The notes beneath the pieces were generated by a model that made no database searches, had not been told where the DNA came from, and saw nothing but the letters and a program-made list of their open reading frames with translations. A stretch of DNA of 25,115 bases from a virus. Lineage: Duplodnaviria > Heunggongvirae > Uroviricota > Caudoviricetes. The stretch lies in the IMG/VR virus record IMGVR_UViG_2541047736_000010, positions 1-25,115 of that record; one strand, 5' to 3'. This document shows, piece after piece, positions 1-25,115 of the stretch. Made by a program: the position numbers and the translations under genes. Numbering within the stretch: the stretch's first letter is position 1; each line of letters opens with the position of its first letter.

Positions 1-84
1 GGTGGCTGACGTTCCCATGTACCCGCGTATCGTTTCATCGGCGCGGGCAATGGCAGCATCGAACAGGTTATCGAAATCAGCCAC
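1..84 (-). CDS. FII: Head-tail joining protein FII, N-terminal 28 codons only (gene runs off the left edge)
   Basis: Reverse complement of 1-84 translates to (V/M)ADFDNLFDAAIARADETIRGYMGTSAT, matching the recalled lambda gpFII N-terminus. GTG start at 82-84 preceded by GGGAGG. Sits 11 nt after the FI stop, as in lambda. Confidence 0.8.
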   Translation of the reverse strand, partial: MADFDNLFDAAIARADETIRGYMGTSAT

Positions 85-95
85 AGCGCCTCCCG

Positions 96-494
96 TTATT
101 GCATTCTGGCCAGGCCGCGCTCTGTCATTTCGGCTGCCACACCGGCAGAGACACGAAACGCCGTTCCCGGCAGCACAAATGCCACAGGTTCATCCCGCGT
201 GGCGTGAAGTGCATCAGTATGCAGCTTCACCAGTGCCACGACCGTGACCAGTTCAGCCGTATCCTGAATCACGGTATCCGGCTGCGCTGATACCACCTCA
301 TTTTCATGCCCGGTCAGCACATTTTCCCGGCTGAGAGGGGTGTCCTGACCGGCAGTTTCATCCGTGTCATCAAGCTCCTCTTCCAGCTCTGCCACACGGA
401 GCGCCAGTTCTTCTTTCGTCCCCGTCAGGCTGACATCACGGTTCAGTTGTTCACCCAGCGAGCGGAGACGGGCAATCAGTTCATCTTTCGTCAT
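96..494 (-). CDS. FI: Head assembly / DNA packaging accessory protein FI
   Basis: From the internal Met (MTKDELIARLRSLGEQ...) the track ORF 96-533 gives a 132-aa protein recognised as lambda gpFI. ATG at 492-494. Confidence 0.93.
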   Translation of the reverse strand: MTKDELIARLRSLGEQLNRDVSLTGTKEELALRVAELEEELDDTDETAGQDTPLSRENVLTGHENEVVSAQPDTVIQDTAELVTVVALVKLHTDALHATRDEPVAFVLPGTAFRVSAGVAAEMTERGLARMQ

Positions 495-535
495 GGACTC
501 CTCCACAGAGAAACAATGGCCCCGAAGGGCCATGA

Positions 536-1561
536 TTACGCCAGTTGTACGGACACGAACTCATCAGGGTCAGCCAGCAGCATCAGCGGTGCTGACTGAA
601 TCATGGTGAACTCACGCGCCGGATCGCCGGTGGTCACCCAGTTTTTCGGGTAACGGGCAGAGGCGTTAATGCCTTCGCGCTGTGCGTCCGCATCCTGAAT
701 GCAGCCATAGGTGCGCAGACCGCGTGCCTGAGTGTTCCCCAGCACCATCGTGTTGTCCGGCAGGAAGTTCTTTTTGACGCCGTTTTCCACGTACTGTCCG
801 GAATACACGACGATGGCCACATCGCCATACATCCCCTTATAGGACACCGCTTTACCCAGGTCTTTCACCGCTGTCTCCAGCTCGGAATTAGAGCCACGAC
901 GGGTATCCAGCTTCTCCTTGACGGCTTTGAAGGAACGGAACAGCGCCCAGCCTTTCGGATCGAACACGATGATATTCACCACACCGCTGGCGTTCAGCGC
1001 GTAGGCTTCGATATCGTCGGTCGGGTCATACGTGGACTTGTCACGCTTGCTCCACTCCGTGCCGCCGGACTGCGTGATGTTATTCTCCTCACTGCGGCCC
1101 ATATCCACCTCAACCGGATCGAAGGCTTCACCGGTCATGGTGTATTTGCCCTTAAGCACGGCAGAAACTGCCTGCATCTCTTCGACCTGAGCAATAGCCA
1201 GCTCTTCGTCACGCATGTTCTGCATGATGATGCGACGGCGGCGGTAAGCCGGGTCCGCCAGATTCTGCGGATCTTCATCCGGCAGGCGACGCAGGGTCAT
1301 CTGCGGATTCACTTCATGCTTCGGCTTGACATATCCCGGCGTAAATTCAGAGGTGGAGCCGCCACGGGAACGGATAACCTCACCGGAAACAATCGGCGAA
1401 ACGTACAGCGCCATGTTTACCAGTCCCGGAATTTGTGAGAGATAGACTTTCTCCGTGGTGAAGGGATAGCTCTCACGGAAAAAGAGACGCAGAAACAGCG
1501 GATCAAACTTAAATTTCTGCTCATTTGCCGCCAGCAGTTGGGCGGTTGTGTACATCGACAT
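536..1561 (-). CDS. E: Major capsid protein E
   Basis: Track ORF 536-1588 contains MSMYTTAQLLAANEQKFKFDPLFLRLFF...EFVSVQLA, recognised as lambda gpE (341 aa). True start is the ATG at 1559-1561, not the upstream in-frame Met. Confidence 0.96.
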   Translation of the reverse strand: MSMYTTAQLLAANEQKFKFDPLFLRLFFRESYPFTTEKVYLSQIPGLVNMALYVSPIVSGEVIRSRGGSTSEFTPGYVKPKHEVNPQMTLRRLPDEDPQNLADPAYRRRRIIMQNMRDEELAIAQVEEMQAVSAVLKGKYTMTGEAFDPVEVDMGRSEENNITQSGGTEWSKRDKSTYDPTDDIEAYALNASGVVNIIVFDPKGWALFRSFKAVKEKLDTRRGSNSELETAVKDLGKAVSYKGMYGDVAIVVYSGQYVENGVKKNFLPDNTMVLGNTQARGLRTYGCIQDADAQREGINASARYPKNWVTTGDPAREFTMIQSAPLMLLADPDEFVSVQLA

Positions 1562-1616
1562 AAAAAAATCCCGTAAAAAAAGCCGCACAGGCGGCCTTTA
1601 GTGATGAAGGGTAAAG

Positions 1617-1949
1617 TTAAACGATGCTGATTGCCGTTCCGGCAAACGCGGTCCGTTTTTTCGTCTCGTCGCTGGCAGCCTCCGGCCAGAGCACATCCTC
1701 ATAACGGAACGTGCCGGACTTGTAGAACGTCAGCGTGGTGCTGGTCTGGTCAGCAGCAACCGCAAGAATGCCAACGGCAGCACCGTCGGTGGTGCCATCC
1801 CACGCAACCAGCTTACGGCTGGAGGTGTCCAGCATCAGCGGGGTCATTGCAGGCGCTTTCGCACTCAATCCGCCGGGCGCGGTTGCGGTATGAGCCGGGT
1901 CACTGTTGCCCTGCGGCTGGTAATGGGTAAAGGTTTCTTTGCTCGTCAT
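1617..1949 (-). CDS. D: Head decoration protein D
   Basis: [27 protein letters not shown]...TAISIV, 110 aa, recognised as lambda gpD. Start at ATG 1947-1949 (third codon of the track ORF). Confidence 0.96.
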
Positions 1950-1958
1950 AAACATCCC

Positions 1959-2564
1959 TTACACTGGTGTGTTCAGCAAATCGTTAACGGCATCAGATGC
2001 CGGGTTACCTGCAGCCAGCGGTGCCGGTGCCCCCTGCATCAGACGATCCAGCGCAGTGTCACTGCGCGCCTGTGCACTCTGTGGTGCTGCGGCCAGAATG
2101 CGGCGGGCCGTTTCCACGGTCATACCGGGGGTTTCTGCCAGCACGCGTGCCTGTTCTTCGCGTCCGTGAGCCTCCTCACAGTTGAGGATCCCCATAATGC
2201 GGCTGTTTTCTGCCGCAACCGCTGCGGTGATCTGCGCGTTCACGTCCGGCTGCGCCGCGCTGGCGTTTTCGCCCTCCGTCGCTGGCACCACGTCAGTAAC
2301 GTCAGCCTGCGAAGCAGTGGCTGAAACAGTTGTTGATTGAGTCTCTTTGGTCATTCGCCCTCCTGAGAGACGGGATTTACGTGCATCCAGTGCATCACGC
2401 ATAACGGTGATCGCATCGGTACTGTTAACAAGTTCATCAGCCAGTCCGGCATCAATGGCCTCCTGACCGCTGTACACTGCAGCCTCGGTATCCAGCACAG
2501 CCTGCACGGACAGGCCGGTATATGCCGACACCTTCTGCGCAAACATCTGGCGGGTTGCGTCCAT
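1959..2564 (-). CDS. Nu3: Scaffolding protein Nu3, translated in frame from an internal start within C
   Basis: In-frame ATG at 2562-2564 (MDATRQMFAQ...) lies exactly 606 nt before the shared stop, matching the known lambda C/Nu3 nested arrangement. Confidence 0.75.
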   Translation of the reverse strand: MDATRQMFAQKVSAYTGLSVQAVLDTEAAVYSGQEAIDAGLADELVNSTDAITVMRDALDARKSRLSGGRMTKETQSTTVSATASQADVTDVVPATEGENASAAQPDVNAQITAAVAAENSRIMGILNCEEAHGREEQARVLAETPGMTVETARRILAAAPQSAQARSDTALDRLMQGAPAPLAAGNPASDAVNDLLNTPV

Positions 2565-3258
2565 CCGGGACTGCAGTGTCTCCCGGACGTCATCCGGAAG
2601 ATGGCTGTAGGGGTTGCCATCCACCTTATGGCTGCCGCTGTAAATCAGAGTGATTTCCACACCCTGTTTCTCCAGCGCAGCACCGTAATTACTGTGAGCC
2701 ATCATGACGCCGATGGAGCCTGTCCGGGCGGTCTGCGTGACCAGACGCCGGGAGGCGGCACTGGCAAGCAGCTGACCTGCACTGCAGTTCATGTCGTTGG
2801 CCAGCGCCCATACCGGTTTTATGTCACGCACACGGGCGATGATGTCAGCGCAGTCAAATGCCCCCGCCACCATCCCGCCGGGCGTGTCCATATCGAGCAG
2901 AATGCCGTCCACCATCGGATCGCTGGCAGCCTGTTGCAGACGGGCGATAATGCCGTTGTAACCGGTCATCCCCGAGTACGGCTGCAGCGCCCGCGTCCGG
3001 CTGACCAGCGTGCCGGACACCGGCAGCACGGCGATGCCGTTCATGACCTGATAACTGCGGGCCTGTCGTGGTCCGTCATCATCACCGGATAACGCCAGCG
3101 CCGCGGGTGCCTCTCCGGCAGTCAGGCTGTCGCCGGATACTGCATCCGTCAGGCAGCTGATCCCAAGCTGGCCTGCAAGCGCACAAAAGAAAACCCGCGC
3201 ATAGGCGGGTTCAAGCATCAGCGGCTCATTAAAAGCCATGCTGGCAATATGCGGGAGA

Positions 3259-3278
<20 letters not shown>
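1959..3278 (-). CDS. C: Head maturation protease / minor capsid protein C
   Basis: (V)TAELRNLPHIASMAFNEPLMLEPAYARVFF...NDLLNTPV recognised as lambda gpC (439 aa). The track ORF extends upstream; the annotated start is the Val/GTG codon at 3276-3278, giving the lambda length of 1320 nt. Confidence 0.9.
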
Positions 3279-6959
<3,681 letters not shown>

Positions 6960-6985
<26 letters not shown>

Positions 6986-7505
6986 TCAGCAACCCCGGTA
7001 TCAGTTCATCCAGCGCGGCTGCTTTGTTCATGGCTTTGATGATATCCCGTTTCAGGAAATCAACATGTCGGTTTTCCAGTTCCGGAAAACGCCGCTGCAC
7101 CGACAGGGGGAGCCCGTCGAGAATACTGGCAATTTCACCTGCGATCCGCGACAACACGAAAGTACAGAATGCGGTTTCCACCACTTCAGCGGAGTCTCTG
7201 GCATTCTTCAGTTCCTGTGCGTCGGCCTGCGCACGCGTAAGTCGATGGCGTTCGTACTCAATAGTTCCTGGCTGGAGATCTGCCTCGCTGGCCTGCCGCA
7301 GTTCTTCAACCTCCCGGCGCAGCTTTTCGTTCTCAATTTCAGCATCCCTTTCGGCATACCATTTTATGACGGCGGCAGAGTCATAAAGCACCTCATTACC
7401 CTTGCCACCGCCTCGCAGAACGGGCATTCCCTGTTCCTGCCAGTTCTGAATGGTACGGATACTCGCACCGAAAATGTCAGCCAGCTGCTTTTTGTTGACT
7501 TCCAT
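6960..7505 (-). CDS. Nu1: Terminase small subunit Nu1
   Basis: 181-aa ORF MEVNKKQLADIFGASIRTIQNWQEQGMPVLRGGGKGNEVLYDSAAVIKWYAERD... recognised as lambda gpNu1. Its 3' end overlaps the A start. Confidence 0.96.
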
Positions 7506-7730
7506 TGTTCATTCCACGGCCAAAAACAGAGAAAGGAAACGACAAAGGCCCAAAAGTTCGTTTTCAGCACCTGTCGTTTCCTTTCTTTTCAGGGGGTATT
7601 TTAAATAAAAACATTAAGTTACGACGAAGAAGAACGGAAACGCCTTAAACCGGAAAATTTTCATAAATAGCGAAAACCCGCGAGGTCGCCGCCCCGTAAC
7701 CTGTCGGATCGCCGGAAAGGACCCGCAAAA
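7506..7730. other. cos packaging site (cosB next to Nu1, cosN, cosQ side)
   Basis: Reverse complement of the recalled lambda left-end sequence runs from the Nu1 start to the 12-mer aggtcgccgccc at 7683-7694 (lambda cohesive end GGGCGGCGACCT). It is followed by cgtaacctgtcggatc..., which matches the recalled lambda right end with a few substitutions. Position immediately upstream of Nu1 is as expected. Confidence 0.85.
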
Positions 7731-7893
7731 TGATAATAATTATCATCTGCATGTCACAACGTGCATCTACGCCATCAAACCACGTCAAATAATCAATTAT
7801 GACGCAGGTATCGTATTAATTGATCTGCATCAACTTAACGTAAAAACAACTTCAGACAATACAAATCAGCGACACTGAATACAGGGCAACCTC

Positions 7894-8127
7894 ATGTCAA
7901 CGAAGAACAGAACCCGCAGAACAACAACCCGCAACATCCGCTTTCCTAACCAAATGATTGAACAAATTAACATCGCTCTTGTTCAAAAAGGGTCCGGGAA
8001 TTTCTCAGCCTGGGTCATTGAAGCCTGCCGCCGGAGACTGTGCTCAGAAAAAAGAGTTTCGCCTGAAGCAAACAAAGAAAAGAGTGACATTACTGAATTG
8101 CTCAGAAAACAGGTTAGACCAGATTGA
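7894..8127 (+). CDS. Small basic protein homologous to the lambda right-end ORF; possible ribbon-helix-helix DNA binder
   Basis: MSTKNRTRRTTTRNIRFPNQMIEQINIALVQKGSGNFSAWVIEACRRRL... I recall a near-identical small ORF near the right end of lambda. Fold assignment is inference from the basic N-terminus plus a short beta-strand/helix pattern. Confidence 0.5.
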   Translation: MSTKNRTRRTTTRNIRFPNQMIEQINIALVQKGSGNFSAWVIEACRRRLCSEKRVSPEANKEKSDITELLRKQVRPD

Positions 8128-8184
8128 AGCAATTTAGATAATCGTGCAGACTACGCCCCCTCATATCACATGGAAGGTACTACA

Positions 8185-8595
8185 ATGGCTCAGGTTGCCA
8201 TTTTTAAACAAATATTCGATAAAGTGCGAAATAATTTAAACTATCACTGGTTTTATTCTGAACTAAAACGTCACAATGTCTCACATTACATTTACTATTT
8301 AGCCACAGAGAATATTCATCTTGTTCTTGAAAACGATAATACGGTTTTAATAAAAGGGCAGGGTAAGGTTGTAAATGTAAGATTTTCAAAAAATAAATGC
8401 CTTATAGAAGCCACCTTAAAAGGATTCAAATCAGGAGAGTTATCATTTTACGAATACAGGAAAAATCTTGCTACAGCAGGGGTTTTCAGATGGATTACAA
8501 ATATCCACGAAAACAAAAGGTATTACTATACCTTTGATAATTCATTACTCTTTACTGAGAACATTCAGAACACTACACAAATATTTCCGCACTAA
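8185..8595 (+). CDS. ybcV: YbcV-like prophage protein (DUF1398)
   Basis: [58 protein letters not shown]...[23 protein letters not shown] resembles recalled E. coli DLP12 YbcV. Start placed at the internal ATG 8185, which gives 136 aa and has GGAAGG 7 nt upstream. Gene is visibly AT-rich. Confidence 0.7.
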
Positions 8596-9183
8596 ATCAT
8601 AACGTCCGGTTTCTTCCGTGCCAGAACCGGACTCGCTGGCATGATGAAATATGTGTACCCGGTAACCCCGGTGTGCATCGTTTTTGATTATTCCCGCACA
8701 CTCGCGCAGAAGGAGTTCCCCGTCGGGCTACGGTCTCTGTTAATACGGGAATACGGCGACGATACAGCGCATGATGTGTCAGGCTTGAATACCTTTATCC
8801 TTTAAAAGGGATATCAGTTAAGTTATCCCGTGTAGGGTATAAGCCATTATCAAAGCCACTCTGTAGGGAATGGCTTTTGTGATGGCATCACTTACTCTTT
8901 ACGCTGCTATCCCACTCATCCCGGAATTTTGATGGGTTATTGAAACCTTCTGCTGACATAACAACTCCTTCAATGTTTGGCTGAAATTAGGATGTCTTTC
9001 CATCAGTCCGCCACCACAAAGAATCTTTTTTGCCATAAGGCAGGAGGTTCATCTTTCAGTGGCTGCCGGTGTTATTTCCCCACTTACTGGCTTAGGTTGT
9101 TTCGTGGTACTGCCGTTAACTGGTGGCCCAGAATAAATTCCGGTTTCATTATCAAGCCCACCCGTAAATGGGCTTTGTAATGG

Positions 9184-9453
9184 CTACTTCACTTTTGCTT
9201 TTGCTTTTGCTTCCGCTCGCTTACGCCGGCGCTCTTCTTTCCTCTCGGCTTTTGCCATGTCCATGAATGCCTGCATGATCGAGTTCCGCATCATGTAGCT
9301 AACAAAGTGATGATTGACACAGCCGTTGAGGCGCAGCTGCTCGCCAAACTCATCCACCGAGGCCAATGCTTCCATCATGCCCTTCTCGCCTTTCATGAAC
9401 TCTGAGAAGTCGCGCCCCGCTCTGGAGGCGCATTCAATAACACGATCACTCAT
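9184..9453 (-). CDS. Hypothetical protein with a highly charged KAERKEERRRKRAEAKAKAK C-terminal tail
   Basis: 89-aa ORF whose ATG (9451-9453) overlaps the stop of the upstream KilA-N gene, suggesting translational coupling. No family recognised. Confidence 0.45.
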   Translation of the reverse strand: MSDRVIECASRAGRDFSEFMKGEKGMMEALASVDEFGEQLRLNGCVNHHFVSYMMRNSIMQAFMDMAKAERKEERRRKRAEAKAKAKVK

Positions 9454-9947
9454 CCCGGAAGCCCGGGGATCGTAATCTGCAGCTGGTTAGCCAGGGAGTT
9501 AATCTCAGCGACCAACACAGGCTTCGTATAGCGCCATGCTGCCAGCCCTTGTCCGCAGAAGCTCGCCATGTCTTTCTTCTGGTCAAACTCATGACATTTC
9601 ATGTTGAGCTGCGCACTTAAGCTGTTGCGATGCTGAAGTTCTCCGGTGAAGTAGTCATCGAGGACTTTATAGGCCGCGTACTTGAACCCGGGGTTTAACC
9701 AAGCCGCATAATCGTAAGCAACAAACTTCCCGCCATATGTTCCACCGTGTACACCGCGCTCAGTAAAAACCACAGATTCGTGGTTTTTCTCCAGCTCGGC
9801 TAAGAACTCTTTGGTCTGCTTGTTTCGCAGGTAGTGGTAAGGCGATTCAGATTCACTTTTACCACTGGCTTTCCACATATCAGTGAGGCAGATCATGCCA
9901 TCTTCACCGATACGAATTGGTTGATTGAAGAGGGTTAATGATTTCAT
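9450..9947 (-). CDS. KilA-N domain protein
   Basis: N-terminal pattern IRIGEDGMICLTDMWKASGKSESESPYHYLRNKQTKEFLAEL fits the KilA-N/APSES-like signature, and parallels the second KilA-N protein at 15110-15907 (IDGIEVRRDAYGRYSLNDLHRAAG...KPAFWLRNEQTERLISEL). Confidence 0.6.
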   Translation of the reverse strand: MKSLTLFNQPIRIGEDGMICLTDMWKASGKSESESPYHYLRNKQTKEFLAELEKNHESVVFTERGVHGGTYGGKFVAYDYAAWLNPGFKYAAYKVLDDYFTGELQHRNSLSAQLNMKCHEFDQKKDMASFCGQGLAAWRYTKPVLVAEINSLANQLQITIPGLPG

Positions 9948-10062
9948 AGCGTGTACCTACTCTTTGAAATGAACCTTTGCCGCACAGGAAACCAGCCCAC
10001 CGAGGCTCGCCAGCACTAACTGGTATCCTCAAAGGCCCATTCCAAAGGGGCAGGTTCGGTGT

Positions 10063-10087
10063 AAAAAACATGCGTTGCGGTACGCAT
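10063..10087 (-). terminator. Candidate intrinsic terminator after the lysis cassette
   Basis: Inverted repeat atgcgt/acgcat (10070-10075 / 10082-10087) with a 6-nt loop. On the minus strand the hairpin is followed by a T-run (plus-strand aaaaaac at 10063-10069). About 60 bp downstream of the Rz stop. Confidence 0.35.
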
Positions 10088-10148
10088 TTATTGCAAAAAG
10101 CCCCGCATCGCGAGGCTCATTAAATGGACTTTGTGATTTGCAAAAAAA

Positions 10149-10622
10149 TTATTTCAGGCATTGCGTCCTGATGTATTCCTGCAGGTAGTTAACCTGCGCG
10201 GTTATCTTGTCGATTCCACTTCGGAGACGGTAATAATTGAGTTCAGCATCTGCTGTAAGTCTTGGGCTTTCTCCATCGCCCATGCTGCTGGCTCCGGTCG
10301 TTGACTTTGCACAGGTGGCGGCGACTTGCAGGCGCTTACGCCCAGCAGAAACATCAGCACGGAGACTTTCGATAGTCGCGTTAGCATCAGCAAGCTCCTT
10401 TGTGTATCTTGCGTCGAGTTCTGCTACATCACGTTGACGCTTCCGCATGTCAGCGATGGTGGCGTTCGCCTTCTCCAGTTCACTGGCCTTGTTATCGCGC
10501 TGCTCTTTGTAGGCGATTGCGTTATCACGGTAATGATTAACAGCCCATGACAGGCAGACGATGATGCAGATAACCAGAGCATAAATAATCGCGGCGACTC
10601 TGCTCACTGATCTATCCCCCAA
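10149..10622 (-). CDS. Spanin inner-membrane subunit (Rz-like i-spanin)
   Basis: 157 aa with an N-terminal TM segment ([18 protein letters not shown]) and a coiled-coil-like charged periplasmic domain. Lies directly downstream of the endolysin and contains an embedded +1-frame lipoprotein ORF. Confidence 0.8.
10202..10393 (-). CDS. Spanin outer-membrane lipoprotein subunit (Rz1-like o-spanin), embedded in Rz
   Basis: 63-aa ORF in an alternate frame inside Rz. Signal peptide with lipobox LLGVSAC, followed by a proline-rich segment ([13 protein letters not shown]), typical of Rz1. Confidence 0.7.
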
Positions 10623-11137
10623 CAGGCTAATGCGCTTTCCTGGTCACGACGAATAACCTGTCCATAGCAGTTATTTGAACGTATGCGGCAATCGCGCCCA
10701 CCATCTTTTATCCACCAGCGAATCGCCTCGCATGCACCTTTACGATCACCGGCATTCAGCCGCTTATAAAACGTCGACGGGAAACACTTACCGGGGCCAA
10801 TGTTATAGGGACAAAATGACGCGATACCCGCTTTCTGTGGTTCGGTCAGTGGCACTTTAATATTGCGCTCCACCCATGCCAGCGCCTTATCCCGTTCAAT
10901 GGCGTTAACCTGGTCGCATTTTTCCTTCGACAGTTTCATACCGGGAAAAACGGGTTTTCCATCCACCACCGTGGCACCCCGACAGATGGTCCAGATGCCG
11001 GAACCATCGCGGTATGCCGTTGTGTGGTTACCTTCTTTTTCATCCAGAAACTGGTCGAGAATATCAGGCGCAGGCGCACCGACGGCAATCAGTGCCAGAA
11101 CGGCAGCCGACAGGCCGTATCTGATTTTTGCGTTCAT
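10604..11137 (-). CDS. SAR endolysin (phage lysozyme with N-terminal signal-anchor-release domain)
   Basis: N-terminal weakly hydrophobic Gly/Ala-rich segment ([16 protein letters not shown]) followed by a lysozyme-like motif ([22 protein letters not shown]). Paired with a class II holin upstream. Confidence 0.85.
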
Positions 11138-11242
11138 GGATATTTATCAGGATTTATCGGTTTCTGAACCCTGGATATGTTTATCTGTCCCGGCCTGTTG
11201 AATCAGGCAAGGAATAGTTAAATACAATAGAGAGGATTGTTT

Positions 11243-11515
11243 ATGGACAATAGCACCATTTCTCTACAGGAGTTGCTCGACTGCATTTCCAGGCTTCGGG
11301 ATGATGTAAATGCCCTTACTGTCGCATTTTCATATCTGGCATTCTCAATTCCCAAGGAACAAATGCAACCAACACTGGCATCGCTCCAGCTTGAATCACT
11401 CAACCCCAAATGGTCCCAGCAACAACAAAATTCTTTCAAGTGGCTGGCGGTATTACTGGAAGAAAAATATGCTGGTGAAATTACCATTTCGGCGGAGTCT
11501 TCAGAGAACCAGTAA
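11243..11515 (+). CDS. Candidate small ORF (90 aa) antisense to the lysis operon
   Basis: ATG at 11243 preceded by AGAGAGGA with 6-nt spacing. Lies in a 343-bp gap between the endolysin start and the upstream gene and overlaps that gene's 3' end by 35 nt. Protein-likeness not verified. Confidence 0.3.
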   Translation: MDNSTISLQELLDCISRLRDDVNALTVAFSYLAFSIPKEQMQPTLASLQLESLNPKWSQQQQNSFKWLAVLLEEKYAGEITISAESSENQ

Positions 11516-11825
11516 TTCTTCCCGGTAGCTTTCCTTTGTAGGTTATCCACACATTCTGCGCCTCTAAAATTATGGGGCGCTTTTCCGGCGACAGCTCATC
11601 CCCTTCACATAACCCGGCAGCAACATCCAGGAAGACCTGTCTGATGCTCCTTCTGGCTGCTGCCTCATAAAACTCCAGCGCGGCACCTTCAACACGGTCC
11701 AGCGAGATGTCCAGGTCAAAAATTTCACCGTCAAAGCGTTTTTTGTCCCGTAACGCTAAAGTTACCGTAACTTTATTCTCAAAATTGCGGATCCCTTTCA
11801 CAATCAGTTCATAGTTTTGAGTCAT
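11481..11825 (-). CDS. Hypothetical protein between holin and endolysin (same position as YdfR in the Qin prophage)
   Basis: 114-aa ORF MTQNYELIVKGIRNFENKVTVTLALRDKKRFDGEIFDLDISL... starting 5 nt after the holin stop. Family not recognised with certainty. Confidence 0.55.
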   Translation of the reverse strand: MTQNYELIVKGIRNFENKVTVTLALRDKKRFDGEIFDLDISLDRVEGAALEFYEAAARRSIRQVFLDVAAGLCEGDELSPEKRPIILEAQNVWITYKGKLPGRITGSLKTPPKW

Positions 11826-11829
11826 TGAA

Positions 11830-12045
11830 TTACTCTCCCCGTGCAGCCTTACGCTTGTCTTCTTTAATCTTGAAATAAAGGTTTGTCAGGTACGTCAGCA
11901 GGCCAAATACCAGGCTACCCAGCACTCCAATTGCCGCCCACTGTGAGGGCGTGACTTTATCTAGCAGCTGTAAAAACCAGTACCCGGCACTACCTGCTGA
12001 GGTGCCATAGGCGACACCCGTTGTTAACTTATCCATGGATTTCAT
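11830..12045 (-). CDS. Class II holin (S21/EssD-type pinholin)
   Basis: 71-aa [71 protein letters not shown], near-identical to the recalled DLP12 EssD / phage 21 S holin. Has the Met1/Met4 dual-start motif, two TM segments and a charged C-terminus. Confidence 0.9.
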
Positions 12046-12150
12046 AACCCCACCTCGCAGACAAAGCGGGTGTAAATTGAGGGAATACTACGAAACGTAA
12101 CAGACTCGGAGTCAGTGAATAACTCAGGTATTGGGTTATCAGCTAATATC

Positions 12151-12190
12151 GAGACTCAAAAAATGGAAAAACCCGCTCGACGGCGGGTTT
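12151..12190 (-). terminator. Intrinsic terminator upstream of the holin (candidate tR'-like late terminator)
   Basis: 8-bp stem aaacccgc/gcgggttt (12169-12176 / 12183-12190) with loop tcgacg. On the minus strand it is followed by tttttccatttttt. About 125 bp upstream of the holin start in the late direction. Confidence 0.5.
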
Positions 12191-12320
12191 AAGCTGTGTG
12201 ACGAAGTAACCACTCTTAACAGATTAAGATAAAATTTGCGGACCGCGGTAATTTTTTTTGCTAAATTAAAGCCATATAAAAAAAGATCCATAAGAAATTA
12301 TTAGTATACTAAGGTTTAAC

Positions 12321-13262
12321 ATGGCTACTATTGCGCAATCAAAGAAACAAAAAAAACTTAAAATTGGTTTTTACACCAGCAGTTCTGGGACTATCCGCAG
12401 CCATTCAGTTGCTAAGCAAGCAATTGAAAATCTGTATAATACTTGCGTAACCGTTACGAATAATCATTTTGATACCATCTATAGAAATAAAAAGTTAAAA
12501 ATAGCTTTTATAAATAAAGATACAAAAGCTAAATATTTCTTCGGCTACATGTCATGCTCACGAGAAGAGTATCTCCTTCCTTATATTGGTGATGAATACT
12601 GGAATGAGCACAACATACCACTAGATGATAAAAAATACATAGTCGAAAGAACCTATTTTTTATATTATTACGATAGTGATATTTTAATATTAACTCAAAA
12701 TCATCTTGGGCCGAAAGAATCGGATTTAGCTTATCTGCTTTACAGCCAGAGTGGTAATCCTGGAAATAACTTTTCATTCCAAGCCATCTGGAAAAAAGAG
12801 AGCGTCAAAGAGCTACTTGAAACAGGAAGTACTTTGAGAAGTTGTGATATTGTCCTGGCTGCTCCCAGGAACTTTGATGCAACAAATTACCAGTTAAATA
12901 GTTCATTTTCTAAGGAACTGGTAAATATGATGGTAGGGCTGGGTGGAACACATCTCAAGTTAAATCTAAGGGGACGTGCATCAGGGAGAGTAAAAGTCAA
13001 AGGTTATTTATCAGATCTCGTTAAGGATGGTATTAAAGAACTCCTTGAAAAAATGCCGGGAATTGTAAAAAAAGCGGCAGTAACACAGCCCAAAAATACC
13101 GTTGAACAAAGTCTTCTTGATCAGGTACTCATTTCAGAAAAAAACATATATACCGTTAATGGTTATGGCACTGATAGTGATGTTCTGCAAGCCATGATTT
13201 CTGCTAAAATTGATAACAATGAATACCTTAAGCAATACGATATCAGCAAAAAGAAGGTATAG
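12321..13262 (+). CDS. Unknown 313-aa soluble protein; first gene of an AT-rich two-gene cassette (candidate RexA-like sensor)
   Basis: ATG at 12321 with AAGG 6 nt upstream. Visibly AT-rich and lysine-rich. On the strand opposite all surrounding phage genes. Stop is 3 nt before the next gene's ATG. No family confidently recognised by eye. Confidence 0.7.
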   Translation: MATIAQSKKQKKLKIGFYTSSSGTIRSHSVAKQAIENLYNTCVTVTNNHFDTIYRNKKLKIAFINKDTKAKYFFGYMSCSREEYLLPYIGDEYWNEHNIPLDDKKYIVERTYFLYYYDSDILILTQNHLGPKESDLAYLLYSQSGNPGNNFSFQAIWKKESVKELLETGSTLRSCDIVLAAPRNFDATNYQLNSSFSKELVNMMVGLGGTHLKLNLRGRASGRVKVKGYLSDLVKDGIKELLEKMPGIVKKAAVTQPKNTVEQSLLDQVLISEKNIYTVNGYGTDSDVLQAMISAKIDNNEYLKQYDISKKKV

Positions 13263-13265
13263 GAT

Positions 13266-13709
13266 ATGTTATTGAAATACTTAAGAAACCTGATTGTAAG
13301 TGTTTTTTGCACCTTGTTCCTACTGAGGTATATCCCTCAGATGGGGCATGCTGACATACTTACAGCCTCCGGGGTTATTTCAACTGTATCCGGTATTTTA
13401 TTTGGTTTTATTTTAGCCACAATATCAATTTTTAGTGCTGCTAGTGAAAACTCAAATGGAATAATAAAAGCATTAAAAAACAACAACATACTTCAAGTTA
13501 TTATTGTAAATCTATTAACCGCCGGTGCATCTTTAATTACGGCATGCGTTATTGCTTTGATAGCAATGTTTGCCAATGAAAAGACATTGTTACATGGAGA
13601 AAAAATAGAATTTATTTTAATTATCGAATCTTTATCTCTTCTTATCATTTCAGTAATAACTTTTGCCTTTACATGGAGAAAAGTAAACTGGATACTCCCC
13701 CACATTTAA
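13266..13709 (+). CDS. Small polytopic membrane protein (about four TM helices); candidate RexB-like channel/effector
   Basis: 147 aa with four hydrophobic stretches (about residues 9-23, 31-59, 75-102, 115-136). Tightly coupled to the upstream gene. From memory, lambda RexB is 144 aa with four TM helices and an FRHYIPG stretch in its first helix; this protein has LLRYIPQMG at the same place. Confidence 0.75.
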   Translation: MLLKYLRNLIVSVFCTLFLLRYIPQMGHADILTASGVISTVSGILFGFILATISIFSAASENSNGIIKALKNNNILQVIIVNLLTAGASLITACVIALIAMFANEKTLLHGEKIEFILIIESLSLLIISVITFAFTWRKVNWILPHI

Positions 13710-13710
13710 A

Positions 13711-13732
13711 AAGGGCAGAAATGCCCTTTTTT
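13711..13732. terminator. Bidirectional intrinsic terminator between the cassette and Q
   Basis: Stem gggca/tgccc (13713-13717 / 13722-13726) with loop gaaa, flanked by aaaaa upstream and tttttt downstream, so both strands read hairpin plus U-tract. Abuts both the cassette stop and the Q stop. Confidence 0.7.
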
Positions 13733-14110
13733 CTACTCCATTTCAAGTTTAACATCCAGCATTGAAAGGCATCCATCAATAAACCCTTCAGCCATCTGTA
13801 TCTCTATACGTATCAATTTCTCATCTTTTTTGCGAGCTCTTGCAAGCTTTCTTTTCGAGATGCCATACAGGTAATGGGCCACAATCAAAGAATGCTCGTA
13901 CGGTTTTCGCTTTTTAAGAAGAGCAAGACAACCTTCAATAATTAATGCATCACTATCTGAACAAGCCTGACGTGTTTTGCTTGTATAGGGAAGAAGCCCT
14001 TTAAACCCAGCAGCTACAGGAGAATAGTCTACTCCTGAACTATCACTCGCCGCCCATGCTCCCCAACGATCCAGAACCATTTGAATATCACGCATCAACT
14101 TTCTCCACAA
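13733..14110 (-). CDS. Late antitermination protein Q (phage 82 / QuuD type)
   Basis: MRDIQMVLDRWGAWAASDSSGVDYSPVAAGFKGL...GFIDGCLSMLDVKLEME resembles recalled DLP12 QuuD / phage 82 Q. Start could be the first Met (14110) or the Met five codons in. Confidence 0.85.
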   Translation of the reverse strand: MWRKLMRDIQMVLDRWGAWAASDSSGVDYSPVAAGFKGLLPYTSKTRQACSDSDALIIEGCLALLKKRKPYEHSLIVAHYLYGISKRKLARARKKDEKLIRIEIQMAEGFIDGCLSMLDVKLEME

Positions 14111-14112
14111 AA

Positions 14113-15108
14113 TCAGGCCAGCACGCCAGTTGCCAGCGCACGATCGATAAAACGAAATATCAGCTCCAGCTGGGAGCCATACCTCTCTTCAAATGCCACG
14201 GTATCCGCATGCAGCTCGTCGTGATGCTTTCTGCACAAAGGCAACACAAAAAGGTCATGCGCTTTTGTTCCCATTCCACCCTGACCGTAACCTATCAGGT
14301 GGTGGGGATCATCAGCGGGCTTTCCACAACATGCACACGGCTGTGTCTTAACCCAGCGCGTGTACTTTTCATTAACCCAGCGGCGACGTTTTGGGCGTAA
14401 CATAAAAGACTCCGGCGACTCCGGATCCACTTTCAGCGCCAGCACCTTTTTCGCTTTATCCTGGATAATGCTGGTGGCAGGAACCGAAGGAACAAGGTCA
14501 CTCTCCCGGGTGACAGACGGCACAACAGGCTTCGGTAATCTCAGTGCCTTACGGGCTGCACTTTCCGGTAAGGCATCCGCCAGGTCATTACGAATCAGCC
14601 ACCAGCACAGTTCCGGCATTGTCACAACGTGACTGTCATCAAAACCGAGATCCCGACGCACAACAGACAACACCCAGCGGGCACAGTTATCCGTTGCCAT
14701 TGATTCCAGCCGTTCCGTGAACTGATCGCGCAGCTGGTTATCGCAGTGCCAGCACAGACGGATTGCACCCGGAGCGTGTCGCATTGTGGTCATGTTCTCG
14801 CTGTGCCAGTCGGAATGAGGCCACTGGCAGCCTTTTTCACGAAGTAACCAGCTTTCAAGACATTCCACGCCACCAGCACGACGGATCACTGCCTCATTGC
14901 GGAACACGGCCCGAACGGCAGGATCATCCGCCAGCGGTTGTGATGCCGCCGGAACGGCACCACTCGCGAAAGATGAATAACGCTCCGGCTCAGGCTCCAG
15001 CAGGACACGCCCCTGCATAAACAGGGGCATCAGCTCTGAACCTGGCCTGAACAATACGATCCCCATACGCGGGGCAACTTCAGGGGTCAGTAGTGCTCTC
15101 ACGGTCAC
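14113..15108 (-). CDS. DUF968 family protein (YdfU-like)
   Basis: C-terminal motif CACCGKPADDPHHLIGYGQGGMGTKAHDLFVLPLCRKHHDELHAD is typical of DUF968 proteins found just upstream of Q in Qin-like prophages. Confidence 0.6.
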   Translation of the reverse strand: MTVRALLTPEVAPRMGIVLFRPGSELMPLFMQGRVLLEPEPERYSSFASGAVPAASQPLADDPAVRAVFRNEAVIRRAGGVECLESWLLREKGCQWPHSDWHSENMTTMRHAPGAIRLCWHCDNQLRDQFTERLESMATDNCARWVLSVVRRDLGFDDSHVVTMPELCWWLIRNDLADALPESAARKALRLPKPVVPSVTRESDLVPSVPATSIIQDKAKKVLALKVDPESPESFMLRPKRRRWVNEKYTRWVKTQPCACCGKPADDPHHLIGYGQGGMGTKAHDLFVLPLCRKHHDELHADTVAFEERYGSQLELIFRFIDRALATGVLA

Positions 15109-15109
15109 C

Positions 15110-15907
15110 TCAATGAACGGTATCGAGCAGCTTTAACAGCTCAGGGAATCGGGATTCGAAGAAATGCGGCTGCGTCTCGCGCGGATTTGCGGGACTGGTG
15201 ATATTCTTGCCGAACATGCAGCCTTTCGCTGTCAGCGACCAGAATTTTTTGATGTTGTTAATCGCGGTACGGCTGTATCGTTCGCGCTGCTCGACGATCC
15301 CCAGCTTCACCATCTGGTGATATGCCTGATTAGCTGTCAGGCGGATACCATACTGCTTCAGCAGTGCACTCAGTGACAGCGTGGGGCGGCTTGAGCCATC
15401 AGGCGCGTCAGCAGGAGCATCAATGGCATAGCGCGGTGCCAGATTCGGTAAGCCAACAGCCTCCTGGAGTTTCTGACAGGCACCAAGCACTGAAGAGTTA
15501 GACAGGTTTAATTCCCGGCGCATAAAGTCCAGCAGAATCACACCAGCCTGCATCTTGTCAGCAGCCTGTCCGGATAATTTTTCCGGTGCGCTGGTTACCA
15601 TGTCGAAAGTACGGATCACCTTCAGATGGAATGACGGGCTGATCCACATTGCATAGGCATACACCAGTTCTTTGCAGACATACGTCCCCTGGTTATTTCC
15701 GCCACGAATAACGTTAACTGGCTCTATATTGACCGAGTTGCAAATCTGCAACTCGCTTATTAAACGTTCAGTTTGCTCATTGCGGAGCCAGAATGCAGGC
15801 TTATGCTTATCCAGAGAACCGGCAGCCCTGTGCAGATCGTTCAGGCTGTAACGACCATAAGCATCACGACGAACTTCAATACCATCAATGACCATCAGAT
15901 TATTCAT
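15110..15907 (-). CDS. KilA-N domain protein (Roi / antirepressor-like), nin-region
   Basis: N-terminus MNNLMVIDGIEVRRDAYGRYSLNDLHRAAGSLDKHKPAFWLRNEQTERLISEL is a clear KilA-N signature. Located between RusA and DUF968. Confidence 0.7.
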   Translation of the reverse strand: MNNLMVIDGIEVRRDAYGRYSLNDLHRAAGSLDKHKPAFWLRNEQTERLISELQICNSVNIEPVNVIRGGNNQGTYVCKELVYAYAMWISPSFHLKVIRTFDMVTSAPEKLSGQAADKMQAGVILLDFMRRELNLSNSSVLGACQKLQEAVGLPNLAPRYAIDAPADAPDGSSRPTLSLSALLKQYGIRLTANQAYHQMVKLGIVEQRERYSRTAINNIKKFWSLTAKGCMFGKNITSPANPRETQPHFFESRFPELLKLLDTVH

Positions 15908-15926
15908 ACTTCGTTTCTCCTCTTAA

Positions 15927-16316
15927 TCAGGCGGCTGCACCCGCCGGTTTCTCATACTTACTGATAGTGATCTCGACCTTCCCTTTCGGGATAACCGGTC
16001 CCCACTCCACCAGCATTCTTTTCACCTGACTGTCGTCTTCCCACACCCCCGCGTGGGTCAGGGCGTCAAACAGCGCCTTGTTATAGTTGTCCAGATCGCG
16101 GATCCGGTTATCCGGAGGAAACAACACGATCTCCACTGAAGCAGGTGCCGACGTTGGTTTCGGCAGGCGACGTAACTGCTCAACTATTGCTGCGCACGCC
16201 GCGCTCTGGAATTTGCGCCCCGCTGCGCTTATCAGACTCTTACCAGCAAACGCCCCTTTGTTGGGGTGTCGCCAGTACGTGTTCACGCTGGGCGGAAAAG
16301 GCAGGATCAGCTTCAT
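15927..16316 (-). CDS. rusA: Holliday junction resolvase RusA
   Basis: 129 aa with PFPPSVNTYWRH, RDLDNYNKALFDALTHAGVWEDDSQV motifs characteristic of the RusA family. Confidence 0.85.
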   Translation of the reverse strand: MKLILPFPPSVNTYWRHPNKGAFAGKSLISAAGRKFQSAACAAIVEQLRRLPKPTSAPASVEIVLFPPDNRIRDLDNYNKALFDALTHAGVWEDDSQVKRMLVEWGPVIPKGKVEITISKYEKPAGAAA

Positions 16317-16639
16317 ACTTTCAGGCCCCTCTCATGTAACCAGTGGGCTGCACGCAGCCTGGCGTTTTCCTCACCGGCAAGCAGTGCGCGGATAATCCCG
16401 ACCGCCTCGTTGTCGTCGTCCTTCACAGCGGTATGAAGCGTTATCCCCCGTGCCACGCCACGCTTTATCGTGATGACGCCTTTTTTCTCCAGTGCGCGAA
16501 GATGCTCCACCGCTGCATTCACCGAACGGTATCCCAGCATGGTTGCCACCTCCTGATTGGTTGGCGGAAAGCCACGCTCTTTCTGATAAGAAATCAGCAT
16601 ATCCAGCACCTGCTGCTGGCATTGAGTTAACGTCGTCAT
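16313..16639 (-). CDS. LexA-like N-terminal DNA-binding domain protein (no peptidase domain)
   Basis: LTQCQQQVLDMLISYQKERGFPPTNQEVATMLGYRSVNAAVEHLRALEKKGVITIKRGVARGITL resembles the LexA winged-helix N-domain. Start placed at the internal ATG 16637-16639, which overlaps the upstream stop (TAATG). Confidence 0.6.
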   Translation of the reverse strand: MTTLTQCQQQVLDMLISYQKERGFPPTNQEVATMLGYRSVNAAVEHLRALEKKGVITIKRGVARGITLHTAVKDDDNEAVGIIRALLAGEENARLRAAHWLHERGLKV

Positions 16640-17133
16640 TACGCCCCCACGTAATTCCCTGACAGATACCACTCTTCACCCGATGCAGCCCGCTTACTGC
16701 TTTTCCGTAAACACCGTTCACGACGCGCCAGAAAATTGTTTCGTTCTGGCTGGGAGTGGCTTTCACGGAATGCCGCCATCCACACCGTTGCAGCACGACG
16801 GTATAAGCCCCTGGACTCCAGTTCTTCAGCCTGGCGGGTCAGGCACAAAATCACCCGTGGATCGTTAGTGCCGACATAGAAATTGCGCACAGGTCTGGTT
16901 TCACGAACTGGTTGTGGTTCCGGCTCCTGCGCTCTCTCAGTCAGGCGCGGGAAATGTCTGCATGTATCTCCTTCACAACGGTGAGCCACACGCCCACTCT
17001 GACGTAACTTGCTTGCAGACTGCAGAACGCGCTGCCGTGAGTAACCTGCAAAAGCATCCGCAATGTCTCCGGAAGTACACCCCGGATGGGCTTCAATGAA
17101 TTTCTGAACGTCATTTAACAGACTCATGATCAC
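16639..17133 (-). CDS. Putative regulator with PerC-like C-terminal region
   Basis: C-terminal RGLYRRAATVWMAAF resembles the GLWRRAA..W motif I recall from PerC/Pch-family activators. N-terminal half looks winged-helix-like. Assignment is tentative. Confidence 0.4.
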   Translation of the reverse strand: MIMSLLNDVQKFIEAHPGCTSGDIADAFAGYSRQRVLQSASKLRQSGRVAHRCEGDTCRHFPRLTERAQEPEPQPVRETRPVRNFYVGTNDPRVILCLTRQAEELESRGLYRRAATVWMAAFRESHSQPERNNFLARRERCLRKSSKRAASGEEWYLSGNYVGA

Positions 17134-18071
17134 CCCCTGAATCCTGCAGGGATCTGGCTGTAGTCCACGTTGTCGTAACTGGATTTGAAGTACGGGTCTT
17201 CGCGTTTTTCGGTGTACGTGCTGACGGACGGTGATAAGCGCAGGGAAAGCTCATCCCATTTTTCCCGCAACTTCGACGGGCTGAGCACGTTACGGCACCA
17301 GAACGGATCGCGGCTGACGCGGCTGTACATCTCGCAGATTTGTTTGTGAGTACGACCATCCTGTACACACATCAGGCGAATTTCGTTTGCCCAGGCTGTC
17401 CAGTTCGGTTCTTTGGGACGAACCACCTCGCCGTCACATTCGGCGGCTTGCTCGTACAGGGCGATGATTTTTTTCCAGAGCCACTGTGCGCAGGTCAAAT
17501 CATCCTGCGTTCCCCACTGGCGCTTTTTAGGGCTGAATACAACCGCATCAGGATGGCGAGTTAAAAAATCCTGTTCATCCGTCTGCGTGTCCGGTTGCGA
17601 AGCGTCCGGACGAGAAGGTTTTTTATCTGACGGATCATGTTTTGATTTTACTGACGGATCCCCGCCAGATTCTGACGGGTGAAAACCCGCTTTTTTGCCA
17701 GATTTCGACGCATCAAATTTTGACGGGTCAGATTTTAATGCGTCAGATTTTGACGGGTCAGAATCTGACAGTTGAGAAAATGCCGCTGCCTGAAGCTTCG
17801 CAACGTTAAGCTGATAAACATTCGACGCATTGCGGTTACCCTGGCGACGCGCCTTACGCGTTAACCAGCCTTCTGCTTCCAGCCGTGCGATAGCCGTCCT
17901 GACGGTACTCATCCCCGCGCCAATCTGACGGGCAATAGTTTCAATTGATGGCCAGCACACACCTTCGTCATTACTGAAATCAGCCAGGCGGGCCATAATT
18001 GCCACGCTGGATAATTTCATGCCTGATGCAGCGCAACCATCCCATACATAGCCGGTTAATTTAGTGCTCAT
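17130..18071 (-). CDS. Replication initiation protein (lambda O-like role) with iteron-encoded linker
   Basis: N-terminal HTH region (SSVAIMARLADFSNDEGVCWPSIETIARQIGAGMSTVRTAIARLEAEGWL) and a low-complexity D/S/K/P-rich central linker encoded by the iteron DNA, as in lambda O. GAGG ribosome-binding site before the ATG at 18069-18071. Confidence 0.7.
   Translation of the reverse strand: MSTKLTGYVWDGCAASGMKLSSVAIMARLADFSNDEGVCWPSIETIARQIGAGMSTVRTAIARLEAEGWLTRKARRQGNRNASNVYQLNVAKLQAAAFSQLSDSDPSKSDALKSDPSKFDASKSGKKAGFHPSESGGDPSVKSKHDPSDKKPSRPDASQPDTQTDEQDFLTRHPDAVVFSPKKRQWGTQDDLTCAQWLWKKIIALYEQAAECDGEVVRPKEPNWTAWANEIRLMCVQDGRTHKQICEMYSRVSRDPFWCRNVLSPSKLREKWDELSLRLSPSVSTYTEKREDPYFKSSYDNVDYSQIPAGFRG
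17620..17775. repeat. Iteron array, candidate origin of replication inside the initiator gene
   Basis: Core (T)TGACGG(G/A)T repeated at about 17626, 17651, 17671, 17720 and 17749, with variants at 17704 and 17763 and an inverted copy at about 17738. Spacing is 20-29 bp, interspersed with T-runs. Confidence 0.6.
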
Positions 18072-18080
18072 GACCGACCT

Positions 18081-18419
18081 CTATTTCCCTGAATTTACGA
18101 CGAAACTGTTCGAGCGGGCTGAAGCACTCATGCTCATAGCCTTCGCGGAGGTAGATAACTCGTTGTGTTTCCGGCTCCCAACGAATGACTCTGACGGGCA
18201 CTCCGTAGTGATCTTTGAACCAGCGGTTAACTTGTCGCAAAGGACTGTCTCCTTCTGCCGGTTGAAATCACCCACAGCCCACTCAGCAAAGCTGTGGGTT
18301 ACAATTTCCCTGTCACCTGGTACATTAACTGCATAGCAATACTCCACCTTCGCTTTTCCACCCGGTACAGGAAGCGCAATCAGTTGCGAGCGACGGTAGT
18401 GTGTTGTTAAACTGTTCAT
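18081..18419 (-). CDS. Hypothetical protein between the YdaT-like gene and the replication initiator
   Basis: 112-aa ORF whose ATG overlaps the upstream stop (ATGA coupling). The C-terminal half is Ser-rich and low-complexity, so the true reading frame or end is uncertain. Confidence 0.4.
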
Positions 18420-19024
18420 GCGTTAGTTTCTCCACAGTCACGACACGCCACGGCGCCCGGAGCTGCACACTCGCGGGCGTCATTACTTTCTGAAATGCAA
18501 AAGATTTTGTAGACCAGTGCTGCATGCTCCTGCAGCTTCGAAATTGAGAGATACAGCTCGTCGTTAATTGCTGTCTTCTCATGCGGTTCCACCACACCGT
18601 CTTCGATTGCCGAACGAATCTGTCTGGAATAACTGCCAATCTGTTCAATGACTTCCAGCAGGCGCTGGTTAATATCGGCGTTGTCCACATCCTCGACGTC
18701 AGGAAGAGACACAAAGACGCCATTTGCAGCCTGCGCCACAGCGTCAGCAATGAAGTGAGTTCCACCAGCACGTTGCAAAATCATTGCCCATCCCAGCGGG
18801 AAAATCTGATCGCCATCGGCACGAAGGCGGTTAAATAATGCGTTTTCTGTTACATCCAGCCAGTCAGCTGCTTCAGCGTAACCACCCGGCAACGCTGCGA
18901 TAGTTTTTCTGACAGCTTTCACGTACCACTCAGGCTGTTTTTCTACTTTCCAGTGATGCTTACCCACGGTTAGCCTCATCGTTCTGTGGTTTCTGTTAAT
19001 CGATTTATCCATTAGATTTTTCAT
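18416..19024 (-). CDS. YdaT-like protein (CII functional analogue in Rac-type immunity regions)
   Basis: Follows the Cro/YdaS-like gene, as YdaT does in Rac-type prophages. The track ORF (to 19081) overlaps the Cro-like gene, so the start is placed at an internal ATG (19022-19024; alternative 19010-19012). Assignment by position and size, not strong sequence recall. Confidence 0.45.
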
Positions 19025-19205
19025 AAAGCTCAGGTTTAAATGGCAACCGTCCGCAAGTTCTATATGCAGCTTCTGCTGCACGTCCTTTTGGAATTAACTG
19101 GCCCGGACGGTTTCGCCACTGATAAACGGCTTCAGTTGTTATGCCGAAAAAAGCAGCAACTTTCTCAATACTGCCGAAGTAGCTTTCGATATCGTCAGTT
19201 GTCAT
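19005..19205 (-). CDS. Cro-like repressor (YdaS-type HTH)
   Basis: 66 aa, [50 protein letters not shown] matches the Cro/YdaS HTH pattern. Divergent from the cI-like gene across a 97-bp operator region. Confidence 0.75.
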   Translation of the reverse strand: MTTDDIESYFGSIEKVAAFFGITTEAVYQWRNRPGQLIPKGRAAEAAYRTCGRLPFKPELYEKSNG

Positions 19206-19302
19206 ACGCCCTCCAAACTAAGTTTTATTAGATGCTAATTACAAATCTATCTTTGGTCAATAAAAACTAAGATTACTTAGCAATTCAAGAAATGGTGCTC
19301 CT
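19206..19302. promoter_or_regulatory. Immunity operator/promoter region (OR-like) with CTAA-N6-TTAG dyads
   Basis: 14-bp dyads ctaagttttattag (19217-19230) and ctaagattacttag (19266-19279), plus an overlapping ATTAG-atg-CTAAT palindrome (19226-19238). Lies between the divergent cI-like and cro-like genes. Confidence 0.6.
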
Positions 19303-19929
19303 ATGGAAACGGTTGGTCAGCGTATAAAAGCTCTGAGAAGAGTTACCGGAACGTCCCAGAAAGAATTGGGTAAATTTTGTGGAGTAAGCGACGTTGCTGT
19401 GGGGTACTGGGAGAAAGACATCAATACCCCTGGTGGGGAGGCACTTTCGAAATTAGCGAAGTTCTTCAATACGTCAATAGATTACATTCTTTATGGTGCT
19501 GAGTTTGAAGGCAAACTCGTCACAAACATGCGCAGAGTTCCTGTAATATCGTGGGTTCAGGCTGGGCAGTTTACTGAGTGCAGGGCAGCAGAAGTGTTTA
19601 GTGAAGTGGACAAGTGGGTAGATACATCATTAAAGATTGGTGATAACTCATTTGCATTAGAGGTTAAAGGTGACTCCATGACTAACCCTAATGGCCTCCC
19701 AACAATACCAGAAGGCGCAACAGTGATTGTAGATCCAGATGCAGAACCTCGTCATGGAAAAATAGTCATCGCTCGACTTGATGGAACAAACGAAGCTACA
19801 GTAAAAAAATTAGTCATCGATGGCCCTCAAAAGTTTTTAGTGCCATTAAATCCTCGGTATCCCAACATCCCTATCAATGGTAATTGCCTTATCATTGGTG
19901 TAGTCAAAGGAGTTCAATACGAACTCTAA
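19303..19929 (+). CDS. CI-type prophage repressor (HTH plus S24 LexA-like autopeptidase domain)
   Basis: N-terminal XRE-type HTH (QKELGKFCGVSDVAVGYWEKD). C-terminal S24 signature with GDSM (catalytic Ser) and VKKL (Lys). No strong ribosome-binding site, so possibly leaderless like lambda cI from pRM. Confidence 0.9.
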   Translation: METVGQRIKALRRVTGTSQKELGKFCGVSDVAVGYWEKDINTPGGEALSKLAKFFNTSIDYILYGAEFEGKLVTNMRRVPVISWVQAGQFTECRAAEVFSEVDKWVDTSLKIGDNSFALEVKGDSMTNPNGLPTIPEGATVIVDPDAEPRHGKIVIARLDGTNEATVKKLVIDGPQKFLVPLNPRYPNIPINGNCLIIGVVKGVQYEL

Positions 19930-19994
19930 GACCTCTCTTCTCTAACTAAGGCACCGAACTAAGAAAAGTTTGGTGTTTTCTCTTGCCATAATAA

Positions 19995-20008
19995 CTAAGT
20001 TAAGTTAG
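19995..20008. promoter_or_regulatory. Additional operator-like dyad downstream of cI
   Basis: ctaagttaagttag has the same CTAA-N6-TTAG architecture as the OR dyads. Three further AACTAAG half-site-like copies lie at 19944, 19957 and 19993. Confidence 0.35.
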
Positions 20009-20094
20009 ATTTTATATCAAAGATAACGAACAGGCAGGACGCCCACGAAGTAGCCGCCTGGGGCATATGAAGTCCAGGATGATTCGTTAGCAAC

Positions 20095-20116
20095 AAAAAA
20101 GCGCCCTACAGGACGC
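20095..20116 (-). terminator. Weak candidate terminator for the minus-strand gene convergent with cI
   Basis: Short imperfect hairpin gcgccctacaggacgc (20101-20116) preceded on the plus strand by aaaaaa (a U-tract on the minus strand). About 45 bp downstream of the 173-aa gene stop. Confidence 0.3.
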
Positions 20117-20159
20117 TTAGCTCTTTAACAATCTGGGTATCATCCAACCAATGCAAGAT

Positions 20160-20681
20160 TTAAGGAATCCAAGGCGAATTCAGATCTCGCCCCAACTCAC
20201 GTAATGATCTTGGTCGTTCGTACATCGGATTTTTTTCCATAAGAAATTTATTTTCACAGTGAAGGCAACGGCTTGTAAGAAAATGAGAAGTTTTACCTAC
20301 TGGAAGCGGATGAAGTATCGATTTTATATTTTTGGAATAACAAAGTGGGCACAGATGCACAGTTATTTCTTTTCCACTCACAATTTCATTTTTAGAGTAA
20401 ACAAAAGCACCAGAGTCAAGCTGATCAAGGACATATCCTTCTACCTTGGCACAAAAATCTTCAAACTCTGCAATTTTTGCTTTGAGATGCATCACCTCTT
20501 CATCACGAAGGCGGATCGCATCGCCAAGAGAGAAGCATTCTGCCTGAAGCGTGATTAGTTTGTTCTGGAGTTCAATGGTTGCAGCTTTAACTTCTGCATC
20601 CGTTTTCGCGTCATTAATAACCTTAGCAAGACCGGCAGTCTCCTTTATAGCGGCCATAGCCGCAGACAGTTCAGCTATCAC
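20160..20681 (-). CDS. Coiled-coil plus zinc-ribbon protein of unknown function in the immunity region
   Basis: 173 aa. N-terminal ~75 residues are heptad-like and charged. C-terminus has CPLC ... CLHC (C-x2-C ... C-x2-C). AT-rich gene, convergent with cI. Start ambiguous: GTG at 20681 or ATG at 20657. Confidence 0.6.
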   Translation of the reverse strand: MIAELSAAMAAIKETAGLAKVINDAKTDAEVKAATIELQNKLITLQAECFSLGDAIRLRDEEVMHLKAKIAEFEDFCAKVEGYVLDQLDSGAFVYSKNEIVSGKEITVHLCPLCYSKNIKSILHPLPVGKTSHFLTSRCLHCENKFLMEKNPMYERPRSLRELGRDLNSPWIP

Positions 20682-21010
20682 GTTGAATACTCAGCTAGTT
20701 GTTGGGGATATCCAGATTAACCAAATCCTTGTTGTTGGGGAATAACTAGGTCCACCTCGCCTGATGTGGCTAAAAGCAGGCACATAACAGCTAAGTATTT
20801 TCAACCAGAGAGAATCCTTAGCGTTGTGGTGAATGCGGCTCAGCGCACGCGGGTTAAGGTTGAGGCTGACAGTCGACCTTCTGTGGATACCCACCCGCCT
20901 GGTGTGCAACCTTCGCCAGGCACCGGGAGGCACCCGGCACCACAACTTTATGCTGTGTGTAGTCCTGGCGGTATCAGCTTGTACCCTTGCTTCCGGCTGG
21001 TACCGTCCTT

Positions 21011-21105
21011 TTTACAAAACAGAGAAGAGCATCACCGGACGACGGGCTCATAACCCAATCCATCCGGGCGGCTGCCACCGCAGGTGTTCTTCTCTGTTTT
21101 GTGGA
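21011..21105 (+). other. Long imperfect hairpin in the early-left leader (candidate cis-acting RNA element)
   Basis: 17 contiguous pairs (16 Watson-Crick plus one G-U) between 21014-21030 (acaaaacagagaagagc) and 21086-21102 (gttcttctctgttttgt), enclosing a 55-nt GC-rich loop with sub-hairpins. No U-tract follows on either strand. Lies just upstream of the first early-left gene. Confidence 0.4.
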
Positions 21106-21150
21106 GAAACCAACCGACCCTGCAGGGTCGATATGATGGGGAGCAGCAAA

Positions 21151-21513
21151 ATGGCTAGCGAACGCAGTACTGATGTGCAGGCATTTATCGGGGAGCTGGA
21201 CGGCGGCGTATTTGAAACCAAAATCGGCGCAGTTCTCAGTGAAGTCGCTTCCGGTGTGATGAACACGAAAACCAAAGGTAAGGTCTCGCTCAACCTGGAA
21301 ATCGAACCGTTTGATGAGAACCGTGTAAAAATCAAACACAAACTCTCATATGTTCGCCCGACTAACCGCGGGAAAATTTCCGAAGAAGACACCACCGAAA
21401 CGCCGATGTATGTCAATCGCGGTGGTCGCCTGACTATTCTGCAGGAAGACCAGGGACAATTACTGACTCTTGCCGGTGAACCTGACGGAAAACTCCGCGC
21501 AGCAGGTCGTTAA
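21151..21513 (+). CDS. yfdP: YfdP-like prophage protein
   Basis: MASERSTDVQAFIGELDGGVFETKIGAVLSEVASGV... Start placed at ATG 21151 (GGGGAG 7 nt upstream), giving 120 aa; alternative ATG at 21133. The track ORF extends further upstream through implausible sequence. Adjacent to the YfdQ/R/S/T homologues, as in CPS-53. Confidence 0.65.
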   Translation: MASERSTDVQAFIGELDGGVFETKIGAVLSEVASGVMNTKTKGKVSLNLEIEPFDENRVKIKHKLSYVRPTNRGKISEEDTTETPMYVNRGGRLTILQEDQGQLLTLAGEPDGKLRAAGR

Positions 21514-21578
21514 TATCGTTTTTAATAAACTGATTATTTATCTCATCACTGAATATCTTTATATAGTGAGGACTTATT

Positions 21579-22403
21579 ATGTCTCAGAACTTAGACGCAA
21601 CCGCAATTAATCAAATCCATGCCCTTATTTCTGCTCAGGGTGTTAATGAAATTATCAGTAAGATTGGTGCCGATGCTGTGGCATTGCCTGAGAATTTCCG
21701 CATTCATGATCTGGAAAAATTTAATTTAAATCGCTTCCGTTTCCGTGGTGCGCTTTCCACTGCCAGCATCGATGACTTTACCCGTTATTCTAAAGATCTT
21801 GCAGATGAAGGCACCCGCTGCTTTATCGATGCTGATAATATGCGAGCCGTCAGTGTGCTTAACCTGGGTACTATTGATGAACCAGGTCACGCAGATAACA
21901 CCGCCACTCTCAAACTGAAAAAGACAGCACCGTTCTCTGCCCTGTTGTCTGTTAACGGCGAGCGTAACTCCCAGAAGTCACTGGCAGAATGGATTGAAGA
22001 CTGGGCCGACTACCTTGTGGGCTTTGATGCTAATGGTGACGCCATTCAGGCAACAAAAGCGGCTGCGGCGGTCCGTAAAATCACGATTGAAGCAAACCAG
22101 ACCGCTGATTTTGAAGACAATGACTTCAGCGGCAAACGCTCTCTGATGGAGTCTGTCGAAGCGAAAACCAAAGACATTATGCCAGTAGCATTTGAGTTTA
22201 AATGCGTTCCGTTTGAAGGCCTGAAAGAACGTCCGTTTAAATTACGCCTCAGCATTATCACTGGTGATCGCCCTGTACTGGTTCTGCGCATTATTCAGCT
22301 GGAAGCAGTGCAGGAAGAAATGGCTAACGAATTTCGTGATCTGCTTGTTGAAAAATTCAAAGACAGCAAAGTAGAAACCTTTATTGGTACTTTCACCGCC
22401 TGA
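21579..22403 (+). CDS. yfdQ: YfdQ-like protein (DUF2303)
   Basis: 274-aa [57 protein letters not shown]... recognised as the CPS-53 YfdQ family. Confidence 0.8.
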
Positions 22404-22530
22404 TTTCATTACTGCAAATGCCCCTGCGGGGGCATTTATGGAAACGTAATTAACTCAATAATCGCCTGATGGCGAGGGTTTTCTTTAACCAAAATTCAGC
22501 GCGGTGCAGCGCATATACGTGGAGAACAAA

Positions 22531-23067
22531 ATGTCATTTATTAAAACTTTTTCCGGGAAGCATTTTTATTATGACAGGATAAATAAAGACGACATCGATA
22601 TTAACGATATCGCGGTTTCCCTTTCAAATATCTGTCGCTTTGCCGGTCATCTTTCGCACTTCTACAGCGTCGCCCAACATGCGGTTCTTTGCAGCCAGCT
22701 GGTGCCGCAGGAATTTGCTTTTGAAGCGTTAATGCATGATGCAACAGAAGCGTATTGCCAGGACATTCCCGCACCACTGAAACGCCTTCTTCCTGACTAT
22801 AAACAAATGGAAGAAAAAATAGACGCCGTAATCCGTGAGAAATACGGGTTACCCCCAGTTATGAGTACGCCCGTGAAATATGCCGATCTCATCATGCTGG
22901 CAACCGAACGCCGCGATCTCGGGCTTGATGATGGCTCTTTCTGGCCTGTACTGGAAGGTATCCCGGCAACAGAGATGTTCAACGTGATTCCACTGGCACC
23001 GGGCCATGCCTACGGGATGTTTATGGAACGCTTTAACGAGTTATCGGAGTTACGCAAATGCGCATGA
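22531..23067 (+). CDS. yfdR: HD-domain 5'-deoxynucleotidase YfdR-like
   Basis: From the internal ATG 22531 (GGAG 6 nt upstream) gives 178 aa, MSFIKTFSGKHFYYDRINKDDIDINDIAVSLSNICRFAGH...LMHDATEAYCQDIP, with HD-phosphohydrolase-like His/Asp motifs. Confidence 0.8.
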   Translation: MSFIKTFSGKHFYYDRINKDDIDINDIAVSLSNICRFAGHLSHFYSVAQHAVLCSQLVPQEFAFEALMHDATEAYCQDIPAPLKRLLPDYKQMEEKIDAVIREKYGLPPVMSTPVKYADLIMLATERRDLGLDDGSFWPVLEGIPATEMFNVIPLAPGHAYGMFMERFNELSELRKCA

Positions 23068-23420
23068 ATGTTTTCGAAATGGAAGGGTTTCTTCGTGGGA
23101 GATGTGTACCGCGAGATCTGAAAGTAAATGAAACAGATGCTGAATACCTGGTGCGTAAATTCGATGCGCTTGAAGCTAAATGTGCAGCACAGGAAAACAA
23201 AGTAATACCAGTGTCAACTGAACTGCCACCAGCAAATGAAAGTGTTTTGTTATTCGATGCTAACGGAGAAGGCTGGCTAATTGGCTGGCGTTCTCTCTGG
23301 TACACCTGGGGACAAAAAGAAACCGGAGAATGGCAGTGGACATTTCAGGTCGGGGACCTTGAAAACGTCAATATCACTCACTGGGCAGTAATGCCAAAAG
23401 CACCGGAGGCTGGAGCATAA
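23058..23420 (+). CDS. yfdS: YfdS-like protein
   Basis: 120-aa MRMNVFEMEGFLRGRCVPRDLKVNETDAEYLVRKFDALEAK... overlapping the yfdR stop. Same order as in CPS-53. Confidence 0.7.
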   Translation: MRMNVFEMEGFLRGRCVPRDLKVNETDAEYLVRKFDALEAKCAAQENKVIPVSTELPPANESVLLFDANGEGWLIGWRSLWYTWGQKETGEWQWTFQVGDLENVNITHWAVMPKAPEAGA

Positions 23421-23725
23421 TGACCACTTTTACCGACAAAGAACTGATTAAAGAAATTAAAGAGCGTATCAGCAGCCTTGACGTGCGAGACGATATTGAG
23501 CGCCGTGCTTATGAAATCGCACTCCTATCTCTGGAAGTAGAACCAGATGAACGCGAAGCTTATGAATTATTCATGGAAAAGCGTTTCGGTGACTTAGTAG
23601 ATCGTCGGAGAGCAAAAAACGGCGATAACGAATACATGGCATGGGATATGACTCTCGGTTGGATCGTCTGGCAGCAACGAGCTGGTATCCATTTTTCAAC
23701 AATGTCACAGCAAGAGGTGAAATAA
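23420..23725 (+). CDS. yfdT: YfdT-like protein
   Basis: 101-aa MTTFTDKELIKEIKERISSLDVRDDIERRAYEIALLSLEVEPDEREAYELFMEK... Start overlaps the yfdS stop. Confidence 0.7.
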   Translation: MTTFTDKELIKEIKERISSLDVRDDIERRAYEIALLSLEVEPDEREAYELFMEKRFGDLVDRRRAKNGDNEYMAWDMTLGWIVWQQRAGIHFSTMSQQEVK

Positions 23726-24096
23726 TGGAGCCATACAGCCTCACACTCGATGAGGCCTGTCATTTTCTCAAGATATCCAGACCGACTGCCACCAACTGGA
23801 TACGAACAGGCCGCCTACAGGCAACACGTAAAGATCCAACCAAGCCAAAATCTCCTTACCTCACAACACGGCAAGCTTGCATTGCGGCGCTTCAGTCTCC
23901 GCTGCATACTGTCCAGGTGAGCGCGGGTGATGGCATAACAGAGGAAAGAAAATGTCACTCTTCCGCAGAAATGAAATATGGTATGCCTCGTATTCGCTCC
24001 CGGGCGGGAAACGAATTAAGGAATCTCTTGGCACAAAGGACAAGCGGCAAGCTCAGGAGTTGCACGACAAGCGAAAAGCAGAACTCTGGCGAGTAG
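23725..24096 (+). CDS. xis: Excisionase-like DNA-binding protein (Xis); 3' end uncertain
   Basis: [37 protein letters not shown]... is an excisionase/AlpA-type HTH. ATG at 23725 overlaps the yfdT stop (TAATG). The frame runs 145 nt into int, more than the lambda xis/int overlap. Confidence 0.5.
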
Positions 24097-25115
24097 AAAA
24101 GCTAGGGGATTTACCTGATGTCACTTTTGAAGAGGCCTGCCTAAGATGGCTTGAGGAAAAAGCTGATAAAAAATCTCTCGATTCAGATAAAAGCCGGATT
24201 GAGTTTTGGCTTGAACATTTTGAGGGTATAAGGCTTAAAGATATCTCGGAGGCAAAGATTTACTCTGCTGTAAGCAGAATGCATAACAGAAAGACGAAAG
24301 AAATATGGAAACAGAAAGTTCAGGCCGCCATCAGGAAAGGTAAAGAACCGCCTGTTTATGAACCAAAGCCAGTATCAACTCAGACAAAGGCAAAGCATCT
24401 TGCCATGATAAAGGCCATTCTCCGTGCTGCAGAACGCGACTGGAAGTGGCTGGAAAAAGCGCCTGTCATCAAGATACCAGCGGTCAGAAACAAGCGAGTC
24501 AGATGGCTGGAAAAGGAGGAAGCAAAACGCCTTATTGATGAGTGCCCCGAACCACTGAAATCTGTCGTCAAGTTTGCGCTGGCAACTGGTCTGAGAAAGT
24601 CGAACATCATAAATCTGGAATGGCAACAAATCGACATGCAGCGACGAGTTGCCTGGGTGAATCCAGAAGAGAGCAAATCAAACCGCGCCATTGGTGTGGC
24701 GCTGAACGATACCGCCTGTAAAGTGTTGCGTGATCAAATAGGCAAGCATCACAAATGGGTGTTTGTACATACCAAGGCGGCTAAGCGAGCAGATGGAACA
24801 TCAACGCCTGCGGTCAGGAAGATGCGCATCGACAGCAAGACATCATGGCTATCAGCTTGTCGTCGTGCAGGAATTGGAGATTTCCGTTTCCATGACCTCA
24901 GACACACCTGGGCAAGCTGGCTGATCCAGTCAGGCGTCCCATTATCTGTGCTTCAGGAAATGGGCGGATGGGAGTCCATAGAAATGGTTCGTAGGTATGC
25001 TCACCTTGCGCCTAATCATTTGACAGAGCATGCAAGGAAAATAGACGACATTTTTGGTGATAATGTCCCAAATATGTCCCACTGTGGAATTATGGAGGAT
25101 ATAAAGAAGGCGTAA
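23952..25115 (+). CDS. int: Tyrosine integrase (DLP12 IntD type)
   Basis: 387-aa [56 protein letters not shown]...[44 protein letters not shown] resembles recalled DLP12 IntD, with the R..H..R..Y catalytic-region motifs. Stop is the last base of the window, so the attachment site is not visible. Confidence 0.93.

Follow-up and report, generated by a model that had tools for sequence, protein, structure and literature searches.

The gene for the antiterminator Q is directly followed by the late promoter in lambda and phage 82. The annotated late control features of phage 21 comprise a -35 element, a QBE, a -10 element, a transcription start site (TSS) and a terminator. The interval between Q and the lysis genes may also host accessory genes, as it does both here and in Stx-converting phages (PMC6266700, PMC7547250). 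Phage 434B, which carries the Q-nmpC::IS5-essD segment of prophage DLP12, is viable and grows (PMC9119081); lytic growth thus tolerates 2.9 kb of opposite-strand DNA inserted between Q and the late genes.

The window considered here is a stretch of 25,115 nucleotides from a virus of the class Caudoviricetes (IMG/VR record IMGVR_UViG_2541047736_000010). Its putative late promoter is located 1.5 kb from Q, not immediately downstream of it, and a cassette on the opposite strand fills the interval. The late regulatory unit is probably intact and displaced by 1.5 kb from its activator gene, Q. What is read from the sequence as an intact late switch occupies minus-strand positions 12158-12260, shortly before the holin gene. 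The features are as follows, in the order in which they are met from Q to the lysis genes.

13733..14110, minus strand: late-gene antiterminator Q of the QuuD/phage-21 superfamily (125 aa if translated from the listed TTG, 120 aa if from MRDIQ)
13708..13732, both strands: two-way intrinsic-terminator-like hairpin, A5-GGGCA-GAAA-TGCCC-T6, between the converging cassette and Q stops
12321-13262 and 13266-13709, plus strand: Rex-like two-gene cassette, about 1.4 kb, AT-rich, between Q and the late promoter module
13266..13709, plus strand: second cassette gene, 147 aa, four hydrophobic segments, resemblance to RexB
12321..13262, plus strand: first cassette gene, 313 aa, DUF6731 protein with a RexA/RdgC-type fold
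12260..12320, plus strand: cassette promoter/RBS interval, with AAGG at 12311-12314 as putative RBS, read directly from the sequence
12252..12259, minus strand: A8 tract (-45..-38), where a proximal UP element of the late promoter would lie
12238..12246, no strand assigned: palindrome GCGGTCCGC, 9 bp, at -32..-24, candidate Q-binding element
12221..12226, minus strand: -10 hexamer TAATCT, from conservation and spacing to the mapped DLP12 start
12214, minus strand: predicted late TSS, the A of GTTAAGA, whose homologous K-12 base is mapped
12188..12220, minus strand: conserved block from -6 to +27, GTTAAG followed by AGTGGTTACTTCGTCACACAGCTTAAA
12158..12190, minus strand: tR'-equivalent intrinsic terminator, AAACCCGC-CGTCGA-GCGGGTTT and then TTCCATTTTTT, from terminator scan and fold
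11830..12045, minus strand: first late gene, S21-type class II holin/antiholin (PF04971, E 2e-35)

Q and the late promoter module

The Q open reading frame matches PF06530 over the full model (Pfam, E 7e-52) and on this match is a member of a recognised antiterminator family. Its stop codon occupies 13733-13735. The match to the solved Q21 structures 6p18 and 6jnx is distant, weak but specific (E 0.0015), and the residues specific to individual Q groups are concentrated in the part that aligns with the helix-turn-helix region of Q21.

The proposed -10 hexamer is well conserved among 54 unique promoters at A-11 (54/54), T-7 (54/54) and T-12 (48/54), with the middle three positions free. CTTAAT (12228..12223) was also considered as the -10 and was rejected, as the conservation of A-11 and T-7 and the mapped start favour TAATCT. 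The K-12 homologue of 12214 is base 577,229 of NC_000913.3 (576,452 of U00096.2; the offset of 777 between the assemblies was verified against a neighbouring strong TSS). This base is a called Cappable-seq TSS, a weak one, with an enrichment of 4.8 and an RRS of 1.7 that is barely over the cut-off of 1.5, and it is positioned in DLP12 exactly 7 nt past the -10 hexamer (6 nt between). The K-12 SMRT-Cappable-seq tables consulted contain no entry for the late start site, and the K-12 Term-seq tables (Adams 2021) contain none for the 3' end of the leader. By homology to DLP12 of K-12, a sigma-70 promoter with its start site would thus be present upstream of the first late gene. An alternative reading of TAnnnT, as the pause element of an unseen promoter further upstream, was rejected, no TSS being listed for K-12 in the 370 nt upstream and the TSS being positioned 7 nt past the hexamer.

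The -35 region (TTACCG, spacer of 19 bp) is a poor one. A consensus promoter scan of 11700-14300 called nothing in 12190-12320 on either strand, because it is too strict for such a weak -35; the late promoter is placed at 12214-12260 by the conserved -10 and by TSS homology instead. An Rfam search of 11500-14300 in E-value mode gave chance-level matches only. Judged by the UP-element consensus, the A8 tract occupies the position of a proximal UP element, and an A-rich tract is found at -45..-38 in most loci. In the loci L012 and L115 the corresponding tract is formed by the last codons of Q, and the A8 tract of the window is, on this comparison, a leftover of the A-rich Q 3' end seen in uninterrupted loci.

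Each position of the palindrome is conserved in at least 52 of 54 sequences from Q-seeded loci, while its flanks vary, and its end is always located 17 nt before GTTAAGAG. The motif GCGGTCCGC-N11-TAnnnT-GTTAAGAG has a single occurrence in the window, at 12213-12246, and GCGGTCCGC-N11-TAnnnT-G.TAAG is found downstream of Q in all 77 evaluable loci identified by Q similarity alone. A plus-strand terminator call at 12236-12248 was discarded, since it corresponds to the palindrome and A-tract in the opposite reading direction. The palindrome occurs in variants according to the Q allele: GCGTACGC, ACGTACGT, ACGATCGT, GTAATTAC, TCGTTACGA, and GCGGGCCGC. Q proteins are at least 71% identical inside a palindrome class, against a median of 49% between the main classes. 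No mismatch of Q and palindrome across classes was encountered in about 180 loci from several genera, despite differing flanks and cargos, and new Q types in Kosakonia and Pantoea come with new palindromes. The positions of the elements, their conservation and co-variation, and the start site at the homologous K-12 base are direct observations. As the palindrome changes with the Q allele, it is probably the binding site of Q.

The block from -6 to +27 is identical across Q allele groups and persists in different genera, also where another terminator follows it. No conserved -10-like pause hexamer (TAnnnT, with A at position 2 and T at position 6) is present at +1..+27 across the aligned loci; the best candidates, TTACTT and TACTTC, miss one of the two key bases or vary among loci. 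A defining part of the lambda/phage 21 mechanism is therefore not found. RNAalifold predicted no RNA hairpin at +2..+17, where the pair counts came out at 80-86% paired, with almost no compensatory change. The inverted repeat GTTAAG/CTTAAC around the start shows some GATAAG/CTTATC co-variation; it was rejected as a functional element in view of counter-examples (L218, L220) and of its untranscribed 5' arm.

The tR'-equivalent consists of an 8-pair GC-rich stem (12190..12169) followed by TTCCATTTTTT to 12158, and precedes the holin ATG (12045) by 113-145 nt; a second minus-strand terminator with a long U-tract upstream of the holin, as claimed in the sequence-only reading, is thus present. A leader RNA terminated here would be about 50-57 nt long. 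Other genera have different hairpins at this position. The order past the holin is a DUF1327 gene, endolysin and spanin, with the open reading frame at 10604-11137 matching PF00959. The segment 12000-12222 is 100% identical to the essD region of phage 434B/DLP12.

Cargo between Q and the late promoter

The cassette has a GC content of 0.30-0.39, compared with about 0.5 in the flanking phage genes. A RexA fold, as expected of the soluble component, is found in the product of 12321..13262, and hhalign of the cassette against RexA gives an E-value of 0.09. The product of 13266..13709 has hydropathy segments at residues 2-20, 37-55, 78-108 and 116-134, mirroring lambda RexB, to which BLASTP gives only E 0.012 over the equivalent N-terminal residues. 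Neither protein matches the RexA or RexB families of Pfam; the sole Pfam match is that of the first protein to DUF6731, the second having none. PADLOC gave no match at E<=1 for either protein, and a literature search for DUF6731 returned nothing. Kinship of the cassette with KwaB was considered (Kiwa sits at the same site elsewhere) and rejected (BLASTP E 1.2). The cassette thus resembles the RexA/RexB exclusion system of lambda in its predicted features and stands outside its sequence families.

The cassette presumably carries its own promoter. A consensus scan of 12260-12320 found none on either strand; the best -35-like candidate, TTGCTA at 12258-12263, abuts the A-tract of the late promoter. 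The late promoter would be back to back with whatever drives the cassette ATG at 12321, in keeping with the earlier proposal that it shares its interval with a divergent cassette promoter. As in morons, the independently expressed accessory cassettes of prophages, presence/absence polymorphism at a fixed site flanked by conserved phage genes and a deviant base composition are observed, and the cassette terminator is present and cargo-specific.

This terminator-like hairpin at 13708-13732 is 1 nt from the Q stop and overlaps the stop of the open reading frame 13266-13709. It shows a T-run on either strand, and folds at -13.4 kcal/mol (z -4.0) on the plus strand and at -13.0 kcal/mol (z -2.5) on the minus strand. 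The consensus terminator scan missed it, because its A/T extension consumes the T-tail. The hairpin and the plus-strand open reading frames bear out the description of the Q stop as followed by a bidirectional terminator and about 1.4 kb of antisense cassette. A different stable hairpin of their own is found no further than about 35 nt from the Q stop in 13 of 20 cargo classes, and loci without cargo have no such hairpin after the Q stop. Since it varies by cargo type and is absent without cargo, the hairpin belongs to the cargo.

In total, about 180 related loci from several genera were compared, 71 seeded on Q alone and 104 on the promoter core. The junction structure of the window recurs across these loci, so the hairpin arrangement is no chance alignment. 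Cargo is located between Q and the promoter in 57 of 71 Q-seeded and 98 of 104 core-seeded loci; Q is directly fused to the module, with its stop 8-38 nt from the core, in the other 14 and 6, respectively. The same 8-38 nt are found in Kosakonia, Pantoea, Trabulsiella and strain LSJC7; in all these fused loci the promoter overlaps the Q 3' end. Separation of Q from its promoter by cargo is, from these counts, the usual layout for this Q family. The interrupted geometry, by implication an anomaly in the sequence-only reading, is in itself ordinary and is shared by DLP12, PA-2 and the viable phage 434B (PMC9119081).

The junction holds at least 20 different cargos of 0.5-3.0 kb, almost always on the opposite strand and with a GC content of 0.33-0.42 over all types. 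Among them are Kiwa, a KAP NTPase, an HNH effector, candidate PADLOC systems and porins, besides the Rex-like pair. In four cargo contexts (the DUF6731 cassette, the KAP NTPase, nmpC::IS5, and DUF6731 with a methylase after it) the lysis genes are preceded by a conserved 55-bp core that has the terminator at its end. Each cargo type was encountered with one Q group only, and shared ancestry could for this reason account for part of the co-variation between Q and palindrome.

Proposed mechanism and rival explanations

In the ancestral layout, the last Q codons would run straight into the late promoter. Low-GC cargo would then have been inserted between the Q stop and about -46 of the late promoter, pointing away from the late operon; in the window this cargo would comprise a RexA-like gene, a RexB-like gene with four TM segments, a two-way terminator and presumably a promoter, both belonging to the cargo. 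Host sigma-70 RNA polymerase would initiate at 12214 on the minus strand via TAATCT, with a weak -35 and the upstream A-tract. Without Q, transcription would stop at 12190..12158 after a leader of about 55 nt, leaving holin, endolysin and spanin silent. After induction, Q would be produced from the early operon, and as it acts in trans the distance from its gene would be irrelevant. We infer that Q recognises the palindrome of its allele, GCGGTCCGC (-32..-24), and joins the polymerase as transcription initiates or shortly thereafter, that the terminator responds to Q, and that the Q-loaded polymerase, having become terminator-resistant, reads into the lysis and morphogenesis genes. The hairpin at the Q stop would end cassette transcription and limit collisions between cassette and early transcription.

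A possible but rather doubtful extension concerns the manner of loading. Q proteins of the QuuD type, a large family present in most E. coli genomes, may bind as a symmetric dimer to the 8-9-bp palindrome at the -35 position and engage polymerase while sigma region 2 holds the promoter -10, without a separate pause element. The palindrome ends 11 bp upstream of the promoter -10, a spacing that resembles that from QBE to pause element in phage 21. Such a Q would be an activator of a promoter without a good -35 as well as an antiterminator. If Q indeed acted through this short site alone, the module could dispense with all sequence upstream of about -46, and this self-sufficiency might explain the Q/promoter junction as a general docking site for opposite-strand defence cargos.

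The sequence-only reading had left two places for the late promoter, of which the short interval before the holin is retained (12214-12260, minus strand). The other, a promoter directly downstream of Q from which Q-modified polymerase would pass the hairpin at 13708-13732 and cross the cassette antisense to the holin, is extremely improbable. The T-run of that hairpin on the minus strand could in principle make it act as tR'; however, a single nucleotide separates it from the Q stop, nothing promoter-like or Q-site-like follows that stop, and the Q-linked motif of the window is that at 12213-12246. The hairpin, moreover, comes and goes with the cargo, and the second, conserved terminator would still bar entry into the holin. 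It is quite unlikely that 12158-12260 is a promoter and terminator whose palindrome serves another regulator or divergent cargo promoters, Q acting elsewhere, for example on the block from -6 to +27. The palindrome does overlap the -35 position, a common binding place of repressors and activators, it is an inverted repeat unlike the direct-repeat QBE of Q21, and the block is conserved beyond the need of a plain leader. Yet the palindrome is found at equal distance in cargo-free loci and is therefore not part of cargo promoters, its classes follow the Q allele groups across genera, including Kosakonia and Pantoea, and the block, being the same in all Q groups, cannot give allele specificity.

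Coupling of cassette and late operon through a shared bidirectional control region, by supercoiling, polymerase competition, or silencing of the cassette by Q occupancy, was held likely in the sequence-only reading and appears unlikely here; nothing found bears on coupling. Only 61 nt lie between the cassette ATG and the A-tract, which would put both promoters back to back within about 100 bp, with the -35-like TTGCTA of the cassette adjoining that tract, and other cargos come as near as 56 nt from ATG to core, the shortest distance seen. Against this, the late promoter has an identical layout whether one of at least 20 unrelated cargos or none is present and shows no co-evolution with any, DLP12 has about 400 nt between porin start and promoter, and the consensus scan located no cassette promoter. 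In lambdoid phages pR' fires constitutively and control is exerted at the terminator (PMC7547250), so coupling is unneeded. A decayed module, with lysis genes driven by host signals in place of Q, might be suspected from the reported response of DLP12 lysis genes to RpoE and Hha (PMC7918800) and from a much stronger K-12 start 371 nt upstream of the Q-linked one. That strong promoter is located in DNA specific to the porin cargo and absent from the window, the same cassette and module are present in the inducible phage cdtI, and Q, palindrome, -10 and terminator are all intact with evident purifying selection, which makes a remnant very unlikely.

In annotating phages with this very common type of Q, one should seek the late promoter beside the lysis genes, not beside Q, with the allele-specific palindrome, 11 nt, TAnnnT and GTTAAGAG as search motif. 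The Q/promoter junction may be regarded as a well-defined location for prophage genes that are expressed in the lysogen, and can thus be mined for new defence genes. The naturally matched Q alleles and palindromes permit a direct specificity-swap test, and the absence of a pause element may point to a variation on the textbook Q mechanism.

Comparison with described late control regions

Phage 21 shares with the window a Q of the same Pfam family, an S21-type holin downstream, and a compact plan of promoter, start and terminator, with an annotated pR' transcript of about 50 nt and a putative Q site inside the promoter. Q21, however, has 162 aa and is only about 24% identical to the Q of the window, and its promoter begins 7 nt past the Q stop, where the window has 1.5 kb of cargo. 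The QBE of phage 21 is a 16-bp direct repeat at -27..-12, whereas the candidate of the window is a 9-bp inverted repeat at -32..-24. Phage 21 also has a -10-like pause element, TAAGCT, at +2..+7, and none is conserved in the module of the window.

DLP12 (qsr') and PA-2 show the same succession of Q, converging cargo terminator, opposite-strand cargo, late module, tR' and S21-type holin, and from -6 to the holin they are 98-100% identical to the window. Their cargo is a porin gene, nmpC or lc, in place of the Rex-like pair. The QuuD allele of DLP12 is 48% identical to the Q of the window and is paired with the palindrome ACGTACGT, and about 400 nt of extra cargo-specific DNA with a strong additional start site precede its module. 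The DLP12 promoter of Pasqua 2021 was considered as the Q-linked promoter and set aside: the forward primer is 470 nt upstream of the core, and the reported +1, about 349 nt upstream, is located in porin-specific DNA and is therefore not that of the Q-linked promoter.

The accessory genes of Stx phages differ from the cargo of the window in their placement. The stx genes are downstream of pR'/tR', on the late strand, and Q-dependent, whereas the cassette of the window is upstream of the promoter on the other strand and would thus be outside Q control. Lambda RexA/RexB form a two-gene prophage module, in which a soluble protein of about 300 aa comes first and a four-TM membrane protein of about 145 aa second. 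The cassette has the same gene order and similar protein sizes, and its second product shows a comparable set of four hydrophobic segments. The rex genes of lambda are located beside cI under pRM, whereas the Rex-like pair of the window occupies the junction of Q and the late promoter.

The late promoter between cassette and holin

The late, rightward strand of the prophage is the minus strand of the window. The gene for Q, the late-gene antiterminator, is separated from the holin gene by a hairpin, an opposite-strand cassette of two genes and a second terminator; all features that the sequence-only reading had described are found in the sequence.

Features between Q and the lysis genes
14110..13733, minus strand: Q (Pfam PF06530, E 7e-52)
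13732..13708, both strands: hairpin A5-GGGCA-GAAA-TGCCC-T6, -13.4 kcal/mol (plus) and -13.0 kcal/mol (minus), with a T-run both ways
12321-13262, plus strand: cassette gene 1, 313 aa, DUF6731
13266-13709, plus strand: cassette gene 2, 147 aa
12190..12169, minus strand: terminator stem with T-tract to 12158, from a terminator scan, in the 275-nt spacer between cassette and holin
12045..11830, minus strand: S21-type holin, followed by a DUF1327 gene, endolysin and spanin

The GC content of the cassette is 0.30-0.39 and that of its flanks about 0.5. On the minus strand at 11137-11481 and 11481-11825, holin and endolysin are separated by a gene of the DUF1327/YdfR family, and about 340 nt with no clear gene precede the endolysin.

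The DNA preceding the lysis genes was aligned in four contexts: the window; phage cdtI and strain PSS-07, with the window's cassette plus a methylase downstream; a KAP-NTPase locus; and DLP12 and phage 434B, with nmpC::IS5. A 55-bp core, CTGTTAAGAGTGGTTACTTCGYCACACAGCTTAAACCCGCCGTCGAGCGG, with a terminator at its end, is invariant in all four, and both of its flanks vary. Upstream of the core the order is fixed, consisting of an A-rich tract, an 8-9-bp palindrome, 11 nt, TAnnnT and then GTTAAGAG. Among 54 unique promoters collected by Q similarity, the hexamer has A at position 2 and T at position 6 in every case and T at position 1 in 48, with the middle three positions free. Conserved ends around a free middle are the signature of a -10 element, and the hexamer is assigned accordingly. 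Every palindrome position is kept in at least 52 of the 54, with variable flanks.

A published Cappable-seq table for K-12 lists a plus-strand transcription start site (TSS) at U00096.2 576,452 (RRS score 1.7, enrichment 4.8); essD, the DLP12 holin gene, starts at 577,398 in NC_000913.3. The offset between genome versions is 777, checked on the neighbouring strong TSS 576,081, which then has TATTAT exactly at -12 to -7. This places the K-12 TSS on the A of GTTAAGA, 7 nt past the hexamer. The window contains a single copy of the combined motif, and transfer of the K-12 start predicts the following elements.

Late promoter elements predicted from the K-12 TSS
12259..12252 (-45 to -38), minus strand: A8 tract
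12246..12238 (-32 to -24): palindrome GCGGTCCGC
12226..12221, minus strand: -10 hexamer TAATCT
12214, minus strand: predicted +1, giving a predicted terminated leader RNA of about 50-57 nt

The promoter has a weak -35 region. A plus-strand "terminator" reported by the scanner at 12236-12257 (TTGCGGACCGCGG then TAATTTTTTT) is the palindrome and A-tract on the other strand; its stem would have a loop of only 1-3 nt, and it is probably no terminator. In DLP12 (locus L129; K-12, NC_000913.3), a much stronger Cappable-seq start is located at 576,858 (plus strand, RRS 90, -10 TATTAT). This start adjoins the nmpC start codon and faces essD, with the Q-linked start 371 nt further downstream; it sits in porin-cargo DNA, which the window does not have, and may correspond to what has been studied as the 'DLP12 lysis promoter'.

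Scanning viral contigs for the core yielded 120 loci, 104 of them with enough upstream sequence to find Q, and in all 104 a Q of the window's family is encoded on the same strand as the core. In six of these just 27-38 nt lie between the Q stop and the core, so that the promoter must overlap the end of Q, and we take this uninterrupted overlap as the ancestral state; 0.5-3.0 kb separate the Q stop from the core in the remainder. A second sample was picked by Q similarity alone and is thus unbiased as to the core. The late module lies downstream of Q in all 77 evaluable loci of this sample. Among the 71 with a core at most 3 mismatches from the consensus, 14 are uninterrupted and 57 interrupted; 53 of the 57 inserts have their longest ORF on the opposite strand.

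Cargo at the Q/late-promoter junction

The junction from the Q stop to about -46 of the late promoter (window 12260-13732) is a hotspot for inserts, here called cargo. At least 20 different low-GC inserts are found there, almost all on the opposite strand. The survey (loci L002, L011, L013, L017, L025, L032, L037, L060, L069, L070, L095, L096 and L121) includes Kiwa (KwaA/KwaB), a KAP NTPase, an HNH effector (PDC-M68A), PDC-S42, PDC-M53A, NA37-family proteins, Dcm with an AAA ATPase, and Lc/NmpC porins. The cargo of L121 is a putative DUF262-like protein, judged by sequence alone, and several cargo proteins are without any match. In PSS-07 (L001) and cdtI (L005), which share the window's cassette and promoter module, the late strand carries a small ORF plus a DNA methyltransferase gene of 1053 bp between the late terminator and the holin; cargo may therefore also sit downstream of the tR' equivalent, the terminator preceding the first late gene, where Q control would apply.

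The sequence-only reading had placed the late promoter either within 12190-12320 or such that late transcription crosses the cassette antisense, with probable coupling of cassette and lysis-gene expression in both cases. The first placement was right, as the module lies at 12158-12260 with +1 at 12214 by homology. Antisense crossing lacks support; the hairpin beside Q is cargo-specific: 13 of 20 cargo classes have their own, differing hairpin, and cargo-free loci have none. Coupling is unsupported, the promoter layout being the same with any cargo or none; some interference may occur between the cassette and late promoters, which must lie within about 100 bp. The observation is confirmed and its interpretation partly right, and the interrupted geometry is ordinary for the window's Q family.

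The AlphaFold model of the DUF6731 protein has a pLDDT of 80, from a 29-sequence alignment. The 147-aa protein has four hydrophobic segments in a RexB-like arrangement, and its N-terminus matches RexB weakly (E 0.012). Neither cassette protein qualifies as a member of the Rex sequence families, and we call the cassette Rex-like in predicted fold and architecture, not a confirmed Rex system. At least 80% of a 2.4-kb query is covered at one place in only 25 of 5,426 complete E. coli genomes. In Citrobacter braakii ATCC 51113 (L152), the cassette-side flank of the palindrome is nearly identical to that of the window, and Q, 89% identical, lies at the same 1.5-kb distance, which suggests that the cassette has moved between genera.

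Palindromes and Q alleles

Comparison of the loci indicates that the palindrome class tracks the Q allele.

Palindrome classes by Q group
Q at least 71% identical to the window's Q: GCGGTCCGC
Second Q group, 49-58% identical: GCGTACGC
QuuD, the DLP12 Q: ACGTACGT
QuuD-like Q, 82-85% identical to QuuD: ACGATCGT or ACAATCGT
Kosakonia Q: GTAATTAC
Pantoea Q: TCGTTACGA
Strain LSJC7 Q: GCGGGCCGC

In all cases 17 nt separate the 3' end of the palindrome from the core. Q proteins sharing a palindrome class are at least 70.8% identical, with a median of 49% between the main classes. Every class includes cargo-free loci and loci with many different cargos, which assigns the motif to the Q-promoter module and not to the cargo; no cargo type shared by two different Q groups was seen among the loci compared. 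The residues that distinguish Q groups are mostly in the stretch aligned to the helix-turn-helix region of Q21. Taken together, the comparative evidence argues strongly for the palindrome as a candidate Q site.

A conserved -10-like pause element was sought in +1 to +27 of the related promoters and none was found. The block from -6 to +27 (window 12188-12220, minus strand) is nearly invariant across Q groups and is retained across genera even with differing terminator hairpins. GTTAAG (-6 to -1) and CTTAA(C) (+22 to +27) form an inverted repeat, for which there are some cases of GATAAG/CTTATC co-variation and also counter-examples. At +2 to +17, where a 5' RNA hairpin might form, RNAalifold predicts none; the positions count as 80-86% paired, with hardly any compensatory change. 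Q might load while sigma still holds the -10 hexamer of the promoter itself, at 11 bp from the palindrome, a route that we consider rather unlikely. In oral streptococci (Streptococcus mitis, S. oralis and relatives; L140, L142, L143, L147, L153), the 17-mer TAAGAGTGGTTACTTCG is likewise present, at a single conserved site just ahead of a terminator-like hairpin, most likely by coincidence and with no relation to the Q module.

Comparison with known phages

Among the open-access papers searched, none was found to describe the palindrome or the late promoter used by QuuD-type Q proteins. The allele-matched palindromes with no recognisable pause element and the cargo hotspot are by-products of moderate interest. 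The late switch of the window follows the same compact plan as that of phage 21, annotated from experiment, in which the -35 sits 7 nt past the Q stop, the spacer is filled by a 16-bp Q-binding element (QBE), a pause element lies at +2 to +7 after the TSS and a terminator ends an approximately 50-nt transcript. The palindrome differs from the Q21 QBE in lying further upstream and in being an inverted rather than a direct repeat.

An opposite-strand gene between Q and the holin gene S is classical, as with lc in PA-2 and nmpC in DLP12 (qsr'), and the records examined agree. In phage 434B, Q, the late promoter and the lysis region are swapped for a DLP12 segment including nmpC::IS5, and plaques still form (PMC9119081). 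The inducible phage cdtI carries the window's DUF6731 cassette at the same site. Because 434B forms plaques and cdtI has this cassette there, the geometry is functional and already known.

Follow-up and report, generated by a model that had tools for sequence, protein, structure and literature searches.

The lambda RexAB pair is the oldest known abortive-infection system and is still without a settled trigger or mechanism, and only five Rex-like systems have been described (count in PMC12894663). The DNA analysed here, a stretch of 25,115 nucleotides from a Caudoviricetes record (IMG/VR IMGVR_UViG_2541047736_000010; hereafter the window), carries between its antiterminator gene Q and its holin gene a two-gene cassette that an initial annotation, made from the letters without database searches, had put forward as a candidate Rex-like module. 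The locus thereby raises two questions: whether its two genes are relatives of rexA and rexB, and whether the pair defends a lysogen against other phages or serves some other end.

Layout of the cassette and its insertion site

The cassette consists of ORF1 (12321-13262, plus strand, 313 aa) and ORF2 (13266-13709, plus strand, 147 aa), both defined from the ORF list, and lies inside a lambdoid prophage block in which the minus strand carries the structural, lysis, Q, nin/replication and early-right genes of the window. Only three nucleotides (GAT) separate the ORF1 stop codon from the ORF2 ATG, and the coordinates agree with the initial description of two coupled plus-strand genes, 3 nt apart, amid minus-strand genes. 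The same description had called the cassette more AT-rich than its flanks, which proved correct: GC content is 0.337 over positions 12223-13732 and 0.509 in the remainder of the window (34% against 51%). ORF2 converges with the antiterminator gene Q (13733-14110, minus strand; PF06530, E 7e-52), whose neighbour is a DUF968 gene (14113-15108, minus strand). On the other side of the cassette lies the first lysis gene, encoding a P21-type class II holin (11830-12045, minus strand; PF04971, E 2e-35), and DUF1327, endolysin and Rz genes are further minus-strand neighbours.

Both ORFs are real genes and are strongly constrained. Comparison with the homologous pair of phage vB_EcoS-733R5 revealed purifying selection, with pS at 0.78 and pN at 0.08 for ORF1 and 0.18 for ORF2, and comparison of ORF1 with Citrobacter braakii gave a dN/dS of 0.08. 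Where ORF2 and Q converge, a hairpin at 13708-13731 has a 10-bp stem with A and T runs at its flanks and is stable on both strands (-13.4 kcal/mol, z -4.0 on the plus strand; -13.0 kcal/mol, z -2.5 on the minus strand). This hairpin is likely a bidirectional terminator, as had been supposed for the region after ORF2. It was absent from the output of a consensus terminator scanner, probably because the stem can extend into the A/T runs.

Upstream of ORF1, an AT-rich leader (12253-12320, plus strand) contains a ribosome-binding site, AAGG, at 12311-12314. We infer that this leader also holds the cassette's own predicted promoter; scanning for promoters gave no sigma-70 consensus match ahead of ORF1, and the leader is conserved only among close cassettes. 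Alignment of cassette carriers further delimited an imperfect palindrome, TTGCGGACCGCG, at 12236-12247, without assigned strand. It is invariant in all six of the six Rex-like cassette carriers, whose cassette proteins are merely 45-98% identical, and phages with a porin in the same slot have TTACGTACGTAA in its place. Judged from this alignment, TTGCGGACCGCG may be an operator or a junction. A small hairpin at 12236-12248 was considered as a terminator and rejected, its RNA fold being too weak.

Outside the cassette, upstream of the holin gene, lies a phage backbone leader (12169-12222, minus strand) with a tR'-like intrinsic terminator at 12190-12169 and a conserved ACCACTCTTAACAG block. Phages 434 and Kati, without the cassette and with a plus-strand NmpC/Lc porin moron in the same slot, match the 60 bases preceding the AT-rich island (12160-12222) at 100% identity. 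Positions 12160-12222 are therefore phage backbone and most likely the late leader, which would place the cassette between Q and the late leader.

The LexA-like cI-type repressor gene of the window annotation (19303-19929, plus strand) is 5.6 kb from the cassette, with replication and nin genes in between. The cassette is not co-transcribed with cI and does not stand beside it, unlike lambda rexAB, which is expressed from pRM, in keeping with the earlier view of a Rex-like pair relocated away from cI. This arrangement bears on one alternative, namely that the two genes are RexAB-related and serve the development of their own prophage by tuning induction or lysis timing. Lambda's proteins have such roles apart from defence: RexA acts on the CI/Cro switch without needing RexB, and RexB is an inhibitor of ClpXP/ClpAP proteolysis (PMC11077077); moreover, a site between Q and the late leader and lysis genes, adjoining a conserved palindrome, would suit such a role. 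The 5.6 kb from cI and the absence of co-transcription with it count against this alternative, and its standing is given below together with the distribution of the pair.

Relation of ORF1 and ORF2 to RexA and RexB

ORF1 belongs to the Pfam family DUF6731 (PF20505; 40.3 bits against a GA of 27, E 3.6e-10) and to phrog_7651, and identical E. coli genes carry the RefSeq label 'DUF6731 family protein'. The initial annotation could not place this protein by eye and took it for a possible new sensor; the family proved to be already named and hence not wholly new. The protein is basic (pI 9.2), with numerous conserved basic residues. Lambda RexA is a dimer with non-specific affinity for DNA and contacts RexB; for ORF1 these traits are predicted, with its basic character as indirect support.

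Structure prediction had been proposed as a check. Lambda RexA was the top PDB match of the predicted ORF1 structure by two independent methods. The predicted fold consists of a split globular domain with an inserted, RdgC-like dimerisation domain of four strands and four helices, the arrangement of the RexA fold. The global TM-score between ORF1 and RexA, a whole-chain comparison, is low (0.36-0.39), which would be consistent with a different domain orientation, and identity in the structural alignments is about 10-14%. The predicted structure thus shows a RexA/RdgC-type two-domain fold for ORF1, a putative sensor or DNA-binding partner.

An alternative is that ORF1 is an RdgC-like recombination-associated DNA-binding protein and ORF2 an unrelated membrane protein that is adjacent by chance. 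E. coli RdgC (PDB 2OWL) is a chromosomal, recombination-associated DNA-binding ring without a membrane partner, and as a structural match to ORF1 it ranked far below RexA by both methods. The two genes also stand together, ORF1-type first and ORF2-type second, in every complete related locus examined, over a range of 39-98% identity, and ORF2 is linked to RexB independently, as described below. We therefore give hardly any weight to chance adjacency with an RdgC-like protein.

Sequence comparison of ORF1 with RexA gave far less. No RexA match was found for ORF1 with the Pfam model PF15969 (E up to 1) or the PADLOC model PDLC02339 (E up to 10), on which lambda RexA, as the positive control, scores 323 and 360 bits, respectively. 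Direct BLASTP of ORF1 against lambda RexA was weak (E 0.25), alignment to a shallow RexA profile with hhalign was marginal (P about 0.03), and a phmmer search of ORF1 against PDB sequences returned nothing relevant. At low stringency, the extension of the hhalign alignment past two motifs was unreliable and was not used for mapping the RexA DNA-binding residues R219/K221; global-mode alignments consisted of meaningless end-to-start pairings and were discarded.

The AlphaFold model of ORF2 (phrog_8552), at a pLDDT of 92.7, has four long helices (residues 2-22, 28-61, 75-102 and 114-146) and a short loop helix. Its hydrophobic cores lie near residues 15/46/90/125, against 15/56/96/126 in RexB, and both proteins alike have basic residues at the N-terminus and in the TM2-TM3 loop. 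Hydropathy and model thus agree with the four hydrophobic helices that had been counted in the 147-aa product, and ORF2 is a putative effector, modelled as a four-helix inner-membrane protein with a predicted membrane orientation. An R-x-YIP stretch said to be shared with RexB fared less well. The strings are present at a similar position near the N-terminus (L-R-Y-I-P in ORF2 and R-H-Y-I-P in lambda RexB), but 'RYIP' is not conserved across the ORF2 family.

Searches with ORF2 itself found no RexB match with Pfam PF15968 or PADLOC PDLC02340, even at permissive thresholds, while lambda RexB as the positive control scores 305 and 202 bits on these models. Direct BLASTP against lambda RexB was weak (E 0.012), suggestive and no proof, and a Foldseek search of the ORF2 model against BFVD gave nothing at E <=0.001, with RexB outside the top 50. 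The Pfam and PADLOC Rex HMMs recognise lambda's proteins and miss ORF1 and ORF2, so the cassette lies outside those families as they are now defined. Over the whole of Pfam, NCBIfam and PADLOC, neither window protein had a defence or Rex match. Kiwa (KwaA/KwaB), another pair considered, was rejected. Its models are included in PADLOC and its membrane gene comes first, whereas no relevant PADLOC match was obtained at E <=10 and the soluble gene comes first here.

The relation of ORF2 to RexB emerged from profiles. A profile built from 27 members of the ORF2 family was searched against 1.84 billion representative proteins and returned 124 matches, mostly of 135-160 aa and aligned end to end. Lambda RexB scored at least 12 bits on 35 of 121 superfamily proteins (best, 29.8 bits); composition-matched shuffles gave about 0.1 matches each, and the reversed sequence gave 0. 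When the intermediates were scanned singly against Pfam, RexB had the best E-value (8.7e-7, four members); Yip1 tied with it on member count (four), but at E 1.8e-4. Alignment of the 109-sequence superfamily to the RexB alignment with hhalign yielded a probability of 80% and E 1.4e-5 over 63 co-linear columns (21-84 against 20-84), with a P of 0.24 for the reversed RexB control, and the superfamily HMM matched lambda RexB at E 1.6e-7 over residues 13-137. At the level of profiles, these comparisons show that ORF2 belongs to a RexB superfamily of four-helix membrane proteins of about 145 aa. The profile searches that the initial annotation had named thus came out in its favour with clean controls, and its proposal of a divergent Rex-like pair was upheld for both genes, the relation being visible only at profile or structure level.

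Distribution of the pair and its genomic company

Related pairs occupy the Q-to-lysis slot in Pectobacterium (311 + 147 aa), in a divergent E. coli lineage (313 + 149 aa, 45% identity), in Salmonella prophages (313 + 149 aa), where they lie amid HicAB and Gp49/HTH toxin-antitoxin genes, and in the isolated phage vB_EcoS-733R5, where ORF1 is misnamed 'portal protein'. Pairs were also found on a Vibrio chromosomal island near toxRS (341 + 150 aa), directly after the integrase gene of a non-tailed Vinavirales Vibrio element (351 + 150 aa), and on metagenomic contigs, on one of which the pair adjoins a Shedu (SduA_C) gene. With Shedu, toxin-antitoxin pairs and an integrase as neighbours, the context of the cassette is accessory and defence-like.

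Two further loci connect these pairs with RexB proper. In the metagenomic locus L034, a DUF6731 protein (43.4 bits) is encoded immediately 5' of a 138-aa RexB-type protein that clears the Pfam RexB threshold (29.9 bits against a GA of 27) and is also a PADLOC RexB match; this locus is the key bridge between the DUF6731 cassettes and RexB. In L037, a RexB-like protein, again a PADLOC RexB match, follows an unrelated 343-aa protein beside HTH repressor genes. The unrelated partner is a hint that sensors may be exchangeable.

Phage cdtI carries the cassette at 99% identity (orf54/orf53). The cassette is present in 25 of 5426 complete E. coli genomes (about 0.5%), and its flanking backbone occurs in approximately 2660 records. 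When species-representative genomes were scanned for patterns from the ORF1 alignment, 3 loci were retrieved, too few for distribution statistics.

This distribution bears on the remaining alternatives. A pair that tuned the induction or lysis timing of its own prophage would not be expected to stand without Q, cI or lysis neighbours, as it does on the Vibrio island, on the Vinavirales element and beside Shedu, nor to be confined to about 0.5% of complete E. coli genomes when the flanking backbone is common. Together with the distance from cI, these observations make a role in the prophage's own development unlikely.

Location next to the holin gene suggests another possibility, superinfection exclusion or lysis modulation at the membrane, in which ORF2 would prevent DNA from entering or would target the holin and ORF1 would be a cytoplasmic accessory. 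ORF2 is a small protein of the predicted inner-membrane type, and in other phages the slot carries a surface-modifying NmpC porin moron, both of which would fit. Strict co-inheritance with a RexA-fold protein and the homology of ORF2 to RexB point instead to a sensor-effector pair, and the adjacency to lysis genes is lost outside Enterobacterales. We regard exclusion or lysis modulation as quite unlikely.

The toxin-antitoxin neighbours of the Salmonella pair could also be read as a sign that the cassette itself is an addiction module stabilising the prophage, with ORF2 as a membrane toxin restrained by ORF1. The reversed logic of Butters gp30/gp31 would be a parallel, for there a toxic cytosolic protein is sequestered by its partner in the membrane. 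However, neither protein has toxin-antitoxin family similarity in Pfam, NCBIfam or PADLOC, and in lambda RexAB, Sucellos and RexABpp defence needs both genes, with the membrane protein as the effector. An addiction function is thus highly improbable.

Proposed function and comparison with known systems

Three points are established by the analysis, namely the fold-level homology of ORF1 to RexA, the profile-level homology of ORF2 to RexB and the obligate pairing of the two genes on mobile elements in defence-like neighbourhoods; the mechanism is drawn by analogy with lambda RexAB, Sucellos and P. putida RexABpp. That the cassette is a RexAB-type homologue we consider very likely. Its action as an abortive-infection defence, argued from the characterised systems, is likely, and the cassette would thereby probably protect the lysogen from other phages through abortive infection. 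The explanation that we favour, with good though not high confidence, combines these parts: the cassette would be a remote RexA/RexB homologue that a lambdoid prophage carries between Q and its lysis genes as a self-contained moron, and an infection-aborting defence.

Under this explanation, ORF1 and ORF2 would be transcribed in the lysogen from their own promoter up to the bidirectional terminator. As a probable dimer that binds DNA, ORF1 would sense a product or a DNA-protein intermediate of an infecting phage and would then activate ORF2 oligomers in the inner membrane. These oligomers would dissipate membrane potential or integrity, and the infected cell would arrest or die before the invader's cycle completes. 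Pairs recognised as RexAB-like by structure only have already been validated as abortive-infection systems, namely Sucellos (10.1101/2024.07.02.601686) and RexABpp (PMC12894663).

What is new here is that the uncharacterised DUF6731 family has a RexA fold, as predicted, and that the small membrane protein paired with it can be recognised from sequence as a relative of RexB, together with the definition of the Q-to-late-leader slot. The bridge ties lambda RexAB to many cassettes on prophages, integrative elements and islands that PADLOC misses, and at least one public mis-annotation is corrected, that of 'portal protein'. For comparative studies of mechanism, the cassette provides a homologue that is native to E. 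coli and easy to clone. Since Sucellos and RexABpp were validated earlier, the novelty of the cassette itself is lower, the comparison with both being one of descriptions; if the family were that of Sucellos, the value of the present analysis would lie mainly in annotation and comparative context.

A broader joint reading can be offered only tentatively. Across Gammaproteobacteria, DUF6731 and its partner of about 147 aa might form a large branch of the RexAB superfamily that has so far escaped recognition and whose sequences differ from those of lambda RexAB, Sucellos and RexABpp. The conserved RexB-like effector would then be portable, with exchangeable sensors (RexA, DUF6731 or the 343-aa protein of L037), and in Enterobacterales such cassettes would insert at a dedicated site, between Q and the late promoter, that is marked by a cargo-specific palindrome.

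Lambda RexA/RexB (PF15969/PF15968; PDB 8TWQ) shares with the cassette the order of a soluble and then a membrane protein, similar sizes (279/144 aa against 313/147 aa) and, in RexB, four hydrophobic helices with a charge pattern like that of ORF2. Both are prophage-borne, and expression of the cassette in the lysogen is presumed. T4 rII exclusion is a phenotype of lambda's pair, in which RexB, once triggered by RexA, forms a channel or depolarises the membrane. The two differ in that the lambda Rex HMMs match neither window protein, ORF1 falling in the separate Pfam family DUF6731, and in location: lambda rexAB lies beside cI and is expressed from pRM, whereas the cassette, an AT-rich moron, runs on the opposite strand and separates Q from the late leader.

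Sucellos (SclA/SclB), likened to the cassette by description, is RexAB-like by structure and, as with ORF1 and ORF2, has no Rex Pfam match. Its two genes, both required, are driven by a promoter of their own and confer an abortive-infection phenotype; the system originates from the V. cholerae superintegron, and its homologues are reported mainly from prophages, often of Salmonella (10.1101/2024.07.02.601686). From primer names, we infer that Sucellos is VCA0367-0368. Its distribution over Salmonella prophages and Vibrio is also seen for the ORF1/ORF2 family, which makes a link plausible. A search of the Vibrio loci of this family for an attC-repeat pattern of V. cholerae gave no match, and the sources named among 20 superfamily representatives include neither V. 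cholerae N16961 nor P. putida.

RexABpp of P. putida (PP_5643/PP_5644; PMC12894663), again likened by description, has the same architecture as the cassette and was identified by the same logic. It is found in a Pseudomonas host just downstream of a Cro/CI-type repressor gene, as is lambda rexAB, whereas the present cassette occupies the Q-lysis slot. The actinobacteriophage pairs Sbash gp30/31, CarolAnn gp44/43 and Butters gp30/31, whose likeness to the cassette is likewise one of description, combine a cytosolic with a membrane protein in temperate phages of Gram-positive hosts and exclude heterotypic phages; Butters differs in its reversed roles, the effector there being the cytosolic protein.

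Exchange of cargo between Q and the holin

In phages 434 and Kati, the interval upstream of the holin carries a plus-strand NmpC/Lc porin gene and lacks the Rex-like pair. The porin gene thus replaces the pair at the same backbone site, indicating that this slot swaps opposite-strand morons. In Salmonella prophages (L047-L049), a pair of 313 and 149 aa occupies the Q-to-holin position as part of a bigger cargo cluster that also holds HicAB, a Gp49/HTH pair and a Bro-N protein. The Q-holin slot of phage vB_EcoS-733R5 likewise carries a DUF6731/RexA-like gene (L043:3056-3997; URC09948.1), 87% identical to ORF1, the DUF6731 gene of the window. Its GenBank label, 'portal (connector) protein', is evidently a wrong annotation.

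The sequence TTGCGGACCGCG, at window 12236-12247, is unchanged beside all Rex-like cassettes compared (the window, L003, L005, L006, L040 and vB_EcoS-733R5), and it stays constant among these six carriers even where cassette protein identity falls to 45%. The two NmpC-porin phages, 434 and Kati, have the perfect palindrome TTACGTACGTAA in its place in the same slot. Candidate roles for the TTGCGGACCGCG site are operator, Q-related site and recombination junction.

Pairs at other loci

At locus L037 (2938-4441), a RexB-like 146-aa protein (PADLOC RexB, 28 bits) is preceded by an unrelated 343-aa protein that gave no DUF6731 or RexA signal, and the pair adjoins HTH_3 and HTH_35 genes. This arrangement may represent an exchanged sensor on a conserved effector. 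At L035 (2603-6790) and L036, DUF6731 is paired with a 159-aa protein; a Shedu-type SduA_C gene lies two genes off, together with an AAA_17/18 gene, and these surroundings are defence-island-like. A homologous pair of 351 and 150 aa immediately follows the integrase in Vibrio phage 10N.286.54.F4_PE001 (Vinavirales; L044:1389-2896). This element is temperate, non-tailed and PM2-like, and the cassette therefore crosses between unrelated virus realms.

Other genes of the window

A plus-strand gene for a DUF1398 protein (window 8170-8595), surrounded by minus-strand genes in the terminase-to-lysis interval, may be a further moron. Two distinct KilA-N domain proteins are encoded in this one prophage, both on the minus strand (9450-9947 and 15110-15907), and one of them carries an ORF11CD3 fusion. 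Just past cI lie a 173-aa ORF (20160-20681, minus strand) and a 226-aa ORF (20833-21513, plus strand), neither with a Pfam match. In lambda, rexAB sits at this position beyond cI, so the two ORFs may be other immunity-region cargo.

Follow-up and report, generated by a model that had tools for sequence, protein, structure and literature searches.

The initiator gene and its neighbours

The locus lies in a window of 25,115 nucleotides (the whole stretch of tailed-phage DNA that was analysed, to which all coordinates refer) and comprises an O-like initiator gene, a repeat array inside that gene and two further genes of the same operon. The coding features are the following (the asterisk in peptide motifs denotes the stop):

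17130..18071, minus strand: initiator gene, O-like, 313 aa (ORF; Pfam HTH_36; phrog_391; BLASTP against lambda O; AlphaFold2)
17778..18071, minus strand: N-terminal winged-helix DNA-binding domain (aa 1-98), presumed iteron reader (Pfam, AlphaFold2, Foldseek)
17226..17576, minus strand: lambda-O-type C-terminal helical domain (aa 166-282)
17133..17165, minus strand: DnaT-like tail motif DYSQIPAGFRG* (aa 303-313), short and conserved, within the disordered C-terminus
16639..17133, minus strand: YfdN-like protein, 164 aa, with a wHTH-like N-terminal part and a PerC domain (Pfam PerC, 8.2e-09)
16313..16672, minus strand: LexA DNA-binding-domain-only protein, 119 aa, next in the operon (Pfam LexA_DNA_bind, 3.7e-19)

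In the initiator, a disordered linker joins a winged-helix N-domain to a C-domain of lambda-O type, which is followed by a tail that is likewise disordered. The protein matched Pfam HTH_36 (4.3e-11), the HTH_36/GntR/MarR matches being located at aa 23-82, and the PHROGs family phrog_391, 'replication initiation O-like' (1.5e-135). Residues 131-277 were aligned by BLASTP with the C-domain of lambda O (36% identity over 149 aa, E 1e-25), and homology was also seen by tblastn against lambda, 21, phi80 and Stx1 phages. In the AlphaFold2 model the N-domain was made up of helices and a beta-hairpin (block-mean pLDDT about 61-88), with MarR/ArsR-type wHTH proteins as best Foldseek matches, while linker residues 102-164 and the tail had pLDDT values below 50. 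PF04492 (Phage_rep_O) was not among the Pfam matches of the initiator and no N-terminal alignment to lambda O was obtained; PDB sequence and profile searches returned weak MarR-type wHTH matches only, and no solved relative.

Downstream, the PerC-like regulator and the LexA-type protein named in the first-pass annotation were both recovered. The GTG start of the former, whose gene is named yfdN by PGAP, overlaps the initiator stop (GTGA). Its candidacy as an analogue of lambda P was rejected: it had no similarity to P and was not conserved across loader-less relatives, many of which lack the gene. The YfdN-like protein probably does not belong to the replication machinery. A PADLOC search of the adjoining unknown genes gave no match.

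Repeats and the proposed origin in the linker-coding DNA

The linker (aa 99-165) is encoded by positions 17577-17777, in which the following features were delimited:

17613..17775, no strand assigned: proposed origin (iteron array plus least stable DNA), inside the linker-coding part of the initiator gene
17699..17773: five tandem 15-bp units, gene strand TCTGACCCGTCAAAA (TRF and direct/inverted repeat search)
17673..17680, plus strand: iteron core TGACGGGT (gene strand CACCCGTCAGAA, peptide HPSE)
17649..17660, plus strand: most conserved site TACTGACGGATC (gene strand GATCCGTCAGTA, peptide DPSV)
17628..17636, plus strand: distal conserved site TGACGGATC (gene strand GATCCGTCA, peptide DPSD)
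17613..17652, no strand assigned: least stable 40-mer in the gene, candidate DNA-unwinding element (nearest-neighbour stability scan)

The sequence TGACGGRT was matched six times in the 25-kb window, five of these matches being found within 17628-17758. Chance expectation was 1.28 (sd 1.15) per whole window, and a count of six was reached in 0 of 100 shuffles. The exact cores start at 17628, 17652, 17673, 17721 and 17751 on the plus strand. TRF reported 4.3 copies of a 15-bp unit, CAGATTTTGACGGGT, at 17699-17762, and the repeat search extended this array to five units ending at 17773, with two perfect cores (17721-17728 and 17751-17758) and three degenerate ones. Each 15-bp unit contains a GTCA-N5-TGAC dyad, i.e. 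an inverted pair. The 'five to seven' copies initially counted were thus borne out by five exact cores and three degenerate units. The spacing of roughly 20-29 bp proposed with them was only partly correct: the intervals between successive exact cores are 24, 21, 48 and 30 bp, and a strict 15-bp (5-codon) period is confined to the promoter-proximal half of the array. Their location in a low-complexity linker of the 313-aa ORF was also verified, the encoded peptide being DPSKS/DALKS/DPSKF/DASKS...HPSE...DPSV...DPSD.

The candidate unwinding element, at the promoter-distal end of the array, is 70% A+T and has a dG of -47.0 against a regional mean of -55.8 (sd 3.9), a weak feature of about 2.3 sd. 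No DnaA box (TTATCCACA, up to one mismatch) was found within 17130-18071, the nearest ones being located at 18428 and 18681; a plasmid-like, DnaA-assisted origin is therefore not supported. Dam sites (GATC) occur at 17657-17660, inside the most conserved site, and at 17633-17636, within the distal one. GATC was not enriched across the initiator gene, whose 942 bp contain four sites where the window as a whole has 3.0 per kb, and this coincidence with two conserved sites is the only notable point about them.

Codon analysis of diverged relatives showed that the repeat core is constrained as DNA. The 12-mer GATCCGTCAGTA was identical in 52 of 69 genes and the distal site GATCC[AG]TCA was present in 51 of 69, although the sequences share phylogenetic descent, so that these and the following counts overstate independence. 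At third codon positions, entropy was 0-0.26 bits in GATCCGTCAGTA, while the codons of the invariant MARLAD peptide in the same genes gave 1.0-1.8 bits. Serine in the linker xPS motifs was encoded by TCA in 209 of 217 cases, compared with 574 of 2279 in the remainder of these genes, and proline by CCG or CCA in 200 of 217. CCRTCA sites were concentrated in the linker, mostly two to six per gene (70 genes), and conservation of the CCGTCA core at synonymous sites spanned genera. Such conservation points to a function at the DNA level, beyond the constraint on the peptide.

As a control, the same repeat search recovered the four iterons of lambda in its O gene, at the equivalent linker position. 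Relatives with different N-domains had different linker repeats: 23-bp dyads in one locus (L075), and an array of the 15-bp unit TTGACCC[CG]TCAAATA at the linker position in two others (L013 and L015). Additionally, the N-domain and the repeat linker were inherited as a unit, joined to either a lambda-O-C or a Phg_2220_C C-domain. The analogy with the ori-within-O arrangement of lambda, drawn when the window was first annotated, was upheld by the homologous C-domain and by repeats at lambda's inter-domain linker position. On the basis of these comparisons, 17613-17775 is very probably a theta-type iteron origin of a lambdoid prophage, located inside its own O-like initiator gene.

A loader-less module, and the DnaT-like tail of its initiator

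Absence of a P, DnaC or DnaB homologue from the early-right operon had been noted at first reading, and was extended to the whole window: phmmer searches with E. coli DnaC, DnaB, lambda P and a second P homologue gave nothing at E<=10 in its 320 stop-to-stop frames. Likewise, no loader emerged among the ORFs of the operon when these were compared with Pfam and PHROGs profiles. The same module, 97-99% identical, is carried by phages isolated as such (SfIV, SfII, Kati, PhiR29/49 and vB_EcoM-689R6), and the annotation of the complete SfIV genome includes no homologue of P, DnaC or DnaB. As SfIV is viable with this module and no annotated loader, the suggestion that the module is incomplete was rejected, and we consider it highly probable that it is genuinely loader-less. 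In a 2025 survey, O-only lambdoid modules (a single O homologue, no helicase or loader) were recorded in 34 of 314 phages and their replication was described as 'not yet understood' (PMC12315714).

The new observation of this analysis is that the initiator ends in the conserved C-terminal tail of host DnaT. Aligned at their very C-termini, the initiator and E. coli DnaT share eight of nine residues; the DnaT tail is nearly invariant across 107 orthologues (motif PD..IP.GFRG*). P308, G310 and R312 of the initiator tail were conserved at 90% or more, while flanking residues varied. The likeness does not extend further: the DnaT domain PF17948, present in 120 of 120 DnaT orthologues among the matches listed, was not matched by the initiator, and no similarity to the ssDNA-binding three-helix C-domain of DnaT was detectable by sequence. 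Judged by such comparisons, the tail is a shared motif only, and the initiator is not a member of the DnaT family.

The distribution of the tail was analysed among 77 genomic loci of relatives. It was found in 49, of which 48 had no loader and one had DnaC, whereas the lambda-type tail occurred in eight loci, all with P; the DnaT-like tail and the P gene are mutually exclusive among relatives. WxxIW-type C-termini were found in 19 loci having neither the DnaT-like tail nor a loader, so that the tail is not the sole route to loader-less replication. A scan of viral contigs by C-domain alignment yielded only loci at least 97% identical, and informs prevalence rather than diversity. Tail-bearing viral ORFs were therefore collected by matching a degenerate DNA pattern of this motif, and a converse set by a DnaC-anchored scan. 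The tail terminated 72 long viral ORFs; a DnaC homologue lay directly downstream of 33 of them, at +0 to +7 nt, and none was followed by P or DnaB. Conversely, in the DnaC-selected viral loci the upstream ORF ended in P.GF[RK]G in 80 of 80 cases and belonged to at least four architectures; these loci represent a single enterobacterial clade, with 73-100% identity to the query. The phage DnaC homologues were 47-50% identical to E. coli DnaC, and the host dnaT-dnaC gap is 2 nt. The tail is a portable motif, carried by at least four unrelated phage initiator architectures directly upstream of dnaC homologues.

Part of this pattern may have another origin. The last tail codons of the initiator, AGG GGG TGA, also provide a Shine-Dalgarno sequence and an overlapping stop for the next gene, and more generally the series TTC AGG/AGA GGG/GGA stop doubles as the Shine-Dalgarno of a tightly coupled downstream gene, dnaT-dnaC included. 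A translational-coupling cassette, as opposed to a protein contact, could consequently account for some of the conservation of 'RG*' and some of the linkage to dnaC.

Proposed helicase recruitment and comparison with known systems

Taken as a whole, a loader-less O-like origin at which the tail engages host DnaC for delivery of DnaB is the explanation that we find somewhat probable. The GTCA-N5-TGAC dyads would be occupied by N-domain dimers, giving a complex that resembles the O-some, and the 70% A+T stretch adjoining the iterons would melt. The helicase would be obtained without a phage loader, DYSQIPAGFRG* engaging host DnaC in the DnaB6-DnaC6 complex and thereby delivering DnaB to the origin. 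Direct recruitment of host helicase or loader by the initiator, already suggested in the first-pass annotation, is hence favoured by inference, with the DnaT-like tail as candidate element. The particular step of recruitment from tail to DnaC, based on motif likeness and gene linkage, is plausible but falls just short of probable.

Another possibility is that the tail mimics DnaT in the restart pathway and engages PriA and/or PriB, loading then proceeding through the PriA-dependent primosome with no direct contact to DnaC. The motif is after all DnaT's own tail, and other mobile replicons, e.g. ColE1-type plasmids and phage Mu, load their helicase in a PriA-dependent manner. Moreover, in preprimosome structures reported in 2026 the DnaT C-domain docks on PriA via a conserved hydrophobic interface; the N-domain of DnaT, not the tail, was proposed as a possible recruiter of DnaB/DnaC, and the actual means of recruitment was stated to be unknown (PMC13377028). 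The partner of the tail could accordingly be PriA or another protein. However, the tail precedes phage dnaC homologues in all 80 DnaC-selected loci and sits on origin-binding initiators that would have no need of fork recognition by PriA. As the initiator has neither PF17948 nor detectable similarity to the DnaT C-domain, most of the surfaces by which DnaT contacts PriA and PriB are absent from it, and we consider this route unlikely. A non-homologous phage protein acting as loader or adaptor, either the YfdN-like wHTH+PerC protein or one of the small upstream ORFs without assigned function (18061-18240 and 18081-18419), seems very improbable. The overlap of the yfdN start with the initiator stop recalls the adjacent O and P genes of lambda, and YfdN-like genes lie at -4 nt after the initiator in many relatives, but a PerC activator domain is the only Pfam match of YfdN, helicase-related profiles matched no ORF of the operon, and in many loader-less relatives without YfdN a Dam or MT-A70 methylase gene directly follows the initiator.

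The repeats themselves could be read as a slippage-prone, low-complexity protein linker and nothing else, with the origin located elsewhere or initiation depending on recombination or transcription. The 15-bp period corresponds to five codons, and the copy number of the unit differs by 5-codon steps between near-identical homologues, as replication slippage would produce; relatives of this phage type are also described as lacking Rec modules and needing host RecBCD/Chi for growth (PMC12315714). This reading is nevertheless highly improbable in view of the synonymous conservation of the core, which far exceeds that of the invariant structural peptide of the same genes, and of the two most conserved sites, which fall outside the tandem array. 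Different N-domains are moreover accompanied by different repeats at the same place, lambda's proven iterons among them, and N-domain and repeats are co-inherited across C-domain swaps. We give least credence, and very little, to the module being a defective remnant of a prophage unable to replicate autonomously without a helper. The gene is widespread in cryptic prophages and the copy in the window lacks a dam gene found in close relatives; against this, the initiator ORF is intact, the phages listed above as carrying nearly identical modules have been isolated and propagated, and dam is absent from SfIV too (PMC3851460).

The loader-less origin proposed here resembles that of lambda in the position of the iterons, inside the initiator gene and in the linker between the DNA-binding N-domain and the C-domain, and in the gene order cro-cII-initiator. 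It differs from it in several respects. The N-domain is of HTH_36 type, not Phage_rep_O; the units have a CCGTCA core and partly a 15-bp period, where lambda has four 18-20-bp ATCCCTCAAAACGAGGGA repeats; a PerC-type gene lies downstream, with no P gene; and the C-terminus reads ..IPAGFRG* instead of ..DLTNTDWIYGVDL*.

No difference in kind separates the module from the O-only lambdoids of the phage LLS / mEp460_4F5 group, as defined by Zheng, Casjens et al. (Genome Res 2025, PMC12315714), and mEp460_4F5 was 96% identical to it over 72% of the query. It is therefore a member of a class already catalogued in 2025; neither origin repeats nor a DnaT-like tail was found described in the available part of that article. 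Shigella phages SfIV and SfII (gp41, 'primosomal protein' or 'O protein') and the yfdO-yfdN remnant of E. coli CPS-53 have their genes in the same order, with DNA that is 97-98% identical. A dam methylase gene between yfdN and the LexA-type gene, present in SfII and most relatives, is absent from the window and SfIV, whose genome paper designates orf41-45 a 'replication module' and does not discuss a loader (PMC3851460).

Host DnaT-DnaC shares with these phages the tail motif, and the tail-bearing gene of phage relatives is placed directly upstream of a dnaC homologue, as is dnaT. Unlike DnaT, the initiator would be origin-specific and independent of fork structure, besides lacking the DnaT domains. 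Modules combining an initiator and a DnaC-type loader (Rac ydaU-ydaV-like, DUF1376-type) bear the same tail on their initiators, and some share the HTH_36 N-domain and the lambda-O C-domain family (325-aa E. coli type), but they encode a DnaC homologue of their own, for which there is no counterpart here. The Rep proteins of iteron plasmids (pSC101 RepA, RK2 TrfA, R6K pi) recruit host DnaB/DnaC without a plasmid-encoded loader, at origins that are intergenic and usually contain DnaA boxes. The working principle would be the same, namely a winged-helix initiator, iterons and the helicase and loader of the host, whereas the origin is here intragenic and no DnaA box (up to one mismatch) is present within the gene. 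Eru typing of Stx phages was also considered as a source of mechanism and discarded: HTH_36 proteins are listed for some Eru types, the typing papers offer no mechanism, and Eru1-3 are different modules.

A broader proposal can be advanced tentatively, and we hold it to be rather doubtful at present. PD..IP.GFRG* may be a portable recruiter of DnaB6-DnaC6, common to DnaT and to many unrelated enterobacterial phage initiators, so that O-only lambdoids would take DnaB-DnaC directly from the host. The same tail would then bring DnaB-DnaC to the PriA-PriB-DnaT preprimosome, and dnaT-dnaC might represent a domesticated phage cassette of 'initiator-tail + loader'. The location of the origin and the conserved disordered tail bear on how O-only lambdoid phages load DnaB, and the tail also on how DnaT recruits DnaB-DnaC in replication restart, a point listed as unknown in the structural work of 2026 (PMC13377028). 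The initiator module matched 2715 of 5426 complete E. coli genomes, about half of them, many of these matches being partial. It also occurs in Shigella serotype-converting phages, and parts of it match Stx2c-converting phages.

Early-right operon and search for a loader gene

The window corresponds to a lambdoid prophage whose early-right operon lies on the minus strand. Genes from the cI-type repressor to Q were arranged as follows.

19303-19929, plus strand: cI-type repressor
19005-19205, minus strand: Cro
18416-19081, minus strand: CII/YmfL-like protein
18061-18419, minus strand: small ORFs, no named product
17130-18071, minus strand: 313-aa initiator
16639-17133, minus strand: PerC-domain protein
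16313-16672, minus strand: LexA-DBD-only protein
15927-16316, minus strand: RusA
15110-15907, minus strand: KilA-N
14113-15108, minus strand: DUF968/HNH
13733-14110, minus strand: Q

The genes next to the initiator had been described as PerC-like and LexA-DBD, in an operon devoid of P, DnaC or DnaB homologues, and both statements held. E. coli DnaC and DnaB, lambda P and another P homologue were used as phmmer queries against the 320 stop-to-stop frames (>=40 aa) of the window, and none gave a hit at E<=10. Pfam, PHROGs and NCBIfam assigned no helicase or loader function to the operon ORFs, those lacking assignment included, and no loader is annotated among the 54 genes of the complete 39.8-kb SfIV genome. 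The PerC-type neighbour was rejected as a counterpart of P, having no similarity to it and being absent from many loader-less relatives. On these grounds the module, suspected earlier of being incomplete, was judged complete as it stands.

This replication module is extremely common: it matches 2715 of 5426 complete E. coli genomes and is 97-99% identical in phages SfIV, SfII, vB_EcoM-689R6, Kati and PhiR29/49, while mEp460_4F5 matches it at 96% over 72% of the query. Shigella flexneri SFBU0723 encodes an identical initiator. Phage LLS likewise carries an O homologue only, a type represented by 34 of 314 enterobacterial lambdoid phages, 'none studied experimentally', whose replication is 'not yet understood' (Zheng, Casjens and colleagues, PMC12315714). 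The window element is a member of this known, mechanistically unexplained O-only class.

Initiator domains and iteron array

The full-length initiator matches phrog_391 'replication initiation O-like' (1.5e-135). Its N-terminus matches Pfam HTH_36 (4.3e-11) and, in Foldseek, winged helices of MarR/ArsR type, and residues 131-277 align with lambda O 139-270 (36% identity, E 1e-25); tblastn gave the same C-domain match in phages 21, phi80 and Stx1 phages. Sequence search found no solved relative.

The first-pass annotation had reported about five to seven TGACGG(G/A)T repeats inside the initiator ORF, correctly as to count and place, but with a spacing of roughly 20-29 bp that must be replaced by 15, 21, 24, 30 and 48 bp. 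Five exact TGACGGRT cores occupy 17628-17758, against 1.28 expected for the whole window, whose total of six was reached by 0 of 100 shuffles. TRF and repeat search delimited five tandem copies of a 15-bp unit (TCTGACCCGTCAAAA on the gene strand) at 17699-17773; the core is perfect in two and degenerate in three, and every copy has a GTCA-N5-TGAC dyad (inverted pairs I5 and I7). Three more cores lie beyond, at 24- and 21-bp spacing. The least stable 40-mer of the gene (17613-17652, 70% A+T), a weak feature, is at the promoter-distal end of the array, and no DnaA box was found within the gene. The repeats encode DPSKS-like pentapeptides, the low-complexity linker recognized previously, and this segment (residues 102-164) is disordered in the AlphaFold2 model (pLDDT <50). 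Three near-identical E. coli homologues (P0006, P0015 and P0019 of the initiator alignment A1; 303, 287 and 274 aa) are distinguished from the 313-aa protein solely by deletions within the repeat linker or where it joins the N-domain, so that natural prophages vary in the number of iteron copies.

Codon usage was analyzed in 70 distinct relatives from other genera (45-100% protein identity). Of 217 serines in the linker xPS motifs, 209 are TCA, compared with 574 of 2279 other serines of the same genes; of the 217 prolines, 200 are CCG or CCA. CCRTCA sites concentrate in the linker, mostly two to six per gene. The DPSV site, which is not in tandem, has one and the same 12-mer, GATCCGTCAGTA, in 52 of 69 genes, with third-position entropies of 0-0.26 bits, compared with 1.0-1.8 bits and 44 different 18-mers for the invariant structural peptide MARLAD. 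This codon bias indicates that the core of the linker repeat is under purifying selection as DNA.

The proposed parallel with the lambda origin within O was corroborated by C-domain homology and by position, as the same repeat search, applied to the O gene, recovered the four lambda iterons at the corresponding place. The same place holds five 23-bp dyad repeats in L075, a locus with a different N-domain, and a 15-bp TTGACCC[CG]TCAAATA array in L013 and L015, from a second HTH_36 subtype. N-domain and repeat linker are co-inherited, while the C-domain swaps between the lambda-O type and Pfam Phg_2220_C. Constraint, equivalent position and co-inheritance are what would be predicted for a unit made of an initiator with its iterons.

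Both most conserved iteron sites open with a Dam site, GATC (17633-17636 and 17657-17660), and in all 69 genes GAT encodes the aspartate of the DPSV site. In most relatives (L025-L058) the replication genes are directly followed by a gene for a Dam or MT-A70 adenine methylase, which the window and SfIV lack. These features suggest a possible methylation-sensitive control of the origin.

DnaT-like tail and proposed helicase recruitment

The initiator ends in ...SSYDNVDYSQIPAGFRG*, identical to E. coli DnaT at 8 of 9 residues of the exact C-terminus; some relatives are nearer still (..VNHISEPDTEIPPGFRG*, ..RERDINAISRPDTSIPPGFRG*). This likeness probably accounts for the legacy annotation 'primosomal protein I'. 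The DnaT tail is almost invariant across 107 orthologues, and in the initiator family it forms a conserved island (P308, G310, R312) within a variable, disordered C-terminus.

Initiator tail types and loader genes sought within about 5 kb at 77 genomic loci
DnaT-like tail: 49 loci; no loader at 48, DnaC at 1
Lambda-type acidic-aromatic tail (..HWNSPEAWENTL, ..DWIDGIENDL): 8 loci; P at 8/8
WxxIW-type tail: 19 loci; no loader
Other tail (L074, ..IPEGF....DDDFI): 1 locus; DnaC

In WxxIW-type initiators (335-353 aa; L016-L024, L037, L053, L059, L066, L068, L073, L076-L079, L083-L084) a terminal ..W[NA]xIW[KQ]..Q.. extension takes the place of a DnaT-like or lambda-type tail. With neither P nor DnaC nor DnaB inside about 5 kb, this group looks like a second loader-less solution. 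The L074 initiator (3777-4679) has an internal ..IPEGF.. and a DnaC homologue downstream of it; the initiator's end, ..GGTDDDFI, recalls the acidic C-terminal tip of SSB.

A degenerate DNA pattern for D..IP.GFRG-stop, run on viral contigs, retrieved 72 long ORFs, which fall into six or more groups by N-terminal sequence. For 33 of them the next gene, 0 to 7 nt downstream, is a DnaC homologue (E 1e-72 to 1e-80); P or DnaB follows none. Conversely, all 80 viral loci picked solely by a DnaC homologue, which belong to a single clade, have an upstream ORF ending in P.GF[RK]G, in at least four architectures. In each of these samples the sequences share ancestry. Host dnaT-dnaC has the same layout, 2 nt apart, and phage and host DnaC are 47-50% identical.

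From these comparisons we infer the functions of origin, initiator and tail. Most simply, the tail would contact DnaC or DnaB-DnaC, loader-less phages using those of the host. Direct recruitment of host helicase or loader, as envisaged by the first-pass annotation, is supported, with the tail as candidate element, and the underlying observation is confirmed. Conservation of the terminal 'RG' and the dnaC linkage may, however, partly reflect a translational-coupling cassette: the terminal pattern TTC AGG/AGA GGG/GGA stop is the Shine-Dalgarno of the coupled downstream gene, both in the initiator (AGG GGG TGA, 17133-17141) and in dnaT (AGA GGG TAA, L085 2476-2490), and 28 of 35 distinct viral tails use AGG or AGA for this arginine. 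These bases would serve as peptide motif and coupling signal alike, but the I-P-x-G-F codons show synonymous variation, speaking for selection at the peptide level. A role directed at PriA is a real rival, since in the preprimosome structures of 2026 the DnaT C-domain sits on PriA and the N-domain is suggested as a possible DnaB/DnaC recruiter, the tail being left undiscussed (PMC13377028).

The DnaT/O-like connection is not wholly new, as Brezellec et al. detected a DnaT C-terminal motif in the O-like protein DopC by HHpred (PMC5509034); the literature searched contained no description of a tail-DnaC association. The element offers a defined origin and a specific, cheap-to-test hypothesis for helicase recruitment, which bears also on how DnaT works.

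Other features of the window

Upstream of the initiator, two minus-strand ORFs overlap in different frames (18061-18240 and 18081-18419) and match separate PHROGs (phrog_1343 and phrog_1170). Records are split between DUF4222 (PGAP, 689R6) and a 112-aa ORF (SfIV); for the shared part, at most one annotation is likely right. The LexA-DBD protein (119 aa, phrog_362) has no S24 peptidase domain; it would be a non-cleavable LexA-box binder, possibly modulating the SOS response or phage switch. Between Q and the lysis genes, two opposite-strand genes (12321-13709, plus strand) in a moron-like position encode a 313-aa DUF6731 protein and a 147-aa predicted membrane protein, with no match in PADLOC.

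Chi octamers were found at 10712, 14599, 14870, 16007, 18762 and 23226 (CCACCAGC) and at 14470 (GCTGGTGG), six of seven in the same orientation, and no exo/bet/gam-type Rec module was seen in the window. Both observations fit the Chi-rich, Rec-less lambdoid class described together with phage LLS (PMC12315714). The early-left operon contains a yfdQ-yfdR-yfdS-yfdT-like cluster (21579-23725, plus strand) encoding DUF2303, an HD-domain YfbR-like protein, DUF551 and a 101-aa ORF. E. coli K-12 YfdR binds DnaA and inhibits DnaA-DnaB and DnaA-DiaA interactions (PMC4776307); the cluster might shut down oriC and free helicase for a phage dependent on host DnaB-DnaC.

Follow-up and report, generated by a model that had tools for sequence, protein, structure and literature searches.

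Does the repressor of this phage have operators on both sides of its cI gene, and, if so, what does the downstream copy do? A sequence-only reading of the window (the whole analysed stretch, 25,115 bp) had described three identically built 14-bp dyads, two between cI and cro and one about 65 bp downstream of cI, and had proposed them as repressor operators. By exact search, we found three copies of CTAANNNNNNTTAG (CTAA-N6-TTAG) relative to 0.28 expected from dinucleotide shuffles, so the three dyads were confirmed; none of 100 shuffles reached three copies, and neither did any of 300 in a separate run. The third dyad lies exactly where it had been placed and starts 65 bp past the cI stop codon (19929), whereas the first two had been put one base too low (Table 1 gives their real positions).

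The simplest alternative, that the dyads are chance palindromes in A+T-rich intergenic DNA, could draw on the 57-68% A+T of that DNA and on one-mismatch matches to the dyad, which are not enriched in the window (6 found, 6.6 expected). However, when only the two intergenic segments were shuffled, each keeping its own A+T content (68% and 57%), 0.008 copies were expected and 0 of 20,000 shuffles reached three; hence, A+T composition does not explain the dyads. Nor does the motif occur at similar density in other A+T-rich DNA, which had been named as the outcome that would speak against operators: the A+T-rich stretches of the window at ~8.0-8.6 kb and 12.1-13.9 kb hold no copy. The genome-wide count that had been proposed as a check gave exactly three copies in each of two complete phage genomes of the same immunity type, LLS (42,883 bp) and mEp460_4F5 (42,927 bp), all around cI, with none found away from cI in either ~43-kb genome. 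Among relatives, the flanks diverge while the half-site columns of the dyads stay invariant. The chance explanation is effectively refuted, and we give it next to no weight.

The full site is an 18-bp dyad, AACTAAG-N4(A/T)-CTTAGTT. In the symmetrised matrix of 45 sites, which has the consensus AAAACTAAGTTAACTTAGTTTT, the four central positions are A/T, and G and C each stay at or below 0.11 at every one of them. This A/T centre fits the operators of P22, which also are 18-bp dyads with a four-base A/T-rich centre; there the protein contacts the outer half-sites but none of the four central base pairs (PMC4267663). Since the position matrix was built from exact-core sites, it is no fair judge of degenerate sites. 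Statistics alone cannot call weak sites either: allowing up to three mismatches, we found 9 matches to ACTAAG-N4-CTTAGT in the window relative to 6.2 expected, which is no enrichment.

Copies of the half-site AACTAAG begin at 19216, 19265, 19944, 19957 and 19993, the last three as the sequence-only reading had listed them; five copies relative to 2.1 expected have no significance alone. We rejected the copy at 19944 as a half-site because it is not conserved (mEp460 has AACCAAA). We also rejected an overlapping palindrome, ATTAG-N3-CTAAT (19227-19239), as a separate operator: it exists as had been noted, but its right arm reads TTAAT in mEp460 and LLS, and the conserved pattern there is the minus-strand TAnnAT, the -10 hexamer of the cro promoter.

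By profile matches, the repressor joins an N-terminal helix-turn-helix domain to a C-terminal S24 (LexA-like) self-cleavage domain. The best structural matches of residues 3-65 are the N-terminal domain of P22 c2 (PDB 3JXB, 2R1J and 1ADR; E 1.9e-10), to which the N-terminal domain is ~42% identical, and the C-terminal domain matches that of lambda cI (E 7.5e-28). The cro-like gene is divergent from cI, with 97 bp between it and the cI start, and a cII-like gene (Phage_CP76) lies downstream of cro.

Table 1. Features of the immunity region and of the early-left leader (window coordinates).
Feature	Position	Strand	Basis
cro-like gene, 66 aa	19005-19205	-	Pfam P22_Cro, E 4e-11
OR1-equivalent, predicted operator AACTAAGTTTTATTAGAT	19216-19233		exact dyad, core CTAAGTTTTATTAG at 19218-19231 (copy 1)
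PR-like promoter for cro	19232-19260	-	promoter scan
OR2-equivalent, weak candidate TACAAATCTATCTTTGGT	19240-19257		core CAAA-N6-TTTG, 19242-19255
OR3-equivalent, predicted operator AACTAAGATTACTTAGCA	19265-19282		exact dyad, core CTAAGATTACTTAG at 19267-19280 (copy 2)
cI/c2-type repressor, 208 aa	19303-19929	+	Pfam HTH_3 (E 1e-10), Peptidase_S24 (E 9e-28)
cI intrinsic terminator	19948-19984	+	hairpin core CACCGAAC/GTTTGGTG, then UUUUCUCUU
OL2-equivalent, weak candidate AACTAAGAAAAGTTTGGT	19957-19974		core CTAA-N6-TTTG, 19959-19972
PL-like promoter	19983-20011	+	promoter scan
OL1-equivalent, predicted operator AACTAAGTTAAGTTAGAT	19993-20010		exact dyad, core CTAAGTTAAGTTAG at 19995-20008 (copy 3)
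Conserved structured leader RNA of the PL transcript	20025-20088	+	covarying structure
Minus-strand terminator hairpin and boxA	20099-20131		hairpin 20099-20118; terminator scan
Convergent 173-aa cargo gene	20160-20681	-	phrog_1244 match, E 3e-52; function unknown

In the divergent region between cI and cro, the two exact dyads are 49 bp apart, and the middle position holds a degenerate one. The PR-like promoter consists of -35 TTGACC (19260-19255), a 17-nt spacer and -10 TAGCAT (19237-19232), and its GGTCAA hexamer and TAnnAT pattern are kept across genera. The OR1-equivalent, with half-sites invariant in 14 aligned relatives, is centered at about +1 of this promoter, like P22 OR1 at PR; cro transcription would start near 19225. 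The OR3-equivalent has the best symmetry of the three exact dyads, and relatives do not vary in its CTAAGAT..CTTAG. Within it lies TAAGAT (19268-19273), which P22 has as the annotated PRM -10 inside OR3, and the site likely covers the cI promoter, for which this hexamer and TAAAAA (19261-19266) are the -10 candidates, each with a poor -35 hexamer. The best consensus match within OR is the site over the cI promoter rather than the one at PR, opposite to the affinity order of lambda. The centre of the OR2 candidate is 24 and 25 bp from those of its neighbors (23 and 25 bp in P22), its sequence is similar to the OR2/-35 region of P22, and Rahnella relatives have a perfect dyad, CTAATCTTTATTAG, at this position as a third OR dyad. 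Because its matrix score is low (-0.3), we treat it as a candidate only.

According to the sequence-only reading, an operator on the downstream side of cI departs from the OL arrangement of lambda. We found otherwise: the annotated record of P22 places OL1-OL3 38 bp beyond c2, with PL directed away from c2, and lambda has the same topology except that its rexA and rexB separate cI from OL. In the window, the downstream dyad has the top matrix score (31.0) and occupies the 17-bp spacer of the PL-like promoter (-35 TTGCCA, 19983-19988; -10 TAGATT, 20006-20011) just past the cI terminator, beginning 4 bp past the -35 hexamer, which is the offset of P22 OL1. The combination TTGAC(C/A)-17-TAGATT is kept in relatives from Enterobacter to Proteus, and the dyad itself is identical in E. 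coli, Enterobacter, Kosakonia, Kluyvera, Rahnella and Serratia relatives. The cI terminator folds with -15.1 kcal/mol (z -3.7), and its stem shows compensatory changes in LLS and in Enterobacter (CATCAAAC/GTTTGATG). By matrix score, the OL2 candidate ranks fourth in the window (8.5). It is 36 bp upstream of OL1 with the -35 hexamer between them, relative to 35 bp between OL2 and OL1 in P22, and Yersinia and Providencia have perfect second dyads 34 bp from the OL1 position. The candidate overlaps the terminator hairpin, which puts constraints of its own on the sequence, and since one-mismatch matches are unenriched in the window, it too is a candidate only.

On the same strand as PL, ~14 nt past its -10 hexamer, begins a conserved structured leader RNA. 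Its hairpin (20057-20061/20074-20078) and closing stem covary, with 24 cells changed on both sides; none of 500 shuffles reached 24 cells, and slid controls were flat. Immunity-specific sequence stops just past PL, and the leader from ~20028 on is common to heteroimmune phages and present in distant genera; by this comparison it is outside the immunity-specific module. No Rfam family matched anywhere in the window at gathering thresholds, and permissive E-values over 19930-21200 gave no match in the operator or leader region. Further downstream, the permissive search returned only sub-threshold STnc100-like and weak DicF-like matches. A search for a further leader copy downstream of PR found none in the window. 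The 9-mer of the leader core, GAAGTAGCC, recurs only at 9182-9190 (minus strand), where it closes a coding sequence ahead of a terminator; we rejected this match as a further copy for that reason. Beyond the leader, the hairpin at 20099-20118 folds with -11.5 kcal/mol on the minus strand relative to -7.5 kcal/mol on the plus strand, and after it an rrn-type boxA, GCTCTTTAACAA (20120-20131, plus strand), is the only boxA match in the window.

The convergent 173-aa gene has no PADLOC match and, in Pfam, only a sub-threshold match to DUF641. Among 66 viral contigs whose cI is identical, not one has the same sequence in this place, and the gene is missing from most phages with the same cI. The downstream cargo varies among the identical-cI contigs, and in LLS, which has no cargo, PL runs straight into the yfdP leader. 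By these comparisons, the gene is variable (mosaic) inserted cargo.

The downstream dyad could be something other than an operator of PL, namely only a distal anchor for looping to OR, or a regulator of the 173-aa gene, as had also been suggested. This would suit a single strong dyad on the downstream side of cI, a convergent next gene and a repressor with a C-terminal domain homologous to the one through which lambda cI mediates the long-range OL-OR interaction. However, the dyad occupies precisely the spacer between -35 and -10 hexamers that are conserved across genera, at the offset of P22 OL1, and a covarying plus-strand RNA begins just past the -10 hexamer. In addition, the cargo differs among identical-cI contigs and is absent from LLS, the minus-strand terminator at 20099-20118 separates the gene from the dyad, and a matrix scan found no operator-like site on the promoter side of the gene (beyond 20681). 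Direct control of the 173-aa gene is thus not supported, and the only plausible effect on this gene would be an indirect one, interference by PL transcription that converges on it. Looping and repression of PL are moreover mutually compatible, and we consider it unlikely that the dyad has no role at PL.

We compared 20 cI homologues of 63-90% identity from nine genera (Enterobacter, Kosakonia, Kluyvera, Serratia, Rahnella, Yersinia, Rouxiella, Providencia and Proteus). All have a near-identical recognition helix, GVS[DG]V[AST]VGYWE[KR], and keep dyads ~87 and 38 bp upstream of the cI start; most have a further dyad ~690 bp downstream of the cI start. Relatives with other helices carry other dyads at the same three positions: TTAAG-N4-CTTAA with the helix GVSHVA[IV]SQWEK, GTAGG-N4-CCTAC with the helix GVNRVTVTGWEK, and GTAC-N7-GTAC with the SfV-type cI of PhiR29. 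The dyad sequence tracks the recognition helix of cI across five specificity classes. In five Rouxiella-type relatives, the first 1.5 kb downstream of cI hold no exact dyad; hence, the OL position is not universal. Two of these five have a second dyad pair, 49 bp apart, ~450-500 bp upstream. The immunity region is present at a coverage of at least 80% in 517 of 5,426 complete E. coli genomes and is identical in dozens of viral contigs.

This covariation also bears on whether Cro or another regulator of the phage, instead of the S24-domain repressor, is the main protein on the dyads. Sequence alone cannot tell which helix-turn-helix protein binds, and the most symmetric OR site is over the cI promoter, where lambda Cro binds best. 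However, it is the recognition helix of cI that the dyads follow, and the 18-bp format with its four-base A/T centre matches the N-terminal domain of P22 c2, the closest solved relative of this cI. To our knowledge, repressor and Cro share their operators in all lambdoid switches studied. Binding mainly by a protein other than the repressor is therefore very unlikely.

The dyads are very probably the operators of a lambdoid immunity switch of the P22 c2/lambda cI type, as the sequence-only reading had proposed: they occur only in the immunity region, lie on conserved promoter hexamers, are conserved along with the recognition helix, are replaced where the helix differs, and share their positions with the operators of P22. 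Their arrangement appears ordinary, being the classical lambdoid layout of P22 and lambda.

The likeness to P22 covers the three OR positions 23-25 bp apart (the middle site being a candidate here), OR1 at the PR start, TAAGAT inside OR3, OL directly downstream of the repressor gene, OL1 4 bp after the PL -35 hexamer with OL2 (here a candidate) ~35 bp upstream, and a convergent gene inside the PL operon (in P22 sieB, which is expressed in the lysogen). In contrast, the half-site is AACTAAG here and ATTTAAG in P22, and the P22 recognition residues N32, S36, Q37 and N46 are D, G, Y and G here. Natural P22 operators have T at position 3, where the dyads have C, and changing this T to C abolishes specific binding of P22 repressor (PMC4267663); hence, the phage of the window and P22 should be heteroimmune. 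OR2 and OL2 are also much more degenerate here, no OL3 is evident, and the predicted leader of the cI mRNA is ~20-30 nt compared to 4 nt in P22. Finally, gene 24 (the N homologue) and an annotated nutL of P22 have no counterpart here, and there is a different conserved leader RNA instead.

With lambda, the window shares a closely related cI C-terminal domain, divergent cI and cro, and OL/PL downstream of cI firing in the direction of cI; the three OR positions of lambda are likewise spaced by ~24 bp. The operators of lambda differ in being 17 bp long and of unrelated sequence, and lambda OR1 is centered near -17 of PR, compared to near +1 here. OL and OR are ~2.3-2.4 kb apart in lambda but ~0.75 kb apart here. 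Departures from the paradigm of three plus three operators are already known, since the lambdoid switch of 933W has a reduced operator set (no OL3) and a non-canonical affinity order (PMC3317979). The specificity of 933W is unrelated, and its loss of cooperativity was shown by experiment, whereas the lambda-like C-terminal domain here argues for cooperativity.

The closest phages are LLS and mEp460_4F5, which have all three dyads at the same positions and cI N-terminal domains 90-100% identical to this one. By this comparison, the window belongs to their uncharacterised immunity group, and its dyads therefore serve as the operator prediction for the group. A 2025 paper gives the operator specificity of this repressor group as unknown (PMC12315714), and no paper turned up when the full-text literature was searched for the dyad sequences. 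Where papers mention mEp460, it serves only as a label for prophage typing.

What follows is a switch that we infer, down to the binding itself, the relative affinities, the cooperativity, the transcription starts and the looping. The 208-aa repressor would bind the 18-bp sites as a dimer, each helix-turn-helix reading one outer half-site and the four central A/T pairs staying uncontacted, as in P22 c2; Cro would use the same sites. Occupancy of OR1 would cover the start point of the cro promoter and block the early-right operon. Repressor at high levels, or Cro, would shut cI off through OR3, which would cover what is probably the -10 hexamer of the promoter for cI maintenance. The degenerate OR2 between OR1 and OR3 would probably be filled cooperatively. 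On the other side, OL1 would occupy the early-left promoter PL in its spacer and at the edge of its -10 hexamer, and PL would drive the yfdP-yfdQ-yfdR...xis-int operon. The 173-aa gene, as cargo inserted into the PL leader, would probably be expressed in the lysogen while PL is silent and would be opposed by PL transcription after induction. Repressor looping between OL and OR is possible because the C-terminal domain is lambda-like.

A bolder version of this switch is possible, though we hold it only tentatively. Each promoter would have one strong operator (OR1, OR3 and OL1) with degenerate partners, repression would be made tight by C-terminal domains bridging OL and OR over ~750 bp, and the PL leader RNA, which may be a previously undescribed element and is in some phages followed by the rrn-type boxA, would be a cis-acting, N-independent antiterminator. 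The closest analogue of the leader RNA is putL of HK022, a structured RNA of ~65-70 nt directly downstream of PL in a lambdoid phage without N (PMC9378689, PMC12315714), which is alike in position and size. The variable hairpin here is 5-6 bp compared to the 14-bp stem II of put. BLAST of the PL leader and the region upstream of yfdP against the PL-nun region of HK022 gave only chance words, and the supplements of the put cryo-EM paper hold no sequence matching the leader RNA. We rejected the leader RNA as HK022 put RNA because it has no sequence similarity, no Rfam family and no second copy. If the leader is an antiterminator, PL transcription could get past the terminator and the antisense strand of the cargo gene, which is probably expressed in the lysogen, and so reach yfdP...int.

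The dyads leave the lambdoid paradigm unchanged, and the architecture was already known; what appears to be new is the exact sequence recognised, for a common immunity type of E. coli prophages. AACTAAG-N4-CTTAGTT is a concrete, testable operator consensus, and a simple explanation of heteroimmunity with P22 would be the C for T at position 3 of the operator, combined with four altered positions in the DNA-binding domain. The consensus may serve to annotate prophage switches, to predict superinfection immunity groups and to study how the specificity of c2-type repressors changes.

We found three copies of the dyad CTAANNNNNNTTAG by exact search of the 25,115-bp window, all of them beside the repressor gene cI: dyads 1 and 2, the predicted OR1 and OR3 equivalents, between cro and cI, and dyad 3, the predicted OL1 equivalent, downstream of cI. 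The sequence-only reading had placed the third exactly and the first two one base too low. Dinucleotide shuffles of the whole window gave 0.28 copies on average and never reached three (0/300 in one run). When shuffling was restricted to the two non-coding stretches next to cI, at their local composition (97 bp with 68% A+T and 230 bp with 57% A+T), 0.008 copies were expected, and three copies occurred in 0/20,000 shuffles. The dyad is absent from A+T-rich stretches elsewhere in the window, and its count is not explained by A+T richness. The genome-wide count that the sequence-only reading had proposed agrees with its view of the sites as operators: the complete genomes of LLS and mEp460_4F5 (42.9 kb each), phages with the same immunity region, hold exactly three copies each. 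Since these lie only around cI, the motif does not recur at similar density throughout.

Features of the immunity region and the adjoining early-left leader, with positions in the window.
Feature	Position	Strand	Sequence or description	Basis
cro-like ORF, 66 aa	19205-19005	-	divergent from cI	P22_Cro family
Dyad 1	19218-19231		CTAAGTTTTATTAG	exact search
cro promoter (PR)	19260-19255 and 19237-19232	-	TTGACC, 17 nt, TAGCAT	promoter scan
Candidate OR2	19242-19255		CAAATCTATCTTTG	perfect dyad itself; each half-site departs from the core at one symmetric position
Dyad 2	19267-19280		CTAAGATTACTTAG	exact search
cI repressor, 208 aa	19303-19929	+		HTH_3 and Peptidase_S24 domains
Rightward (PL-like) promoter	19983-19988 and 20006-20011	+	TTGCCA, 17 nt, TAGATT	promoter scan
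Dyad 3	19995-20008		CTAAGTTAAGTTAG	exact search
Structured leader RNA, 64 nt	20025-20088	+	directly after PL	conservation and compensatory changes
Terminator hairpin of the 173-aa gene	20099-20118	-		terminator scan and fold
rrn-type boxA	20120-20131	+	GCTCTTTAACAA	only such match in the window; directly after the 20099-20118 hairpin

The window is a lambdoid prophage of the SfV / LLS / mEp460 type. Leftward of the cro-like ORF come a CII-like regulator (Phage_CP76) and then O-like replication and PerC-like genes, and the right side holds yfdP-, yfdQ- and yfdR-like genes, which in related phages run on into xis and int. The C-terminal domain of the repressor resembles that of lambda cI (E 7.5e-28), and its N-terminal domain is structurally matched best by the DNA-binding domain of P22 c2 (E 2e-10). 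The replication module (17130-18071 on the minus strand, and neighbours) apparently has the O-like gene only, without a helicase loader, an arrangement called unusual for the LLS phage group (PMC12315714).

All three dyads are kept in 689R6, mEp460_4F5 and LLS, the last at ~77% DNA identity, and in 66/66 viral contigs whose cI start sequence is identical. Twenty distant cI homologues (63-90% identity, nine enterobacterial genera) have a recognition helix that is nearly the same, GVS[DG]V[AST]VGYWE[KR], and keep two dyads, ~87 and ~38 bp ahead of the cI start; most have a further dyad ~690 bp downstream of that start, within TTGAC(C/A)-17-TAGATT. Across 14 aligned cro-cI intergenic sequences, the columns that never vary are those of the operator half-sites, both PR hexamers (-35 and -10) and the OR3 AAGAT, and both 5' untranslated regions are variable. 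In Rahnella relatives, a third dyad, itself perfect, falls exactly on the middle OR position. Two OL dyads lie 34 bp apart on either side of the -35 hexamer in Yersinia and Providencia relatives, and a Proteus relative has dyads flanking this hexamer at a different spacing. Five Rouxiella-type relatives (L096, L097, L099, L100 and L109; cI ~65% identical) retain both OR dyads, and the exact dyad was not found within 1.5 kb downstream of their cI. Hence, the OL position is common, not universal. Two of them, L100 and L109, have a second dyad pair, 49 bp apart, ~450-500 bp upstream, which suggests a rearranged second operator region.

Where the recognition helix differs, the dyad sequence switches at the same positions. 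The helix GVSHVA[IV]SQWEK (Photorhabdus, Xenorhabdus) goes with TTAAG-N4-CTTAA and the helix GVNRVTVTGWEK (Morganella, Proteus) with GTAGG-N4-CCTAC; dyads of the GTTTAA type occur in an Edwardsiella relative, and the heteroimmune phage PhiR29, with an SfV-type cI, has GTAC-N7-GTAC. Of the evidence from sequence alone, this covariation points most strongly to cI as the protein that reads the dyads.

The window also reproduces the operator distances of the annotated P22 record. There, the OR1 centre is the PR start, OR2 lies 23 bp from OR1 within the PR spacer, and OR3 lies 25 bp beyond OR2 and holds the annotated PRM -10 hexamer TAAGAT. In the window, the cro transcript probably starts near 19225, at the midpoint of dyad 1, TAAGAT (19268-19273) lies inside dyad 2, and the OR centres fall at 19224.5, 19248.5 and 19273.5, with spacings of 24 and 25 bp. 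Because its matrix score is low, the middle site is rated as no more than a candidate. On the other side, P22 OL1-3 start 38 bp downstream of c2, OL1 starts 4 bp after the PL -35 hexamer TTGACC, and OL2 lies 35 bp upstream, across that hexamer from OL1. Dyad 3 fills the spacer of the rightward promoter and the first bases of its -10 hexamer, and the OL1 equivalent likewise starts 4 bp after the -35 hexamer. The candidate OL2, 36 bp upstream, is a half-conserved site (19957-19974) with the fourth-best matrix score in the window; its conservation is ambiguous because the cI terminator hairpin (-15.1 kcal/mol, z -3.7) occupies the same sequence.

We extended the three window dyads and combined them with 42 further exact-core sites of relatives; the resulting symmetric consensus is AAAACTAAGTTAACTTAGTTTT, an 18-bp dyad AACTAAG-N4-CTTAGTT with only A/T in its centre. 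This is the format of the P22 c2 operator, which has 18 bp, contacts at positions 2-7 and 12-17, and four central bases at which A/T is preferred through indirect readout (PMC4267663). Natural P22 operators are of the ATTTAAG-N4-CTTAA type in the annotated record, whereas the window half-site has AAC in place of ATT, so that positions 2 and 3 are changed. Since P22 repressor binding is reported to fall to a non-specific level when position 3 is changed from T to C in both half-sites (PMC4267663), the two specificities should be distinct. The recognition regions differ correspondingly (GVSNVAISQWERSETEPN in P22 and GVSDVAVGYWEKDINTPG in the window repressor).

The window and 689R6 are virtually identical from cro through cI and OL1/PL and for ~125 bp more, with a single difference, in the OR1 spacer, and diverge completely from ~20137. 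PhiR29 and SfV differ from the window in cI and operators, yet have sequence in common with it from ~20028 onward. Hence, the immunity-specific module stops at the PL start, as it does in classical lambdoid phages. The 66 contigs whose cI is identical depart from the window 149-204 bp past the cI stop and, ahead of the conserved yfdP-upstream region, carry eight or more different gene sets in either orientation. This slot (20137-20750) is a cargo hot-spot with junctions 149 or ~202 bp after the cI stop; in LLS it is empty, and PL directly reaches the yfdP leader. The convergent 173-aa gene (phrog_1244, function unknown, no PADLOC match) is thus cargo that was inserted here; a relative (163 aa) occurs in only 3/66 of the contigs. 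The hairpin at 20099-20118 folds better on the minus strand (-11.5 vs -7.5 kcal/mol on the plus strand), where a U6 tail follows it, and is therefore assigned to this gene as its terminator.

An operator between cI and a convergent gene had been taken as foreign to the lambda OL arrangement. This was incorrect, because P22 shows the same feature: its PL operon contains the convergent gene sieB. Nor is there support for dyad 3 controlling the 173-aa gene directly: the gene is cargo with its own terminator, and a matrix scan of the window found no operator-like site upstream of it. Convergent PL transcription after induction would reasonably be expected to interfere with it indirectly. A direct repeat TTGTTGGGGA (20699-20708 and 20732-20741), upstream of its start, may be part of its own promoter or regulatory region.

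The leader RNA gives independent support for plus-strand transcription downstream of dyad 3. It is common to the heteroimmune phages SfV and PhiR29 and to Kluyvera, Kosakonia, Photorhabdus and Xenorhabdus prophages, with hardly any variation in its core (CGAACAGGCAGGACGCCCACGAAGUAGCC ... GAUGAUUCG) from E. coli to Photorhabdus/Xenorhabdus. Its hairpin has a 5-6 bp stem (20057-20061 with 20074-20078) and a conserved 12-nt loop. Compensatory changes occur in both the hairpin and the closing stem (24 cells with both sides changed; 0/500 shuffles as high), and shifted-register controls were flat. The boxA beyond it presumably matches the E. coli rrn boxA core. No Rfam match was found for 20025-20088, and the RNA lacks similarity to the HK022 PL region and put, although its position is that of putL. 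LLS-type phages have no N (PMC12315714), and a reasonable hypothesis is that this RNA would act as a cis-acting antiterminator. Further on, the non-coding yfdP-upstream region (96-97% conserved among heteroimmune phages) contains a sub-threshold STnc100-like Rfam match (20793-21015, plus strand; 40.5 bits, gathering score 47, E 5e-7) along with a weak DicF-like one (20954-21008, plus strand; E 0.12). A very stable hairpin just upstream of the yfdP start (21011-21105, plus strand; -48.5 kcal/mol, z -6.5), whose 23-bp stem is perfect, may serve in the early-left leader as a site of processing or attenuation.

We infer a switch, including its binding, affinity order, cooperativity and looping, in which repressor dimers on OR1 and OL1 would block PR and PL in the lysogen. 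The degenerate OR2, and possibly OL2, would be occupied through C-terminal-domain contacts, and OR3 would be occupied at high repressor concentration or by Cro, covering the cI promoter. Looping between OL and OR across ~730-780 bp would be possible because the C-terminal domain is lambda-like, and repression would be lifted by RecA-stimulated self-cleavage via the S24 domain.

The repressor N-terminal domain occurs at ≥90% identity in only 5/50,697 phage records, none of them a classical studied phage; below these, relatives are <50% identical (P22 and phage 21 at 42%). The closest relative of known specificity to the LLS repressor is P22 (PMC12315714), and a full-text literature search found no match to the dyad sequences. 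Among 5,426 complete E. coli genomes, 517 carry the immunity region at ≥80% coverage; its only annotations there are 'LexA family protein' and 'Cro/CI family transcriptional regulator'. Hence, these prophages are predicted to carry a new operator specificity within a thoroughly known architecture.
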